Source: an uncultured Gammaproteobacteria bacterium
Lineage (GTDB): Bacteria > Patescibacteriota > Patescibacteriia > SG8-24 > DYFX01
Direction: 5' to 3'
Assembly (NCBI GenBank): GCA_964400625.1
Contig: CAYNUS010000004.1
Location: forward strand, 26,164-90,163
Length of the DNA stretch: 64,000 bases
Shown: positions 1 through 64,000 of the stretch, in pieces
How positions within the stretch are numbered: position 1 is the stretch's first letter
Layout: every line of letters starts with the position of its first letter
Program-made: the position numbers and the translations under genes
Notes under the pieces: generated by a model
The model's database searches: none
Told to the model about the DNA's origin: nothing
Seen by the model: only the letters and a program-made list of their open reading frames with translations

Positions 1-369
1 CCGGAGATCCCGACGCCGCCGCTCTCGAACTCCGGGCGCCGCTTGAGCGCCGCGACGATCGGCTCGGGGTCGCCGTAGAGGGCGACGAGGATCTGCTCGC
101 CGTGATGGAGCTTGATCGCGAGCGCCGCGTCCTTGGCGACCTGGTCGAACAGGCGGGCGTCGCGGGTCAGCCGCTCGGGGCGGAGCACCGTCAGCAGGTC
201 GAAGCGGCCGCGATGGCCGGTCCCCTTCACGAGCTCCACGAGCCGCGCGGTGCGGTCGTCGTAGGCGTCGGCGCTGGCGATGACCGTGGTGCGGCACATC
301 GTGGCGTGGGCGGCCTGTGCCGCTTCGGTCGCGGCGTCACGGACGCCTTTCTTCTTTTCCGTCTGCATC
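1..369 (-). CDS. hypothetical protein, 5-prime part only (runs off window start)
   Basis: Reverse-strand ATG at 367-369 preceded by GGAGG (rev-comp of 372-381). Open frame continues to position 1. Translation begins MQTEKKKGVRDAATEAAQ... with no recognisable family. Not in the ORF track because it has no in-window stop. Confidence 0.4.
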
Positions 370-454
370 AGCGGTCCTCCTCGCGGAACGGGTGTGGATC
401 CAAGGAACACGAAGCCTGCAGGTTACTCCGGTGCCTGATGGCGGTCAAGCGTAC

Positions 455-479
455 GAAAAAATCGGCCTGTTCAGCCGAT
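455..479 (-). terminator. Rho-independent terminator
   Basis: Hairpin ATCGGC-tgaacag-GCCGAT on the minus strand, followed by a T6 run (plus-strand aaaaaa 455-460). The stop codon of the 471..821 gene lies in the loop. Confidence 0.5.
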
Positions 480-821
480 GTCGGGCGGACGCTTCTTGTC
501 CTTGAACCGCGCGATGCGTTCCGCGTTCACGGGGTTGTCCGGGTCGAGGAACGACGCCTCGAGGACGCCGCTCCGTTCGAGCAGGTCCCGTTCGACGTGC
601 GGATGGACCTCGGAGACCAAGGCATCGGCGCGGTCGGTGAAGGCGCACAGCAGGGTGAGCGTGAGCGGGAAGACGCTCGCGACGCCCATGGCGAAAGCCT
701 CCCCCGTCTCGCCCTTGGCGAGATGCAGGCCGAGGAACGCGAGGCAACCCGCCGAGATGGCGGCGAACGCCAGGGTGGCGGTCCAGAGGTCGGATTTCCA
801 AAGGATCTTCTTTTCGCGCAT
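471..821 (-). CDS. small membrane protein, hypothetical
   Basis: Internal Met (MREKKILWKSDLWTATLAFAAISAGCLAFLGL...) of ORF 471..929. Two predicted hydrophobic helices. No family recognised. Confidence 0.45.
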   Translation of the reverse strand: MREKKILWKSDLWTATLAFAAISAGCLAFLGLHLAKGETGEAFAMGVASVFPLTLTLLCAFTDRADALVSEVHPHVERDLLERSGVLEASFLDPDNPVNAERIARFKDKKRPPDIG

Positions 822-931
822 GCGTCCTCCGATGGCGCGAGGATAGGCCGGAACGGCGTTCCCGTCAAGACCTTGACGCTGACGTCGGCGCGTGTTAGTT
901 TTCCTGGTCGCGAAACCTGCAGGAGGCACGC

Positions 932-1471
932 ATGACCCGACCGACCGATCCCGCGTTCCAGGCTCTTCACGAAGCGTTCGACGGTTTCCGCCGCAGGGCG
1001 GAAGCCACCGGCAGGCCTTTCTCCCACGTCGACCCGCGCCGCTTCGAGGCCGTCGAGAGCTTCGAGGAGCTCCGGACGCCCGGCACGCCCTCGCGGCTGG
1101 CCGCCGTCCGCGTGGCGTTCCGTCTCGCCGCCGAGGACGGCGACCGCCGCGCGTTCTTCCGGCTCGAGGCCCACTTCCTCACGGGCGCCGTCGGCTACGG
1201 CGCGTTCGCCGCCGACCGCCAGCTCATGGACAGCGAGCGCGGCCACGTCTCGTTCCACGCGCTCTACGAATCCCGCCGCGAGGAGGCGTTCGCCATCGGT
1301 ACCGGAGCGCACCTCGCCCAGCTGGGCTGCGCCGCCATGCGCCTGGAGCAGGAGGGCCGGACGGAGGCGGCCGAGGCCATCTGCCGCCTGCTCGAGACGC
1401 AGGAGGGCGAGATGCCGCAGGGCCACCGCGGCGCCCCCGAGTTCGACCTCATGAGCGAGTTCCGCCTCTGA
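932..1471 (+). CDS. hypothetical protein
   Basis: 179-aa ORF with a strong AGGAGG 8 nt upstream of the ATG. No recognisable domain. Confidence 0.55.
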   Translation: MTRPTDPAFQALHEAFDGFRRRAEATGRPFSHVDPRRFEAVESFEELRTPGTPSRLAAVRVAFRLAAEDGDRRAFFRLEAHFLTGAVGYGAFAADRQLMDSERGHVSFHALYESRREEAFAIGTGAHLAQLGCAAMRLEQEGRTEAAEAICRLLETQEGEMPQGHRGAPEFDLMSEFRL

Positions 1472-1475
1472 AACG

Positions 1476-1510
1476 AAATCCCCCGCCTGCACGGCGAGGG
1501 ATTTTTCTAT
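1476..1510. terminator. bidirectional Rho-independent terminator
   Basis: Imperfect hairpin ATCCCCCGCC-tgcacg-GGCGAGGGAT with T-runs on both strands. Sits between the convergent 932..1471 gene and atpC. Confidence 0.45.
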
Positions 1511-1950
1511 GACTGGACGTTCGGCATGCCGCGGCGTTCGCGGTGCTTGCGGACGACCTTCCAGCGCGCCATCTCGCGGGCGAGATGCGCCGTGGCGTCG
1601 GCGAAGCGCTCGGCGTCGTCGTGCTTTTCGGCGAGGACCTGCTCGGCGCGCCTCATGGCCTCCTCGATGGCCTTGAAGTCGAGCTCGTCGGCGCGTTCGG
1701 CGGTGTCGGCCAGGATCGCGATGCGGTTGCCCGGGTGGACCGTCACGAAGCCGCCGGAGACGGCGAGCAGGATCTCCTCGCCCGCCTCGTCGACGAGCCG
1801 AAGCTCGCCCGCCTGGATCGGGGCGACCAGGGGGAGATGGTCCGGCAGCACGGTGATCTCGCCTTCGGTCGTCGGGATCGAGACCTGGCGGATCTTGGCG
1901 CGCACGGCGACGCGTTCCGGCGTCGTGAGTTCGAAGTCGAGGAGTTTCAT
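1507..1950 (-). CDS. atpC: F0F1 ATP synthase subunit epsilon
   Basis: 147 aa (MKLLDFELTTPERVAVRAKIRQVSIPTTEGEITVLPDHLPLVAPI...). Typical epsilon N-terminal beta-sandwich, and last gene of the atp operon. Confidence 0.9.
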   Translation of the reverse strand: MKLLDFELTTPERVAVRAKIRQVSIPTTEGEITVLPDHLPLVAPIQAGELRLVDEAGEEILLAVSGGFVTVHPGNRIAILADTAERADELDFKAIEEAMRRAEQVLAEKHDDAERFADATAHLAREMARWKVVRKHRERRGMPNVQS

Positions 1951-1956
1951 GTGCGC

Positions 1957-3327
<1,371 letters not shown>

Positions 3328-4230
3328 TTATGCGTTGGCGAGCGCGGCGCGCCCGGCGGAGATTTCCGCGATCTCTTGAGTGATGCCGGCCTGGCGTGCC
3401 TGGTTGAAGGTGAGGCGGAGGTCGTCGATCATGTCGGCGGCGGCGTCCGTGGCGTTCTTCATCGCCAGCATGCGCGCCGAGTGCTCCGAGGCGAGCGATT
3501 CGAGGACGGCCTGGTAGAGCTGGGCCTCGGCCACGCGCGGCAGGAGCTGGTCGAGGACGGTGCGCGCGTCGGGTTCGAAGACGTATTCCTCGGCGGCCTT
3601 GGCGTTCGCGTGGACCTCCTCGTGTCCGCGGACCTCGCCGAGCTCGCTGTCGCGCGTGAGCGGGAGCAGCGTCTTGGCGCGGGGCTTCTGGAGGATCGAG
3701 GAGACGAAGTCCGTGTAGATGACGGCGACCTCGCCGTACTCCCCCGCCGTGAAGCCGTTCCTGGCGAGGCGCGCCAGCGGGCGGACCTTCGTGACCGGAG
3801 GGGCGCCGCCGGCGAGCACGTCGCCGAACGAGGCCTTGAGGGGGAGCTTCCGGCGCCGCGCCCACGCCTCGCCGCGGCGGCCGATGGCGATGACGTCGAC
3901 GGAGCCTTCCGGCCGCGAGCGGATGAACTCGTTCGCGACGCGGATCACCTGGGCGTTGAAGCCTCCGCAGAGGCCGCGGTCCGAGGTGACGAGGATCGCC
4001 AGCGCGCGCCCGGACTCCGGCTTCTTGAGGAGCGGATGCGCCTCCTCGCCCCTCTGCTCCAGCCGTGCGACCAGGCTCCACGCCATCTGCGCGTAGGGAC
4101 GCGAAGACAGCACGGCCGAGACGGCCTTGCGCATCTTCGAGGCAGCGACCAGTTCCATCGCCTTCGTGATCTTCTTCGTGTTCACGACGGACTTGATGCG
4201 GCGGTTGATGGCTTTCGTGTTGACTCCCAT
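3328..4230 (-). CDS. atpG: F0F1 ATP synthase subunit gamma
   Basis: 300 aa starting MGVNTKAINRRIKSVVNTKKITKAMELVAASKMRKA, the classic gamma N-terminus. Confidence 0.95.
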   Translation of the reverse strand: MGVNTKAINRRIKSVVNTKKITKAMELVAASKMRKAVSAVLSSRPYAQMAWSLVARLEQRGEEAHPLLKKPESGRALAILVTSDRGLCGGFNAQVIRVANEFIRSRPEGSVDVIAIGRRGEAWARRRKLPLKASFGDVLAGGAPPVTKVRPLARLARNGFTAGEYGEVAVIYTDFVSSILQKPRAKTLLPLTRDSELGEVRGHEEVHANAKAAEEYVFEPDARTVLDQLLPRVAEAQLYQAVLESLASEHSARMLAMKNATDAAADMIDDLRLTFNQARQAGITQEIAEISAGRAALANA

Positions 4231-4250
4231 GGCGCGCGTTCGGTCGGGAC

Positions 4251-5765
4251 TTAGACGGTCTTCTTGTATTCGGCGATGGCTTCCTTCAGCTCGGCTTCGA
4301 TGTCCGGCTCGAGCGCCTTCTTCTCCTTCAGCTTCTTCATGAGCTCGGCGCGGGAGGCTTTGAGATACCGGTGGAAGCCGTCCTCCCAGTCGCGGACCTT
4401 GTCGATGGCGACGTCGTCGATGAGGCCGTTGGTCACCGCGTAGATGACGGCGGCCTGGTGCTCGAACGGCATCGGCTGGTACTGCGGCTGCTTCAGGATC
4501 TCGACCGTGCGGCGGCCGCGCTCGATCTGCGAGCGCGTCGTCTCGTCGAGATCGGAGGCGAACTGGGCGAAGGCTTCGAGCTCGCGGAACTGCGCGAGGT
4601 CGAGGCGCAGGCGTCCGGCGACCTTCTTCATGACCTTCGTCTGGGCGGCGCCGCCGACGCGCGAGACCGAGAGGCCGACGTTCACGGCCGGGCGGATGCC
4701 GCGGTAGAACAGGTCGCCTTCGAGGTAGATCTGGCCGTCGGTGATGGAAATGACGTTCGTCGGGATGTAGGCGGAGACGTCGCCGGCCTGCGTCTCGATG
4801 ATCGGGAGCGCGGTGAGCGATCCGCCGCCGTGCTCCTTGTTGCGGCAGGCGGCGCGCTCGAGGAGGCGCGAGTGCAGGTAGAAGACGTCGCCCGGATAGG
4901 CTTCGCGGCCCGGCGGGCGCTTCAGGATGAGCGAGATCTGGCGGTAGGCCCAGGCGTGCTTGGAGAGGTCGTCATACACGACGAGCGCGTCCTGGCCCTT
5001 GTCCATGAAGTATTCGCCGATGGCGGCGCCGGCGTACGGCGCGAGGTACGACATCGAGGCGGGGTCGGAGGCGCCGGCCACGACGATGACGGTGTAGTCC
5101 ATCGCGCCCGCTTCCTCGAGCTTCGCCATGATGCGCGCGATCTTCGATTCCTTCTGGCCGATGGCGACGTAGATGCACGTCACGCCCGCGCCCTTCTGGT
5201 TGATGATGGTGTCGACCGCGATGGCGGTCTTGCCGGTCTGGCGGTCGCCGATGATGAGCTCGCGCTGGCCGCGGCCGATCGGGACCATCGCGTCGATGGC
5301 CTTCACGCCGGTCTGGAGCGGGACGCCGACGGGCTCGCGGGTGACGACGCCGGGGGCGACCTTCTCGATCGGATAAGACTTGCCGCCCTTGATCGGGCCC
5401 TTGCCGTCGAGCGGACGGCCGAGCGGATCGACGACGCGGCCGATGAAGGCGTCGGAGACGTCGATCGAGAGGATCTTGCCCGTCGAGCGGACGGTGTCCC
5501 CTTCCTTCAGGTGCTTGGACTCGCCGAGCACGATGGCGCCGACGGTCTCCTCTTCCAGGTTGAGCGCCAGGCCGTAGGTCGGCTCCTTGCCGTCCGGTCC
5601 CGGGAACTCGAGCATCTCCGAAGACATGGCCTCGGTGAGGCCGGTCATGCGGACGACGCCGTCGCCGGATTCGACGATCGTGCCGACCTTCTCGGCCTTG
5701 GCGTCGACCGAGGCCTCGGAGATCTGCTTCTTCAGCGCTTCGATGATGAATTCTTTGGTGGCCAT
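4251..5765 (-). CDS. atpA: F0F1 ATP synthase subunit alpha
   Basis: 504 aa with GDRQTGKT P-loop. Confidence 0.97.
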
Positions 5766-5767
5766 AT

Positions 5768-6163
5768 TCAGATGAGGGACTTTTTCAGGCGTTCGAGGCT
5801 GCCTTTGACGGAGGCGTCGAGCAGGACGTCGTCGTAGCGGATGACGGCGCCGGCGATGAGCGAAGGATCGATCTCCCAGGTCGTCTCCACGTCGGCGTCG
5901 AGGGCCTTCCTGAAGGAGGCGGCGAGCGCCTGCTTGCGGTCGTCGGCGAGCTCCTCGGCGGAGGTCACGCGCACCTCGCGGACGCCTTCGGCGGCGCGGA
6001 CCTCGGCTTCGAAGGCCTTGATGACGTTCGGGGCGAGCTGGAGCTCGTGGCGCGCGGAGAGGATCTCCACGAACTTCCCGACGGCCTTGCGGACGTCCTT
6101 CTCCCCCAGCCCGGCGGTCACCTGGTAGAGGGCGCGCCCGTAGGTTTCGGCGATGCGCGGCAT
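5768..6163 (-). CDS. atpH: F0F1 ATP synthase subunit delta (short form, 131 aa)
   Basis: Sits between atpF and atpA and has an OSCP-like C-terminus. Unusually short for delta (typically about 180 aa). Confidence 0.75.
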
Positions 6164-6164
6164 A

Positions 6165-6731
6165 TCAGGAATCGATGCGCTTCGCGGCCGCGTCGAGCAG
6201 GCCCTTCTTCTGCGCGTCGGTGAGCTTCTCGCCGAGCGCCTTGCCGGCGATCATGACCGCGAGCTCGGCGATCTCGGAGCCCGCCTCGCGGACCATCTTC
6301 TCCTTCTCGGCGGCGAGCGTGTCCTTGCCCTGCTGGACGAGGGCGGCGAGTTCCGCCTGCGTCTTGGCCTTGAGTTCGGCGCGCTGGGCTTCGGCGGCCT
6401 TCTGCGCCTCCTCGATGAGGCGCTGGGCTTCCTTGCGGGCGGCCAGGATGGCTTCCTCCGACGCCTGTTCCGCGCCGGACTTGGCGGCCGCGGCGGCTTC
6501 GGCGTCCTTGAGGCCCTTGTCGATCTTGGCGGTGCGGCTGTCGATGATCTTGAGGAGCGGCGTGTAGACCCACTTCCACATGACGAAGAGCACCACGCTG
6601 AAGTTGAGCAGCTGGGCGATGAAGAGCTTCCAGTTCACGCCGAGCGCGCCAAGGACGGATTCCTCGGCATGGACGGTCGCGGCCGCTTCGGCGGCGGCGT
6701 GGACGATTTCGGGTGCGAAGGGGTTGAACAT
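6165..6731 (-). CDS. atpF: F0F1 ATP synthase subunit B
   Basis: 188 aa with an N-terminal TM helix and an Ala/Glu/Lys-rich coiled-coil stalk. Confidence 0.85.
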   Translation of the reverse strand: MFNPFAPEIVHAAAEAAATVHAEESVLGALGVNWKLFIAQLLNFSVVLFVMWKWVYTPLLKIIDSRTAKIDKGLKDAEAAAAAKSGAEQASEEAILAARKEAQRLIEEAQKAAEAQRAELKAKTQAELAALVQQGKDTLAAEKEKMVREAGSEIAELAVMIAGKALGEKLTDAQKKGLLDAAAKRIDS

Positions 6732-6790
6732 AAGGTGGCGTAATGCGCTGGCTTTCCCGCCCTTCCGCGAAGGGCGGCCGTGTCAGCGTC

Positions 6791-7012
6791 TTACAGGGTG
6801 AAGACGACGACCAGGGAGTAAATGGCGATGGCTTCCGCGAAGGCGGCGCCGAGGAGCATCGGGACGAAGAGCTTGCCGGCGGATTCCGGGTTGCGGCCGA
6901 TGGCTTCCATGGCCTTGCCGACCAGGTTGCCGATGGCGAGGGCCGGAGCGATGCCGCCGATGGCCATCGTGGCGCCTTTGATGAGGACGGACATGGATTC
7001 TGCGTCGAGCAT
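6791..7012 (-). CDS. atpE: F0F1 ATP synthase subunit C
   Basis: 73-aa proteolipid hairpin with conserved carboxylate (…FAEAIAIYSLVVVF…). Confidence 0.9.
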   Translation of the reverse strand: MLDAESMSVLIKGATMAIGGIAPALAIGNLVGKAMEAIGRNPESAGKLFVPMLLGAAFAEAIAIYSLVVVFTL

Positions 7013-7126
7013 ATGCGTGGTGCGCGGATCGTCGGGTGGACGGAGGGGGTGGGTTTCACGTCTCCTCGATCGCGGCTAAGAGTGAAAGTTCGGACCCCGA
7101 AAAGATCGGGAGCCGAAGGCTTCCTC

Positions 7127-7990
7127 TTAGGAAGCGCGCGCGCCGTGCGGTTCGAGGCCGTGCGCCTCGCCCAGCTCGTCCTCGTGATGCTCCTCGTGGT
7201 CGCCGTGCGGCTTCGACGAGAGGATCGTGAGGTAGACCAGGGCGAGCATCGCGAAGACGGTCGCCTGGACCATGCCCACGATGAGCTCCAGGAAGGTGAA
7301 CGGCAGCGGGACGACGTACGCCACGAGCGAATACATCACGGTGATGAGCACCTCGCCGGCGAAGATGTTGCCGAAGAGGCGCAGCGACAGCGAGACGACC
7401 TTGGCGATCTCGGCGAAGAACTCGATGACGCCGACCAAGAGCTCGACGGCGGCGACCACGATATCCATCGGCTTCTTGCGGAAGGACTTGAAGAACGTCC
7501 CGAGCGCGATGAACTTGTTCCAGTGCGCGAAGAAGCCGATCGTGACGATGCCCACGAGGTGCGAGGCGATGACGGTCAGCGCGGCCATCGCCAGCGTCAT
7601 GTTGAGGTCGGCGTTGGCGGGGCGGAAGATCGGCGCGTTCTCGACGTGTCCGTGGAGCTCGATGGTGCGCCAGAGCGAACCGACGCCCGGCAGGATGCCC
7701 ATCCAGTTGCAGACCAGGATGAAGAGGAAAAGCGTGCCCACGAGCGGCAGGAACTTCTTGGATTTGGCGCGGTCCTGCGTGACCTGGTCGACATAGCCCA
7801 GCATGAACTCGACCAAGCCTTCGACCGCCGACTGGAAGCGGCCCGGGACGTCCGACGTGAGCGCGCGCTTCACGAGGAACGCGACCGCGACGAAGACCGC
7901 GACCGCGAGCCAGGCGTTGATGAGCGAGTTCGTGATCGGGAAGCTCCCGACGTGGAAGATGGGTTCAGCGGCGATCGGCGGGATGGTCAT
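7127..7990 (-). CDS. atpB: F0F1 ATP synthase subunit A
   Basis: 287-aa polytopic membrane protein with the conserved Arg region (LSLRLFGNIFAGE). The start may be downstream alternative codon because it overlaps the upstream gene by 26 nt. Confidence 0.88.
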   Translation of the reverse strand: MTIPPIAAEPIFHVGSFPITNSLINAWLAVAVFVAVAFLVKRALTSDVPGRFQSAVEGLVEFMLGYVDQVTQDRAKSKKFLPLVGTLFLFILVCNWMGILPGVGSLWRTIELHGHVENAPIFRPANADLNMTLAMAALTVIASHLVGIVTIGFFAHWNKFIALGTFFKSFRKKPMDIVVAAVELLVGVIEFFAEIAKVVSLSLRLFGNIFAGEVLITVMYSLVAYVVPLPFTFLELIVGMVQATVFAMLALVYLTILSSKPHGDHEEHHEDELGEAHGLEPHGARAS

Positions 7991-8240
7991 AGCGGTTCAC
8001 CAGGGACTGATATTCCTTTCCGTAGCGGGAGGCTTTCTTCCGGATCGCGAGGGCGCTGAGGCCGAAGGCGAGGGCGAGCGTGCCGAGGAGCGCGTAGGGC
8101 TTCGTCCCCCAGGCGGCGTCGAGGTTCGAGCCGAGGAGGGCGGCCGCGACGGCCGGGATCGCCAGCGTCGCGCCGAAGTCGCCCACGATGCGAAGGCCGA
8201 ACATCTGATACGCGCGCGTGCCGTCGTCCTTCTTTTCCAT
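7965..8240 (-). CDS. AtpZ/AtpI-like small membrane protein of the ATP synthase operon
   Basis: 91 aa with two TM helices, immediately upstream of atpB. Confidence 0.5.
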   Translation of the reverse strand: MEKKDDGTRAYQMFGLRIVGDFGATLAIPAVAAALLGSNLDAAWGTKPYALLGTLALAFGLSALAIRKKASRYGKEYQSLVNRYDHPADRR

Positions 8241-8304
8241 AGATAAGACGACGCCAGTCTATTGGAAGACCGGCGCGACGTCAACGGTGGGTAACTTTAT
8301 TGCG

Positions 8305-9174
8305 CTAACCTTGGCCCATTCTCCGGAACAACCGGCGCGCGTTGGCCGTCGTGGCGGCGGCGACCTCATCGAAGGCGATGCCCTTGAGCGCGGCGACCTT
8401 CTCGGCCACGAGTTTCACGTTGGCGGGCGTGTTGCGTTCGCCGCGGCGCGGGACGGGCGTGAGGTACGGCGAATCGGTCTCGACGACGATGCGGTCGAGC
8501 GGCGCCCACGCGACGACGTCGGTCAGGAGTTCCTTGCCTTCCTTCACGTCCGACTTGCGCGGCGGATACGTGATGGAGCCTCCGAACGCGAGCATGAAGC
8601 CCAGCGCGAGATAGCGTTCGGCGTCGTGCTTGGTGCCCGTGAAGCAATGGATGACGCCGCGGATCGGATCGCCTTCCCGATACGCCCCCCAGATCTTCCC
8701 GATGAGCGCGATCTGGTCATCGTGCGCGTCGCGGCAATGGATGACGACAGGCAGGTCGCTCGCGATGGCGAGCCGCGCGCCCGCTTCGAAGGCGGCGGAT
8801 TCGCGCTCCTTCATCTCCTCCAGGGAGACGTTCTCGTATTCGTAATGATAGTCGAGCCCCATCTCCCCCACCGCCACGACCTTCGGATGCTTCAAAAGTT
8901 CCCCGTAGTAGGCGGGATCGAACGATTCGTTCCGCGACTTGAACTGCACCTCGCCCTCGTCGTGGTAGCCGGCGAAGATGTGCGAAGGATGCAATCCGAC
9001 GGTCGCCCAGACGCCGTCGTATCTTTCCGCGAGCCTGATGCCGTTCGCGCTCGTGTCCTTCTGCGTGCCGATCGTCACCATCTGGACGCCTTGGGAAAGG
9101 CAAGAACGGACGACATCGTCCATGTCGTCCTTGTAGGCGTTGAAGTGCACGTGGCAGTGGGTGTCGATCAGCAT
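8305..9174 (-). CDS. tatD: TatD family metal-dependent hydrolase (DNase)
   Basis: 289 aa starting MLIDTHCHVHF, with conserved His/Asp/Glu pattern. Confidence 0.9.
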   Translation of the reverse strand: MLIDTHCHVHFNAYKDDMDDVVRSCLSQGVQMVTIGTQKDTSANGIRLAERYDGVWATVGLHPSHIFAGYHDEGEVQFKSRNESFDPAYYGELLKHPKVVAVGEMGLDYHYEYENVSLEEMKERESAAFEAGARLAIASDLPVVIHCRDAHDDQIALIGKIWGAYREGDPIRGVIHCFTGTKHDAERYLALGFMLAFGGSITYPPRKSDVKEGKELLTDVVAWAPLDRIVVETDSPYLTPVPRRGERNTPANVKLVAEKVAALKGIAFDEVAAATTANARRLFRRMGQG

Positions 9175-9178
9175 GGGT

Positions 9179-9661
9179 TCAGCCGCCGTCCTTGGGGTTT
9201 TCGCGTTCGCGCTTGCGGCGTTCGGCGGGCGTCAGGTCCTTCTCGGCGGCGATCTTCGCGACGGGCGCGACGTGCTCGACCATCTTGGCGATCGGGGCGA
9301 CAGGGATGACGTGGTCGATGACGGCGGTCGTGACGACTTCCTCGGCGATGTCGTCCAGGATGCCGCCTTCCGAGGCCTTCTTCCGGAGCGTTTCGTAGCG
9401 CCCTTGGATCGCGTCCGCCGCGTCCTCGATGGCCTCGAGTTCCTCCTGCTCCTCGCGGGTGAGATGGCCTTCCTGGCGTCCGGCCTGCAGGCGCGCCTCA
9501 TGGACGGCCTTGAGTGCCTCCTCGGATTCGGTCTTCGCGAGCGCGAGTTCGGCCTTGAAGGCGCGGCTCCGTTCGCCGAAAAGGTCGACGCCCGCTTCCT
9601 GTTCGGGCGAGCGCTTCTTCTCCCGTTCCGCGGAGGGCTTCGGGCGTTCGAAAATCCCCAT
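9179..9661 (-). CDS. hypothetical coiled-coil protein
   Basis: 160 aa, Glu/Ala/Lys rich. Tightly packed between tatD and the next gene. Confidence 0.45.
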   Translation of the reverse strand: MGIFERPKPSAEREKKRSPEQEAGVDLFGERSRAFKAELALAKTESEEALKAVHEARLQAGRQEGHLTREEQEELEAIEDAADAIQGRYETLRKKASEGGILDDIAEEVVTTAVIDHVIPVAPIAKMVEHVAPVAKIAAEKDLTPAERRKRERENPKDGG

Positions 9662-9665
9662 AGCT

Positions 9666-9851
9666 TCAGCCGAGCCCGAGCTGGCGGCGCAGCTTGGCGA
9701 TCAATCCTTGGTCGCGGCGTTTCCCGACGGAGGCCGTGAAGGCGCGGCTCCGGCTCATGAGCGCGCGCATGTCGGCGCGGAGGCTGCGGAGTTCGGCCTG
9801 CATGCCCATGAGCTGCGCTTCGGAGAGCGGCAAGGCGGCGGCGATGCTCAT
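9666..9851 (-). CDS. hypothetical small protein (61 aa)
   Basis: ORF overlaps cvpA by 4 nt. Only the operon context supports it. Confidence 0.3.
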   Translation of the reverse strand: MSIAAALPLSEAQLMGMQAELRSLRADMRALMSRSRAFTASVGKRRDQGLIAKLRRQLGLG

Positions 9852-10360
9852 ATCACGGACTGGATCTGGCGCACCGCCTGCGGAAGGAGCGGCGCGAAGA
9901 GGCCGAAGGCGTGCAGGAGCCAGATGCCGACATGCGAGGCGGCCAGCACGGAGCCGAAGCTCGCGCTGATCGGATAGCGCGCGGCGATGTAGAGCGCGCC
10001 GCCGACCACGACGATGCCTTCCAGGAAGCCGAGCAGGCCGCCCAAGAGCGCATTGAACGTCTTCAGGAACGGGATGACGGCGACGATCTTGAAGACCTTC
10101 TCGATGATCCAGAAGACGAGGCCGATCAGGCGGTTCACGAGGATCATGAGCACGAGGAACATCACGACGCGCGCAAGGTTCTCGTTGCCGAAGAAGACGC
10201 CGGCGACCGCCTGGCCCCAGCTGTCGTAATAGCGGCCGGCCACGAGCACCGAGAGCACCATGCCGACGAGGCCGCCGAGCGCATGGATCAAGCCGAACCA
10301 GAGCCCCGCCAGGACGAAGGCGAAGACCGAGAGGACGAGGATGAGGTCGAAGAAGGTCAT
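9848..10360 (-). CDS. cvpA: CvpA family membrane protein
   Basis: 170 aa with 4 TM helices and the colicin V production protein family pattern. Confidence 0.7.
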   Translation of the reverse strand: MTFFDLILVLSVFAFVLAGLWFGLIHALGGLVGMVLSVLVAGRYYDSWGQAVAGVFFGNENLARVVMFLVLMILVNRLIGLVFWIIEKVFKIVAVIPFLKTFNALLGGLLGFLEGIVVVGGALYIAARYPISASFGSVLAASHVGIWLLHAFGLFAPLLPQAVRQIQSVI

Positions 10361-12183
10361 TTCTTGGCTTTCAAGGCTTTCTTGTAGGCCTCATGCAGTT
10401 TCTTGGGATCGTCCGCTTCCATGTCGCTGGGCATCTCGAACCCGGCGGTCTCGAGCGCCTGGAGGAACGAGGCGGGCGTGGCGAACTTCCCGTCGCCGGC
10501 CTTGCCCTTGGTGCGGAGCGTCTCGACGATGGCGGGCAGGGATGCCGGCGCGAGCGGTTCCTTCTTGGCTTTCGCGATCTTCTCCGGCGTGAGCTCTTCG
10601 GCCGGCGCGGCTTCCGGCTTCGCGGCGGGCGTCATGCGGAGGTCGTCGCCCGGTTCGACGGAAATCGCTTCGGGCGCGGGAGGCGCCGCCTCGACGGCCG
10701 GCGCTTCGGAGATGATCTGCGCGTCCTCGACCTCGATCTCGCCGGCGGCGGTCGGGGCGTCTTCGGAGGTCTTCGTCTTCTGGAGGACGGTCTCGTTCTC
10801 GATCTCTCCGGAGGCGACGGGCGTCTCGGAGGAGCGGACGATCTTCATCGGCTGGACCTCTGGCGCGAGCACGACGCTCGGTTCCGCTTCGGCCGCGGGG
10901 GCCGACGCTTCCTTCGCCTCGATCTCGCCGCTCGCCGGGAGCTGTCCGCGGAGCGCCTCCTGGGCGTCCTTGGCGAGTTCAGCCTTCTCGGCATCGGTGA
11001 AGACCGTTTCTTCCGCTGGCGCGGTTCGCATCTCGGGCGTGAGCTGGATCGGGTTCTCTTCGCCGCCCTCCTCCTTCGCGGCCGCGTCTTCGGCCGCCAT
11101 GGCCGCATCGACGCGCGCGCCCATCTCGGCGATGCGTTCCTTGCGCGCGTTGATTTCCTCGACCTTGCCGCCCGGATGCACGCGGAGCTTCATGCCGGAA
11201 GCGTACGAGCGGAGCTGTCCGCCGTCCTCGTACGTGAGGCGGATCTCCCCCTTCACGGGATCGAAGGATTTCCCGACGATTTCGCCGTAGCTGTCGGCGT
11301 CCAGGTCGCGCACCTTGAGGTAGTCATCGATCATGCGCTCGCCGGGGAGGCCCTCGGCGCCCTTCACGACGGTGCCGTCCTTGAGCTTGCCGCCCTTGAG
11401 GAGGAACTCGCGATCGGCGGCCAGACGTGCTTCCGGCGACGGCTTCGCTTCGGGCGCTTCCGCTTTCGGGGCGGGCGCCTCCTGCGGAGCCTCGGCCGTC
11501 GGGGCGGGCGCCTCGGCCGCGGCCTGTTCCTGGGCCGCCGCGTTCGCGGCCGCGAGCGCTTCCGTCGAACCGAACTTCCCGCCCGCGAGCTTCTCGCGGA
11601 CGTCGGCCAAGCGCTTGTTGATGTAGTTGAGCTTGGCGCCGGTCTCGGTGACCTGCGGCATTTCCCCCGTCTTGAGAGCCTTCTTCATCGCAGCGGATTC
11701 TTCGGCGCCTTCCGCGGCGACCTTGGGGGCCAGCTGGTCGTAGGCGGCCGAGAGGCTTCCTTCCAGGGCGCGGAGCTCCGCTTCGCCGCCGTGCGCCATG
11801 ATGCGCGCCATCTCTTTCCTGAAATTCGCGAAGACCGCGTCGGCCTTCTCGATCTCCGCCAGGATTTCGGCCTCGCCTTTGACGGGGCCGCCGTCCTTCT
11901 TCTTGAACAGCCGCTCCTTCATGCGGCTCCAGACGGATTTCGTCTCTTCCTTGAATTCCTTGGCGCCTGCTTCGGCCTGCAGGTCCAGGTTCTTGCCGAG
12001 CTCGTTCACGCGGGCCATGCCCTCCTCCGCCAGACGCTCCTCCTTCTCGCCGATGGATTCCTGTTTGCGGCTCTCGGCATCCATCTTCTCGCCCTCCTTC
12101 AAGAATGCCTCTTCGTGAGGGGCGATCGTTTCGGCCTGCTTGCGGGCTTCGGGGGTCGCGGGCTGGAGCGCGGGATCCGCCAT
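10357..12183 (-). CDS. large hypothetical protein (608 aa): coiled-coil N-terminus, central globular region, acidic Ala/Pro/Glu-rich tail
   Basis: Long ORF with 4-nt overlaps to both neighbours. The GC-rich antisense ORF on the plus strand was rejected. Low-complexity PEAK/AEAP repeats are present. C-terminus ends ...KKLHEAYKKALKAKK. Confidence 0.6.
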   Translation of the reverse strand: MADPALQPATPEARKQAETIAPHEEAFLKEGEKMDAESRKQESIGEKEERLAEEGMARVNELGKNLDLQAEAGAKEFKEETKSVWSRMKERLFKKKDGGPVKGEAEILAEIEKADAVFANFRKEMARIMAHGGEAELRALEGSLSAAYDQLAPKVAAEGAEESAAMKKALKTGEMPQVTETGAKLNYINKRLADVREKLAGGKFGSTEALAAANAAAQEQAAAEAPAPTAEAPQEAPAPKAEAPEAKPSPEARLAADREFLLKGGKLKDGTVVKGAEGLPGERMIDDYLKVRDLDADSYGEIVGKSFDPVKGEIRLTYEDGGQLRSYASGMKLRVHPGGKVEEINARKERIAEMGARVDAAMAAEDAAAKEEGGEENPIQLTPEMRTAPAEETVFTDAEKAELAKDAQEALRGQLPASGEIEAKEASAPAAEAEPSVVLAPEVQPMKIVRSSETPVASGEIENETVLQKTKTSEDAPTAAGEIEVEDAQIISEAPAVEAAPPAPEAISVEPGDDLRMTPAAKPEAAPAEELTPEKIAKAKKEPLAPASLPAIVETLRTKGKAGDGKFATPASFLQALETAGFEMPSDMEADDPKKLHEAYKKALKAKK

Positions 12184-12187
12184 ACGT

Positions 12188-12355
12188 TTACGAGTTCTTG
12201 AGTTCGTTCAGGATCTTCTCGATCTCCTCGCGTTCGAGGTCGCCGAGCACTTTCTTCATCACGTCGAGGCGCTCGTGTTCCAGCCCCTTGATCTGCTCCA
12301 TGAACTGGTCGTAGGCGGCCTGGAGTTTCTTGGCCTTTTCTTCGGTGGTTTCCAT
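12188..12355 (-). CDS. hypothetical small coiled-coil protein (55 aa)
   Basis: In-frame ATG at 12353-12355 within the out-of-frame ORF 12188..13456 (METTEEKAKKLQAAYDQFMEQIKGLEHERLDVMKK...). Sits between metG and the 608-aa gene. Confidence 0.35.
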   Translation of the reverse strand: METTEEKAKKLQAAYDQFMEQIKGLEHERLDVMKKVLGDLEREEIEKILNELKNS

Positions 12356-12381
12356 ATAGGTGGAGTATACCAAAAGACGGC

Positions 12382-13884
12382 TTACGCCGTCTTTCGTTCG
12401 AGCCGCGGGAAGAGGATATCGCCTTTCTTGACCGGAAGGCCCGGTTCGAGGCCGCCCCAAGCCTGGGCTTCGGGGAGCTTGGCCGCGGCGGGGTCGACGC
12501 CGATCTGGGCGAGGACCTTGGCGGCGGCCGACGGGATGACGGGCAGGAGCGCGAGCCCGATCTGCCGCTGGGCTTCGGCGAGCTGATACATGAAAGGAGA
12601 GACGTCCACGCCTTCCTTGGCCTTCTTGAATGGCGCCTCGACGTCGATGGCCTGGTTCACGGTCGTGACGTAGTGCTCGAGCGCGCGGATGGCCTCGTCG
12701 AAGTGGAAGGCGTCGAGCGCCTTCTCGTACTTCTCCCAGAAGGCGGCGGTCTCGAAGCGGTCGTCGGCCTTCGTCGGCACCTTCGCTTCGCAATACTTCT
12801 CGACCATCGTGGCGGTGCGCGCCGCGAGGTTGCCGATGCCGTTCACGAGCTTCGAGGTGTAGATGTCCTCGAACTGCTTGGCGGTGTAGTCGCCGTCCTC
12901 GTAGGCCGGAAGGCTGGCGAGGTAGTAGCGGACGGTGTCGGTGCCGTACTGCGCGACGAGGTCCATCGGGTTCACGACGTTGCCGAGCGACTTTGACATC
13001 TTCTGGCCGTCGGCGGTGATGAAACCGTGGATGAAGATGCGCTCCGAGAGCGGGACGCCGGCGGAGAGGAGCATCCCCTGCCACATCGCGGACTGCTGGC
13101 GCAGGTTGTCCTTGCCGGCGACCTGCGTGCCGGGCCAGAACTTGGCGTAGGCCTCGTCCGGCCAGCCGATCGTGGAGATATAGTTCACGAGCGCGTCGAA
13201 CCAGACGTACATCACGTGCGCCTCGTCGCCCGGGACAGGCACGCCCCACGACATCTTTTCCTTGAGGCGCGAGATGCTGAAGTCCTGGAGTCCGCCCGCC
13301 ACGAAGCTGCGGATCTCGTTCAGGCGGTGTTCGGGGACGACAAAGCCGGGATTGGCTTCGTAGTGCTTGAGGAGCGCGTCCTGGTACTTCGACCAGCGGA
13401 AGAAGTAGTTCTCCTCGTCGCGGTTCTCGATCTCGAGCTTCGGGTGGATGGGGCATCTGCCGTCGACCAGTTCCGAATCGGTCTTCTCGAGCTCGCAGCC
13501 GACGCAGTACTTCACCTGGTACTGCTTCTTGTAAATGTCGCCGACGGCGTCGCAGCGCTTCCAGAATTCCTGCGCGGCGGCCACGTGGTGCGCGTCGGTC
13601 GTGCGGATGAAGTGGGTGTAGGTGAGGTCGAGCGTGTCCTTGAGCGCGTGGAACTTGGCGGCGTATTGGTCGCAGTACGCCTGCGGGTCGAGGCCGGCCT
13701 TCGCGGCGGCGTCCTGGATCTTCTGCCCGTGCTCGTCGGTGCCGGTGTTGAAGACGACCTCCTCCCCCTTCAAACGATGCCAGCGCGCGACGATGTCGGC
13801 CTGGACGATCTCCAAGGCGAAGCCGATATGCGGATCGGCGTTCACGTACGGGAGCGTGGTGGTGATGTAGAAGTTTTTTTGCAT
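12382..13884 (-). CDS. metG: methionine--tRNA ligase
   Basis: 500 aa with class I aaRS motifs (HIGH-like PHIGFA, KMSKS) and a Zn knuckle. Confidence 0.95.
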   Translation of the reverse strand: MQKNFYITTTLPYVNADPHIGFALEIVQADIVARWHRLKGEEVVFNTGTDEHGQKIQDAAAKAGLDPQAYCDQYAAKFHALKDTLDLTYTHFIRTTDAHHVAAAQEFWKRCDAVGDIYKKQYQVKYCVGCELEKTDSELVDGRCPIHPKLEIENRDEENYFFRWSKYQDALLKHYEANPGFVVPEHRLNEIRSFVAGGLQDFSISRLKEKMSWGVPVPGDEAHVMYVWFDALVNYISTIGWPDEAYAKFWPGTQVAGKDNLRQQSAMWQGMLLSAGVPLSERIFIHGFITADGQKMSKSLGNVVNPMDLVAQYGTDTVRYYLASLPAYEDGDYTAKQFEDIYTSKLVNGIGNLAARTATMVEKYCEAKVPTKADDRFETAAFWEKYEKALDAFHFDEAIRALEHYVTTVNQAIDVEAPFKKAKEGVDVSPFMYQLAEAQRQIGLALLPVIPSAAAKVLAQIGVDPAAAKLPEAQAWGGLEPGLPVKKGDILFPRLERKTA

Positions 13885-13904
13885 ATCATTTTCTGAGTTT
13901 CTTC

Positions 13905-13987
13905 GTCATTCCGAGCGCAGCCGAGGAACCCCTTGCGATTCATGGAGGAAAGGGGTTCCTCCGCTCGCTGCGCTCGGTCGGAATGAC
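13905..13987. repeat. palindromic intergenic element, copy 1 (MITE/REP-like, GTCATTCC...GGAATGAC)
   Basis: 83-bp near-perfect hairpin. The left arm GTCATTCCGAGCGCAGCCGAGGAACCCCTT pairs with the reverse complement of the right arm. Confidence 0.7.
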
Positions 13988-13996
13988 GGCACGTGG

Positions 13997-14674
13997 TCAT
14001 TTCCCTTCGACGGCGATGACGTATTCGCCTTTGATGGGTTCGGATCGGAGGAGTTCGGAAGCGTCCTTCATCTCGCCGTAGCGGACGGATTCGAACATCT
14101 TGGTGAGTTCGCGGCCGATGACGATCTTGCGGTGCGGGTCGCAGAGCGCGGAGAGTTCCGCCATCGCCTTCTCGACGCGATGCGGGCTCTCGAAGAAGAC
14201 GCTCGTGCGCTTCTCGTCGGCGATGATCTTCCAGTAGGTGTTCCTCCCCTTCTTGTGCGGCGGGAAGCCGTGGAAGACGTAGGCGTCGGCCGGGAAGCCG
14301 GAGACGGAAAGGAGCGTCGTGACGGCGGAGGGCCCGGGAATCGGCACGACCTTCACCTGGCCCTGCGAGACGCGCACGAGCTCGGCGACGAAGCGCGCGC
14401 CCGGGTCCGAGACGCCCGGCGTGCCGGCGTCGGAGATGAGCGCCATCGTCTCGCCTTGGTCGATGCGCTTCACGAGCGCCTGCAGCTTCCCCATCGAGGT
14501 GTGCTCGTGATAGCTCGTCGTCGCGGCGGGAACCTCGAAGTGGTTCAGGAGCTTCCGCGAGACGCGCGTGTCTTCGCATAGCACCAAGGATGACTCCATC
14601 AGCGCGGCGACGGCGCGGGGGGAGAAATCGTCGAGATTGCCGATGGGCGTGGCGATGACATACAGACGACTCAT
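13997..14674 (-). CDS. rsmI: 16S rRNA (cytidine1402-2'-O)-methyltransferase
   Basis: Starts LYVIATPIGNLDD and has the tetrapyrrole-methylase fold signature. Start chosen at MSRLYV. Confidence 0.85.
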   Translation of the reverse strand: MSRLYVIATPIGNLDDFSPRAVAALMESSLVLCEDTRVSRKLLNHFEVPAATTSYHEHTSMGKLQALVKRIDQGETMALISDAGTPGVSDPGARFVAELVRVSQGQVKVVPIPGPSAVTTLLSVSGFPADAYVFHGFPPHKKGRNTYWKIIADEKRTSVFFESPHRVEKAMAELSALCDPHRKIVIGRELTKMFESVRYGEMKDASELLRSEPIKGEYVIAVEGK

Positions 14675-14806
14675 ACCTTTTGCTGATCGCGCGAGCATGA
14701 TGAATGATGGCGTCCTTTCTCGTGCGGTCACCCCGGAATCGCGCAGCGATGTCCGGGGTGCTCATACGCGTCCAGCCTATAGAAAAACCCCCGAACCGTC
14801 GAGGGT

Positions 14807-15799
14807 TCAGGGGTAGACCGGGCGGAGCGCGGCGTGGAGCGCGAGTTTCGCGGCGTCCGGGGCGAAGGACATGTCGATGGAAGCGGCGACGAGCTTCACG
14901 AGGTCGCCTTCCTCCAGCTTCCAGGCTTCCTGGGCGAGGCCGAGCTCGCGGGCCATCGTGGTGTCCGCCAGCGTGCGGTTGTCGGTGTTGAGCCCGACCC
15001 GCAGGCCTTCCTTCAGATAGACCCAGGCCGGGTGCAGGTCGATCAGGCTGACGGTGCGCGTCTGCAGGTTGGAGGTGAGGCACGCTTCGATGCCGACGCC
15101 GCGCTTCGCCAGGAGCTCCAGCATGCGCGGGTCGCGGATGGCGTTCACGGCGTGGCCGACGCGTTCGGCGCCGAAGAGCTCGACGGCCTCGCGGATGCGC
15201 TCCGGCGGCCCGCTTTCGGCGGCGTGGATCGTGACATGGAGCCCGGCCTCGGCGGCGCGGCGGAAGTGCGGCGCGTGGTCGAGCGAGGGCAGCATGTCGT
15301 TCCCGGCCAGGTCGACCGCCACGACGCCGTTGCGGCGGTAGCGGATGGCGACGTCGATCATGCGTCCGGTGACGCTCGGGTCGACGTGGCGGAGGCTGCA
15401 GACGATGAAGCCCCAGCCGACGCCGTGCCGCATGCCGCCGATCGTCATCCCCTCCAGGATCGCCTCGACGACCTCCTCGTCGGAGAGCCCGCCGAGCGTG
15501 CTGAGCCGCGGCATGTAGCGCGCCTCGACGTACTTCAGGCCGTCGGCGGCGCAGTCTTCGATCAGCTCGATGGCGACGCGCGTGAGCGCGGAGCGGGACT
15601 GCAGGACGGCCGTGGTGTGGTCGAAGTGTTCCAGATACTGCGGCAGGCTCGCGCGGACCTCGCCGCAGGCGAGCGCCTTGCGGAGGCCGGATTCGGTCCT
15701 GGCGGGCAGGACGGTGTTCTCGGCCTCGGCGATCTCGAGCATGGTCGCGATCCGCAGCGAGCCGTCCAGATGGAGATGGAGTTCGACGAGCGGTTCCAA
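14807..15799 (-). CDS. add: adenosine deaminase
   Basis: 330 aa with the LHLHLDGSL metal-binding motif and C-terminal SNLQTRTV region. Confidence 0.85.
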   Translation of the reverse strand: MEPLVELHLHLDGSLRIATMLEIAEAENTVLPARTESGLRKALACGEVRASLPQYLEHFDHTTAVLQSRSALTRVAIELIEDCAADGLKYVEARYMPRLSTLGGLSDEEVVEAILEGMTIGGMRHGVGWGFIVCSLRHVDPSVTGRMIDVAIRYRRNGVVAVDLAGNDMLPSLDHAPHFRRAAEAGLHVTIHAAESGPPERIREAVELFGAERVGHAVNAIRDPRMLELLAKRGVGIEACLTSNLQTRTVSLIDLHPAWVYLKEGLRVGLNTDNRTLADTTMARELGLAQEAWKLEEGDLVKLVAASIDMSFAPDAAKLALHAALRPVYP

Positions 15800-15832
15800 A
15801 GAAGCCTCCCTTGCAATGTGCTGCAGAGGAGG

Positions 15833-16993
15833 CTACCAGTTCACGGCGTCGATGTCGATGCGTTCCTCATCCTTCATCACGGCCTCGATCCATTTCTGCA
15901 CGTCCAGCTTCTTCTCGTCCTCGGCGACGACGTCTTCGAACGCCTTGGTCGAAGGATGCTCCGGCATGAAGAGCGAACAGCAGTCGGAATGCGGCCGCGT
16001 GGAGATCTCGAAAGTGCCGATCTTGCGCGCGCGTTCGGTGATCTCGTCCTTGTCCATGCCGATGAGCGGTCGGAAGACGGGAAGCTTCGTGACCGCCTCG
16101 ACCGTGCGCATGTTCTGCACCGTCTGCGAGGCGACCTGCCCGAGCGATTCGCCCGTCACGAGCCCGCCGGCCTTCTCGCGGTGCGCGATGAGCTCCGCGA
16201 GGCGGAACATGAAGCGCCGGTAGTGGATGACGCGGAACTGCGGGTTGCAGACGGCGGCGATCTCCTCCTGCACGGGCGTGAGATTGATCATCGAGAGCGT
16301 CGCCTTGATGCCCGTGCGGTTCAGGACCGCGATCATGTCCTTCACGATCTCGATCGAGGCGCGGTCGGTGTACGGGAAGTTGTGGAAGTGGACGTAGTGC
16401 AGCGGCGCGCCGCGGCGGAGCATCATCCAGGACGCCACCGGCGAATCGATGCCGCCCGAAAGCAGCGAGACGAGCTTGCCGCCGCTTCCGAGCGGAAGCC
16501 CGCCGATGCCGCGGAGCTTCTCGTGCGCCACGTACGCGCCGTCGTCGGTGACCTCGATCCAGCAGGTGTGGTCGGCGTCCTTCATCTTCACCGTCAGCTC
16601 GGGGTTCGCTTTCAGGATGGCTTCGCCGACGAGCCCGGCGAGTTCCTGCGAGGTCATCGGGAAGCGCTTGTCGGGGCGCCGCGCCGTCACGCGGAAGGTC
16701 CCCTTCTGCGTCGTGAAGCGCGAGACGGCCTCCTTGATGATGGCGTCGACGTCCGGCACGACGCGGGCGCAGGGCAGGACATTGGCCACGCCGGCGACGT
16801 TCAGGAGGCGGCGCGTGACTTCCGGCGCCGAGGCGTCGTCGGCTTCGAGGCGGATGAGGCCCGTGCGGCGGCGGAGGCCCTTCACGCCCAGGCCCTTCAG
16901 CTGTTCGCGGATGTTCGAAACCAGCCGCGCCTCGAAGAGCGTGCGGTTCCTTCCCTTGATGCCGAGTTCCGCGTAGTGGACGACGAAGATCAT
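15833..16993 (-). CDS. thiI: tRNA 4-thiouridine(8) synthase
   Basis: THUMP and PP-loop (SGGIDS) domains. Start set at MIFVVHYAELGIKG. Confidence 0.85.
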   Translation of the reverse strand: MIFVVHYAELGIKGRNRTLFEARLVSNIREQLKGLGVKGLRRRTGLIRLEADDASAPEVTRRLLNVAGVANVLPCARVVPDVDAIIKEAVSRFTTQKGTFRVTARRPDKRFPMTSQELAGLVGEAILKANPELTVKMKDADHTCWIEVTDDGAYVAHEKLRGIGGLPLGSGGKLVSLLSGGIDSPVASWMMLRRGAPLHYVHFHNFPYTDRASIEIVKDMIAVLNRTGIKATLSMINLTPVQEEIAAVCNPQFRVIHYRRFMFRLAELIAHREKAGGLVTGESLGQVASQTVQNMRTVEAVTKLPVFRPLIGMDKDEITERARKIGTFEISTRPHSDCCSLFMPEHPSTKAFEDVVAEDEKKLDVQKWIEAVMKDEERIDIDAVNW

Positions 16994-17006
16994 TTGTCTT
17001 TCTTTT

Positions 17007-17096
17007 GTCATCCCGAGCCTGCGCATTTCGCGCGGGCGTCAGGGATCTCTTTAAAAAGCGATTCCTATCGCCCCGCACCGCGGGGCTCGGAATGAC
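17007..17096. repeat. palindromic intergenic element, copy 2
   Basis: GTCATCCCGAGC...GCTCGGAATGAC termini. Shares the internal AGGGATCYTTTTAAAAGCGATTCCTA block with copy 6. Confidence 0.7.
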
Positions 17097-17098
17097 AT

Positions 17099-18280
17099 TT
17101 AAGGCTTGCGGTGCTTCTTCAAGTACGCCTCCGCTTCGGAGGGACTGCCGACCTTACCCTTCGCTTGCGCATCAATCAAGAGGTCCAAGGCCTCGCCCAC
17201 GTCGGGGCCGGGTTTCAGCTTCAAAAGTTTCATGACCGTTTCGCCCGAAAGCAGGGGCTCCGCGCCCAGTTCCTTATAGAGGGCGACGTCCGCGCCCGAG
17301 GCCAGACGTCGGAGCAAGGTGGCGTCGACCCCGTGGCCGGAGGAGGCCAGGCGCAGGCGTTCGGCCAGGGCCACGGCGCCGTCGCGGCCGAGATGCGCGA
17401 AACACACGCCGACCTGGACGCGCGAGGGCACGGGCTTCCCGTCCAAGACGCGCAGGACGTCCGGGTCCTTCAATCGCGAGAGCGCTTTCCTGACCATGAG
17501 CGGCCAGCCGCCGCCGAGCGCGGGCGCAAGGGCTTCGACGGCGCCCGCGTCGGTCCAAAGTTCGGAGGCGCGGATCGGCGCGGCCTCGAGGCTCTTCACC
17601 AGCTCGCGCGAGACGAGTTCGTACGGCACGAGCCGTCCGTCGTGGCGCGTCTCGTTCACGTGCGCCATCGACGCGCGCAGGGCGTCCCACGTCGCCGCCT
17701 CGATGCCGAAGTCGAGCTGGACGGCGAACCGCAGCGCGCGGAGCATGCGCGTGTAGTCCTCCCGGAAGCGCGTCGCCGGATCGCCGACGGCGCGGATGAT
17801 CTTCTTCCCGAGGTCGTCCTGTCCGCCGAACGCGTCGATGAGCGCGCCTGTCGACGCCTCGCCCGCGGCACGTCGTTCGCGAACGACGTGCCAGGCCATC
17901 GCGTTGATCGTGAAGTCGCGGCGCGCTAGGTCTTCCTCGATGGGCATGTGCGGGTCGGCGCGCGTCGTCACGTCGCGGTAGCCGCCGGTGCCCGCGGGCT
18001 CCTCGCGGCGCGGGAGCGCGATGTCGAGACGGAGGCCGCCTTCGTCCGAGACGAACTTGAAGACGCCGAAGCTGCGGCCGACGAGATCGACGGAACCGCG
18101 CGCCTCGAGGAACTTCGCGAGCGCCACCGGTTCGACGCCGGCGACGAGGATATCGATGTCGCCCAGCGCGCGCCCGAGCAGCGCGTCGCGCACCGCGCCG
18201 CCGACCACGTACCAGCGCGAACCCGGAAGCTCTTCGCTCCAGCGCTTCAGGACGTCCGCGATCGGGTGGCCTTCGAACAT
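17099..18280 (-). CDS. cca: CCA tRNA nucleotidyltransferase / poly(A) polymerase family
   Basis: 393 aa with the GGAVRD...DID nucleotidyltransferase motif. Confidence 0.8.
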   Translation of the reverse strand: MFEGHPIADVLKRWSEELPGSRWYVVGGAVRDALLGRALGDIDILVAGVEPVALAKFLEARGSVDLVGRSFGVFKFVSDEGGLRLDIALPRREEPAGTGGYRDVTTRADPHMPIEEDLARRDFTINAMAWHVVRERRAAGEASTGALIDAFGGQDDLGKKIIRAVGDPATRFREDYTRMLRALRFAVQLDFGIEAATWDALRASMAHVNETRHDGRLVPYELVSRELVKSLEAAPIRASELWTDAGAVEALAPALGGGWPLMVRKALSRLKDPDVLRVLDGKPVPSRVQVGVCFAHLGRDGAVALAERLRLASSGHGVDATLLRRLASGADVALYKELGAEPLLSGETVMKLLKLKPGPDVGEALDLLIDAQAKGKVGSPSEAEAYLKKHRKP

Positions 18281-18312
18281 ATGCGGTCATGCTAACTGCC
18301 CCACCCGCTTTT

Positions 18313-18398
18313 GTCATCCTGAGCGGAGCGCAGCGGAGTCGAAGGATCCATCGGCTCGATATCCGGAGAATGGATCCCTCGGCTTCGCTCGGGATGAC
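18313..18398. repeat. palindromic intergenic element, copy 3
   Basis: GTCATCCTGAGCGGAGCGCAGCGGAG...CTCGGCTTCGCTCGGGATGAC. Confidence 0.65.
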
Positions 18399-18466
18399 GA
18401 AAACAGGAAAAGAAAAAACTCCGCCATGCTTTTTACGGAGCCCTTTCCTCCTTCGGTTTTCCGTCC

Positions 18467-18691
18467 CTACATCGCGGTCGCGTCGGCGACGGCGAGTTCG
18501 GTCGCGCCGCAGAGTCCGCATTCGATGCCGAGGTCTTCCTTGCGGATCTCGCCGCACGATTCGCAGAACAGCGCACCGTCCATCTCGTCGATCGAGGCGG
18601 AGCTGCAGCGCTCGCAGCGGTATGCGATATCCTTGCCGTTCAGTTCGCCGCAGTACGCGCAGGCGTACGACATTCCCATACGAAAGATCAC
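18467..18691 (-). CDS. zinc-ribbon domain small protein
   Basis: 74 aa with four CxxC pairs (CAYCGELNGKDIAYRCERC...CESCGEI...CGLCG). The first start may be one of the internal Mets. Confidence 0.5.
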   Translation of the reverse strand: MIFRMGMSYACAYCGELNGKDIAYRCERCSSASIDEMDGALFCESCGEIRKEDLGIECGLCGATELAVADATAM

Positions 18692-18787
18692 TCAAAGATT
18701 TTTAACCGTTGGGAGCATAGCATCAGCGTCCCCGCGGAACAAGCAAAAAAGATATCCACATTCGCACCCTTGCGCCGTTCGCCTTTT

Positions 18788-18817
18788 GTTCATCTATACT
18801 ATGAACGAAAGGCGAAC
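18788..18817 (+). promoter_or_regulatory. candidate LexA operator overlapping a TATACT -10 element
   Basis: Inverted repeat GTTCAT-N7-ATGAAC (18788-18806) overlaps GAAC-N7-GAAC (18803-18817). The latter is GTTC-N7-GTTC on the other strand, the alphaproteobacterial SOS-box type. Lies 21-50 nt upstream of the lexA ATG. Confidence 0.4.
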
Positions 18818-18837
18818 ACTTATTAACACCCCATTCT

Positions 18838-19440
18838 ATGTTCGAGCTCACGTCCAAACAGAAGGAGTTGCTGGATGCCATCCAGGAACACGTCGGCGAC
18901 CGCGGCGTCATGCCCAGTTACCGCGAACTGGCCGTCGCCATGGGCGCGTCCAGCCCGGCCACGATCCATAAGCACGTGACCCTGCTCGAAAAGAAAGGGT
19001 ACGTCATGCGCCACGACGGCGGACGCTCGCTCTCCCTCACCCCGAAGGCCACCACGCGCCGCCCGGCCATCGGTCTCCCGCTCCGCGGCCTCATCACCGC
19101 CGGCCTCCCCATCGAGGCCATCGAGACGAACGACACGATCGACGTCCCGGCCGACATGGTCGTCGACGAGATCAACTCCTACGTCCTCAAGGTGAAGGGC
19201 GAATCGATGATCGACGACGGCATCTTGGACGGCGACTTCGTCATCGTCGAGCGCAACCCCTCGCCGAAGAACGGCGACATCGTCGTCGCGCTCCTCGAGA
19301 ACACCTACGCCACGCTCAAGCGCTTCTACCGCGAATCCACCCGCATCCGCCTCCAGCCCGCCAACTCCACGATGCAGCCGTTCTACGTGCAGGATCCGCT
19401 GATCCAGGGCGTCGTGCGGGCGGTGCTGAGGAAGTACTGA
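18838..19440 (+). CDS. lexA: LexA repressor
   Basis: 200 aa with an N-terminal winged HTH and a C-terminal S24 peptidase domain (catalytic Ser in GESM, Lys in TLKRF). Confidence 0.9.
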   Translation: MFELTSKQKELLDAIQEHVGDRGVMPSYRELAVAMGASSPATIHKHVTLLEKKGYVMRHDGGRSLSLTPKATTRRPAIGLPLRGLITAGLPIEAIETNDTIDVPADMVVDEINSYVLKVKGESMIDDGILDGDFVIVERNPSPKNGDIVVALLENTYATLKRFYRESTRIRLQPANSTMQPFYVQDPLIQGVVRAVLRKY

Positions 19441-19459
19441 GGCGACAGCGCTTTTACAT

Positions 19460-19553
19460 GTCATTCCTGCGCAGGCAGGAATCCAGTACCGAAACACAGA
19501 CATCAAATGTTTAGCTGCTCGTGGAACTGGGTTCCAGCTTTCGCTGGAATGAC
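19460..19553. repeat. palindromic intergenic element, copy 4
   Basis: TGTCATTCCTGCGCAGGCAGGAATCC...GGTTCCAGCTTTCGCTGGAATGACA. Confidence 0.65.
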
Positions 19554-19753
19554 ATGACAAGAAACCATAACCCATCTTTTATGAGCAGGAGGAAGTTCAA
19601 ATCGATGTATCGCCAGCTGGTCGGGCACGTCGTGGATTGGTTCGAAATCGCGGAATATGAGGAGAAAGTGGATTCCCTCGCGTCGTAGACGTTCTTGGGA
19701 GGGGTTTGCTATGCTTGAACCCGTCCCTAACGCACACGTACGCACCGTCTTTT

Positions 19754-20359
19754 ATGTCAGAACTGCAAGTCAAACCCCTCAAGTATAAGGAACTGCCCGG
19801 ATTGTCCGAGAAGCAGCTTTCGGAGCACCACGACGTGCTCTACGCCGGCTACGTCAAGAAGACCAACGAGATCCGCGGCAAGCTCGCCACGGTCTCCCTG
19901 GAGGGCGTGAACGCCACGCACAGCGATCTCCGCGAGCTCAAGCTCGAGGAGACGTTCGCGTTGAACGGCGTGAAGCTCCATGAGCGCTATTTCGACAACC
20001 TCGGCGGCAAGGGCGGCGCGCCCGAAGGCGTCGCGGCCGACTGGATCATGGAAGACTTCGGCTCCTACGAGAAGTGGCAGGCCGAATTTTCCGCCTGCGG
20101 CATGGCCGCGCGCGGCTGGGTCGTGCTGGCCTTCGACCTCGAGGAGAAGCGCCTCATGAACGTCGTCTGCGACGTCCACAACCAGGGCGGCGTCTGGGGC
20201 CAGGTCCCGCTCCTCGTCCTCGACGTCTACGAGCACGCCTACTTCCTCGACTACGCCACCGCCCGCAAGAAGTACCTGGAGACCTTCACCCAGAACGTCG
20301 ACTGGTCCGCCGTGAACGCGCAAATCGAGAAGTTTGACCTCGCGAAGTACCGAAGTTAA
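19754..20359 (+). CDS. Fe/Mn family superoxide dismutase
   Basis: 201 aa from the ATG. Has the conserved His pair near the N-terminus and C-terminal DVYEHAYFLDY (SOD signature DxWEHAYY-like). A TTG at 19706 is an alternative start. Confidence 0.75.
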   Translation: MSELQVKPLKYKELPGLSEKQLSEHHDVLYAGYVKKTNEIRGKLATVSLEGVNATHSDLRELKLEETFALNGVKLHERYFDNLGGKGGAPEGVAADWIMEDFGSYEKWQAEFSACGMAARGWVVLAFDLEEKRLMNVVCDVHNQGGVWGQVPLLVLDVYEHAYFLDYATARKKYLETFTQNVDWSAVNAQIEKFDLAKYRS

Positions 20360-20410
20360 GATGAAGCCTCGCCTCCACGGCGAGGCTTCTGCCATTAACC
20401 GCATCCATCT

Positions 20411-20923
20411 ATGACGTTCATCGGCCAGAAGGCGCCGGAGTTCAAGCTCCAGGGCGTCTCCCACGAGACGTTCGAGCACCACGCGCTCTCCGACTACAAG
20501 GGCAAGTGGGTCGTCCTGTTCTTCTACCCGCGCGACTTCACCTTCATCTGCCCCACCGAGATCACCGGCTACTCCAAGGCGGACGACGCCTTCAAGAAGC
20601 TGAACGCCCAGGTGCTCGGCGTCTCCACCGACTCCGCCTGGTCCCACAAGGCGTGGCTCAAGGAGCTCGGCGCCCTCAAGTACCCGCTCTTGGCCGACGT
20701 CACCCAGAAGGTCTCCGCCGCCTACGGCGTGCTCGACGAGACCGAAGGCGAAGCCATCCGCGGCACCTTCATCATCGATCCCGAAGGCACCGTGAAGTAC
20801 GCCCTCTACCACGACAACAACGTCGGCCGCTCCGTGAAGGAGACCCTCCGCGTCCTGGAGGCGCTCCAGACGGGCGAGAAGTGCCCGGTGGAGTGGAATC
20901 CGGGTGAGAAGACGTTGGGGTAA
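20411..20923 (+). CDS. peroxiredoxin (AhpC/Prx1 type)
   Basis: 170 aa with FTFICPTE peroxidatic Cys motif and a resolving Cys near the C-terminus (EKCPVEW). Confidence 0.85.
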   Translation: MTFIGQKAPEFKLQGVSHETFEHHALSDYKGKWVVLFFYPRDFTFICPTEITGYSKADDAFKKLNAQVLGVSTDSAWSHKAWLKELGALKYPLLADVTQKVSAAYGVLDETEGEAIRGTFIIDPEGTVKYALYHDNNVGRSVKETLRVLEALQTGEKCPVEWNPGEKTLG

Positions 20924-20932
20924 GAGAGAACG

Positions 20933-20959
20933 AAAAACCGGCCTTGCGGCCGGTTTTTT
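20933..20959. terminator. bidirectional Rho-independent terminator
   Basis: AAAAACCGGCC-ttgc-GGCCGGTTTTTT, between the convergent genes. Confidence 0.6.
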
Positions 20960-21320
20960 AGTGTCTCGGACTTTGCACGTTTTTATATTTTGGACCATCG
21001 TCCCGTTTCGGAACTTTCACATAGTCGCGAGGTGATTTCACCGGCCTGATAGCTGGAGCGCTCTTATGCTCTACTGGACGGCCACGAACGACTTTCATAG
21101 TAGATACTCCACCACGAAAAGTTGAAGCGGTTATTTTGGGTCCAACGTGGCGAATTCTTTTTTTGCGCAGTTTCGTACGAACCTCGCAGTTTACTGAACA
21201 AAAATTGCTGGGAAAGGCTGCGAATTTCCCGCATCCATTGCATCCCCGATTCCGGTTGCCATTCGTACGCTTCGCAACCGAGGGTCGCGGCAAATAAATA
21301 TACGAGATCTTTTTCGACAT
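20958..21320 (-). CDS. hypothetical basic Cys-rich protein in a low-GC (about 47%) segment
   Basis: 120-aa ORF 3 nt downstream of pepA. Contains CNGCGK...CSVNC (a possible zinc ribbon) and is very Lys/Arg rich. GC is far below the surrounding 68%. Confidence 0.45.
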   Translation of the reverse strand: MSKKISYIYLPRPSVAKRTNGNRNRGCNGCGKFAAFPSNFCSVNCEVRTKLRKKRIRHVGPKITASTFRGGVSTMKVVRGRPVEHKSAPAIRPVKSPRDYVKVPKRDDGPKYKNVQSPRH

Positions 21321-21322
21321 AG

Positions 21323-22816
21323 TTACACCCTCCTCAAAAACTCAAGTAGCAACCTCGCCCCATACCCGCTCGCCCCCCACGGCCGCTCGTCCTGATAGTC
21401 CTTCTCGTTGTAGGACGGCCCCGCGATGTCGAGGTGGGCCCAGCTGGGGGTTTCGCCGATGAATTCCTTGAGGAACAGTCCGGCGGTGATGGTGCCGGCG
21501 CCGCCTTTGCTGCCGATGTTCTTGAGGTCGGCGTGGCGGCTCTTCACCTGCTCGGCGTAGGGCGCGTAGAGCGGGAGCCTCCAGAGCGGCTCGCCCGAGG
21601 TCGCGGAGGCCTGTTCGAGGCGCGCGGCGAGCTTGTCGTCGTCGGTGAGCATGCCGGTGATGTCCTGTCCGAGCGCGACGATGCAGGCGCCGGTGAGCGT
21701 CGCCAGGTCGATCATCATGTCGGGCTTGAGCTGGGAACCGTAGAAGAGCGTGTCAGCGAGCGTCACGCGGCCTTCGGCGTCGGTGTTCAGGATCTCGATG
21801 GTCTTGCCAGACATCGTCTTCACTATGTCGCCGGGGCGGATAGCGTGGCCCGACGGCATGTTCTCGACCATGGCGCAGATGCCGTGGACCTCGACGGGGA
21901 TCTTCAGCGCGGTGAGCGCCCGGAAGACAGCCAGCACGGCTGCGGCACCCGCCATATCGATCTTCATGTCCATCATCCCGTCGGCGGGCTTGAGCGAAAG
22001 GCCGCCCGAATCGAACGTCACGCCCTTTCCGACCAAGACGACGCGCTTCTTCGCCTTCACGGCGGGTTTGTAGGCGAGGTGGATCATCTTCGGCTCGTGC
22101 GCGGAACCTTGCGCCACGGCCAAGACGCCGCCGGCGCCCATCTCCTGGAGCTCCTTGCGGCCGAAGATCTTGATGGTCATGCGCTTCTGTCCCACGGCCA
22201 GCGCGATGGCTTCCTGCACGAAGGTGGCAGGGTGCATCTCGAGCGCCGGGGTGTTCACGAGGTTCCGCGCGTACGCGGAAGCGCCGGCGAAGGCCTGGGC
22301 GTCGGCCACGGCCTTGTCGAAGAACTTGGCGTTGATGGCGAGCGCCGTGAGCAGCGCGACCTCTTCCAACGGCTTGGCCTTCTTGTCCTCCTTATAGCGG
22401 TCGTAGCGGTACGCGCCGAGGATGAGGCCCTCCGCGGCCGCCTGGATGGCCTCGCCGACCTTCGGGCTGGCCTTCTCGAACGGCAGCCAGAGTGCCAGCG
22501 TCGCGGCCTTGTTGGCGCCGGCCAGCTTCGCCGCGCGCGCCGTGGCGCTCCGCAGGCGCTTCAGATCGAACCCTTTCCGCTCGCCGAGGCCGAGGAGCGC
22601 CAGCTTGCGGTACGGCAGCTTGCCGTGGGTATGGATGACGAGCGTCGCTCCGACCGAGGCCTTGTACTCCTCTTCCTTCACATGGACCGAAAGATGCCCG
22701 CCCAGCGCGGCATCGAGCTTGGAGACCGGCGTGATCTCCGAACCTTCAAAGACGCCGACGATGAGGATTTCAGCTTTGGCTTCCTGAGGAAGCGCGGTGG
22801 AGCGGAGGATGCGCAT
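21323..22816 (-). CDS. pepA: leucyl aminopeptidase (M17)
   Basis: 497 aa with NTDAEGRL signature and metal ligands. Confidence 0.9.
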   Translation of the reverse strand: MRILRSTALPQEAKAEILIVGVFEGSEITPVSKLDAALGGHLSVHVKEEEYKASVGATLVIHTHGKLPYRKLALLGLGERKGFDLKRLRSATARAAKLAGANKAATLALWLPFEKASPKVGEAIQAAAEGLILGAYRYDRYKEDKKAKPLEEVALLTALAINAKFFDKAVADAQAFAGASAYARNLVNTPALEMHPATFVQEAIALAVGQKRMTIKIFGRKELQEMGAGGVLAVAQGSAHEPKMIHLAYKPAVKAKKRVVLVGKGVTFDSGGLSLKPADGMMDMKIDMAGAAAVLAVFRALTALKIPVEVHGICAMVENMPSGHAIRPGDIVKTMSGKTIEILNTDAEGRVTLADTLFYGSQLKPDMMIDLATLTGACIVALGQDITGMLTDDDKLAARLEQASATSGEPLWRLPLYAPYAEQVKSRHADLKNIGSKGGAGTITAGLFLKEFIGETPSWAHLDIAGPSYNEKDYQDERPWGASGYGARLLLEFLRRV

Positions 22817-22882
22817 ATGCGAAATGAGGTGACTTCAGAGCCACCTTAGTGCCGATTCATGGCGCGGTCAATCCAAAAACAT

Positions 22883-22974
22883 GTCACCCCTGCGAAAGCA
22901 GGGGCCCATTTCCTTCAGCGACTTTTGAAGGTTTCCGCTGGGGAAATGGGTCCCGGGTCTCCGCCCGGGATGAC
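22883..22974. repeat. palindromic intergenic element, copy 5
   Basis: GTCACCCCTGCGAAAGCAGGGGCCCATTTCC...GGAAATGGGTCCCGGGTCTCCGCCCGGGATGAC. Confidence 0.65.
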
Positions 22975-22975
22975 A

Positions 22976-23275
22976 TTAAAGAGCGCCCTCCTTCTTCAAC
23001 AGCGCCAGCTTCTTCTTCGGCCCTCCGAACGCGTAATCCCCCACTTTCCCGTCGGCCCGGATGACGCGATGGCACGGCACGCGCTTCGTGTCGGTGTTGC
23101 GGCTCATGATGGTGCCGACGGCGCGGGCGGCGCCGGGGCGTCCGGCGGCCTTGGCGACCTCCCCGTAGGTGCGTGTCTCGCCGCGCGGGATCTTCGCCAC
23201 GACGGCGTAGACCTTACGCGCGAACGGCGTGTCAGGCTCCGAGCGCCTTGAGGTCGGCGAGGACTTCTTCGGCAT
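22976..23275 (-). CDS. methylated-DNA-[protein]-cysteine S-methyltransferase, DNA-binding domain protein (MGMT family)
   Basis: C-terminal 83 aa carry the PCHRV active-site motif and the HTH (YGEVA). The start is uncertain because the upstream frame overlaps bcp. Confidence 0.6.
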   Translation of the reverse strand: MPKKSSPTSRRSEPDTPFARKVYAVVAKIPRGETRTYGEVAKAAGRPGAARAVGTIMSRNTDTKRVPCHRVIRADGKVGDYAFGGPKKKLALLKKEGAL

Positions 23276-23699
23276 GCTCTTTCGGTTTGACGCCTTCATA
23301 GATCTTGGCGATCTTCCCTTCCGGGTCGATGAGATACGAGTTACGCAGGATGCCCATGTATTCGCGGCCCATGAACTTCTTCTTGGCCCAGACGCCATAG
23401 GCGCCGAGCATCTCCTTCTTCTCGTCGGAGAGGAGCGTGAACGGCAGCTCGTACTTCTCGGCGAACTTGGCGTGCTTCTTCACGGGGTCAGCGCTCACGC
23501 CGAGCACGACCGCTTTCATCTTCTTGAACTTTGGAAAATTGTCGCGGAGCGTGCAGGCTTCGACCGTGCAGCCCGGCGTGTCGTCCTTGGGATAGAAGTA
23601 CAGCAGGACCCACTGGCCGAGGTAGTCCTTCAGGTCATGTTCCTTCCCGGCCTGGTCCGGCAGGCGGAATCCAGGGGCTTTCTGTCCGATCTTCAGCAT
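23232..23699 (-). CDS. bcp: thioredoxin-dependent thiol peroxidase (Bcp / PrxQ)
   Basis: MLKIGQKAPGF... with the PGCT peroxidatic Cys motif. About 155 aa. Confidence 0.85.
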   Translation of the reverse strand: MLKIGQKAPGFRLPDQAGKEHDLKDYLGQWVLLYFYPKDDTPGCTVEACTLRDNFPKFKKMKAVVLGVSADPVKKHAKFAEKYELPFTLLSDEKKEMLGAYGVWAKKKFMGREYMGILRNSYLIDPEGKIAKIYEGVKPKEHAEEVLADLKALGA

Positions 23700-23819
23700 A
23701 GAGATTCGTTTGGTGAGTATTCCACCCCGGCGGAGGCCGGGGACCACGCTAGTGGGGGTCCGAATCGTTGGGGGGTGGACCCCGTCCTTCGACGGGGTGG
23801 TTTATGATATCATAGCCCC

Positions 23820-24158
23820 ATGTCAGACACCCCTTTGATCGGACAAGTCTGCGTCTCGTGCCGCCCCGGCATGCCGACGCTCACGCAGGGCGAGATCGAC
23901 GCCTTCATGCCGCAGACCCCAGGGTGGGTCCTGTCGGACGACGGAAAGTGGATCCGCCGCGACTTCAAGTTCAAGAACTTCAAGGAGGCGCTCGACTTCC
24001 TGAACAAGGTCGGCGAGATCGCCGAAGCCGAGGGTCATCACCCGGACTACCGCGGCGGCTGGGGCAAGCTCACGCTCGAGCTCACGACCCACGCCATCCA
24101 CGGCCTCTCGAAGAACGACTTCATCCTCGCCGCGAAAACGAACGCCCTGCTCGGCTGA
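23820..24158 (+). CDS. pterin-4-alpha-carbinolamine dehydratase
   Basis: 112 aa with the EGHHPD motif characteristic of PCD/DCoH. Confidence 0.85.
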   Translation: MSDTPLIGQVCVSCRPGMPTLTQGEIDAFMPQTPGWVLSDDGKWIRRDFKFKNFKEALDFLNKVGEIAEAEGHHPDYRGGWGKLTLELTTHAIHGLSKNDFILAAKTNALLG

Positions 24159-24189
24159 GCAAGGCGTTTTTTCTTCGTTGATGCTTTTC

Positions 24190-24277
24190 GTCATCCCGAG
24201 CGAGGCATTCCAGCCGAGCGGTAGGGATCCTTTTTAAAAGCGATTCCTACCGCGCGCCTTCGCGCGCTCGGAATGAC
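24190..24277. repeat. palindromic intergenic element, copy 6
   Basis: GTCATCCCGAGCGAGG...GGTAGGGATCCTTTTTAAAAGCGATTCCTACC...GCGCTCGGAATGAC. The internal block is nearly identical to copy 2. Confidence 0.7.
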
Positions 24278-24288
24278 GACGATATCGA

Positions 24289-25473
24289 TCATCGGCTGAC
24301 GCGGAAGATGAACGTCTTCAGGTAGTTCGATTCGGGGAAATAGACGGACTGCGGATGATCGGCGCTCTGGCGCACGACGGCGAGCATGTCGAGCGTGATG
24401 CCGGCCTGCACGGAGGCGCGACGGAGCGTGTAGGCCAGGTCGTCTTCCGTCAGGAAGTGCGAGCAGCTGGACGTGGCGAAGATGCCGCCGTCCTTCACGA
24501 GGCGCATCGCGGCGCGGTTCAGGAAGTGGTATGCCTTGCGGCCGCTCTCGGCGTCCTTCATCGCCTTGATGAGGGCCGGCGGATCCATCACCACCATGTC
24601 GAGGTCGCCGTCCTTCTGCTCGCCGAGCCACTGGAAGATGTCGGCGTTCTCCGTCGTGAAGTCGGCGGCCTTGATCTTGTGGAGCTTGGCGTGCTTTTCG
24701 CAGAGCGCGAGGGCGTCCTCGGAGGAATCCATGTTGCGCACGGACTCGGCGCCGCCCTTCATCATCGCCACGCCGGCCGCGCCGGAGTACGAGAAGAGGC
24801 TGAGCACCTTGCGGCCCTCGGCGAACCGGGCGAGCGCCGCGCGCGCGTCCTTCTGGTCGAGGAAGAAGCCGGTCTTCTGTCCGGCCTTCACGTCGGCCAG
24901 GAACTTCAGGCCGTTCTCCTTGAACTCCACGATCTCCGCTTCGCCCGTATGGACCTCGACGACGTCCTCGAGCAGTTCCTCCTCGCGGACGGAGAGGTCG
25001 CTGCGTTCGATGATGTTCTTCGGGGCCAGGACCTTCTCGATGGCGGCGATGACGTCGAGGCGGAAGCGGTCCATGCCGGTCGTGGAGATCTGGAAGACGA
25101 CGGTGTCGTCGTAGCGGTCGACGACCAGGCCCGGGAGATGGTCCGCCTCGCCGAAGACGACGCGATAGCCGGTGGTCTCGGTACCGGGGCCGTAGCCCAT
25201 CGCCAGGCGGCGGTCGTTCGCCTCCTTCAGGCGCGCGGCGATCCAGGCGCCGTCGATCTCCTTGTCGCCGAACGCGAAGACGCGCACCGCGATGGAACTG
25301 CGGGCCGAATAGGTGCCGGTCGCGAGGACGATGCCGCGCTTGTCGGCGACGCGGACGACGGTCCCGTGCGCGGAGTCGTCCGGGGCGTCCTCGAGCGCGC
25401 CGGAGAAGATCCACGGATGGCGGAACGCCACGTTGGCCTCCTTACCGGCCTTGAGTTTGATGATGGGGTTCAT
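24289..25473 (-). CDS. class I SAM-dependent rRNA methyltransferase (RlmI/RlmK-like, PUA plus MTase)
   Basis: 394 aa with an N-terminal PUA-like region, a SAM-binding fold, and an LFSYSG glycine-rich motif. Confidence 0.75.
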   Translation of the reverse strand: MNPIIKLKAGKEANVAFRHPWIFSGALEDAPDDSAHGTVVRVADKRGIVLATGTYSARSSIAVRVFAFGDKEIDGAWIAARLKEANDRRLAMGYGPGTETTGYRVVFGEADHLPGLVVDRYDDTVVFQISTTGMDRFRLDVIAAIEKVLAPKNIIERSDLSVREEELLEDVVEVHTGEAEIVEFKENGLKFLADVKAGQKTGFFLDQKDARAALARFAEGRKVLSLFSYSGAAGVAMMKGGAESVRNMDSSEDALALCEKHAKLHKIKAADFTTENADIFQWLGEQKDGDLDMVVMDPPALIKAMKDAESGRKAYHFLNRAAMRLVKDGGIFATSSCSHFLTEDDLAYTLRRASVQAGITLDMLAVVRQSADHPQSVYFPESNYLKTFIFRVSR

Positions 25474-25503
25474 AGCGCGCGGTAGCGTATCACGATTTCG
25501 CGG

Positions 25504-25534
25504 AAAAAGAAAGGCTCAACCGAGAGGTTGAGCC
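25504..25534 (-). terminator. Rho-independent terminator
   Basis: GGCTCAACC-gaga-GGTTGAGCC followed by TTTCTTTTT on the minus strand. Confidence 0.6.
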
Positions 25535-25753
25535 GTGCTGAGGGCCTTGGTGGCCAGATCGAGGAGCGCCAGAAGCGCTTCCTCCAGCCGATGCCCGACG
25601 TCGGGCAGAAAGACCTTGAGCGTAAGGAGCGTCAGGACGAGGAGGAAGACCTGCCGCATATTCCGGGGGTTAGACCCCGAGGGCGGCTTAAGGTTCCTCC
25701 TCGGGCACCGGCTTCGCGCGCGGCTCGAGGGCAATGTCCGAGGAGGACATACC

Positions 25754-25782
25754 TTTATATACGTTTTTTCCGATCTTGTCAA
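25754..25782 (-). promoter_or_regulatory. sigma70-like promoter (TTGACA-N17-TATAAA) on minus strand
   Basis: Reverse complement of 25754-25782 reads TTGACAagatcggaaaaaacgtaTATAAA. It is an AT-rich island in a GC-rich background, flanked by two terminators. Confidence 0.5.
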
Positions 25783-25793
25783 GCCGCGCATAC

Positions 25794-25822
25794 AAAGAAA
25801 AACGCCCGTCTAGAGACGGGCG
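25794..25822 (-). terminator. Rho-independent terminator overlapping the hom stop codon
   Basis: CGCCCGTC-taga-GACGGGCG followed by TTTTTCTTT on the minus strand. The TAG stop lies in the loop. Confidence 0.6.
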
Positions 25823-26838
25823 AGGGAGCGGAGCAGATCGCCGAAGACGGCGGTGGCGGTGACCGCGGCGCCGGCGCCTGGCCCGCGGATGACGATCGGG
25901 TGCGGACCGTTCCGCTCCGTCTCGATGATGAAGCGGTTCTCCGGGCCTTCGAGCGGAGATCGGCCCGCGGCGCGTTCGCGCAGGCCGCCGCGCACGACGC
26001 TCGAACCGGAGATGGTCGGCTCGATCTCGACGACGTACTCCACCGGCCCGTGCGGCGACCATGCTTCGGGCCAGGCGGTGACGTCCTTCAGCTTCTCGAC
26101 GAAGCCCTCGCCGAAGAGGTTCGCCGCGTCCGGCGCGATGACCGGCGCGATGGCGTCTTCCGGGACCCACCAGCAGCCGCAGAGGCTCGCCAGGATCTTG
26201 GTCTTGCGCGCGACGTCCTTGCAGAGCAAGTCCTCGCGCGGATCGGGCTCGGTCAGACCCAGCTCGCGCGCCTCGGAGAGCGCCTTCCCGAACGGCACGC
26301 GCTTGGCATGCGCCTCGCACAGGAAGTTCAGGGTGCCGGAGAGCGTCGCCGTGAGCCGCACGATGCGGTCGCCGGTCTCGATCAGCTCGCGGAGCGTACG
26401 GATGACGGGCAGGCCGCCGCCGACGGTCGCCTCGAACCAGTAGGCCCGATGCGAGCGATGATCCATCGCTTCCGTCAGCCGGCGGAACGTCGGAAGGTCC
26501 ACGTCGAGCGGCCGCTTGTTGGCGGTCACGACCGGGAATCCGGACTCGACGAGCGAGAGGTGCAGCGCCAGGGTCCGTGCGTCCGAGACGTCGACCACGA
26601 CCGGTTCGCGACCGTGCCGGCGCAGTTCCAGCGCCATCTCGACGATCGGGAGCCACGCGTCCGACGACGTGCGCCGGTCGGTCTTGCCGCCCGCGCGGTC
26701 GATCCAGCCGCTCGTGACTTCCGCCTCCAAGACGAACTTAAGGTCGGTCCCGGTCCGCTCGTTATACGCGCGGAGGTGCCGCTTGAGGGCGCTCCCGACG
26801 CGTCCGCGTCCGATCAGGATCAGGTCGATCTCTCGCAT
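25810..26838 (-). CDS. hom: homoserine dehydrogenase
   Basis: Start MREIDLILIGRGRVGSA (NAD-binding GxGxxG). ACT-less short form. Confidence 0.85.
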   Translation of the reverse strand: MREIDLILIGRGRVGSALKRHLRAYNERTGTDLKFVLEAEVTSGWIDRAGGKTDRRTSSDAWLPIVEMALELRRHGREPVVVDVSDARTLALHLSLVESGFPVVTANKRPLDVDLPTFRRLTEAMDHRSHRAYWFEATVGGGLPVIRTLRELIETGDRIVRLTATLSGTLNFLCEAHAKRVPFGKALSEARELGLTEPDPREDLLCKDVARKTKILASLCGCWWVPEDAIAPVIAPDAANLFGEGFVEKLKDVTAWPEAWSPHGPVEYVVEIEPTISGSSVVRGGLRERAAGRSPLEGPENRFIIETERNGPHPIVIRGPGAGAAVTATAVFGDLLRSLARL

Positions 26839-26936
26839 GCATGCCTCCTCGCGGTTGGACCGCCGAGGCGTTCTTACCACGCTTTCGCCGCTTCGTGAAG
26901 GCAAAACCGCCCCCGAGGAGGCGGTTTTGCGGCCGT

Positions 26937-27935
26937 TCAGGCCCGGGGTTGGCGCTTCTTCCAGAGCCGCCAGACGATCCAGGCGACGAGGCCGATGGGG
27001 AGCAGGATGCCGCCCCAGACGATGACGACGTAGATGAGTCCGGCGACGAGGTCCTGCGCGGAGGCGACCAAGGTCTGCACGGCGCCGCGGAAGATGGCGC
27101 CGAGGCGGAACTCCTTGGTGGGAGCGCGGACGGTCGCCTCTTCCTCGAGCGAGACGGAGATCGTGGAGTAGGACGTCGTGTTCTCGAGGTACTTCAGGCG
27201 CCCCTCGTACGACTCGATGACGGAGCGGATCGAACCGAGGCGTTCCTGCACCTTGAGCGTGTCTTCGACGGTGCGGGCCTGCTTCAGGATCTCGAGGTAC
27301 GTCTCCTCTTGGGCCTTGGCGTTGCGGAGCTGGGCCTGGAGGTCGGTGTACTGCTCGGTGACGTCCTGACCGGTCGCGGTCTCATGCTTCACGAGCGTCG
27401 CGAGGCCCTTGATGGCGGACATCGCTTCCTCGAACTTCGCGACCGGCACGCGCACGCTGACGTCGCCGCCGTAGGTGCCGTCGCCGCGTTCGGTGACGGA
27501 CGAGCTCTGGACGAAGCCGCCGCGTTCGGTGGCGATCTTGGCGACGTCGGCCGCCGCGTCGGTCACCTTCTCGACCACCATGCGGAGGTAGCCGTTCTTC
27601 ACGATCTTCTGGTCGACTTCGGCGGCGGTCTGCCCGGCCGTCGGCTGGGGCGACGGGAAGTACAGCATGGCCATGTCGCGGCCGTCGTAGTCCGCCGGCG
27701 GCATCGGCGCGATCGACGGCGCCATCGCCTTGCCGGGGTACCCGCCCCCGACCGCCGATTCCTCGTAGGCGTAGGAGTCGGTCGTGACCCCCATCATCGC
27801 CTCGCCCCGGTCGAAGGCGAGCGGATACGGCTTACGGTCGTCCCATTTCACGGCCGCCGTGATGACCAGCGCGACCGCGAGGATCGCGAGGGCCGTCTTC
27901 GGCTTCTGCTTGAAGTACGCGACGAGGTTCGTCAT
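26937..27935 (-). CDS. DUF4349-like membrane-anchored protein
   Basis: Internal start MTNLVAYFKQKPKTALAILAVALV. Has an N-terminal TM helix, a coiled-coil middle, and a C-terminal TM helix. Confidence 0.55.
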   Translation of the reverse strand: MTNLVAYFKQKPKTALAILAVALVITAAVKWDDRKPYPLAFDRGEAMMGVTTDSYAYEESAVGGGYPGKAMAPSIAPMPPADYDGRDMAMLYFPSPQPTAGQTAAEVDQKIVKNGYLRMVVEKVTDAAADVAKIATERGGFVQSSSVTERGDGTYGGDVSVRVPVAKFEEAMSAIKGLATLVKHETATGQDVTEQYTDLQAQLRNAKAQEETYLEILKQARTVEDTLKVQERLGSIRSVIESYEGRLKYLENTTSYSTISVSLEEEATVRAPTKEFRLGAIFRGAVQTLVASAQDLVAGLIYVVIVWGGILLPIGLVAWIVWRLWKKRQPRA

Positions 27936-28032
27936 AGGTCGATGAAACTTAGTTTCTAGGCCCATTCTACCATGTCCTACGATCCCGCGCCTTTTCGGTA
28001 ACGAAAATCCCGCGCGGAGGGCGCGGGAGAGG

Positions 28033-28728
28033 CTAACCGTCGATGCCGACGTACTTGAGGTCCCGGAAGAGGTCCGGGCGGAGGTTGAAGAACCGCTGGT
28101 CCTTGGGCGGCTTGGCGTCGACCGCCTGGATGGAACTCCACTTGCGAAGGTCGCACGGGAACGCTTCCGTCGGGTCCGTGATCTTGATGATCTCGAGCGT
28201 GGTGCCGGCGCCCTTGGTGTAGGAGAACCGGTGGATGCCGTCGAGGACGGCGTGGCGGTTGGCGATCTGCTCGACGATGGGCGGCAGGTACTGGGCGATG
28301 GCCCGGTCCCCTTCCGCCGTCGTGCCGAAGATGAGGCTCGCGCCCTTCTTGGCGATGCCGTACGGCACGTCGTGCTCGTCGAACATGGCGGTGAACAGCT
28401 CATGCAGATCGTTGATCTTGCGGCGCTCGACGAAGGTCTGGCCGACCTTCGACATGCGCGGGTCCATGCGGTAGCGGTCGATGCGGCAGCCGGCGTACGG
28501 CTTCCGTCCGGGATCGCCCGCGAGCGGGACGCTCTCCAGCAGGCGCTCGAGGTAATCGAGGCGCATGTTCAGGATGTGGCGCGCCGAAACGATCTGCCGC
28601 GGCGACACGATGCGGTCGGCGCCGGACATCTGTGCGTACTCGCGCATGTCGATGCCGGTGCGGCGGCCGAACTCGGAAAGGTCGATGGGCAGGAACGAGG
28701 ACATGGGAAAGACCTCCGGTCGGCACAC
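28033..28728 (-). CDS. hypothetical protein (231 aa)
   Basis: Clean ORF with conserved-looking sequence, but no family recognised by eye. Confidence 0.5.
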   Translation of the reverse strand: MCRPEVFPMSSFLPIDLSEFGRRTGIDMREYAQMSGADRIVSPRQIVSARHILNMRLDYLERLLESVPLAGDPGRKPYAGCRIDRYRMDPRMSKVGQTFVERRKINDLHELFTAMFDEHDVPYGIAKKGASLIFGTTAEGDRAIAQYLPPIVEQIANRHAVLDGIHRFSYTKGAGTTLEIIKITDPTEAFPCDLRKWSSIQAVDAKPPKDQRFFNLRPDLFRDLKYVGIDG

Positions 28729-28832
28729 TCTACGCCCGGACGGCTCCGCAGGCTTGTGGACAACTTGCCCAGCGGCGGGAAGCGTCGTATCATCGTTCCA
28801 GCGCGGCGTTTCTGCCGGGCGGAACCCTCACC

Positions 28833-29129
28833 ATGGAGCGATTCGAGATGCCGAAGACGAACCCCGAGGCCGAACGCGTCGGACGGCTGGCGAAGTCCGC
28901 CGCCGAACTCGCGCCGAGCCTCGACCTGAAGCGTTACCCCAACGCGCATGTCCACGCGGCGCTCGACCGCGCGGGCATCAAGGACGCCGAGACCCGCGGA
29001 CGGCTCATCCCCGAGATCAAGAAGGCGCTGCATCGCGCCAAGCCCGTCCCTTTCTCGGAACGACCCGATCTCATCGAGGACGCGCGCATCCAGGAGTTGC
29101 GGCATCCCAAAGACGAAGACGAGGCTTGA
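28833..29129 (+). CDS. hypothetical small protein (98 aa)
   Basis: ATG at 28833 within the longer ORF 28632..29129. Ends inside the terminator hairpin. Confidence 0.4.
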   Translation: MERFEMPKTNPEAERVGRLAKSAAELAPSLDLKRYPNAHVHAALDRAGIKDAETRGRLIPEIKKALHRAKPVPFSERPDLIEDARIQELRHPKDEDEA

Positions 29130-29145
29130 GCCTCGTCTTTTTTCA
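29113..29145. terminator. bidirectional Rho-independent terminator
   Basis: AGACGAGGC-ttga-GCCTCGTCT followed by TTTTTT. Stop codons of both convergent genes are adjacent. Confidence 0.65.
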
Positions 29146-29697
29146 TGCGCGGATGGGATGTTCTTCGCGGAGCCGCTTCCGGAGCGTCCGGTGTTCGGGG
29201 ATCGCGCGGGCCACGAGCGCCCAGAAGCGCGTCGAATGGTCGAAGGCCAGCAGGTGGCAGAGCTCGTGGACGACGATGTAGTCGGCCAGGCGCGGCGGCA
29301 GGAGCGCGATGCGGTAGTTGAAGGACAGGCGTCCGTCGCGCGAGCAGCTGCCCCAGCGCGACGCTTGGTCGCGCACGGAAACGGCTTTCACCGCGACGCC
29401 GTAGGCCGGGGCGTAGCGCGCGATGGCGGCGTAGGCGAGGCGCCGGGCGGCTTCCTTGTGCGCGAGGTACGCACGCCGCGCCTCCGCCCTGCTCGGACGC
29501 GGCGCGACGAGGCGCATCGCTTCGGACGTCCGCGCGACCCAATCGGCCTGCGTCCGCATGAAGCGCACGACGGAGCTCCAGGTGACGCCGCGCGGGACCG
29601 TCACCGACGCGCGGCCGCCGGGATGCACGCGGATGCTGATCCGGCGGGCGCGCGGATGCGTGCGGAGCTCGGCCTCGAACGGCATCACTTCAGCCAC
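29143..29697 (-). CDS. M48 family metallopeptidase (YgjP/DUF45, SprT-like)
   Basis: 184 aa with the HELCHL zinc-binding motif. Confidence 0.8.
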   Translation of the reverse strand: MAEVMPFEAELRTHPRARRISIRVHPGGRASVTVPRGVTWSSVVRFMRTQADWVARTSEAMRLVAPRPSRAEARRAYLAHKEAARRLAYAAIARYAPAYGVAVKAVSVRDQASRWGSCSRDGRLSFNYRIALLPPRLADYIVVHELCHLLAFDHSTRFWALVARAIPEHRTLRKRLREEHPIRA

Positions 29698-30107
29698 ACG
29701 AGCGCGGAAGTCATCGCCGCGGCCGTCGCGCCGCAGACGAAGGCGCCCCAGGCGGCGTCGAGGAGCGACAGCCGGAGCGGCCAGCCCGCGAGCGTGGCGA
29801 GATTCGTGAAATCGTAGACGCCGTAGAGGATGAGGCCGTAGAGCGCGCCCCAGCCGAAGCCGGAGAGCGGCCCGGAGGCCGTCGGAACGACGAAGACCGC
29901 GAGGCCGACGAGCGCCAGGACGTAGACGAGCGCGGCCGCGCGCCAGAGCACGTCGATGCCCTCGCCTGCCTTGCGCGCGAGCGATCCGAGACCGCGGCGA
30001 TATTCCCCTTTCGCGACGACGCCCAGCCAGAGGGCGTCGAGCGCGAGGAAGACCGGCAATCCGATGAGGACGAGCTTCAGCGTCTGCATATGCGCGAAGT
30101 ATAGCAT
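29685..30107 (-). CDS. DUF2177-like membrane protein
   Basis: 140 aa with 4 TM helices. Confidence 0.5.
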   Translation of the reverse strand: MLYFAHMQTLKLVLIGLPVFLALDALWLGVVAKGEYRRGLGSLARKAGEGIDVLWRAAALVYVLALVGLAVFVVPTASGPLSGFGWGALYGLILYGVYDFTNLATLAGWPLRLSLLDAAWGAFVCGATAAAMTSALVWLK

Positions 30108-30141
30108 GCCGAAAGGCGCCCTTGCGGGCGCCTCACCGGCC

Positions 30142-32052
30142 TTATTGGCAGACCGCGCACTCCTCGTTGGCGAAGTCGCGGGCCTGGACCTTCATCTGGG
30201 CGTTATCGATGGCGTCGGCCTCGATCGGCGCGGCCGAGCGGAGGTAGTACAGGCTCTTGGCACCGGCCTTCCAAGCCAGGAAGTGCGCGTCGTGCAGGTA
30301 CTTGCCGCTGATGGGCGTCGGGAAGAAGAGGTTCACCGACTGCGACTGGCAGAGATACGGCTGGCGGTCGGCGGCCTGCTGGACGATCTCGCGCATGTTC
30401 ATCTCGTAGCCGGTGCGGAAGACGGCCTTCTCCTCGTCGGTGAGCTCCTCCATGTGCTGGACCGAGCCCTTGGCGGCGATGACCTTCTTCCAGGTCTCGG
30501 TGGTGTTGATGCCCTTCTTCTCGAAGAGCCTCTCGAGATGGCGGCTCTTCACGAGGAAGCTGCCCGAGAGCGTCTTCTGGAGGTAGGCGTTGCCGGTGAT
30601 GGGCTCGACGCAGGGCGTGGCCTCGCCGCAGATGAAGCTGATGGACGCCGTCGGCGCGATCGAGAGGATGTAGCTGTTGCGCTGGTCGCCGCCGTCGAGC
30701 GGGGCGCCGCGTTCCTCCTTGAGCGCCCGCGACGCGGCCTTCGCGTGCTTGTGGATCAGGCTGAAGATCTTCTTGTTCACGCCGCGCGCCGCCACGCTCT
30801 CGAACGGCAGGTTCTTCGACATCAGGTAGCCGTGGTAGCCCATGACGCCGAGGCCGATGGAGCGCTCGTGCAGGACGGAGTTGATCGACTTCGCGTAGTA
30901 CTTCGGGTCGGCCGCCTCGACGAAGTTGTCGAGGACGTTGTCGAGCGCGCGCACGGCGTCGGCGATGAGCGATTCCGCGTGCGGTTCCCACTCGTCGAAG
31001 CGCTCGAGGTTGAGCGACGAGAGGCAGCAGACGGCGGTGCGGTCATGCGTGGTCGGAAGCGTGATCTCCGAGCAGAGGTTGCTCTGCTGGATGAAGAGCC
31101 CCTTCTCCTTGTGGTGCTCCGGCACGGCGCGGTTCACGGTGTCGATGAAGAGCAGGTACGGCTCGCCCGTCTCGACGCGCGTCTTCAGGATCTTGCGCCA
31201 GACTTCGGTGGCGTCGAGCTCCTTCACCGCGACCTTCCGCTTCGGGTCGATGAGCTGATAGGTACGCTTCTCCTCGACCGCCTTCATGAACTCGTCGGTG
31301 ACGACGAGGCCGTGGTTGGTGTTGAGGCAGCGGCGGTTCATGTCGCCCACCGGCTTGCGGATGTCGATGAACTCCTCGATGTCCGGGTGGTCGACGCGCA
31401 GGTAGGCCGCGCCGGCGCCGCGCCGCACGCCGCCTTGCGAGACCGCGATGATCGACGAGTCCATCACCTTGATGAACGGGATGACGCCGGAGGAGGTGCC
31501 GCCCATCGAGAGCGGGGCGTTCTGCCCGCGGAGTTCCGACCAGTTGGTGCCGATGCCGCCGCCGTTCTTGGAGATGAAGGCGTTCTCGGTGTAGCCCTCG
31601 TAGATGCCCTCGATGCTGTCGGGGACGGTGTTCAGGAAGCACGAGATCGGCAGGCCGCGGTTGGTGTAGGTGTTGGTCAGGACCGGGGTGGCCGGCATGA
31701 ACCAGTTCATCGACATCGCGTCATAGAGCCGCTGGGCGTGCGCCGCCTCGCCGCGCGCCATGCCGCAGGCCACGCGCGAGAAGAACATCTGCGGGTCCTC
31801 GACGATCTGGCCCTTGGCGTCCTTCAGGAAGTAGCGGTCGCGCAGGTTCTCCAGGCCGAAATACGTGAGGAGCGCGTTGCGTTCCGGGCGCGTGACGATC
31901 TTGCGCTGGACGTCGGCGTCGCCCCGGTACTGGGGGGAATCCCAGCTGCCGCGCCCCTGCGTCTTGGCCAGCGTCTCCTCCAAGAGGATGTCGCGGGCGT
32001 CGGCGAGGTCGTTGTTGGACAGGGCGTCGATGACGGAAGCGTGGCGCGGCAT
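30142..32052 (-). CDS. nrdA: class I ribonucleoside-diphosphate reductase alpha subunit
   Basis: 636 aa with an ATP-cone-less N-terminus, catalytic Cys/Asn/Glu region (NLCSEITL), and a C-terminal Cys pair (ECAVCQ). Confidence 0.93.
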   Translation of the reverse strand: MPRHASVIDALSNNDLADARDILLEETLAKTQGRGSWDSPQYRGDADVQRKIVTRPERNALLTYFGLENLRDRYFLKDAKGQIVEDPQMFFSRVACGMARGEAAHAQRLYDAMSMNWFMPATPVLTNTYTNRGLPISCFLNTVPDSIEGIYEGYTENAFISKNGGGIGTNWSELRGQNAPLSMGGTSSGVIPFIKVMDSSIIAVSQGGVRRGAGAAYLRVDHPDIEEFIDIRKPVGDMNRRCLNTNHGLVVTDEFMKAVEEKRTYQLIDPKRKVAVKELDATEVWRKILKTRVETGEPYLLFIDTVNRAVPEHHKEKGLFIQQSNLCSEITLPTTHDRTAVCCLSSLNLERFDEWEPHAESLIADAVRALDNVLDNFVEAADPKYYAKSINSVLHERSIGLGVMGYHGYLMSKNLPFESVAARGVNKKIFSLIHKHAKAASRALKEERGAPLDGGDQRNSYILSIAPTASISFICGEATPCVEPITGNAYLQKTLSGSFLVKSRHLERLFEKKGINTTETWKKVIAAKGSVQHMEELTDEEKAVFRTGYEMNMREIVQQAADRQPYLCQSQSVNLFFPTPISGKYLHDAHFLAWKAGAKSLYYLRSAAPIEADAIDNAQMKVQARDFANEECAVCQ

Positions 32053-32097
32053 AGGCTGACTCGTGACGGATGAGTAAGCGGACGCGACGCGGAAGGC

Positions 32098-33099
32098 TCA
32101 GGCCCAATCCTCGAGGATGGCCCCCTTGCCGTACTCGGTCGCGCGGTTTTCGAAGAAGTTGGTGTGCTCCTTGGCGTTGACCATCGTGTCGAGCCAGAGC
32201 AACGGGTTGGCGGTGCGGTAGCGGGGCTCGAGGCCGATCTCCTGGAGCTTCTTGTCGGCGGTGTAGCGGATGTAGGCCTTCACCTGGTCGGCCGTAAGGC
32301 CCGGCACGGCGCCCATCGAGAAGCAGGTGTCGATGAAGCTGTCTTCCAGGCGCACCATCTCCTCGCAGGCGCCGTAGACGCGTTCCTGGAACGCCGGCGT
32401 CCAGATCTGCTTGTTCTCGGCGATGAGGTCGCGGAAGAGATGGCAGACGCCTTTGCTGTGGAGGCTCTCGTCGCGGATGCTCCAGGTGATGATCTGTCCG
32501 ACGCCCTTCAGCTTCCCCATGCGCGGGAAGTTCATCAGGATGGCGAAGCTCGAGAACAGGCTGACGCCTTCCATGAAGGCTCCGAAGACGGCGAGGTTGA
32601 GCGCGATGTTCTCGACCGAGTCGGTCTTGAAGTCCTGGAGGTACTGGTACTTGTTCCGCATCGCCTCGTATTCGAGGAAGGCGGAATATTCACGCTCCGG
32701 CAGGCCGAGCGAGTCGTTCAGGTAAGAGTAGGCCCAGACGTGGATGCTCTCCATGGCGGCGAAGGCCGAGAGCATCATCTTGATCTCCGGTTTCGGGAAG
32801 GCCGGGATCAGGTTCGTGTTGTAGTTGTTGTTGACCTCGATGTCGCCTTGGGTGAAGAAGCGGAGGATCTGGACGATGAGGTTCTTCTCCTCGGGCGACA
32901 GGCGGAAGCGGTAGTCGGCGATGTCGGCTTCCATCGGGACCTCCGTCGGCATCCAGTGCGCCTGGTTCTGTTTCTGGAAATATTCGAAGTAGTGCTGGTA
33001 CTCGAACGGCCGGTAGAATTTGCGCGGCGTGAGGATCCTCGAGGTGCTCATAGTCTGGTGCGTTTCGTGTCCTTCCGTAAAAAACGGCAGGGACCGCAT
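32098..33099 (-). CDS. nrdB: ribonucleoside-diphosphate reductase beta subunit
   Basis: Ferritin-like di-iron ligands (E...EXXH twice). The true start may be at MSTSRIL (33051). Confidence 0.9.
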   Translation of the reverse strand: MRSLPFFTEGHETHQTMSTSRILTPRKFYRPFEYQHYFEYFQKQNQAHWMPTEVPMEADIADYRFRLSPEEKNLIVQILRFFTQGDIEVNNNYNTNLIPAFPKPEIKMMLSAFAAMESIHVWAYSYLNDSLGLPEREYSAFLEYEAMRNKYQYLQDFKTDSVENIALNLAVFGAFMEGVSLFSSFAILMNFPRMGKLKGVGQIITWSIRDESLHSKGVCHLFRDLIAENKQIWTPAFQERVYGACEEMVRLEDSFIDTCFSMGAVPGLTADQVKAYIRYTADKKLQEIGLEPRYRTANPLLWLDTMVNAKEHTNFFENRATEYGKGAILEDWA

Positions 33100-33101
33100 T
33101 T

Positions 33102-33116
33102 CACAATATCTTGTGT
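33102..33116 (-). promoter_or_regulatory. candidate NrdR box upstream of nrdB
   Basis: Near-palindrome CACAATATCTTGTGT resembling the acaCwAtATaTwGtgt NrdR consensus. A weaker second half-site lies about 34 bp away. Confidence 0.35.
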
Positions 33117-33256
33117 CATGCGGTCCCAGTATACCACTAGCTGTTGTGTCCGTACTCCCCTTCCGTGTGGATAACGTCCGGTCCGCTCACGACACAGCTG
33201 CCTCAGCTTAATCGGTCGCGGAAACGGTGGCCAGAGGATAACCCGTGGACAGGTTT

Positions 33257-34231
33257 TCAGCCTCCGGAAAGCAGCCGTTCCACGAGCCGGGAGGCCTCCG
33301 CCAGCCGCGTTTCGGGGGCGCCGCGCAGGACCGCGTAGGGCACGTCCTGGCCGGCGAGGACCTCCTCGAAGCGCGCGTGCATCCCGTGCCGCAGGTGCTC
33401 GCCGTCGCGCAGGCCGTCCTGCACGAACGGGATCTCGTCGCCGGTCAGGAGATACAGGTGCGGACGATGCGCGGCCGCGAACGCCTCTACCTCCGGCGCG
33501 CGCGTCCCGACGTAGCGCTCATGCCAGACGGCCGTCGCGAGCGCGTCGGTGTCGGAGAAGATGACGCGGTCGGCGGAGCGCGCGAGCCGCTCGATGCCCG
33601 CGTGCTGAGTCTCGGCGATGTGCATGAATTCGTCGGTGCGCCAGGCCTTGTCCGGCGAGGCGTACTTCCCTTCCGCGTAGTGGCGCCCGTATTCGGGGAC
33701 CCAGACCGTGCCGAAACGCTCCGCCAGCGCCCGCGTGAGCGTCGTCGTGCCGGTGGATTCCGCCCCGAGGACCGTGACGCGCCTGGCGAAGTGCGCGCGG
33801 ACGGGCGGCTCCAGGAATTCCCAGGCCTTCAAGGGGTTCTCGCGCACTTTGGTGCCGGAAATCGGCACCCGCGCGCGGTCCATGTCGACCAGCACGTGCT
33901 CGCAGCCCATCGCGCGGCACCACGGCTCGCCGTAGGCTTCCGACGTGAAGGCGGCGTCAGGCTTCCCGATCCATCCGATCGTCGCCCTCGCCCAGCCCGG
34001 CGAGTCCGCATCATCGAGGTCGTCTTGCGGGACCGCGAGGACCTCGGCGCGCGGATGGATCTCGCTGATCCAGGATGCGCGAAGCTCGCCGGGGATGCGC
34101 TGGCCCTCCGCATGCACGACGATGACGGAGACGCGGTCGCTCCGTTCGAGCGCCGTGTCGATGAGCAGCTTGTGTCCGCGATGCGGCGGATAGAACTTGC
34201 CGATCACGACGGCGTGCCCGTAGCGCTTCAT
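33257..34231 (-). CDS. nadR: NadR-type NMN adenylyltransferase / ribosylnicotinamide kinase
   Basis: Internal start MKRYGHAVVIGKFYPPHRGH (the HxGH nucleotidyltransferase motif) plus a C-terminal P-loop kinase (GAESTGTTTL). Confidence 0.85.
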   Translation of the reverse strand: MKRYGHAVVIGKFYPPHRGHKLLIDTALERSDRVSVIVVHAEGQRIPGELRASWISEIHPRAEVLAVPQDDLDDADSPGWARATIGWIGKPDAAFTSEAYGEPWCRAMGCEHVLVDMDRARVPISGTKVRENPLKAWEFLEPPVRAHFARRVTVLGAESTGTTTLTRALAERFGTVWVPEYGRHYAEGKYASPDKAWRTDEFMHIAETQHAGIERLARSADRVIFSDTDALATAVWHERYVGTRAPEVEAFAAAHRPHLYLLTGDEIPFVQDGLRDGEHLRHGMHARFEEVLAGQDVPYAVLRGAPETRLAEASRLVERLLSGG

Positions 34232-34968
34232 ACCGCCTTCGCTTCGCGGGCCGCGAGGAGCGCGCGCCACTTGTAGAGGCCGCCCGAGGCGAGGATGAGG
34301 AACAGCACGTATTCGAGCGCGATGAAGCGCACGCCCTTCACGTCGTACAGCCAGACGCCGATGACGTCGACCAGGATCCAGAGATACCAGCACTCGACCT
34401 TCCTGCGGATCATGAGGTAGGTGGCGACGAAACTCAGGACCGTCGTGAAGGCGTCGAGGTACGGGTAGTCGGCCGGCGCGGCGAAGACGGCGGGCAGGAG
34501 CAGGTCCGCGCGGGCCATGAAGGCGCCGAGCGCGAGCGAGCCGAGGAGCGTGACGGCTCCGGCGATCGCGAGCTCGCGCGGCGTCCCGCGGCTCACGACG
34601 AGCTCCTTCCGCGCCTCGGTCCCTTCCGCGCGCTTCGGGCGCGTCCAGGCCCACCAGCCCCAGAGGCCCGTGAAGAAGAAATAGGCCTGCTCGACCATGT
34701 CCGAATAGAGGCGGATCTCGCGGAACAGCAGGAAGAAGAGGACGACCCCGACCAGCCCGACCGGCCAGTTGCGCGGGTCGTTCCTCGACGCCAGCCAGAC
34801 GCAGGCGACGTTGAAGAGCGTCCCGAAGAACTCGATGTAGCTCATCGGATATCCCAGCACGGTGAAGAACACGGTCTCGACGCTCAGGATGTCCGGCATG
34901 GCGCTCGGGTTATCGGGCCAGCGCCCGTCGCCTCCAGCGTAGTTCCTTAGTTCGTGTACTGTCAACAC
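34228..34968 (-). CDS. pnuC: nicotinamide riboside transporter PnuC
   Basis: Polytopic membrane protein with PnuC-like W-rich helices. Overlaps nadR by 4 nt. The start may be an internal Met. Confidence 0.78.
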   Translation of the reverse strand: MLTVHELRNYAGGDGRWPDNPSAMPDILSVETVFFTVLGYPMSYIEFFGTLFNVACVWLASRNDPRNWPVGLVGVVLFFLLFREIRLYSDMVEQAYFFFTGLWGWWAWTRPKRAEGTEARKELVVSRGTPRELAIAGAVTLLGSLALGAFMARADLLLPAVFAAPADYPYLDAFTTVLSFVATYLMIRRKVECWYLWILVDVIGVWLYDVKGVRFIALEYVLFLILASGGLYKWRALLAAREAKAV

Positions 34969-35030
34969 TTAGTAATGCACAGCGCTCGGGACATTGCCGG
35001 GAGGCCCGAAACGCGGTAGGTTGAGGCGCC

Positions 35031-36803
<1,773 letters not shown>

Positions 36804-36846
36804 CGCGCCGCCGTTTTCCTGCCATCCTCCTCGCGGAGGAAATGCC

Positions 36847-37164
36847 ATGACCTCGACCGAACGTTTCCGCCTCAAGTTCTTCTCGCCGCTGCACTTCGCC
36901 ATCCGCTGGGCCTCCGAACGCCCGGGCTACGTCGCCGGCGACTGCTACGTCGTCGTCTTCACGGCCGACGCCGACGCGGGGACCCCGACCATGGCGCCGA
37001 TGGCGCCCGAGGAGATCCGCGCCTACCTCGCCGAGCGCGTCGACATGCTCGGAGGCCAGATCCACGACTGCGTCGGCCTCTCCGTGGAGGATGCCGACGG
37101 CCGCGCCGTCGACTTCGTGGAGCCGATCCGCGTCCGCAACCGTCCGCTCGACGTCCGCATCTGA
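36847..37164 (+). CDS. hypothetical small protein (105 aa)
   Basis: ORF followed by a terminator. No family recognised. Confidence 0.4.
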   Translation: MTSTERFRLKFFSPLHFAIRWASERPGYVAGDCYVVVFTADADAGTPTMAPMAPEEIRAYLAERVDMLGGQIHDCVGLSVEDADGRAVDFVEPIRVRNRPLDVRI

Positions 37165-37165
37165 A

Positions 37166-37195
37166 GCAAAGCGCCCCTCGCAGGGCGCTTTTTCC
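37166..37195 (+). terminator. Rho-independent terminator
   Basis: GCGCCC-ctcgca-GGGCGC followed by TTTTT. Confidence 0.6.
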
Positions 37196-37197
37196 TT

Positions 37198-38529
37198 TCA
37201 GAACGGCTTCTTGTCGTCGAACCATCCCCGCTCGAGCGGCCGGAAGGCGTAGAGGGCGCCGTTCACGCTGGCGTAGACGACGGTCGGCGCCGAGGCGAGC
37301 CAGACGTCGGTGCGCGCGTGGTTGGTGAGCGGGCCGTACTCGAGGAACGGGTACCAGGTTTCCCCGTCCGGCGAGACGATGACGCCGAACTTCGGCACGA
37401 CCTCGCCGACCTCGTTGGCTTCGGTGTGGATCGCGGCGTAGTAGATGCCGTTCACGTTCAGCAGGCTGTAGACGTAGCCGGCGTAGCCGTGCGGGATCGG
37501 GTTCCAGACCTCGCGGGTCGCGCCTTCCGCGGCATCGTAGACGGCCAAGCCGTGGCCGTGGAGCTGGTCCGGGCCGAGCAGCCAGCGGAAGCCGCCCGAC
37601 ATCGCGACGGAGGCCGTGAAGCCTTCGTCCCAGACCTGCTTCCAGGTGGCGCCGCCGTCCGGCGACATGAAGGCGAAGCGCGCGACGTCGCCCGTGCCCA
37701 CGACGATCTGTTCCTTGGCCTTGTCGTAGATCACGCCATGGAGGTGGCGCAGCATGTAGCGGTCGTCGCCTTCGCGGTAGGTGCGCGCGTACTGCGGGAA
37801 GAGGGCCTGGAAATCGATCCATGGCTCCCAGTTGAAGCCGTCGTTGGGGCTGCGGTAGAGCACGGCGCGGTTGCGCTCGTGCGTCGTGGCGTAGACGTTC
37901 CCCTTTCCGTCATCCGTCATCGACCAGAACATCGCGACGTCCTCGAGCACGAGGTGCCAGGTGGCGAACCCGTCGTCGGAACGGTACAGCCGCACGGGAC
38001 CGTCGATCTGCAGATAGACGACGCCCTTGGAATCCCCGTGGATGCGGATCTCGCCGCGCTCGGAACTCGCCTTGAAGACGCGTTCGGCGCGGCCGTTCTC
38101 GGGCAGCTTCCAGAGCGAACGCGAACCGTCCGGTTCCGTGACGGCCATGAGCAGCGTGAGCGTCGGCGTGTGGTAGTAGAGCTTGTTGATGTCGCCGATG
38201 GCCTCCGGCAGCGGGACGCGCTGGCGTCCGAGGGCGCTGCCCGTGAGGTTCACGGTCGGCGGCGGAAGGTAGCCGATCGACGGGACGGCGACCTGCTCCT
38301 CCTCGACATCCTCGGCGGCGTCGGTGCCGGTGGCCGTTTCCGTCTGCGCGTCGAGGAGCTCCTCGGCGGTCGGGAGTTCGCCGATGAAGACGGGGCTTTG
38401 GACCAGGGCAGGCGGCTTCGGTGCGGGCTTGGCCTTGATGAGCGCGAAAATCCCGGCGCCGAGAAGCGCCGCGGCCGCGAGCGTCAGGATGATGAAGGAG
38501 AGGCGCCGCATACGCGTCCACTGTAGCAC
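37198..38529 (-). CDS. membrane-anchored beta-propeller protein (sialidase/BNR-like fold), hypothetical
   Basis: 443 aa with an N-terminal TM helix and repeated D-G-x-T/W blades. Confidence 0.5.
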   Translation of the reverse strand: MLQWTRMRRLSFIILTLAAAALLGAGIFALIKAKPAPKPPALVQSPVFIGELPTAEELLDAQTETATGTDAAEDVEEEQVAVPSIGYLPPPTVNLTGSALGRQRVPLPEAIGDINKLYYHTPTLTLLMAVTEPDGSRSLWKLPENGRAERVFKASSERGEIRIHGDSKGVVYLQIDGPVRLYRSDDGFATWHLVLEDVAMFWSMTDDGKGNVYATTHERNRAVLYRSPNDGFNWEPWIDFQALFPQYARTYREGDDRYMLRHLHGVIYDKAKEQIVVGTGDVARFAFMSPDGGATWKQVWDEGFTASVAMSGGFRWLLGPDQLHGHGLAVYDAAEGATREVWNPIPHGYAGYVYSLLNVNGIYYAAIHTEANEVGEVVPKFGVIVSPDGETWYPFLEYGPLTNHARTDVWLASAPTVVYASVNGALYAFRPLERGWFDDKKPF

Positions 38530-38539
38530 GAGGCCGGTC

Positions 38540-39757
38540 TCAGAGCTTGTCCTGCCACCGGCGGACGACCTCGTCGAAGGCGGGCCGATCCGCCTCGTTC
38601 ACGGGATCCGTGCCGGGGAACGTCTCGCGCATGGGGTTGATCTTCACGCCGTTCTTGACCATCTCGTAGTGGAGGTGCGGTCCGGTGGAGAAACCCGTCG
38701 AGCCGACGTAGCCGATGACCTGGCCTTGCGAGACCTTGGCGCCGCGCTTCACCGCGATGCGCGACATGTGCGCGTAGTTCGTGGTGTACGTCCCGTTGTG
38801 GCGCACGCTCACCTTGTTGCCGTACGGGCCGTCCCAGCCCGCGAAGGCGACGACGCCGTCGGCGGTGGAGCGGATGGGCGTGCCGGCCGAGGCGGCGTAA
38901 TCGATGGCGCGGTGGCCGGTCGAGGTGTTGAAGGCGGCGACGTAGCGCATGCCGGTCGTGAAGCCGGAGGTGATGTACTTGAAGGCGAGCGGCGCCTTCA
39001 GGAACATCTTCTTGAGCGAGACGCCCTTCTCGTCGTAGTAGCCTTCCTCGCCGTCGGATTCGACGAAGCGGAATCCGCGGTAGGTCGTCCCGGCGTTCAC
39101 GTACTCCGCCGCGTGCACGGCGCCCGGCATGACGTAGGCGCCGTCGCGCCAGCGCTCCTCGTAGATGAACTTGAAGGTGTCGCCGACGCGGACGTCCTGC
39201 GCGAAGTCGATGGTCCATTCGAAGACGCCGGCCAGCTCGATCACGGCGCGCTCGTCGAGGCCCTGCGCGAGCGCGGCGGCGTACAGCGACGATTCGATCG
39301 TGCCTTCGACGGTCCGCTCGCGGATCTCGTAGGCGATCGTCTCCTTCACGGCGGTCCAGGCGCCTCCTTCCTTGCGGACGTGCAGCTCCTCCTCGTCGTC
39401 GATGGCATAGACGAGCTCGACGTAGGCGCCGCCGGGCGCGTCGCGATAGAGGTCGATCGTCTTCCCCGCGCGGATGCTCGCGAGGTCGTAGACGTCCTTC
39501 GAGGCGGCGTAGATGGCGGTGGCATCGGAGCCGGCGACGCCGGAATCCTCCATGAGGACGCTGAACGTGGCCTGCGGAGGGATCTCGATGCGGTCGACGG
39601 GACGCTCGGGCGCCTTGGGCGCCTCGGGTTCGGCGGCCTCGAACGCGGTTTCCGCCCCTTGCCGGCCTTCGACGGATTTCGAAGACGGCCACAGCACGGC
39701 TAGGCCGGCCGCGAGCGAAATCAAGCCTAATGCCAACGTGAGCGCCCTGGTCTTCAT
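38540..39757 (-). CDS. M23 family metallopeptidase
   Basis: HxxxD ... HLHYE motifs of LytM/M23 at the C-terminus. N-terminal signal/anchor. Confidence 0.8.
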   Translation of the reverse strand: MKTRALTLALGLISLAAGLAVLWPSSKSVEGRQGAETAFEAAEPEAPKAPERPVDRIEIPPQATFSVLMEDSGVAGSDATAIYAASKDVYDLASIRAGKTIDLYRDAPGGAYVELVYAIDDEEELHVRKEGGAWTAVKETIAYEIRERTVEGTIESSLYAAALAQGLDERAVIELAGVFEWTIDFAQDVRVGDTFKFIYEERWRDGAYVMPGAVHAAEYVNAGTTYRGFRFVESDGEEGYYDEKGVSLKKMFLKAPLAFKYITSGFTTGMRYVAAFNTSTGHRAIDYAASAGTPIRSTADGVVAFAGWDGPYGNKVSVRHNGTYTTNYAHMSRIAVKRGAKVSQGQVIGYVGSTGFSTGPHLHYEMVKNGVKINPMRETFPGTDPVNEADRPAFDEVVRRWQDKL

Positions 39758-39803
39758 AGGCCGTATGGTAGCTCAGACGGCCGGTCGCGTAAATCTTACG
39801 TCC

Positions 39804-40376
39804 TCACGCCTGCGGCTTGAGCAGGCTGCGGAACGTCTCGCGGAACTTCGCGAGTTTCGGATCGATCACGAGCTGGCAGTAGGGGTTCTCGCCGCGGTTC
39901 TTGGCGTAGTAGTCGCGGTGATAATCCTCGGCGTCCCAGAACTTCTCCAAGGGCTTCAGTTCCGTCACGACCTCGCGTCCGCCGTAGCCGCCCGCGGCTT
40001 TCAGCTCGTCGATGACCGCCTCCGCGTCCGCCTTCTGGCGTTCGTCGGCGTACAGGATGATGGACCGGTACTGCGTGCCGACGTCGTTGCCCTGGCGGTT
40101 GAGCGTGGTCGGGTCGTGCGTGGCGAAGAAGACCTTCAGGAGGTCGGCGTACGACAGCGCGGACGGATCGAACTCGACGCGGATGACTTCGGCGTGGCCG
40201 GTATCGCCGCCGCACACCTGTTCGTACGTCGGGTCCGGCTTCTCGCCGCCGGCGTAGCCCGGCATCACCGAAACGACACCCCTCAATTCCTTGAAGATGG
40301 ACTCCGTGCACCAGAAACAGCCTCCACCGAACACCGCGGATTCAGTATGCATAGTATGTGGTATCATCGGCATCAT
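39804..40376 (-). CDS. msrA: peptide-methionine (S)-S-oxide reductase
   Basis: GCFWC active-site motif. The start could instead be the Met at 40352. Confidence 0.9.
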   Translation of the reverse strand: MMPMIPHTMHTESAVFGGGCFWCTESIFKELRGVVSVMPGYAGGEKPDPTYEQVCGGDTGHAEVIRVEFDPSALSYADLLKVFFATHDPTTLNRQGNDVGTQYRSIILYADERQKADAEAVIDELKAAGGYGGREVVTELKPLEKFWDAEDYHRDYYAKNRGENPYCQLVIDPKLAKFRETFRSLLKPQA

Positions 40377-40382
40377 ACACCT

Positions 40383-40886
40383 ATGCAGGTCCCGAAACGA
40401 AAACCTGGAAAGTACGCGCCTGGCCCCGCCGATTACCACCTCACCCATGAGGCGATCCGGAAGCTCAGGGAGGAGCTCGAGCGCATCGAGACGCACGTGC
40501 GTCCGCGCGCCGTCGAGGAGCTCCGCCGCACCCGCGAGATGGGCGACCTCTCGGAGAACTTCGCGTACACGGCCGCCAAGGGGAAGCTCCTGGGGCTCGA
40601 CACGCGCATCATGGAGATCAAGGACCGCCTGAAGAACGCGGTGCCGATCGCGCACGGCGCCGCCAAGGACGGGAGCGCGCGCATCGGCGCGACCGTCACG
40701 GTCGAGGTGAACGGCAAGCGCCGCGTCTTCGACATCGTCGGCTCGCAGGAAGCGGCGCCCGGCAGCGGCAGCATCTCGTACCTCTCCCCGCTCGGCGCCG
40801 CGCTCATGGGCCGCAAGGCCGGCGAACGCGCGGCGATCGAGGCCAACGGCAAGCGCGTCGAGTATCTCGTCATCGAAGTGAAATGA
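40383..40886 (+). CDS. greA: transcription elongation factor GreA
   Basis: 167 aa with an N-terminal coiled coil, conserved acidic tip (D..E), and a C-terminal FKBP-like domain. Confidence 0.88.
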   Translation: MQVPKRKPGKYAPGPADYHLTHEAIRKLREELERIETHVRPRAVEELRRTREMGDLSENFAYTAAKGKLLGLDTRIMEIKDRLKNAVPIAHGAAKDGSARIGATVTVEVNGKRRVFDIVGSQEAAPGSGSISYLSPLGAALMGRKAGERAAIEANGKRVEYLVIEVK

Positions 40887-41386
40887 GGACCGTCACCGTC
40901 AACGACAAGATGCAGCGCGGCTACCGCTACCGGCTCACGGCCCGACCGGGCCGCGATTTCGATCCGGAGTTCCGGCCGGACCTCTCGCCGAAGGAGATGC
41001 TCGCGCTCGGCGTCTTCGGCGGGAAGTACATGACCGACTGCCGGAAGGAATTCCCCGCCGCCTGGTTCGCCAAGGCGAAGCTCTCGCCGGCGCGGAAGGA
41101 GCCGAAGCTGAACTTCTTCAAGGTCGACGCCAGCCAGCCGCTCAAGGAGTGGGTACGGAAAGGCTGGATCCATCCCGACGACCCGCGCGGCTGGTTCCAG
41201 TGGTATTGCCGCTATTGGATGGGGCGGAGGATGCCGGACGAGGACCGTCGGCAGATCAAGCGCTGGAAGATGATGCTGCGCCACGTCGCGCAGATCAAGA
41301 AAGGCTGCGAGCCCGGCGCGCTCCACTGCCGTCCGAAACAGCGGCAGGCGCTCCTGCACTGGGCGTACGACAGCCGCAAGATCTGA
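40883..41386 (+). CDS. conserved hypothetical protein (GWFQWYCRYW motif)
   Basis: 167 aa. Overlaps greA by 4 nt, which suggests co-transcription. Confidence 0.5.
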   Translation: MRTVTVNDKMQRGYRYRLTARPGRDFDPEFRPDLSPKEMLALGVFGGKYMTDCRKEFPAAWFAKAKLSPARKEPKLNFFKVDASQPLKEWVRKGWIHPDDPRGWFQWYCRYWMGRRMPDEDRRQIKRWKMMLRHVAQIKKGCEPGALHCRPKQRQALLHWAYDSRKI

Positions 41387-41400
41387 AACCGAAACGGCGG

Positions 41401-42414
41401 TCACCCGCCGTTTTTGAGATACCGATCGAAGAATTCGACGGTGCGCCGCATCACGAGCGGCCAGGCCGCGGCGAACTCGTGCGGCTCGCCTTCGTAGGCG
41501 TGGAACGTCAGGTCCTTGCCGGCGTCCTTGAAGGCCGCATCGAGCCGCTCGGCCCAGACGAACGGCGTCGATTCGTCGGCGGTGCCGTGGTGCAGCAGGA
41601 CGGGCGCCCGCACGCGGTCGAGATGCGCGATGGCCGAGACGCCGTCCCAGAACTCCGGCGCGTCGGCAGGTTCGCCGTACGCCTCCACGATACGCTCCGC
41701 CGTCTCGCGCCGGGTGCGCATCCAGCGCTCGAAGTTGTCGCGCGCGTCGCCCGAGACCGGGGCGAAGAGCACGGCGGCGTCGACGAGCTCCGGGACCGCG
41801 ACCAGCGCGTTCAGCGTCACGCCGCCGCCCATCGAATGCCCGAGCATGCCGACCCGCTCGGCATCGACGCGCGGGACCTTCGCCTCGCGCACGGCCAGGA
41901 CGGCGTTCACGGCGTCTTCGACGTAGCCCAGGCGGAGCTTCAGGTCGGCATCGGGATCGGCGTCCGAAGACGCGTGGCCGCGGTAATCGGTGTGCAGGAC
42001 GGCGTATCCTGCGTTCGCCAAGTAATCCTGTTCGCGCCGCAATCCCCTGCCGTTCGTGTAGATGGCGGGGTCGATGTAGCCGTGGTTCAGCACGAGGAGC
42101 GGGAACGGCCCTTCGCCTTTCGGGACGTTCATCACGCCGGAGATCCTGAGCCCGCCGCTCATGTACGAGATCTCGTGGCGGACGTACGCGGCGGTTTCGG
42201 CGAGCGTGCGGACGAAGGCGAGGCCGCGGCCGTCGAAGGCCGTGCGCGAGAGCGCTTCGAGCGAGACGGGGTGCGGCGCGGCGCGGACGATGCCGACGGC
42301 CGCGATGGGCCGGACCTCGCCCTCGCGCGCGGCGCCGCCGATGGCGTAGCCCCAGGTCGCCGTCAGCAGGACGGCCACCACGGCCAGCGTCAGGCGCTGT
42401 CTCCTCGTGGTCAT
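41401..42414 (-). CDS. alpha/beta hydrolase (S9 / dienelactone hydrolase-like), secreted or membrane-anchored
   Basis: GHSMGG nucleophile elbow with downstream Asp and His. N-terminal signal/anchor. Confidence 0.75.
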   Translation of the reverse strand: MTTRRQRLTLAVVAVLLTATWGYAIGGAAREGEVRPIAAVGIVRAAPHPVSLEALSRTAFDGRGLAFVRTLAETAAYVRHEISYMSGGLRISGVMNVPKGEGPFPLLVLNHGYIDPAIYTNGRGLRREQDYLANAGYAVLHTDYRGHASSDADPDADLKLRLGYVEDAVNAVLAVREAKVPRVDAERVGMLGHSMGGGVTLNALVAVPELVDAAVLFAPVSGDARDNFERWMRTRRETAERIVEAYGEPADAPEFWDGVSAIAHLDRVRAPVLLHHGTADESTPFVWAERLDAAFKDAGKDLTFHAYEGEPHEFAAAWPLVMRRTVEFFDRYLKNGG

Positions 42415-44834
42415 GGCAGGAAATCAGGATGCACGCGGATCAGCTTGTCGTCCCCCGCCTTCGGCGCGCCGCGGCCGTCCCGGTTCGAGGTGCTGACGTA
42501 CAGCGCGTCGGGACCGAGCGCCACGCCGCGCAGACGCCCGTAGACGCCCTTGAAATGCTCCGTGAACGCCGCGACGTTCCCGGCAGCATCGAGCTTGGCC
42601 TCGTAGAGCGTCTCGCCCTTGAGGCCGGCGAAGAAGAGGCTCCCGCCGACGTACGCCAGGCCGGACGGCGCCCAGGTGACGTTCGCGCCCGAGTGCCGGA
42701 CGGGCCGCTCCATGCCGGCGACGCTCATGTCGCCTTGGATGACGGGCCAGCCGTAGTTTTTGCCCTTCTCGATCAGGTTGAGCTCGTCGTAACCGGAGAG
42801 CGCGCCGGAGCGTCCATGTTCCGTCTGCCACATGCGGCCTTGGGCGTCCCAGGCGATGCCTTGCGCGTTGCGATGGCCGTAGGACCAGACGTAGGTGCCG
42901 AACGGGTTGTCGGACGGGATGCCGCCTTCCGGCGTGAGCCGGAGCGTCTTGCCCGCGAGCGAGGCGAGGTCCTGCGCGAGGTCCGGAGAATTCGCGTCCC
43001 CGGTCGTGACATAGAGCATGCCGTCGGGTCCGAAGGCGATCTGTCCGCCGTCGTGGTAGAGCGCCGCCGGGATGGCGTCGAGGATCATCTTGTCCTCGAT
43101 GAGCCGCGCGCCTTCGAGCCGGAAGCGCTGGATGCGGTTGCGCTGGCCGTTCTCCGCCGTCGTGAAGTAGAGGTAGACGTAGCCGTTCGCCGCGAACTCG
43201 GGATGCAGCGCCATGCCCATGAGGCCTCCCTCGCCCGTATGCAGGACGTCCGGGATGTCGATCTCCGCCGGCGTCTTGCCGATGCGCCGCAAGGTGCCGG
43301 GGCGCTCCGTGACGAGCAGGTCGCCGTCGGGCAGGAAGACGACGTCCCATGGCACGGCGAGGTCCCGCGCGGCGGTGCCGGTGCCGTACGCCTTGAAGTC
43401 ATGGTCGTTCACGAGGTGCACCGAGGCCATCGGATAGCCCTTCGCGCGCAGCGAATCGTGCGTGCCGAGATGCTCCTTGCGGTTCAAGGAATACGCCTCG
43501 CCGGAGCGGACGATGAGATCGGTCTCCGGATAGCTCGCGAATTCCGTCTCCGTGACTTCGGCCACCGGCGCGTTCGTCCAGCCATAGGAGGCCATGACCG
43601 ACGGGTCGAGCAGCTTGCGCCGCCAGAGCGCGTCGTTCAGCAGGAAGATCTGCGGCGCGCCTTTCATGCGCACGAGCCGCTCGTTCGGGATGGCGTTCAC
43701 GACGCCGCGCGGCAGGACGTACACGTCGCTCCACGAATACCCGTACGACGCGAAGACCGCCTCGTCCTTCAGGTGGCGCTTCTTGCCGCCGTTCACGACA
43801 TAGACCTTCCCGTCGCCTTCGGCCTGCACGAGCATGTGCTCCGGATAGCGGTTGCTCGAGGTCGCGTAGGGCGACATGTCCGCGACGACGCGGAGCGTGC
43901 GCGCGGCGGGATCGAGCTCCACCAGCGTCACGCTCACGTTGTTGTCGCGGCGGCTCTCGGTGAAATGCCGTTCGGGATCGACGTCGAAACTGAGCTTGTA
44001 GATGCCTTTCGGCAGGCCCTGCACGTCGAAATACTGGTCCGGCAGGGTGTACGGATAGACGTCGGCCCAGCCGACCGAGACGCCCTGCTTGCCGCCCTCG
44101 CAGCCGCCGTATTTCCGGGGCTGATCCGGACCTTCGGCCGCCGGCGCCATGGCCGTGTCGTCGCGCATGCAGAAGGTCGTCTTCTGCGTCAGGATCGAAC
44201 CGCCCGCCCCCGTGCCCGACGCGGGACGGACGAGTTCGAGACGGTACTCGCCGAAATCGTCGTAGTGGTAGTGCACGTGGACGTCGTGCCAGAAGAGCAC
44301 GCCGACCGGCACGTCCCGATAGGCGCCGTCCGCGTGGAAGATGCGCTGGGAGGCCGGATGGTCCCCGTCGCCGTCCTGGTCGGATTGCGCGTTCAGCTCG
44401 AAGGCGCCCTTGCCGCGGTTCCAGAAGGTGGCCGTGAACTTGAGCGCCGTGCGTCCGCCGATCGTGGCGTAGCGCAGATCATAGCCGGCCGCCGGCGCGA
44501 GGTCCGGGAGCAGGGCGCGTTCGAGCGGAAGCCCGAGGTTCACCGCCTCGATGATGTCCGCGCCGGCCGGATAGGCCGCGAGCGCGGCGTCGTCGACGGT
44601 CGTGACGTCCGTCCACCGGAAGCCCTGCGCCGCGAAGGCGAGCTCGTTCTCGATCCAGCGGCGCTTGCCGTCCTGGATGTAGTAGACCTTGGTGTCGGAG
44701 ACGCCGCGCAGCAGCATGCCGTCCGGCAGGAGCGGAGCGGCGAAGGCGACCTGTACGGCCATGATCTGCGACAGGAGCGTCGCGGCGGCGGCCATCGCGA
44801 TGACGGAAAGGAGGCGCATGGGGAACGGAAACAT
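42411..44834 (-). CDS. secreted multidomain protein: lysyl-oxidase-like domain fused to PQQ-dependent sugar (glucose/sorbosone) dehydrogenase beta-propeller
   Basis: 807 aa with a signal peptide. FWHDVHVHYHYDDFGEYRLEL matches the LOX copper-site pattern [22 protein letters not shown], and the downstream GIYKLSFDVDP resembles PGNYILKVSVNP. The C-terminal 320 aa carry GSDH motifs (HxG..AF.PDG.LYV..GD). Overlaps the hydrolase by 4 nt. Confidence 0.7.
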   Translation of the reverse strand: MFPFPMRLLSVIAMAAAATLLSQIMAVQVAFAAPLLPDGMLLRGVSDTKVYYIQDGKRRWIENELAFAAQGFRWTDVTTVDDAALAAYPAGADIIEAVNLGLPLERALLPDLAPAAGYDLRYATIGGRTALKFTATFWNRGKGAFELNAQSDQDGDGDHPASQRIFHADGAYRDVPVGVLFWHDVHVHYHYDDFGEYRLELVRPASGTGAGGSILTQKTTFCMRDDTAMAPAAEGPDQPRKYGGCEGGKQGVSVGWADVYPYTLPDQYFDVQGLPKGIYKLSFDVDPERHFTESRRDNNVSVTLVELDPAARTLRVVADMSPYATSSNRYPEHMLVQAEGDGKVYVVNGGKKRHLKDEAVFASYGYSWSDVYVLPRGVVNAIPNERLVRMKGAPQIFLLNDALWRRKLLDPSVMASYGWTNAPVAEVTETEFASYPETDLIVRSGEAYSLNRKEHLGTHDSLRAKGYPMASVHLVNDHDFKAYGTGTAARDLAVPWDVVFLPDGDLLVTERPGTLRRIGKTPAEIDIPDVLHTGEGGLMGMALHPEFAANGYVYLYFTTAENGQRNRIQRFRLEGARLIEDKMILDAIPAALYHDGGQIAFGPDGMLYVTTGDANSPDLAQDLASLAGKTLRLTPEGGIPSDNPFGTYVWSYGHRNAQGIAWDAQGRMWQTEHGRSGALSGYDELNLIEKGKNYGWPVIQGDMSVAGMERPVRHSGANVTWAPSGLAYVGGSLFFAGLKGETLYEAKLDAAGNVAAFTEHFKGVYGRLRGVALGPDALYVSTSNRDGRGAPKAGDDKLIRVHPDFLP

Positions 44835-44897
44835 GATTCTCCCGTGCAGTATAGCACGCCCTCGGACGAAAAAAGCGCCCGGTCAGGCGCTCTCCCG

Positions 44898-46136
44898 TCA
44901 CGCGCCCCGTGCGGCGCTCTCGCCCGCGACGCGCCCGGCGGCCCACGAAGCCTGCAGGTTGAACCCTCCGGTGAAGCCGTCGATGTCGAGGATCTCCCCG
45001 GCGAAGAAGAGTCCGGGGGAAATCTTCGATTCCATCGTCTTCGGATCGACGTCCTTGAGGTCGACGCCGCCGGCCGTGACGAACTCGTCCCCCGCCCCGC
45101 GCCCGATGACGGCGAGCGGGATCCCCTTCAGCCACTCGGAGATCTTGCGGATGTCCTTCTTCGGCACGCCGCCAGCGATCGCCTCCGGATCCAGTCCGAG
45201 GTCGCCGCACAGCGCGAGCGCCAGCGACTTCGACATCGTGAAATCGAGCACGTTGACGAGGCTCTTGCGCGGATGCTCGCGGAGCGCCTGCTCGAGCCCG
45301 CGATAGAGGTCCTCTTCGGCCCGGTCCGGGAACAGGTCGATCTTGAGACGCATCGGCGCGGCGGGTCCGTACGTCTCGAAGGCGACGAGGCTCGAGAGCG
45401 CGAAGACGGCCGGACCGCTCACGCCGCGGTGGGTGAAGAGCATCGGACCGGTGAATTCGTAGGCCTTGGCGAACTTCGTCCGCAGGCGCGCCCTCTCTGA
45501 CGAGAAGCCGGAGACGTCTTTCGGCCACGTCTCCTTCGTGAAGAAGGAGTTGAGGCTCGGCGCCAGCGGCGTGACGCGGTGCCCGAGCGCTTCCGCGAAG
45601 GCGTACCCGTCGCCGGTCGATCCCGTGTGGCGGAAGGCCTGGCCGCCCGTGGTGAGGATGACGCGGTCGGCGCCCAAGGGATCGCCTTCCTTGAAATGGA
45701 TCAGGTAGCCGCCGTCCTTCCGTTCCACGCGGACGACATGGCGCTTCAGCATCACGCGCACGTTCGAGCCCTCGAACAGGCGCTCGAAGGCGCCGACGAC
45801 GTCGTGGCCGTCGTCCGACTGCGGGAACGTCCGCAGGTCCTCCTCGATCTTGAGCGGGACGCCGTGCGCTTCGAACCAGGCGTAGACGGCTTCCGGCGGG
45901 AAGCGCCGCATGGCGGAGTTCAGGAACTTGCCGCCGCGCGGATACTTCGAAAGCACCTCGCGGATGTCGCGCAGGCCCGTCGTGACGTTGCAGCGTCCGC
46001 CGCCGGAGATGATGACCTTCTTGCCGAGCCCGTCGTTGCGCTCGATCAGGAAGACTTCGGTTTCCGGAGACGTCTCATGGATGGCGGCGGCGGCCATGAG
46101 CCCGGCCGCGCCTCCGCCGATGACGGCGATCTTCAT
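44898..46136 (-). CDS. NAD(P)/FAD-dependent oxidoreductase, HI0933/BaiN family
   Basis: 412 aa with GGGAAG dinucleotide fold and C-terminal motifs. Confidence 0.85.
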   Translation of the reverse strand: MKIAVIGGGAAGLMAAAAIHETSPETEVFLIERNDGLGKKVIISGGGRCNVTTGLRDIREVLSKYPRGGKFLNSAMRRFPPEAVYAWFEAHGVPLKIEEDLRTFPQSDDGHDVVGAFERLFEGSNVRVMLKRHVVRVERKDGGYLIHFKEGDPLGADRVILTTGGQAFRHTGSTGDGYAFAEALGHRVTPLAPSLNSFFTKETWPKDVSGFSSERARLRTKFAKAYEFTGPMLFTHRGVSGPAVFALSSLVAFETYGPAAPMRLKIDLFPDRAEEDLYRGLEQALREHPRKSLVNVLDFTMSKSLALALCGDLGLDPEAIAGGVPKKDIRKISEWLKGIPLAVIGRGAGDEFVTAGGVDLKDVDPKTMESKISPGLFFAGEILDIDGFTGGFNLQASWAAGRVAGESAARGA

Positions 46137-46145
46137 GGCTACAGC

Positions 46146-47621
46146 CTACCACGCCCGCTCCTCCGCGTGGTCGCGGATGGTCTGGAGGAAGACCTCGCCG
46201 AAGGTCTCGAGCTTCTTCTCGCCGACGCCCGGGATGACGGAGAATTCCGCCCGCGTGACCGGGCGCTGGGAGGCCATGGCGCGCAGGCTGACGTCGCCGA
46301 AGATCATGTACGGCGGCACGCGGCGGATGGCGGCCAGGCGCTTGCGGAGCGCGCGTAGGCGTTCGAACAGCGCGGCGTCGGCGTCGTTCGCGACGACGGT
46401 CGCCCTCTTCTTCGGGACGGGTTCCTCGCGGATCGTCGTGCCGAGGCAGACGTCGCAGCCGCCGCAGTTCTCCGCTCCGGGCGTCTCGCCGAAATACGAA
46501 AGCAGGAAGCGGCGGCGGCAGGATTTCAGGTCGCCGTACCGGATGACGGCGTCGAGCTTCTTCTGCGCCTCCTCGCGCGCCGGGCCGTGCTCCATCCCGT
46601 TGATGAAGAACATCTGCTTGCGGCGGTCGCCGTACGAGAAGAAGAGCACGCATTCCGACGGCAGGCCGTCGCGTCCGGCGCGCCCAGTCTCCTGGTAGTA
46701 GCCCTCGACGGATTTCGGCAGATCGCAGTGCGCCACGAGCCGGACGTCCGGCTTGTCGATGCCCATGCCGAAGGCGATCGTCGCCACCACGACGTCGATC
46801 TCGTCCTTGATGAAGCGGTCCTGCGTGCGCGCCCGGAGGTCAGGCGTCAGCCCCGCATGATACGGCGCGGCCTTGAAGCCCTTGGCGCGCAGCTCCTTGG
46901 CCAGCGCTTCGGTATCCTTGCGCGAGAAGCAGTACAGGATGGCGCTCTCGCCGCGGTACTTCTCGAGCGTCGCGTACAATCCCGCCCAGCCCTTGCGCTT
47001 CGGCGCGACGGAATACGTCAGGTTCGGCCGGTTGAAGCTCGAGATGAAGGTCCGCGGCTCGCGCAGGTGCAGCTGGCGGATGATGTCGCGCCGGACCTCC
47101 ATCGTGGCGGTCGCCGTGAGCGCGATGGTCGGCGCGTTCGGGAACTCCATGCGGAGGACCGTGAGGTTGCGGTAGTCGGGACGGAAATCATGCCCCCATT
47201 CGGAGACGCAATGCGCCTCGTCGACGGCGACGAGCTTCACGTCGAGCTTCGAGAGGAACGCGCGGAAGTCCGGCGTGGCCAGGCGCTCAGGCGCGACGTA
47301 CAGCAGCCGCAAGCCGCCGGACAGCGCCTTCCGCTTCACCGCGTCGATCTCGCCGCCGTCGAGCGCGCTGTTGATGTAGGCCGCCGGCACGCCGTTCGTC
47401 GTGAGCTGGTCCACCTGGTCCTTCATGAGCGCGATGAGCGGAGAGACGACGATCGTGAGCCCACCCGTCACGAGCGACGGCATCTGGAAACACAAGGACT
47501 TCCCGCCGCCCGTGGGCATGAGCGCGAGGCAGTCCTTCCCGTCGAGCACGTGGCGGATGATGTCCTCCTGGAGCGGGCGGAAACGATCGTAGCCGAAGTG
47601 GCGCTTGAGGATGTCGAGCAT
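46146..47621 (-). CDS. recQ: ATP-dependent DNA helicase RecQ (short form, no HRDC)
   Basis: DEAH box, Walker A PTGGGKS, and RecQ Zn-binding Cys cluster (CGGCDVC). Confidence 0.9.
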   Translation of the reverse strand: MLDILKRHFGYDRFRPLQEDIIRHVLDGKDCLALMPTGGGKSLCFQMPSLVTGGLTIVVSPLIALMKDQVDQLTTNGVPAAYINSALDGGEIDAVKRKALSGGLRLLYVAPERLATPDFRAFLSKLDVKLVAVDEAHCVSEWGHDFRPDYRNLTVLRMEFPNAPTIALTATATMEVRRDIIRQLHLREPRTFISSFNRPNLTYSVAPKRKGWAGLYATLEKYRGESAILYCFSRKDTEALAKELRAKGFKAAPYHAGLTPDLRARTQDRFIKDEIDVVVATIAFGMGIDKPDVRLVAHCDLPKSVEGYYQETGRAGRDGLPSECVLFFSYGDRRKQMFFINGMEHGPAREEAQKKLDAVIRYGDLKSCRRRFLLSYFGETPGAENCGGCDVCLGTTIREEPVPKKRATVVANDADAALFERLRALRKRLAAIRRVPPYMIFGDVSLRAMASQRPVTRAEFSVIPGVGEKKLETFGEVFLQTIRDHAEERAW

Positions 47622-47683
47622 GGGATCGGCGCGTTCGTGAATGATGCCGCCGGCCTACCGGAAACCGCCCCGCGCACGCAAGC

Positions 47684-48463
47684 CTAGGCCCGCATGCCGG
47701 TCCCCTTCCTCAGGAGATGCAGGTTGAGCACGGCCAGCGCGACGACGACGGCCGCGATGACGAGCGCGCTCCTCCAGACGGGGATCCCCGCGGTGCCGAA
47801 GAACCCGTAACGGAAGCCGTCGACCATGTAGAGGATGGGGTTGAGGGACGAGACCTTCTGCCAGAACGGCGGCAGCTGCTGCACCGAATAGAAGACGCCG
47901 CCAAGGTACGTGAGCGGCACGAGCACGAAGGTCGAGAAGATGCTGGTGTCGTCGAACTTCTTGGCGAAGACGGCGTTCAGGAAGCCCGCCATCGAGAAGA
48001 GCAGGCTCGTGAGGAACAGGAAGGCGATGACGGCCCAGGGGTGCGCGACGGTCGGGGGCACGAAGAGCGCGGAAACGGCGTAGACGAGGCCGCCCGTCAC
48101 GACGCCGCGGAAGACGCCGCCCGACGCGTAGCCGGCGAGCATCACCCAGTCCGGCGTCGGCGAGACCATGATCTCCTCGATGTTGCGCATGAACTTCGCG
48201 GTGAAGAAGGCGCTCACCACGTTGCCGAAGCTGTTCTGGATGACGGCCATCATGACGAGGCCCGGCACGATGAAGGCCATGTACGGCACGCCGCCCATCT
48301 CACCGACGCGCGAGCCGATGAAGCCGCCGAAGATCAGGAAGTACAGCGATTGCGTGATGAGCGGCGGCAGCAGGGTCTGCGGCCAGATGCGGAAGATGCG
48401 CACGGCTTCCTTGCGGAGCATCGTGCGGTAGGCGTTCCAGGCGATCGTGATGCGGGGATTCAT
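47684..48463 (-). CDS. ABC-2 type transporter permease
   Basis: 259 aa with 6 TM helices. Overlaps the ATPase gene by 4 nt. Confidence 0.8.
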   Translation of the reverse strand: MNPRITIAWNAYRTMLRKEAVRIFRIWPQTLLPPLITQSLYFLIFGGFIGSRVGEMGGVPYMAFIVPGLVMMAVIQNSFGNVVSAFFTAKFMRNIEEIMVSPTPDWVMLAGYASGGVFRGVVTGGLVYAVSALFVPPTVAHPWAVIAFLFLTSLLFSMAGFLNAVFAKKFDDTSIFSTFVLVPLTYLGGVFYSVQQLPPFWQKVSSLNPILYMVDGFRYGFFGTAGIPVWRSALVIAAVVVALAVLNLHLLRKGTGMRA

Positions 48464-49365
48464 TTGGAGAGGGTGGAAAGATACAGCTCCTCGACGCGGT
48501 TCTGCGCGTGGGCGGCGTCGAGCACGCGGAGTCCGGCGGCGCGGACGCGCGCGAAGAGCGCGTCGAGCGTCTCATCCTTGAGCGCCGGGACGACGGCGAC
48601 GGCGCCCTTGATCTCCTCCGCGCCGATGGCGGCGGCCTGTTCCGCGGTCGGTGCGGACGACAGCGTCAGCCGGTAGCGCCGGCCTTCCGCCTCGGCCAGG
48701 AGGCCGTGGACCGTGCCGGACTTCACGACCCCGCCGCGCTGGATGATCGTCATCGCGTTGCAGAGCTGTTCGACCTCCTCGAGGTAATGCGTGGTGAGGA
48801 GCATCGTCATGCCGCCGCCGTTGAGCTTGCGGAGGAAATCCCACATGCCGCGACGCAGCTCCACGTCGACGCCGGCGGTCGGCTCGTCGAGGATGAGCAG
48901 CTTCGGCGCGTGCACGAGGGCGCGCGCGATCATGAGGCGGCGCTTCATGCCGCCCGAAAGGGCCCGCGACGGCGCGTCGCGCTTGTCCCAGAGCCCGAGC
49001 TCCTTGAGCAGCTCGTCGGCGCGCTCCGACGCCGCGGCGCGCGTCATGCCGTAATAGCCGCCCTGCGTGATGACGATCTCGCGGACGTTCTCGAAGATAT
49101 TGAAGTTGAACTCCTGCGGCACGACGCCGACCATCGCCTTGGCGCCGTCGGGATCCTTCGCCCGGTCGATGCCGAAGACCGAGACCGCGCCGGCCGTCGG
49201 CGTGACCAGTCCGACCACGACGTTGATGAGCGTGGTCTTGCCGGCGCCGTTGGCGCCCAGCAGCGCGAAGAAATCCCCTTCCGCGACGGAAAGGTCGACG
49301 CCCTTGAGCGCCTCGACCCCGCCGTCGTAGGTCTTGCGCAATCCGGTGATCTTGAGCGCGTCCAT
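48460..49365 (-). CDS. ABC transporter ATP-binding protein
   Basis: Walker A GANGAGKTT, LSGGMKRR signature, and Walker B LILDEPT. Confidence 0.9.
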   Translation of the reverse strand: MDALKITGLRKTYDGGVEALKGVDLSVAEGDFFALLGANGAGKTTLINVVVGLVTPTAGAVSVFGIDRAKDPDGAKAMVGVVPQEFNFNIFENVREIVITQGGYYGMTRAAASERADELLKELGLWDKRDAPSRALSGGMKRRLMIARALVHAPKLLILDEPTAGVDVELRRGMWDFLRKLNGGGMTMLLTTHYLEEVEQLCNAMTIIQRGGVVKSGTVHGLLAEAEGRRYRLTLSSAPTAEQAAAIGAEEIKGAVAVVPALKDETLDALFARVRAAGLRVLDAAHAQNRVEELYLSTLSK

Positions 49366-49368
49366 GGG

Positions 49369-49974
49369 TCAGCCCTGTTTCGCCTTGATGAAGGCCGGGC
49401 GTTCGGCGCACCGCTTCATCCAGGCCGTGATGGCCGGATAGCCCGAAAGGTCGGTCTCGGCGATCTCCGCGTAGTTGAAGGTCGAGCGCGTCACGATGTC
49501 CGCGACGGTGAAGCCGGAGGGCATGACGTACTCCTTGCCCGTAAGCTGGGCCTCGAAGACGGGCAGGTACCGGTCGAGCGCGTGGCGTGCGGCGGCTTCG
49601 GCCTCTTCGGACGCGGGACGCCCCCACTTCCTCATGCAGAGCGTCACGAAGTTCTTGTCGATGTTGAGCAGCACGAAGAGCTCCCAGCGCAGCTGTTCGG
49701 CATACGCCTCGACGGAATACGGCCCGAAGAGCTTCTGGTCGTATTTCATGCCGAGGTAGTGCACCATCGCCGCAGATTCGGTGAGCACGAAACCGTCGTG
49801 GACCAGGGTCGGGATCTGGCCGGTCGGGTTCAGGGCGAGGTACTCCGGCGAACGGGTCTCTCCGGCGGCGATGTCGAGCTTCTTGGTCTCGTAGGCGAGC
49901 CCGAGTTCGGCGAGCGCCCAATGCGGGCGGAACGACGATCCGGCGGGGCCGCCGTAGACGATGATGGTGGGCAT
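49369..49974 (-). CDS. glutathione S-transferase
   Basis: Thioredoxin-like N-domain (start MPTIIVYGG) and a helical C-domain. Confidence 0.75.
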   Translation of the reverse strand: MPTIIVYGGPAGSSFRPHWALAELGLAYETKKLDIAAGETRSPEYLALNPTGQIPTLVHDGFVLTESAAMVHYLGMKYDQKLFGPYSVEAYAEQLRWELFVLLNIDKNFVTLCMRKWGRPASEEAEAAARHALDRYLPVFEAQLTGKEYVMPSGFTVADIVTRSTFNYAEIAETDLSGYPAITAWMKRCAERPAFIKAKQG

Positions 49975-50044
49975 GACGGTGCGGTAAGGAGTGATACGGA
50001 CCCGCCCATGGTACGCGCGTCGCGTCCGGACGTCCATCCTCGCC

Positions 50045-50680
50045 TCACGGCTTCGGGACCTGCCGCAGGTGGGCGAAGATGATGACGCTCAGGATGGCGG
50101 CGAAGAAGCACCAGACGGAGGCGAAGGCGTGAAGATAGAAGCCGTATGCGAGGCCCAGCGAGGTGATGAGCGCCATGCCGAACACGCGGATGAACTTGTG
50201 GCTCGAGACGAAGCAGCTTCCGCACGCGGCAAGGACGTACGCGCCCGGGATGACCGCGTAGTTCGGGAGCGGCACGTCGTAGGCGATGCCGCCGCCCATG
50301 AGCGTCGATGCCACGGGCCCACGTACGATGAAGTACAGGAGGTACAAGCTGACCGCGCCGCCGAACCAGACGAACCATGCGAGCGCCTCCTTGCGCTTCG
50401 GTCCCGTCTCCTCGCGCCAGACGGCGTACGGCAGGAAGGTCGGCCAGAAGACGTGCGAGAAGAACAGGAACGCGTACGTCGCCGGCGCTTGCACCCATGG
50501 GAAGCCGATCGAGAGCCACAGGACGCCTTCGACGATCTGCTGGAGCCCGAAGAAGAGCGGGACGGCGGCGATGGGGCGCCGCAGGAAGCCGCCCGTGCGG
50601 CGGACGCCGACGGTCCCGGCCGCGCCGAGCGCGCCGCCCGCGATGAAGCTTGCCGAAGCGGAGAAGCACATGATGCGCAC
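50045..50680 (-). CDS. hypothetical polytopic membrane protein
   Basis: 211 aa with 6 predicted TM helices. Confidence 0.5.
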   Translation of the reverse strand: MRIMCFSASASFIAGGALGAAGTVGVRRTGGFLRRPIAAVPLFFGLQQIVEGVLWLSIGFPWVQAPATYAFLFFSHVFWPTFLPYAVWREETGPKRKEALAWFVWFGGAVSLYLLYFIVRGPVASTLMGGGIAYDVPLPNYAVIPGAYVLAACGSCFVSSHKFIRVFGMALITSLGLAYGFYLHAFASVWCFFAAILSVIIFAHLRQVPKP

Positions 50681-50741
50681 AGTATCCCACGTATCGCCTC
50701 CTTCCGCGAACTTCCGCTATACTCCTTTCCAGGAGGTCCCC

Positions 50742-51491
50742 ATGCTCGCATCGCTCGTCCTCGCCCTTTCCTTCTGCGCGCCCGCGGACGCTCCCGTCGT
50801 CCCGGACGACACCCTCCAGCTCGTGGTCGGCATCGCGCCCTCGTGGGACTCCTCGAGGGCGACGCTCTACCGCTTCGAGCGCAAACCCGGCAAGGCGTGG
50901 AAACGCGTCGGCAAGGCGTGGCCCTCGCGCATCGGCAAGGGCGGCCTCGCGGCCGGACGCGGCCTGCTCGAATGGTGCGGTCCCGACGAGGAGCGCAAGG
51001 TCGAGAACGACAAGAAAGCGCCGGCCGGCGCCTTCTACCTCGGCGAGACGTACGGCTTCGGCGCAGGGCTCAAGAACGCCCCGCGCGGGAAGATGAAGCC
51101 GCTCTCGAAGTCGATGGCCTGCGTCTCCGACTCCGCGTCGGAACACTACAACCGCATCGTCGACACGGACGATCATGACCCTGACGAGCTCGGCTGGACC
51201 CGCCCGCTCCGCCGGAAGGACGGCATCAAGAGCCGCACCATCGTCGTCGGCCATAACGGCATGCACGACCCCGACGCGAACCCGCCGGAACCGTACGCCG
51301 GGAGCTGCATCCTCTTCCATCTGGAACGCAAGGGCCGCGCGACCGTCGGCTGCACCTCGCTCTCCGAGAAGCGCCTCGACGCGCTCATCGCCTGGCTGAA
51401 GCCGAAGGCGAAGCCCGTCTACGTCCTCATGACGCGCGAGCAGTACGACGCGCTCGCCGTCGACGGCTCGGGCCTGCCGAAGCTTCCGTAA
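50742..51491 (+). CDS. L,D-transpeptidase catalytic domain-like secreted protein
   Basis: AGGAGG 5 nt upstream of the ATG, then a signal peptide. The C-terminal GSCILFH...GCTSL resembles the YkuD His/Cys motif. Confidence 0.55.
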   Translation: MLASLVLALSFCAPADAPVVPDDTLQLVVGIAPSWDSSRATLYRFERKPGKAWKRVGKAWPSRIGKGGLAAGRGLLEWCGPDEERKVENDKKAPAGAFYLGETYGFGAGLKNAPRGKMKPLSKSMACVSDSASEHYNRIVDTDDHDPDELGWTRPLRRKDGIKSRTIVVGHNGMHDPDANPPEPYAGSCILFHLERKGRATVGCTSLSEKRLDALIAWLKPKAKPVYVLMTREQYDALAVDGSGLPKLP

Positions 51492-51524
51492 ACGAAACGA
51501 CCCCGCATCGCGGGGTCGTTTTTC
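51492..51524. terminator. bidirectional Rho-independent terminator
   Basis: CGACCCCGC-atc-GCGGGGTCG followed by TTTTT. Confidence 0.65.
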
Positions 51525-51526
51525 CT

Positions 51527-52210
51527 TTACTGCTTTTTCTTGGCGACGGCCTTCTTCTTGGCCGGAGCCTTGGAGGTCTTGGCGGCCTTCTCGACGACCA
51601 CGGCCTTTTCGGCCTTCGGAGCGGCGGCCGTTTCGGCCTTCTTCGCTTCCGGAGCGGCGGAGAGCTTCGCCGGAGCGGCGAGGTTCAGCGCCTTGATGAT
51701 CATGTCGAGCTTCGCGTTGATGGCGGCGAACTGCTCCTTCGAGCGGTCCTCGGCCGGAGCCGACGCCTTGAACGACTTGTAGTCGGTGGCGTTCGACTTC
51801 TCGTTCCCGAAGCAGGCGCGGCAGTACACCGGCTTGCTGCCGTTCGGCTTGAACGGCACTTCGCAGCCGTTCCCGCACGAGGCGCAGGTGGCCTTGAAAA
51901 GCTGCTTCTCCTCGCGGTCGAATCCGCGGTCATCGCGGCGCGGAGCGGAATCGCGGTCGAAACGCATCGGGGCGCTTCCCGTGTCGCCGTCCTTCTTGAA
52001 GCACTCGCGGCAGTAGATCGGACGCGAGCCGTTCGGCTTGAACGGCACTTCGCAGCCGTTGCCGCACGAGGCGCAGGTGGCCTGGTGCATCTGCGGGCGG
52101 TCGAACCCGCGGTCATCGCGGCGGTTGAAGCTTCCGCCTCCGCCGAACTTGCGGTCATTGCCGCCCTTCCAACCGCCCCCCTGGGGCCGGTTTCCATGAG
52201 ACTTGAACAT
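51527..52210 (-). CDS. protein with two tandem CxxC...CxxC zinc-ribbon modules and a Lys/Ala-rich histone H1-like C-terminal tail
   Basis: ATCASCGNGCEVPFKPNGS.P.YCR.CF occurs twice. A 54-bp DNA repeat (51841-51894 and 52029-52082, 1 mismatch) underlies it. The tail is AAPKAEKAVVVEKAAKTSKAPAKKKAVAKKKQ. Confidence 0.6.
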   Translation of the reverse strand: MFKSHGNRPQGGGWKGGNDRKFGGGGSFNRRDDRGFDRPQMHQATCASCGNGCEVPFKPNGSRPIYCRECFKKDGDTGSAPMRFDRDSAPRRDDRGFDREEKQLFKATCASCGNGCEVPFKPNGSKPVYCRACFGNEKSNATDYKSFKASAPAEDRSKEQFAAINAKLDMIIKALNLAAPAKLSAAPEAKKAETAAAPKAEKAVVVEKAAKTSKAPAKKKAVAKKKQ

Positions 52211-52320
52211 GTTTTCCCTTTATTTTGCCTCCTTATTGAAGACGGCCTACTATACCCCATCTACGGGAAAAAAGCAAGGGGCATGGTACGATGCGGTCGG
52301 ACCTTTGGAAGGAGGCCACC

Positions 52321-52665
52321 ATGGACGCGAACGCGCCCCCGATCACGCTGACCGACAAGGCGGCCGCCAAGATCATCGAGTTCCGCGACGCGGACGAGGC
52401 GACGCGCGGCAAACCGCTGCGACTGGCCGTGCAGGGCGGCGGCTGCGCCGGCTTCAACCAGGTGCTCTACTTCGACGATCCGAAGCCCGGGCTCGACCAG
52501 GTCTACGACATCAAGGGCGTGACCGTGCTCGTGGATTCCATGAGCCTCATGTATCTCGCGGGCACCGAGCTCGACTATCTCGACGGCCTCGACGGCACCG
52601 GCTTCAAGTTCAACAACCCGAACGTGAAGTCCACCTGCGGCTGCGGCAGTTCCTTCTCGCCATGA
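52321..52665 (+). CDS. iron-sulfur cluster insertion protein (HesB/IscA/ErpA family)
   Basis: GGAAGGAGG SD upstream. Has GGGCAG and C-terminal CGCGSSF motifs. Confidence 0.85.
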   Translation: MDANAPPITLTDKAAAKIIEFRDADEATRGKPLRLAVQGGGCAGFNQVLYFDDPKPGLDQVYDIKGVTVLVDSMSLMYLAGTELDYLDGLDGTGFKFNNPNVKSTCGCGSSFSP

Positions 52666-52708
52666 ACGAAAACCGTCCCGGAATCGGGACGGTCTTTTTT
52701 TCGTCTTA

Positions 52709-53677
52709 TCAGGCGCCGAGTCCGCAGATGAGCGCGATGACGTACGCGGCGTACGCGGCGATGAAGAGCCAGCCCTGCCAGCGCTCCATGCGATGCCGCT
52801 TGCCGACGAACATCACGAGGAAGAGCGCGAGCGCGGCCCCGACCGCGACGCCGACGTCGAGCAGGTTGGAGGACGTGAACGGCAGGGGCCGGATGAGGCC
52901 GCTCAGGCCAAGCACGAAGAAGACGTTGAAGATGTTGGAGCCGACGACGTTGCCGACCGCGATGTCGACATGCCCCTTGCGCGCCGCCACCGCGGAGGTG
53001 ACGAGTTCCGGCAGGGAGGTGCCGACGGCGACGACCGTGAGGCCGATGATGCGCTCCGAGACGCCGAGCGCGCGGACGATCTCGAGCGCGCCGTCGACCG
53101 TGGCCTTGCCGCCGACGACGAGCGCCGCCAGGCCGCCGAAGATGAGGAGCGCGGAACGACCCATCGGCATGCTGGCGACCGCTTCGCCCGCGTCGCCTTC
53201 CGCCTTGGCGATGCCGAAGGTGTAGTACATGAAGACGACGAAGAAGCCGAGCAGGGCGAGCGCGTCGATGCGGTCGATGACGTTGGGCGTGCGGCCGGCG
53301 AGGAAGACGTCGGAGGCCATGATGCCGACCAGGAGGACGGCCAGGAGCGCGTACGGGACCTCCTTCCAGACGGTATTCGGCTTGATGGTCAGCTCGCGGA
53401 TGGCGGCCGCGATGCCGAGGATGAGCAGGATGTTCGCGATGTTCGAGCCGATGATGTTGCCGATGGCGATCTCGGGTCGGCCGCCCAGCGAGGCCATCAG
53501 GTTCACGACGAGTTCCGGCGTCGAGGTGCCGAAGGCGACGATGGTGAGGCCGATGACGATCGGCGCGACGCCCCAGCGGCGCGCGACCGAGGAGGAGCCG
53601 TCCACCAGCCAATCGGCGCCCTTGCCGAGCAAGGCGACGCCGACGGCGATCATGACGAGCGCGAGGAGGATGGCCAT
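52709..53677 (-). CDS. calcium/sodium antiporter (CaCA / YrbG family)
   Basis: Two alpha-repeats (GTSTPEL, GTSLPEL). Confidence 0.85.
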   Translation of the reverse strand: MAILLALVMIAVGVALLGKGADWLVDGSSSVARRWGVAPIVIGLTIVAFGTSTPELVVNLMASLGGRPEIAIGNIIGSNIANILLILGIAAAIRELTIKPNTVWKEVPYALLAVLLVGIMASDVFLAGRTPNVIDRIDALALLGFFVVFMYYTFGIAKAEGDAGEAVASMPMGRSALLIFGGLAALVVGGKATVDGALEIVRALGVSERIIGLTVVAVGTSLPELVTSAVAARKGHVDIAVGNVVGSNIFNVFFVLGLSGLIRPLPFTSSNLLDVGVAVGAALALFLVMFVGKRHRMERWQGWLFIAAYAAYVIALICGLGA

Positions 53678-53678
53678 A

Positions 53679-54590
53679 TCAGCGTCCGTCGTACGCCGCC
53701 TTAAGCGCGGCGGCGTCGAGCTTCTTCATCTTCAGCATGGCCTGCACCGCGCGGGCGGACGCTTCCTTATCGGGTCCCTCGAAGAGCGCGTTCGATTCCG
53801 CGGGGACGACCTGCCAGGAGACGCCGTAGGCGTCCTTCAGCCAGCCGCACTGCTCCGCTTCCGGAACGGCGGAGAGTTTCTCCCAATACGCGTCCACCTC
53901 CGCTTGCGTATCGCAGTTGACGATGAGCGAGACCGCTTCGTTGAACGCGAAGGCATGCATCTTCGCGCTGCCGTCCATCGCCGTGAACCACTGCCCTTCG
54001 AGCGTGAAGTCCGTGAACATGACGGATCCTTCCTTGTTCGGCCCCATGCCGGCGGGATAGCGCGCCATCGTGCCGCGCTTGGCGTCCTTGAAGACGGAGA
54101 GGTAATGCTCCGTCGCCTTCTCCGCCGCTTCGCACGTTTCCGTGACGAAGAGGAGCGACGGGATGATGTCCGGCCGCGGCTCGCCTTCGGGATCCGTGAG
54201 GATGAGCTGCCAGGAGAAGCCGTAGCGGTCCTGGATCCAGCCGTAGCGCTTGCTGAACGGGTATTCCTGGAGCGGCATGAGCGCCCTGCCTCCCTCCGAC
54301 AGCTTCGCCCACAGCGCGTCGAGATGCGCCTGCGCTTCCGGATCGCGCGACGGGTCGAAGTTCACCATGAACGAGATGGACGGGTTGGGCTTGAAGTATG
54401 GGCCGGCGCTGATGGCCTGGAACTCGAAGCCGAGCAGTTCGAACCAGACGATGTCGGCCGTGCCGGACGGCGTGCCTTCGATGGCATACGACTTCGTGAC
54501 CTTCGAGCCGCGCCCGAACGCCTCCGCATAGAACGCGGCGGCTTCCTTCGCTTCCTTGTCGAACCAGAGATGCGGGACGATCTTCTGCAT
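53679..54590 (-). CDS. VOC family protein (tandem glyoxalase-like/PhnB-like domains)
   Basis: 303 aa with two repeats of the 3-demethylubiquinone methyltransferase-like fold (…YGFSWQ… twice). Confidence 0.7.
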   Translation of the reverse strand: MQKIVPHLWFDKEAKEAAAFYAEAFGRGSKVTKSYAIEGTPSGTADIVWFELLGFEFQAISAGPYFKPNPSISFMVNFDPSRDPEAQAHLDALWAKLSEGGRALMPLQEYPFSKRYGWIQDRYGFSWQLILTDPEGEPRPDIIPSLLFVTETCEAAEKATEHYLSVFKDAKRGTMARYPAGMGPNKEGSVMFTDFTLEGQWFTAMDGSAKMHAFAFNEAVSLIVNCDTQAEVDAYWEKLSAVPEAEQCGWLKDAYGVSWQVVPAESNALFEGPDKEASARAVQAMLKMKKLDAAALKAAYDGR

Positions 54591-54600
54591 AGGGATGCCG

Positions 54601-55314
54601 TCAGCGGATGACGCCGATCGCGCTCTTCAGCGCGTCGTGCTTGGACTTGAGGACGTTCGAGATCGAGGAGAAGACCTTCTCGCCGAGCGACGCGTCCTTT
54701 CCGCCCGCGAGGAACGACCACCATGGGTACTTCACCGCCACGCGCTCGTCCGCGTCGATCTCGACCGTCGTCAGGACGGAGACCGGGATGAGGCCGAGAA
54801 GCTTGATCTCTTGGCGGACGCGCGTCTCGATCTTCTCGAAATTCATCGAGACCTGTTCCGCCGGCACTCCGGCTTCCTGCATCCCCTGCAGGAGGATTTC
54901 GGAGGCCTGCGCGCGTCCGGATTCCGAGGCTTCCTCATCATCTCCGCCGCTTCCGCCGAGGAGGATGCTGAAGTCCGGCGTGAGGGGCTGGGCATCGGCC
55001 GCGACCTCCGATCCGCCCGCCGACGGCGGTGCGGACTCCCCTTCTTCGACCTTCCACTCGAACTCGACGTCGCCGCCCTTCGTCTCGCCGTCCACGCCGT
55101 CGAACTTGATGAAGGCATCGGCGGACGCCTCCTGCGGCGGGGTCGTCACGGTCGCTTCCAAGGTCGGCACGGCGGCCCTCGGCGGATCCGCGCGTTCCGG
55201 CGCCGCCGTCGTTTCGCCGTCGACCCCGTCGATCTTGAGGTAATAGTCCGTCGCGGCGGCGGCCGGTCCGTACGGGAGAAGGACCAGCGCGAGGAGAAGG
55301 AGGGTGTTTTTCAT
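54601..55314 (-). CDS. secreted hypothetical protein with duplicated Hcp-like N-terminal motif
   Basis: Signal peptide, then YYLKIDGVDGET and FIKFDGVDGETKGGDVEFEWKVEEGE. Compare the Hcp motif KIDGIxGES...H..EI.V.S.SW. Confidence 0.5.
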   Translation of the reverse strand: MKNTLLLLALVLLPYGPAAAATDYYLKIDGVDGETTAAPERADPPRAAVPTLEATVTTPPQEASADAFIKFDGVDGETKGGDVEFEWKVEEGESAPPSAGGSEVAADAQPLTPDFSILLGGSGGDDEEASESGRAQASEILLQGMQEAGVPAEQVSMNFEKIETRVRQEIKLLGLIPVSVLTTVEIDADERVAVKYPWWSFLAGGKDASLGEKVFSSISNVLKSKHDALKSAIGVIR

Positions 55315-55342
55315 GCCGCCAATATACTACAATCACCGCGAT

Positions 55343-56113
55343 ATGAAGAACTTCCTTTTCCGCAGGCACGCGCTCACGCGCCGCATCCTGCCTCTCGTCC
55401 TCGTCCTGCTCGCCGCCAAGTACGCCCTCATCCGCCTCGGCTTCCAGCCGTTCGAGATGAACGCGCTCCTCTCCTCGATGATCGCCGCCAACGTCTTCCT
55501 GCTCGGCTTCCTGATCGGCGGCGCCATGCCGGATTATAAGGAAGCGGAGCGCCTTCCGGGGGAGATGGCCGCCAGCCTCGACGCCATCGCCGACGAGATC
55601 GTCCTCCTGCGCGACCGCAAGGCCCCGCCCGAGGCGCCGGCCGCCGTCGCCGCCATCGTGGCCGTCGCCGAAGGCATGCACGACTGGTTCCACCGCAAGC
55701 TCACGAGCATGGAGGTGATGCGCCGCATCGGCGCGCTCGGCGGAGCTTTCGCCGACCTCGAACCGCACACGCAGGCGAACTTCATCGTCCGGATGAAGCA
55801 GGAGCAGACCAACCTGCGCCGCCTCATGACGCGCGCGCACTCCATCCGCGAGACGAGCTTCTCGCAGAACGCCTACGCCATCGCCGAACTCTTCACGGGA
55901 CTCATGCTCATCACGCTCGTCCTCGTGGGCTACGCCGCGCTCCCCTCCGCCCTCTGGTTCACGGGCCTGGCCGGGTTCCTCCTGGTCTACATGCTGTTCC
56001 TGATCCACGACCTCGACAATCCGTTCAACTACGGCGCGCACGAGCGCGGCGAGGACGAAGTGCCGCTCCGGCCGCTCGAAGCGGTGCGCGGCAAGCTGAC
56101 GGCAGGCCGCTGA
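55343..56113 (+). CDS. hypothetical membrane protein (DUF4239-like topology)
   Basis: TM helices at both ends. The start was chosen to avoid overlap with the divergent gene. Confidence 0.45.
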   Translation: MKNFLFRRHALTRRILPLVLVLLAAKYALIRLGFQPFEMNALLSSMIAANVFLLGFLIGGAMPDYKEAERLPGEMAASLDAIADEIVLLRDRKAPPEAPAAVAAIVAVAEGMHDWFHRKLTSMEVMRRIGALGGAFADLEPHTQANFIVRMKQEQTNLRRLMTRAHSIRETSFSQNAYAIAELFTGLMLITLVLVGYAALPSALWFTGLAGFLLVYMLFLIHDLDNPFNYGAHERGEDEVPLRPLEAVRGKLTAGR

Positions 56114-56157
56114 GACGAAAAAGACCCGCCGCGCGGCGGGTCTTCCGTTTCCGGGGA

Positions 56158-56481
56158 TCAGCGGCTCCAAGCCAGGAAGACGAACAGCAGGATCGTGAAG
56201 GCGGCGAGCTGGGCGATGGTGCAGACGGCCGTCATCACGCCTTCGCGCTTCTGGCCGTCGAGATAGAGCATGAGCGGCTTGCCGAAGACGAGCATGCCCA
56301 TCGTGGCCGCCGAGACCACGAAGACGAGCAGGAAGCTGATGGGCGCGAGCACGCCGTCGGGCTTGCCCGCCGTATCGAGGATCTTTCCGGCGTTCTGCAT
56401 GAACGTCGCCACGGCGGCGATGTAGAGGGCCGCGCCCACGGAATACGGCAGGCTCCGCTTGAAGGTCTTCATGTCGAGCAT
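56158..56481 (-). CDS. hypothetical small membrane protein
   Basis: 107 aa with 3 TM helices. Confidence 0.4.
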   Translation of the reverse strand: MLDMKTFKRSLPYSVGAALYIAAVATFMQNAGKILDTAGKPDGVLAPISFLLVFVVSAATMGMLVFGKPLMLYLDGQKREGVMTAVCTIAQLAAFTILLFVFLAWSR

Positions 56482-56490
56482 AAGCGTCGA

Positions 56491-56706
56491 TTAGGGTGAA
56501 TCGTCGGTCGTGCGTTCGAGGATGTCGCCGGGCTGGCAGTCGAGCGCCTTGCAGACGGCGTCCAAGGTCGAGAGCCGGATCGCCTTGGCCTTCCCGTTCT
56601 TCAGGATGGAGACGTTGGCCATCGTGATGCCGACCTTCTCCGCGAGTTCCGTGACGCTCATCTTCCGTTTCGCCAGCATCACGTCGATGGTGATCGCGAT
56701 CGGCAT
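56491..56706 (-). CDS. helix-turn-helix XRE-family transcriptional regulator (YozG-like)
   Basis: Internal start MPIAITIDVMLAKRKMSVTELAEKVGITMANVSILKNGKAKAIRLSTL, a classic Cro/C1 HTH. Confidence 0.7.
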   Translation of the reverse strand: MPIAITIDVMLAKRKMSVTELAEKVGITMANVSILKNGKAKAIRLSTLDAVCKALDCQPGDILERTTDDSP

Positions 56707-56708
56707 AT

Positions 56709-57191
56709 TCAGACGGTGAGATCGTTCTCCGACTGGAGTTCGATGGCGTTCCTGAGCAGCCGCTCGAGCACGGCGGCGAAGACCGCGACCGTGACGGGCG
56801 CGCAGGCGAGAGCCGCGCCGAAGATGATGAGGCCGGGCGCGTCGTCCGCGTCCGCGATCGGGAAGAGCAGCGGCACGAACGCGGCGTACAGGACGGAGAT
56901 GGCGAGCGCGCAGCGCTTGATGTCCCGAAGCGCCTTCACCGACGACTCCGAGAACGCCGCGTCGCGGTCGATGGCGCCCAAGAGCTTGAGCGCCTGCCGG
57001 AGCGCGAGGAAGAACGGCACCGCCGAGGCGTACAGGCCCGCCACGATCAGGGAGACCGCCCATGCGGCCGCCGGGAACTCTTCCGATCCGCCTTTCCACA
57101 TCGAAGGAAGGGCGAACACGCACAAGGCGAGCACCGCGGCGCCGAGCAGGAAGATGAAGAACCTCAGGAAATGCGTCGAACCGTGTTTCAT
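56709..57191 (-). CDS. DUF2975-like membrane protein (partner of YozG-type HTH)
   Basis: 160 aa with 4 TM helices, 2 nt upstream of the HTH gene. Confidence 0.6.
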   Translation of the reverse strand: MKHGSTHFLRFFIFLLGAAVLALCVFALPSMWKGGSEEFPAAAWAVSLIVAGLYASAVPFFLALRQALKLLGAIDRDAAFSESSVKALRDIKRCALAISVLYAAFVPLLFPIADADDAPGLIIFGAALACAPVTVAVFAAVLERLLRNAIELQSENDLTV

Positions 57192-57221
57192 GGGCGAGAT
57201 ATATGGACTCTTGATACCTCC

Positions 57222-57250
57222 ATCCTACGATGGCACATATCGTTTGTCAA
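57222..57250 (-). promoter_or_regulatory. candidate sigma70-like promoter (TTGACA-N17-TAGGAT) for the DUF2975-HTH pair
   Basis: The reverse complement reads TTGACAaacgatatgtgccatcgTAGGAT, in an AT-rich intergenic stretch. Confidence 0.4.
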
Positions 57251-57284
57251 TATATCTTTATCGTTGCGACATTCTCGTTACCGT

Positions 57285-57581
57285 TCAGGATTTTTTCTTG
57301 AGGATCGCGCGCACGGAAGGGCTCACCGCCTTGTCGGCGCGATGGATGCAGCCGATCCAGCAGCAGGGCCGCCGCATGCCGCCGCGCATCTTCGAGATTC
57401 CCTTGCCGATGCGGATGCCGCGCGTCTCGGCTTTCTTGCCCTCCTGGACCCAGCAGATCCATTCGTTGCGCGCGAGCGGCGTGATGTCCTCCCAAAGCGC
57501 GAGGACTTTCGGTGCCGCGAGGATGGCCTTCTTCAGATCCGCTGGCAACGGGTGGACCGTGCCGCCTGAAACTTTCGCCAT
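57285..57581 (-). CDS. YdeI/OmpD-associated family protein (DUF1801-related)
   Basis: 98 aa with the conserved W..W.....K motif (EWICWVQEGKK). Confidence 0.6.
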   Translation of the reverse strand: MAKVSGGTVHPLPADLKKAILAAPKVLALWEDITPLARNEWICWVQEGKKAETRGIRIGKGISKMRGGMRRPCCWIGCIHRADKAVSPSVRAILKKKS

Positions 57582-57582
57582 A

Positions 57583-57936
57583 TCACTTCTTGCGCAAGAT
57601 CTTTTCCATCGTCCTTCCCAGCGCCAACTCGTCGACGAGCTTGTCCATGTAGCGGATCTCGCGCATCGTCTTTTCCTTGATGTCTTCCACCCGGACGCCG
57701 CAGACCACGCCCGTGATCAGCTTCCTCGCCGGATTCAGCTTCGGCGCGTCCTTCAGGAAGGTCTCGAGGCCCGTCCCCTTCTTCAGCTGGGCCTCCAAGC
57801 CTTTCTGGGTGTAGCCGGTCAGCCACAGGAGGACCGCATCGAGCTCCTTCTTCGTGCGCCCTTTCCTCTCCACCTTGGCGATATACAAAGGATAGATGCT
57901 GGCGAAGCTCATCGTGTAGATGCGGTGTTTGGGCAT
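57583..57936 (-). CDS. DUF2200 family protein
   Basis: 117 aa starting [33 protein letters not shown]. Confidence 0.6.
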
Positions 57937-57942
57937 AGGTCC

Positions 57943-58296
57943 TCAGGCCTCCATCCCCGGCAGGAAGTTCACGGCGGAGACGTCGATCCACGAACCGGGG
58001 ATCTCCAGGTGGGGGTGGCCCTCGAAGGCCTTGGCGATCTCCTCCTGCGATTCGCCCTGCACGATCGAATACAGCATGACGTCGTTCTTGGCGTCCGACG
58101 CGCCTTGCGTCGTGACGCGCTTGGTCTTGCCGACGCCGGCGGTCGGGCCGGTCATCATGCCCTTGTGGGTCGCCATCCACGCGTCCCACTTGGCCTTGAG
58201 ACGGTCTTCCTCCGCCTTGCGGTCCTGCTCCGGGATCTTCATCCAGGCTTCGAGTCCCGCGACGGGCATGCAATAGAGGACGATGAACTTTTGCAT
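57943..58296 (-). CDS. hypothetical protein (possibly DUF1428/ferredoxin-like fold)
   Basis: 117-aa ORF with a weak resemblance only. Confidence 0.4.
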   Translation of the reverse strand: MQKFIVLYCMPVAGLEAWMKIPEQDRKAEEDRLKAKWDAWMATHKGMMTGPTAGVGKTKRVTTQGASDAKNDVMLYSIVQGESQEEIAKAFEGHPHLEIPGSWIDVSAVNFLPGMEA

Positions 58297-58318
58297 ATCT
58301 TCCAGTTTATGGACTGAT

Positions 58319-58999
58319 TCAAAACGCCGTCGGCACCGGCGTCGTCGCCGATCCCGTCTCGTACGCGCCCCACACGCGCTCGCAGTGCTCGTCGAACGCG
58401 GCGCGGGCGGCCGGGAGCCGTGCCGTCAGGATGTCCGGCAGCATCTTCTCGACCAGCTCGAGCACCTCCGGCGCGATGCCTTGCATGCTCCAGGCGAAGC
58501 CTTCGGCGTACATGGCCGCCGCTTTCTCGTCGGGCGGCGTCGGGAACTGCTTCCCGTCGCGCAGCGAAGGCGTGATTTCCGCCTCCTCGAGTGCGAGATG
58601 CTGATCGAGCAACGACTTCAGCGCCTCCAAGACGGCTTCGGCTCGTTCGGGGTGGGCTAGGTCGGCGAAGGCCGCGTCCCCCTCCGCGAGCATGGGGTCG
58701 ATCAGATGGTGCTGTTCCGTCAGCTTCTGGATGGACGATCCGAGCTCGGGGCGCTTGGCCAAGACGTCCGGAAAGACGTTGGCATCCTCGAACATATGGT
58801 GGCCGTGCAGCGCCTGATGATAGCTCTTCACCCATTCGTCGCGCACCGCCTCGGTTCGCGAGGCGTCGCCCGCCTTGATCTGGGCGACGGCCCGGATGAA
58901 CCGGGCGATGTCGCGCCGGAAAGCGTGATGCGACATGAGCAGCATGGTCGCCATCGAGGCCGTGCCGTCGTCGTTCAGGAGATTCGGGGGTTGAGGCAT
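58319..58999 (-). CDS. hemerythrin domain-containing protein
   Basis: His/Glu ligand spacing (H..HH...E...H...H) across a four-helix pattern. Confidence 0.65.
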   Translation of the reverse strand: MPQPPNLLNDDGTASMATMLLMSHHAFRRDIARFIRAVAQIKAGDASRTEAVRDEWVKSYHQALHGHHMFEDANVFPDVLAKRPELGSSIQKLTEQHHLIDPMLAEGDAAFADLAHPERAEAVLEALKSLLDQHLALEEAEITPSLRDGKQFPTPPDEKAAAMYAEGFAWSMQGIAPEVLELVEKMLPDILTARLPAARAAFDEHCERVWGAYETGSATTPVPTAF

Positions 59000-59020
59000 G
59001 GAGTTCAGGGTCGGCTCGCC

Positions 59021-59473
59021 CTACGCGTCTTTCGCGTCGCGCAACCGCTCTTCCTTCTTATGGATCTTCTTCCTGTACAGGTAGATATCCTTGATGAGTT
59101 TCGCCAGGACCTTCATGTCGACGTCGGAAAGGCGCTTGACATAGAGGCACCCTCCGCCTCGTTTGTATTTCCCCAGTTTGGCCAGCAGTTTTGGATCCTC
59201 CATCTTCCAAGCCAGGATATAGAGGGCCAGATACTGCTTTCTCGGGGAAAAACCCACATGGAACCAGTCGCCCTCCTGCGCGCTCCTCTCGGATTTGTAG
59301 TGATACTTCCCGAAGCCCACGATGCTGGTGCCCCACATCACCGGCTTCTCGCCGGTGATCTTCCTGAACATCTCAAGCAAGACCGCGCTATCCACCCGCT
59401 TTTCCTCCGGTCGGATCGTCTTGAGGAACGCGGTGACGCTTCCCTTGGTCGCCTTGGTCTTTATGCCTGGCAT
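59021..59473 (-). CDS. DUF1801 domain protein (YdhG-like)
   Basis: 150 aa. GC is somewhat lower than the flanks. Confidence 0.6.
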   Translation of the reverse strand: MPGIKTKATKGSVTAFLKTIRPEEKRVDSAVLLEMFRKITGEKPVMWGTSIVGFGKYHYKSERSAQEGDWFHVGFSPRKQYLALYILAWKMEDPKLLAKLGKYKRGGGCLYVKRLSDVDMKVLAKLIKDIYLYRKKIHKKEERLRDAKDA

Positions 59474-59597
59474 ATGGCGGGGTGATGCGACCTCATCCTA
59501 ACAGATGACGCGGGCGCACGGAAAGCAAAACACACCACTTGCGTGATGTGTCTTGCTGGCTCCGAGGCTGGGATTCGAACCCAGGACCAATGGATTA

Positions 59598-60130
59598 CAG
59601 TGCTAGCGACTGGACTATGTCATCTCCCCTTTCGGGGGTCGGGCGCTTCCGCCGAAGCATGCGCTTCGGAGTACTCCCTTGCGGGATAGTCTCTACACCT
59701 TCGCCGCTTGCGCGGCGCTTGGCTCGGCGTTGGTCGGACGGACGTTCGCCGAATTCACCCGATGTTTTCACTTCCGGCCTCGCCGGAACGTGCTGCCTGA
59801 TGGACTTCCGCATGGCAATTCGCGCACAGCAGGGCGCACTTATCGAGCTCGGATCGGATCCTCGCCCATGAGCGCGTCGCGCCGTCCGCGGAAATGCTGA
59901 AATCCTTGTGTGCCGGTTCCCGGTGATGGAACGTGAGCGCGGATTCGCACTTGGCGTATCCGCAACGTTCGCATGCACCGCCCTTGTAGGCCAGCGCAAG
60001 CCGCTTGAGTTTCTTCCGTCGTCGATCGACGAAGTACTTCCCCTTGCAACCTGCGCCGCAGAACCGGCGCCCTGCGCCCACCGTCCGTACGCATGTCTTC
60101 CACGCGCATCGGACGCTGGTGCTAGCTTCG
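59598..60130 (-). mobile_element. group I intron inserted between anticodon positions 35 and 36
   Basis: The exon before the intron ends in U and the intron ends in G. The 3-prime region has GTAGAGACTA (R-like; rev-comp of 59687-59696) and ACATAGTCC (S-like; rev-comp of 59612-59617), whose GACUA/UAGUC pairing forms P7. GNRA-capped hairpins CCCGCAAGGG and CCCCCGAAAGGGG lie between them. It carries an ORF. Confidence 0.75.
59755..60081 (-). CDS. intron-encoded HNH homing endonuclease
   Basis: In-frame GTG start inside the intron (ORF 59755..60282 trimmed). HNH pattern CERCGY...FHHREP...(N-like)...CALLCANCHAEVH. The upstream part of the track ORF merely translates the tRNA exon. Confidence 0.6.
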   Translation of the reverse strand: MGAGRRFCGAGCKGKYFVDRRRKKLKRLALAYKGGACERCGYAKCESALTFHHREPAHKDFSISADGATRSWARIRSELDKCALLCANCHAEVHQAARSGEAGSENIG

Positions 60131-60282
60131 ACAGTCCACTGCTCTACCGCTGAGCTACCTCGGAACGTTCGCTTCTTTTTTACGGACGGGAACAGCATAC
60201 ACGATGGGTTCAAACCTATCAAGTCCCGTTCCCAGTCTCCTGAAAACCGCCCCCGGCACGCAAGACCCTCGGAATTCCGCAT

Positions 60283-60309
60283 GAAAAAAGCCCTCTTTTC
60301 GGGGGCTTA
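60283..60309 (-). terminator. Rho-independent terminator after clpP
   Basis: AGCCCCC-gaaaa-GAGGGCT followed by TTTTTT on the minus strand. Confidence 0.55.
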
Positions 60310-60888
60310 GGCCTTCTTGATCGGCGCCTTCACGATGACCTCGTCGACCAGGCCGTAGGCCTTGGCTTCCTCGGCGTCCATGAAGTTGTCGCGGTCGGTG
60401 TCGGCGGCGATCTTTTCGATCGTCTGGCCGGTGTGTTCCGCCATGAGGCGGTTCAGGCGCATCTTGGTGCGCTGGATGTGGGCGGCCTGGATCTGGATGT
60501 CGGTGGCCTGGCCGCGGGCGCCGCCGAGCGGCTGATGGATCATCACCTCCGCGTTCGGCAGGATCCTGCGCTTGCCCTTGGCGCCGCCGCAGAGCAGGAA
60601 GGCGCCCATCGAGGCCGCCATGCCCATGCAGATCGTCGAGACGTCCGCCTGGATGTACTGCATCGTGTCGTAGATCGCGAGGCCTGCCGTCACCAGTCCG
60701 CCGGGCGAGTTGATGTGCAGGTAGATGTCGGACTTGGCGTCCTCGTTCTCCAGGAAGAGCAGCTGGGCCACGATGACCGCGGCGGCGGTTTCCGTCACGG
60801 GCCCTTGCAGGAGGATGATGCGGTCCTTGAGGAGCCGGGAGAAGATGTCGTAGCCGCGTTCGCCGCGGTGCGTGGTCTCGATGACCAT
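60307..60888 (-). CDS. clpP: ATP-dependent Clp protease proteolytic subunit
   Basis: Ser/His/Asp triad context ([13 protein letters not shown]) and start [20 protein letters not shown]. Confidence 0.9.
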
Positions 60889-60984
60889 GGGAAGGAACAG
60901 GTGCGGGCGATCGTCATCATGCATTCGGTGCCTCCTTGTTCGGCGTCGTCCGACGCCTGAACATACGCCTCGAGGCGGCGCGCG

Positions 60985-61776
60985 TCAAGACGCCGGCGCG
61001 AGAAGTCCGCGCTCCTCGAGGAACGCGAGTACGGCGTCGGCCAATCCCCTCGCCGCTTTCGCCTGGTCGGAAACGATGATCCGGCGGTCGCGCGGATTCG
61101 TCAGGAATCCCGTCTCCAGGATGGCGGCCGGGGTCATCGGGTGGAGCGAATGCTCGTAGCGTCGCCAGTTGAAGGCGTAGTAGCCGCGCATGTTGCGGGT
61201 GACGTTCGGGTCGTACGGCAGGCCCGTAGCCTCCTCGTACTTCAGGTCGAGCAGCATCGCGAGCGACGACGCGCTGCCGGTCAGGTCACGCCTCGGGGCG
61301 GCGGCCTTGTAGCCGGAGACGGTCGTGTCGGGATTGCCGTCGGCGTGGATGGCGACGAAGGCGTCGGCGTAGTGGTCGGGCGGAATCGTGGTCGGCAGGA
61401 TCTCCACGACGATGCCGCGCGCCTCGAGCAGCGGCTTGGCTTTCCGCGCGATCTCCAGGTTCACTTCCCACTCGCGCTTGCCGCCGCCGCTCGTGCCGTT
61501 GGCGCGCAGGTTCTCGAGCTCGTCGGGCGCCTCGGCCGCCTTCCAATGCCCGGCCTGCAAGGCCACGCGCGGCGGTCCCTCGGGACGCTTCCAGTCGGCG
61601 AGCTCGCGGCGCATGCGTTCCTCGATCGAGAGGACCTGTTCTTCCGGCATTTCCTCCGGCGCGTCGAAACCGGCCTCCGTGTCGGAGACCGAGACCGTGT
61701 AGAGGCGCGCATGGCCGGCGAGACCGAGGCCCGCCAGGATGAACGCGCCGATGACGAGGAAGGAGATCCGGTTCAT
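60985..61776 (-). CDS. N-acetylmuramoyl-L-alanine amidase (Amidase_3 family)
   Basis: Signal/anchor, then AIHADG zinc-ligand motif and conserved Glu. Confidence 0.78.
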   Translation of the reverse strand: MNRISFLVIGAFILAGLGLAGHARLYTVSVSDTEAGFDAPEEMPEEQVLSIEERMRRELADWKRPEGPPRVALQAGHWKAAEAPDELENLRANGTSGGGKREWEVNLEIARKAKPLLEARGIVVEILPTTIPPDHYADAFVAIHADGNPDTTVSGYKAAAPRRDLTGSASSLAMLLDLKYEEATGLPYDPNVTRNMRGYYAFNWRRYEHSLHPMTPAAILETGFLTNPRDRRIIVSDQAKAARGLADAVLAFLEERGLLAPAS

Positions 61777-61849
61777 GTGCTGAGCCTACAGCCCTACGAC
61801 ACCGTCGCCAAGCCCTTTCTTTCGGCGTATACTGGCCGAAACCCTCCCT

Positions 61850-62836
61850 ATGCCCCAACGCACGCGGAAACCGCTCGCCGACCTCCACAACCACCTCGGC
61901 GCCTCCGTGCGGCCGTCCATCTTGTGGTCGATCGCGCACCGCCAAGGCATCAAGCTTCCCACCAAGAGCTATTGGGAGTTCGAGGCGATGATCACGATGC
62001 GCGGCCGCGAGCGCAACCGGAACCTCGACGAGATGCACGAGCGTTTCTTCCGCTGGACGGAACTCATCCAATCGTCGCCGGAAGCCATCGAGGAATCCGT
62101 GAAGGCCGTCATCGACGGCGCCTACCGCCGCGGCAACATCGTCCTGCACGAGCTGCGCTTCAACCCGATGAAGCGCAACCGCGGCGGCGAGCGCGATCTC
62201 GACAACATCATCATGTCGGCGGTCTGGGGCATGGACAAGGCGCTCCTCGAATATCCGCAGGTGAAGGCCGGCCTCATCCTCATCATGGACCGGGGCTTCC
62301 CGCCGGAGCAGAACATGATCCTCGTCGACAAGGCCATCAAGTACGCGGGGCGCGGCGTGGTCGGCATCGACCTGGCCGGACCGAACCACCGCGCGTTCTC
62401 GATGCGCAAGCACCTGCCGCACTTCCGCAAGGCCAAGGCCGCCGGTCTCGGCGTCACCGTCCACACCGGCGAGGAACGCCAGCTCGACGAGATGCGCTTC
62501 GTGGTCGACGAGGTCCGTCCGGATCGCATCGGGCATGGCGTGCAGTGCGTGCGCGACGACGCCCTCATGCGCCGCGTGGCCGCCTCCGGCATCACCCTCG
62601 AGATCTGCCCGACCTCGAACCTCAAGAACAGCGTCCTGCCGGACGTCCGCGCGCTCAAGGAGACGTTCGCGAAGCTGATCGCGCACGACGTCCCGTTCGT
62701 CCTCTGCACCGACGGCCCCGAGATGTACCAGACGCACCTCCATCAGGAGCAGGAATTCCTCGTCGAACGCGGCATCCTGACCGCCGCGCAGGTCGAAGCC
62801 GCGCGGAAACGCGCGTTCGAGGCCAGTTTCGTCTAG
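61850..62836 (+). CDS. adenosine/AMP deaminase family protein (second paralog)
   Basis: 328 aa with HNHL metal motif, VHTGE, and CPTSN. Confidence 0.8.
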   Translation: MPQRTRKPLADLHNHLGASVRPSILWSIAHRQGIKLPTKSYWEFEAMITMRGRERNRNLDEMHERFFRWTELIQSSPEAIEESVKAVIDGAYRRGNIVLHELRFNPMKRNRGGERDLDNIIMSAVWGMDKALLEYPQVKAGLILIMDRGFPPEQNMILVDKAIKYAGRGVVGIDLAGPNHRAFSMRKHLPHFRKAKAAGLGVTVHTGEERQLDEMRFVVDEVRPDRIGHGVQCVRDDALMRRVAASGITLEICPTSNLKNSVLPDVRALKETFAKLIAHDVPFVLCTDGPEMYQTHLHQEQEFLVERGILTAAQVEAARKRAFEASFV

Positions 62837-63417
62837 AGCAGGCCGTAGACGCCGGCCACGCCGTGCGCGAAGAGCGCGTTGAAGACGAGGTTGCCGCAGA
62901 GCACCGTCGCGAAGACGGCGCGGAAACGGTAGCCCATGAGCCCGAGCGGCAGGGTGACGATCTCGTTCGGCAGCGGCACGAACGCCGCGACGACCGCGAG
63001 GACGGCGAGCGGCGCCGCCGGCGAGCGCTCCCGAAGCTTCTCGAGCCGCCGCACCGCCTTCCCGGCCACGCCGTCGCGCGCGAAGGAACGCCCGGCGCTG
63101 CCGATCAGGAACGCGATGGAATCCGCGAGCGTGACCCCGAGCGACATCACGACGATCGTCATCCAGAGATCGAGGCCCGCCGCGAGGAACGTGGGGATGA
63201 AGGCGGCGGCCGGGACCGGCACCACCAGGTTGAAGCCGCTCACGATCGACGCCAGGAAGACGCCGAAATAGCCGAACGCGCGCACCAGTTCGGCGGCGTC
63301 CTCGTTGCCGTGGATGGAGCTTCCCAACGCGAAACCGGCGGCGATGAGGCCGAGGGCGGCGAACGCCTTCAGCCACGCCTTTTCATGTTCACGATGGCGG
63401 CCGTTTTCGAAACGCAT
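62833..63417 (-). CDS. DedA/VTT-domain membrane protein
   Basis: 194 aa with a SNARE-associated Golgi-like TM pattern. Confidence 0.7.
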   Translation of the reverse strand: MRFENGRHREHEKAWLKAFAALGLIAAGFALGSSIHGNEDAAELVRAFGYFGVFLASIVSGFNLVVPVPAAAFIPTFLAAGLDLWMTIVVMSLGVTLADSIAFLIGSAGRSFARDGVAGKAVRRLEKLRERSPAAPLAVLAVVAAFVPLPNEIVTLPLGLMGYRFRAVFATVLCGNLVFNALFAHGVAGVYGLL

Positions 63418-63465
63418 CGTGCGGATTGTACCATTCCACCCTAAAAACTGCTAAGATACGGGCAT

Positions 63466-64000
63466 ATGCGAAAATCCTCCTTGCTTGCGCTGGCCGCCTC
63501 GGGACTCGGCCTGCTCATGTCCGCCCTGCCCGCCGCCGCGGCCGCGGGCGACGTCGTCTCGATCGCGCTCCGCGACTTCAATCACGACGGGCGCATCGAC
63601 CGCGCCGTGGTCGCCGTGGCGAATCCTGCCGGGACCTGGAGCCTCCAGGACGCCGCCGGTTTCGCCGTCGCCTATGACGGCGCGCCGCTCGCGATCTCCA
63701 AGGTCCGGGTCGCCGCCCCGTCGGCCGATCCGGCTCTCGTCGAGATCGTCCTCGACCCGGCGAACCTGCCGCTCACGACCTCCGCCGCGCGGTTCGAGGT
63801 TTCCTACGCCGGCGCCGGCCTGACGCCCTTCGCCGCCGATGACGCCACGGAAGCCGTGACGGAACGTGACGAGGCCGGGCCCGTCCTGATCGCCTCGAAC
63901 CCTGCCGCGGGCTCGATCGACGTCTATCGCGGCGCGGACCTCATCCTCACCTTCAGCGAGGACGTCGACCCGGCCAGCCTCGTCCCCGCCTCCGCCCGCA
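63466..64000 (+). CDS. secreted protein, N-terminal part (runs off window end)
   Basis: ATG at 63466, then a signal peptide MRKSSLLALAASGLGLLMSALPAAAAAG and an open frame to the window end. Not in the ORF track. Confidence 0.5.
   Translation, partial: MRKSSLLALAASGLGLLMSALPAAAAAGDVVSIALRDFNHDGRIDRAVVAVANPAGTWSLQDAAGFAVAYDGAPLAISKVRVAAPSADPALVEIVLDPANLPLTTSAARFEVSYAGAGLTPFAADDATEAVTERDEAGPVLIASNPAAGSIDVYRGADLILTFSEDVDPASLVPASAR

Follow-up and report, generated by a model that had tools for sequence, protein, structure and literature searches.

The window (the whole stretch of DNA that was analysed, 64,000 nucleotides) comes from an ultra-small bacterium of the Patescibacteria and contains a gene in which a lysyl oxidase (LOX) domain and a predicted PQQ-dependent glucose/sorbosone dehydrogenase (GSDH) propeller are joined in one polypeptide, with a predicted export signal and four small repeats. 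A gene for an alpha/beta hydrolase overlaps its end. The features of the locus are collected in Table 1.

Table 1. Features of the LOX-GSDH locus (positions are those of the window)
Feature	Residues	Position	Strand	Basis or remark
LOX-GSDH fusion gene	807 aa	42411..44834	-	one ORF; signal, repeat, LOX, three repeats, GSDH
Sec-type signal peptide, predicted	1-32	44739..44834	-	R7, hydrophobic core, AFA/AP; sequence inspection
Repeat copy A	43-94	44553..44708	-	module HMM, E=1e-20
LOX catalytic domain	96-330	43845..44549	-	PF01186, phmmer to 5ZE3, AF2/Foldseek
Copper-binding motif W182-H183-D-V-H186-V-H188-Y-H190	182-190	44265..44291	-	alignment to LOXL2
Lys218, LTQ precursor lysine	218	44181..44183	-	aligns to LOXL2 K653; TQKTTFC
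Tyr260, LTQ precursor tyrosine and fourth metal ligand	260	44055..44057	-	aligns to LOXL2 Y689; WADVY
Repeat copies B, C, D	337-388, 390-441, 444-486	43377..43826	-	4 strands and 2 helices each
Six-bladed glucose/sorbosone (aldose sugar) dehydrogenase propeller, predicted PQQ/Ca type	487-807	42414..43376	-	PF07995, PDB matches
Alpha/beta (S9/DLH-type) serine hydrolase	337 aa	41401..42414	-	Pfam Peptidase_S9, 77.7 bits
Csd3-type Peptidase_M23 gene		38540..39757	-	Pfam M23 120 bits, Csd3_N2; 2.6 kb downstream of the fusion
Hairpin and U-run		44863..44902	-	between HI0933-like gene and fusion gene; fold -23 kcal/mol, z -2.7
TATACT		44848-44853	-	between hairpin and fusion ATG
GGGAGA		44838-44843	-	ahead of fusion ATG

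Both the fusion and the hydrolase ORFs have a GC3 of 0.91, which is the coding signature of the window. The first-pass annotation had raised the possibility of a frameshift at the boundary of the two domains, which would have meant two separate genes. There is none, because about 43 full-length homologues share the same single ORF, with both Pfam domains in one chain. The fusion is also kept as one stop-to-stop frame in 11 further loci, and a protein identical to it is on record (P0001). The signal peptide claimed earlier was found as well: the N-terminus (MRLLSVIAMAAAATLL...AFA/AP) holds a hydrophobic 15-mer with a KD score of 2.17, and we infer that cleavage takes place at AFA/AP. Of 40 full-length homologues, 37 likewise have a hydrophobic signal at the N-terminus. 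The secreted LOX-GSDH fusion is genuine.

A profile search with Pfam Lysyl_oxidase (PF01186, cutoff 20.4 bits), whose failure would have spoken against the LOX assignment, gave a significant match of 48.2 bits on the whole protein (aa 182-306) and 53.3 bits on the isolated segment aa 97-333, spanning profile positions 79-194 of 204. Human LOXL2 (5ZE3) was matched by phmmer (E 1.4e-7). It was also the sole significant PDB match when an AF2 model of aa 96-335 (pLDDT 79) was submitted to Foldseek (E 1.9e-7, probability 1.00, TMq 0.54 over about 245 columns). The proposed copper site, WHDVHVHYH at aa 182-190, is borne out by the alignment, in which H186, H188 and H190 correspond to the LOXL2 ligands H626, H628 and H630; all four of its histidines are invariant (47/47 aligned homologues), and the Cys of the WxWHxCHxHYH-type motif is replaced by Val. 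The segment GIYKLSFDVDP had been taken for the LTQ-cofactor region, which was a misplacement: its counterpart in LOXL2 is the later strand 'PGDYLFQVVINP', and the LTQ precursors are K218 and Y260, invariant in 47 of 47 and 48 of 48 aligned homologues respectively. The only two cysteines, C222 and C245, align to the C657-C673 disulfide of LOXL2 and are an invariant pair (n=48), which is in keeping with export. Judged by alignment, the LOX domain is complete, with every residue for a copper/lysine-tyrosylquinone amine oxidase present.

The catalytic fold, the HxHxH copper motif and the LTQ lysine and tyrosine are those of animal LOX and LOXL1-4, which are likewise secreted and joined to substrate-targeting domains. 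The fusion nevertheless differs from these enzymes in many respects. Identity is about 20%, one of the five LOXL2 disulfides is common (C657-C673) and the Ca site is so in part (E293, N298, N299), whereas the other four disulfides, the propeptide and the SRCR domains are missing. Putative EccB/PlyCB-like repeats would stand in place of SRCR targeting, a PQQ dehydrogenase is attached, and the hosts are bacteria without collagen or elastin. The supposed rarity of bacterial LOX homologues is not supported: the N-terminal half retrieved 2,398 representative proteins at E<=1e-10, a number that includes proteins matching the repeat module alone (among the best 150, the LOX domain is matched by about 110), and a survey of 2015 already recorded LOX from five phyla of bacteria (Grau-Bove et al. 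2015, PMC4448552). The prokaryotic proteins described so far (PMC4448552, PMC6452851) resemble the fusion in family and in having a signal or anchor, but almost all are single-domain and from other phyla, and their function is called cryptic or unknown. HTU-LOX of Haloterrigena turkmenica shows BAPN-sensitive amine oxidase activity towards Lys polymers and amino-sugar antibiotics (PMC6452851). The 2015 survey, which deals with five other bacterial phyla, mentions neither GSDH, sorbosone nor dehydrogenase, and wall-binding repeats and M23 or MltG links are not among its architectures (PMC4448552).

The claim of a complete propeller was upheld. GSDH (PF07995) scored 268.8 bits over aa 493-788, covering profile positions 2-329 of 332, and 3A9G was matched at E 2e-81 over aa 486-801, with further matches to 2ISM and 3DAS. 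For residue mapping we used an sGDH sequence for which the length (454) and 14 residue numbers served as validation, with the roles of the catalytic base H144 and of the PQQ ligands taken from PMC6881789. H144, R228, N229, Q231, K377, R406 and R408 map to H594, R655, N656, Q658, K739, R767 and R769. The catalytic His594 and the mapped PQQ residues are invariant across the family alignment, save K739, which is K or R. The sGDH stretch Q246-G247-P248, where backbone carbonyls that follow a conserved Gln/Glu bind the active-site Ca2+, corresponds to H673-G674-R675 in the fusion; with backbone ligands, the sequence is undiagnostic. By its profile scores the propeller belongs to Pfam family PF07995 and lies outside the narrower sGDH subfamily of NCBIfam TIGR03606 (non_repeat_PQQ; 131 bits, cutoff 434.6), and is nearer to the Asd type. 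It is a complete sGDH/Asd-type propeller, with predicted catalytic His and PQQ-binding positions.

Soluble PQQ aldose dehydrogenases are matched over a range of E 2e-81 to 3e-25 (P. aerophilum Asd 3A9G/3A9H, T. thermophilus 2ISM, S. coelicolor 3DAS, E. coli YliI 2G8S, A. calcoaceticus sGDH 1C9U), and have in common with the fusion six blades, the catalytic His, the GHRN motif and the Arg/Lys PQQ ligands. These known enzymes are stand-alone periplasmic or soluble proteins, whereas the fusion propeller belongs to a separate, LOX-accompanied clade and sits C-terminal to repeats. CPR genomes carry six-bladed PQQ enzymes and lack PQQ biosynthesis genes (bioRxiv 10.64898/2026.07.10.737718), so that the GSDH domain would need an external supply of PQQ; the host of YliI, E. 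coli, likewise makes none.

Where two copies of a module of about 60 aa had been reported, one HMM finds four copies of about 52 aa (E 1e-13 to 1e-22; pairwise score of copies A and B, 90). An AF2 model of the repeats shows the order b-b-b-a-b-a three times (pLDDT 88), and the EccB1 repeats have been described as a four-stranded sheet with two helices (PMC4769845). The model suggests that the repeat is a candidate EccB-repeat/PlyCB-like module. Small tandem modules of four strands and two helices occur in EccB1 (3X3M) and in modular peptidoglycan hydrolases and phage lysins (PlyC 4F87, LysIME-EF1 6IST, Lys170 7D55), in which the cargo is a hydrolase and not, as here, two oxidoreductases. Other metagenomic proteins carry members of the same repeat family joined to the peptidoglycan hydrolase domains Amidase_2, CHAP and M23, and by this co-occurrence we regard the repeats as putative cell-wall-binding-type modules.

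At all 20 loci bearing the module, LOX and GSDH are linked, by fusion in 12 and by adjacency in 8. Gene order differs between linked loci, and two distinct GSDH subfamilies serve as partner, the divergent ones in L100 and L105 matching TrAA12-like/DUF7133 profiles. Doudnabacteria carry a split form, whose GSDH shows 61% identity; where the two enzymes are split, each protein has a separate export signal and at times its own repeats. Among simpler Patescibacteria LOX loci without the module, counted only when at least 2.5 kb was available on both sides (n=21), a GSDH gene lies nearby in 15, and in 14 of these as a LOX→GSDH operon. Conversely, no LOX neighbour was seen at any of 80 ordinary GSDH loci, and the 38 LOX-linked GSDHs (38/38) fall in one pure clade. 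Throughout a Patescibacteria lineage, LOX and a dedicated GSDH clade are fused or adjacent. We found no publication describing a LOX-GSDH fusion system. The pairing, present in dozens of related genomes, is a first testable clue to the role of bacterial LOX.

LOX is also found fused to an N-terminal YceG region in Parcubacteria and Pacebacteria. The YceG match is restricted to profile positions 2-139 of 275, and the region may therefore serve for anchoring or binding and not for catalysis. These Parcubacteria proteins (for instance P0320, 'endolytic transglycosylase MltG [Candidatus Parcubacteria bacterium]') have LOX and GSDH of the same clades as the fusion, encoded as separate polypeptides in an operon, with LOX again joined to a peptidoglycan-related region; unlike the fusion locus, theirs have neither the putative EccB-like repeats nor an M23 neighbour. 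They are known from database entries, and no publication on them was found. At most other loci a short M23 gene directly adjoins the LOX/GSDH genes, and 17 related loci have an M23 gene within about 2.5 kb, on the same strand or divergent. No M23 neighbour was seen near L086 or at the module-less LOX→GSDH operons, and M23 is therefore not obligatory. The proximity of M23 and GreA could in part be inherited synteny.

Our preferred reading, held with rather more confidence than doubt, is that the fusion is an exported two-domain enzyme held on a cell wall, combining an amine oxidase with a sugar dehydrogenase that uses scavenged PQQ, on substrates that we infer. The earlier idea of action on an amine- or sugar-bearing polymer fits repeats of a cell-wall-binding type. 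The repeats would attach the protein to peptidoglycan or to a glycopolymer of the wall, be it the cell's own wall or that of the host on which it lives, and the LOX domain would deaminate exposed primary amines of the wall with O2. Its favoured target would be the epsilon-amine of Lys or another diamino acid, in stem peptides left free by M23 cleavage, and the reaction would yield a peptidyl aldehyde together with NH3 and H2O2. Carrying PQQ taken from other organisms, the GSDH domain would oxidise a hemiacetal carried by that polymer, which could be a reducing-end sugar or else the hydrate or hemiacetal of the new aldehyde. A point against this reading is that we know of no precedent for a GSDH with a role beside an amine oxidase.

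An artefact or a decayed gene (misassembly, a frameshifted gene pair or an inactive LOX-like relic) is hardly credible and already refuted: nothing was found in its favour, and a single ORF with a normal codon signature, single frames in other loci, catalytic residues invariant in LOX and GSDH alike, and the identical P0001 together with the full-length homologues, from independent assemblies, all speak against it. It is unlikely that the two domains form a scavenging pair, each acting by itself on soluble substrates (release of NH3 from amines, polyamines and amino sugars, conversion of aldoses to aldonolactones) while the repeats only retain the enzyme on the cell's own wall, as for many monoderm surface enzymes. 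Wall-binding repeats are indeed a common retention device, HTU-LOX takes many small primary amines with relaxed specificity, and Asd/sGDH enzymes have a broad aldose specificity. Yet the constant fusion or adjacency (20/20) and the dedicated GSDH clade would be left unexplained, as would the recurrent M23 and MltG N-terminal links, and it is not obvious how organisms of minimal metabolism could assimilate aldehyde, H2O2 and lactone made outside the cell. Quite unlikely, too, is an electron-relay oxidase, in which PQQ, reduced as the propeller oxidises a sugar, hands its electrons to the Cu/quinone centre of LOX and on to O2, LOX taking the place of the cytochrome of fungal PQQ pyranose dehydrogenase or cellobiose dehydrogenase; if true, organisms that lack a respiratory chain would thereby gain a self-contained sugar oxidase. 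PQQ dehydrogenases require an electron acceptor, and six-bladed PQQ enzymes usually have a cytochrome as neighbour or fusion partner; here the constant partner is LOX, and no cytochrome was seen within the 64-kb window. Fungal CcPDH (AA8 cytochrome b, AA12 PQQ propeller and CBM1; PMC4332668, PMC6881789) is, like the fusion, extracellular and made of a six-bladed propeller, a second redox domain and a polymer-binding module, but its second redox domain is a haem electron carrier, its binding module targets cellulose and its propeller is of another subfamily. Electron transfer alone would not require the invariant K218 and Y260 of LTQ, about 150 residues in three folded repeats separate LOX from GSDH, the split proteins are exported separately, sometimes with their own repeats, and no such transfer is known for LOX.

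The fourth alternative is the model of the first-pass annotation, in which the fusion and the overlapping hydrolase jointly modify one polymer. The 4-nt overlap is real (the fusion ends CTG CCA TGA and the hydrolase begins ATG ACC ACG, hence ATGA), and the two genes are probably a bicistronic unit in the source genome, preceded by the hairpin and followed by a terminator-like site. The hydrolase (GHSMG at aa 192) has an N-terminal anchor (RRQRL), in L105 a homologue with 53% identity is found 3.7 kb away from the fusion, and another homologue, P0293, is fused to an M23 domain, so that the hydrolase may also be wall-related. The shared function deduced from the overlap is not supported by comparison, however: the hydrolase is adjacent in 1 of 20 loci, the closest relatives (L085, L089 and L090, 82-86% identical, same synteny) lack it at this site, 18 of the 20 loci have no homologue, and the downstream gene in L003 is unrelated. 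Its family, with >2,800 members spread over Patescibacteria, far outnumbers that of the fusion. As a general rule the three-activity operon is already largely refuted, and we consider it very improbable. As part of our preferred reading, the hydrolase would, on balance, be a common Patescibacteria envelope hydrolase inserted beside the fusion gene in the source lineage only. Conserved as partners are GSDH itself, the putative wall-binding repeats and an M23 peptidase.

The hairpin ahead of the fusion gene is a probable terminator, from its predicted fold, although it is absent from the sites given by a consensus scan. Against our preferred reading stands the requirement of LOX for O2 and copper, since the 64-kb window showed no gene for copper handling. 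In its favour, the window carries genes for class I RNR, MsrA and GST, which is in keeping with an O2-exposed lifestyle.

Both open reading frames of the first-pass annotation, an 807-aa fusion and a 337-aa alpha/beta hydrolase, are present in the window, and the 4-nt overlap claimed for the two genes was borne out (ATGA). Third-position GC is 0.91 in both, which is typical of the ~64 callable genes of this 67% GC window. In Pfam scans, the fusion protein matched PQQ glucose/sorbosone dehydrogenases (GSDH, PF07995) with 268.8 bits over aa 493-788, and lysyl oxidases (LOX, PF01186) with 48.2 bits over aa 182-306, for a curated cutoff of 20.4. Scanned by itself, the LOX segment reached 53.3 bits. 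Two observations had been named beforehand as damaging to the fusion, a LOX profile match below significance and a frameshift at the domain boundary. Neither was made: the LOX score exceeds the cutoff, and the frame is single and uninterrupted in 11 other loci. An identical protein and ~43 full-length two-domain homologues are on record from independent assemblies, the database records naming the fusion merely 'PQQ-dependent sugar dehydrogenase'.

Residues of the LOX domain were numbered by aligning it to human LOXL2 (5ZE3) with phmmer, the register being confirmed by counting along the chain. In this alignment, WHDVHVHYH of the window protein faces WHDCHRHYH of LOXL2, TQK(218)TTFC(222) faces GHK(653)ASFC(657), C245 faces C673, and WADVY(260) faces WDMY(689). 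The metal ligands of LOXL2 are H626, H628 and H630 plus Y689, its lysine tyrosylquinone (LTQ) precursors are K653 and Y689, and C657-C673 is a disulfide (PMC5899467). Alignment and structure together thus point to H186, H188 and H190 as ligands in the window protein, to K218/Y260 as the LTQ pair, and to one retained disulfide, C222 and C245 being the only two cysteines of the protein. The segment GIYKLSFDVDP, initially taken for the LTQ region, was the wrong one. Ligands, LTQ pair and cysteines are invariant in 47-48 of 48 family members, and remain so once more distant LOX-only relatives join the alignment; an inactive LOX relic was rejected because of the invariance of the catalytic residues across the family. 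An AlphaFold2 model of aa 96-335 (pLDDT 79, pTM 0.77) had LOXL2 as its sole significant PDB match (E 1.9e-7, probability 1.00, TM 0.54, ~245 columns). As modelled, the whole LOX catalytic fold is predicted to be present, beyond the C-terminal part aligned by Pfam.

The C-terminal 320 residues match the Pyrobaculum aerophilum aldose sugar dehydrogenase 3A9G (E 2e-81), together with Thermus 2ISM, Streptomyces 3DAS and, more distantly, the A. calcoaceticus sGDH; the propeller falls below the cutoff of the narrower NCBIfam sGDH subfamily. For the A. calcoaceticus sGDH we used the mature sequence, checked against its length of 454 and 14 residue numbers in the literature. The residues mapped are those named in PMC6881789: H144, R228, N229 and Q231 of sGDH correspond to H594, R655, N656 and Q658 of the window protein, and W346, K377, R406 and R408 to W721, K739, R767 and R769, both sets being conserved in the family. 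The propeller is of the Asd type.

Four copies of the ~52-aa module were found (aa 43-94, 337-388, 390-441 and 444-486), instead of the two noted earlier. A model of aa 326-492 (pLDDT 88, pTM 0.78) contains three strand-strand-strand-helix-strand-helix units. In Pfam, one module on its own has a match to T7SS_ESX1_EccB that stays below threshold, placed exactly at the profile positions of EccB1 repeat R2 (repeat boundaries from PMC4769845). Proteins with many copies exceed the threshold of this profile, for example the homologue P0072 at 61 bits. Among ten multi-module proteins sampled, the module was joined to Amidase_2 (two proteins), CHAP, Peptidase_M23, CAP and cohesin domains. Lysins and autolysins classically pair a catalytic domain with tandem binding repeats, and by analogy the module is read as a putative cell-wall-binding-type repeat. 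Five to 16 copies occur in giant proteins such as P0056 (1423 aa), P0070 (1817 aa) and P0080 (3254 aa), some of which also carry CarboxypepD_reg, BACON, cohesin or CAP domains; these are probably large surface proteins.

The fusion gene is thus predicted, from sequence, to encode an exported protein in which two quinoenzyme domains, both catalytically equipped, are combined with four wall-binding-type repeats. The association of the two enzymes was followed across related loci. Not one of the 20 repeat-bearing LOX loci is without a GSDH, which is fused to LOX in 12 and encoded by a separate gene directly upstream or downstream in 8. In the split form of a Doudnabacteria genome, the LOX gene encodes a 638-aa repeat-LOX-repeat protein, and the gene after it a 399-aa GSDH that has a signal of its own and is 61% identical to the window propeller. 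In locus L100 and its relatives, the partner is a GSDH-like protein from another subfamily (27-28% identical; Pfam GSDH, DUF7133, TrAA12-like), encoded upstream of LOX and bearing its own repeat copies, and in L105 a divergent GSDH of the DUF7133/TrAA12-like subfamily is itself fused to LOX. Among distant, repeat-less LOX loci flanked by 2.5 kb or more on each side, 15 of 21 had a GSDH gene, 14 of them as a tight same-strand LOX→GSDH pair, with a GSDH 51-59% identical to the window domain. As a negative control, the 80 most similar ordinary GSDH loci of named genomes were collected by a contig scan with full-length alignment; since the patterns came from the GSDH half, these are only stand-alone GSDH genes. 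No LOX gene was found within ~6 kb of any of them. In a neighbour-joining tree (distance-based, midpoint-rooted, no bootstrap), all 38 LOX-linked GSDHs form one clade, and the 80 control GSDHs fall outside.

The hydrolase had been proposed as a functional partner of the fusion. It is absent from that position in the closest relatives, loci L085, L089 and L090, whose LOX halves are 68-84% and GSDH halves 72-87% identical to those of the window (86% overall for P0002, the L085 protein). Their gene order is RecQ, HI0933-like, fusion, small ORF, GreA, MsrA and Csd3-type M23, with no gene separating the fusion from the small ORF. Other loci carry unrelated genes at the hydrolase position, and a homologue was found only in L105, 3.7 kb from the fusion and on the opposite strand. 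A 341-aa gene downstream of the L003 fusion was considered as an equivalent and rejected as unrelated. The hydrolase family itself counts >2,800 members across Patescibacteria. We conclude that the conserved unit is the LOX-GSDH pair, not the hydrolase. In the window genome, the hydrolase gene is probably co-transcribed with the fusion gene, whose ATG is preceded by a TATACT box and GGGAGA. Folding suggests a hairpin upstream of the fusion gene, followed by a U-run (-23 kcal/mol, z -2.7), which a consensus terminator scan of the window did not report.

Several other genes deserve a mention. P0293 (519 aa) is a homologue of the window hydrolase fused to a Peptidase_M23 domain, which suggests that the envelope may be a target of this widespread Patescibacteria family too. 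A 167-aa ORF is convergent with the hydrolase gene, and its position between fusion and GreA is conserved in L085 (158 aa) and L003 (171 aa). A 443-aa exported protein is encoded directly after the M23 gene of the window. In L085, M23 is followed by a gene of comparable size (437 aa); a 437-aa gene of L105 was compared to the 443-aa gene as well and found unrelated.

In 17 repeat-bearing loci, an M23 peptidase gene lies within ~2.5 kb, in divergent orientation or else on the same strand and just upstream. A search with the repeat-less LOX P0067 returned ~40 proteins of ~460 aa combining YceG/MltG (PF02618) and LOX (P0067, P0318-P0353), from Parcubacteria/Pacebacteria; their records bear no other name than 'endolytic transglycosylase MltG' or 'YceG'. 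Of the YceG profile, it is the N-terminal half that is matched in L109. The comparison of loci shows that LOX-GSDH coupling is evolutionarily persistent, with recurrent peptidoglycan-related partners. A sortase gene was also seen just downstream of the system in L105, and near it in L087.

Coordinates of the features discussed, in the window and in related loci
Feature	Locus	Position	Strand	Remark
Class I ribonucleotide reductase	window	30142-33099	-	large and small subunits
443-aa exported protein	window	37198-38529	-	weak Sortilin-Vps10/BNR-like match only
Csd3-type M23	window	38540-39757		counterpart of M23 near other loci
MsrA	window	within 39804-40655		
167-aa ORF	window	40883-41386	+	no Pfam match
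Hydrolase, 337 aa	window	41401-42414	-	
LOX-GSDH fusion, 807 aa	window	42411-44834	-	
Hairpin and U-run, TATACT and GGGAGA	window	44838-44902	-	3' of HI0933-like flavoprotein gene
GST	window	49369-50037		
zf_Tbcl_2 gene	window	51527-52210	-	~7 kb from LOX-GSDH locus
zf_Tbcl_2 gene	L001	4699-5109		
zf_Tbcl_2 gene	L003	4038-4442		
zf_Tbcl_2 gene	L087	8480-8842		
LOX-GSDH fusion locus	L105	390-8252		upstream: divergent M23, Na/H exchanger, glycoside-hydrolase-like protein with module-like sequence, hydrolase homologue
YceG-LOX	L109	4263-6844		GSDH gene directly after

We favour, as a fairly probable reading, a wall-directed action of LOX and GSDH, the wall being either the cell's own or that of a host. 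The repeats would place the enzyme on the wall, where LOX would deaminate exposed primary amines to give an aldehyde, NH3 and H2O2; the best-fitting candidate for a substrate would be the side chain of Lys or of a diamino acid that M23 frees or leaves uncross-linked. GSDH would oxidise a hemiacetal on this polymer, whether at a reducing sugar end or as the hydrate/hemiacetal formed by the new aldehyde. Activity on Lys polymers, aminoglycosides, polymyxin and many small amines has been reported for an archaeal LOX (PMC6452851), which supports this reading. Six-bladed PQQ enzymes have been recorded in CPR genomes devoid of PQQ synthesis genes (bioRxiv 10.64898/2026.07.10.737718), so that PQQ must be acquired. 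Alternatively, the two domains could be independent scavenging enzymes, only retained on the surface; with LOX and GSDH kept together across so many loci, we hold this to be unlikely. A relay of electrons within the molecule, from PQQ to the copper/quinone site of LOX, strikes us as distinctly unlikely. The three-enzyme operon of the first-pass annotation, joining the two activities of the fusion to the hydrolase, has the overlapping genes of the window on its side and the hydrolase-less close relatives against it, and we consider it very improbable. As for an artefact, frameshift or misassembly was rejected in view of the homologues in independent assemblies and their uninterrupted frames, and we give it practically no credit.

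The wall-directed reading has a bolder extension, which we regard as a long shot: an oxidative, extracellular-matrix-like wall chemistry in bacteria. Patescibacterial LOX would convert free Lys or diamino-acid amines of peptidoglycan or wall-anchored proteins to aldehydes, which would cross-link covalently (Schiff-base/aldol) or block re-crosslinking, for example welding an epibiont to its host wall, and the obligatory PQQ dehydrogenase would tune the outcome via a host-derived cofactor, by oxidising the aldehyde/hemiacetal or glycan ends. If true, this would be a new class of peptidoglycan modification, and the LOX family would have had its ancestral role in cell-wall chemistry.

The native function of prokaryotic lysyl oxidases has been called unknown or cryptic (PMC4448552, PMC6452851). 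A 2015 survey of LOX evolution found prokaryotic members in five other phyla, almost all single-domain (PMC4448552), and the 2026 preprint that recorded the six-bladed CPR enzymes leaves LOX unmentioned (bioRxiv 10.64898/2026.07.10.737718). Among open-access papers and bioRxiv, nothing relevant was found on LOX with PQQ/sorbosone dehydrogenase, Patescibacteria or peptidoglycan. Both domains clearly belong to known families, and we therefore rate as new the architecture and the gene association, which are undescribed, and not the fold or the chemistry. The natural pairing of two quinone cofactors, the protein-derived LTQ and PQQ, in one polypeptide also appears undescribed. LOX here comes with a built-in context, namely wall-binding-type repeats or the N-terminal region of MltG, an M23 gene nearby and a PQQ dehydrogenase partner, obligatory and of a dedicated clade. 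This makes the function of a bacterial LOX testable, by concrete assays on peptidoglycan-derived substrates. For Patescibacteria, usually described as minimal fermenters, it would imply instead an O2- and copper-dependent surface chemistry with reliance on the PQQ of others, and possibly a tool for interaction with the host wall.

The small subunit of class I ribonucleotide reductase needs O2, and the presence in the window of this enzyme, MsrA and GST suggests an oxygen-exposed lifestyle. Named members of the system belong to the Patescibacteria group, Parcubacteria, Paceibacterota, Colwellbacteria and Doudnabacteria. The system is not known from cultivable Saccharibacteria. GC of its loci lies between 0.39 and 0.67, the window standing at the extreme high end, close to L086 (GCA_004297205.1, 'Patescibacteria group bacterium') at 0.65. 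The window is putatively assigned to Patescibacteria through named homologues of 56-59% identity, synteny and this high-GC relative. No rRNA, tRNA or Rfam matches were found in the 64-kb window. A partial homologue, P0032, is labelled Baltobacteraceae, a probable case of mis-binning. Finally, small treble-clef zinc-finger proteins of the zf_Tbcl_2 type (PF23477) recur near LOX-GSDH loci in several genomes.
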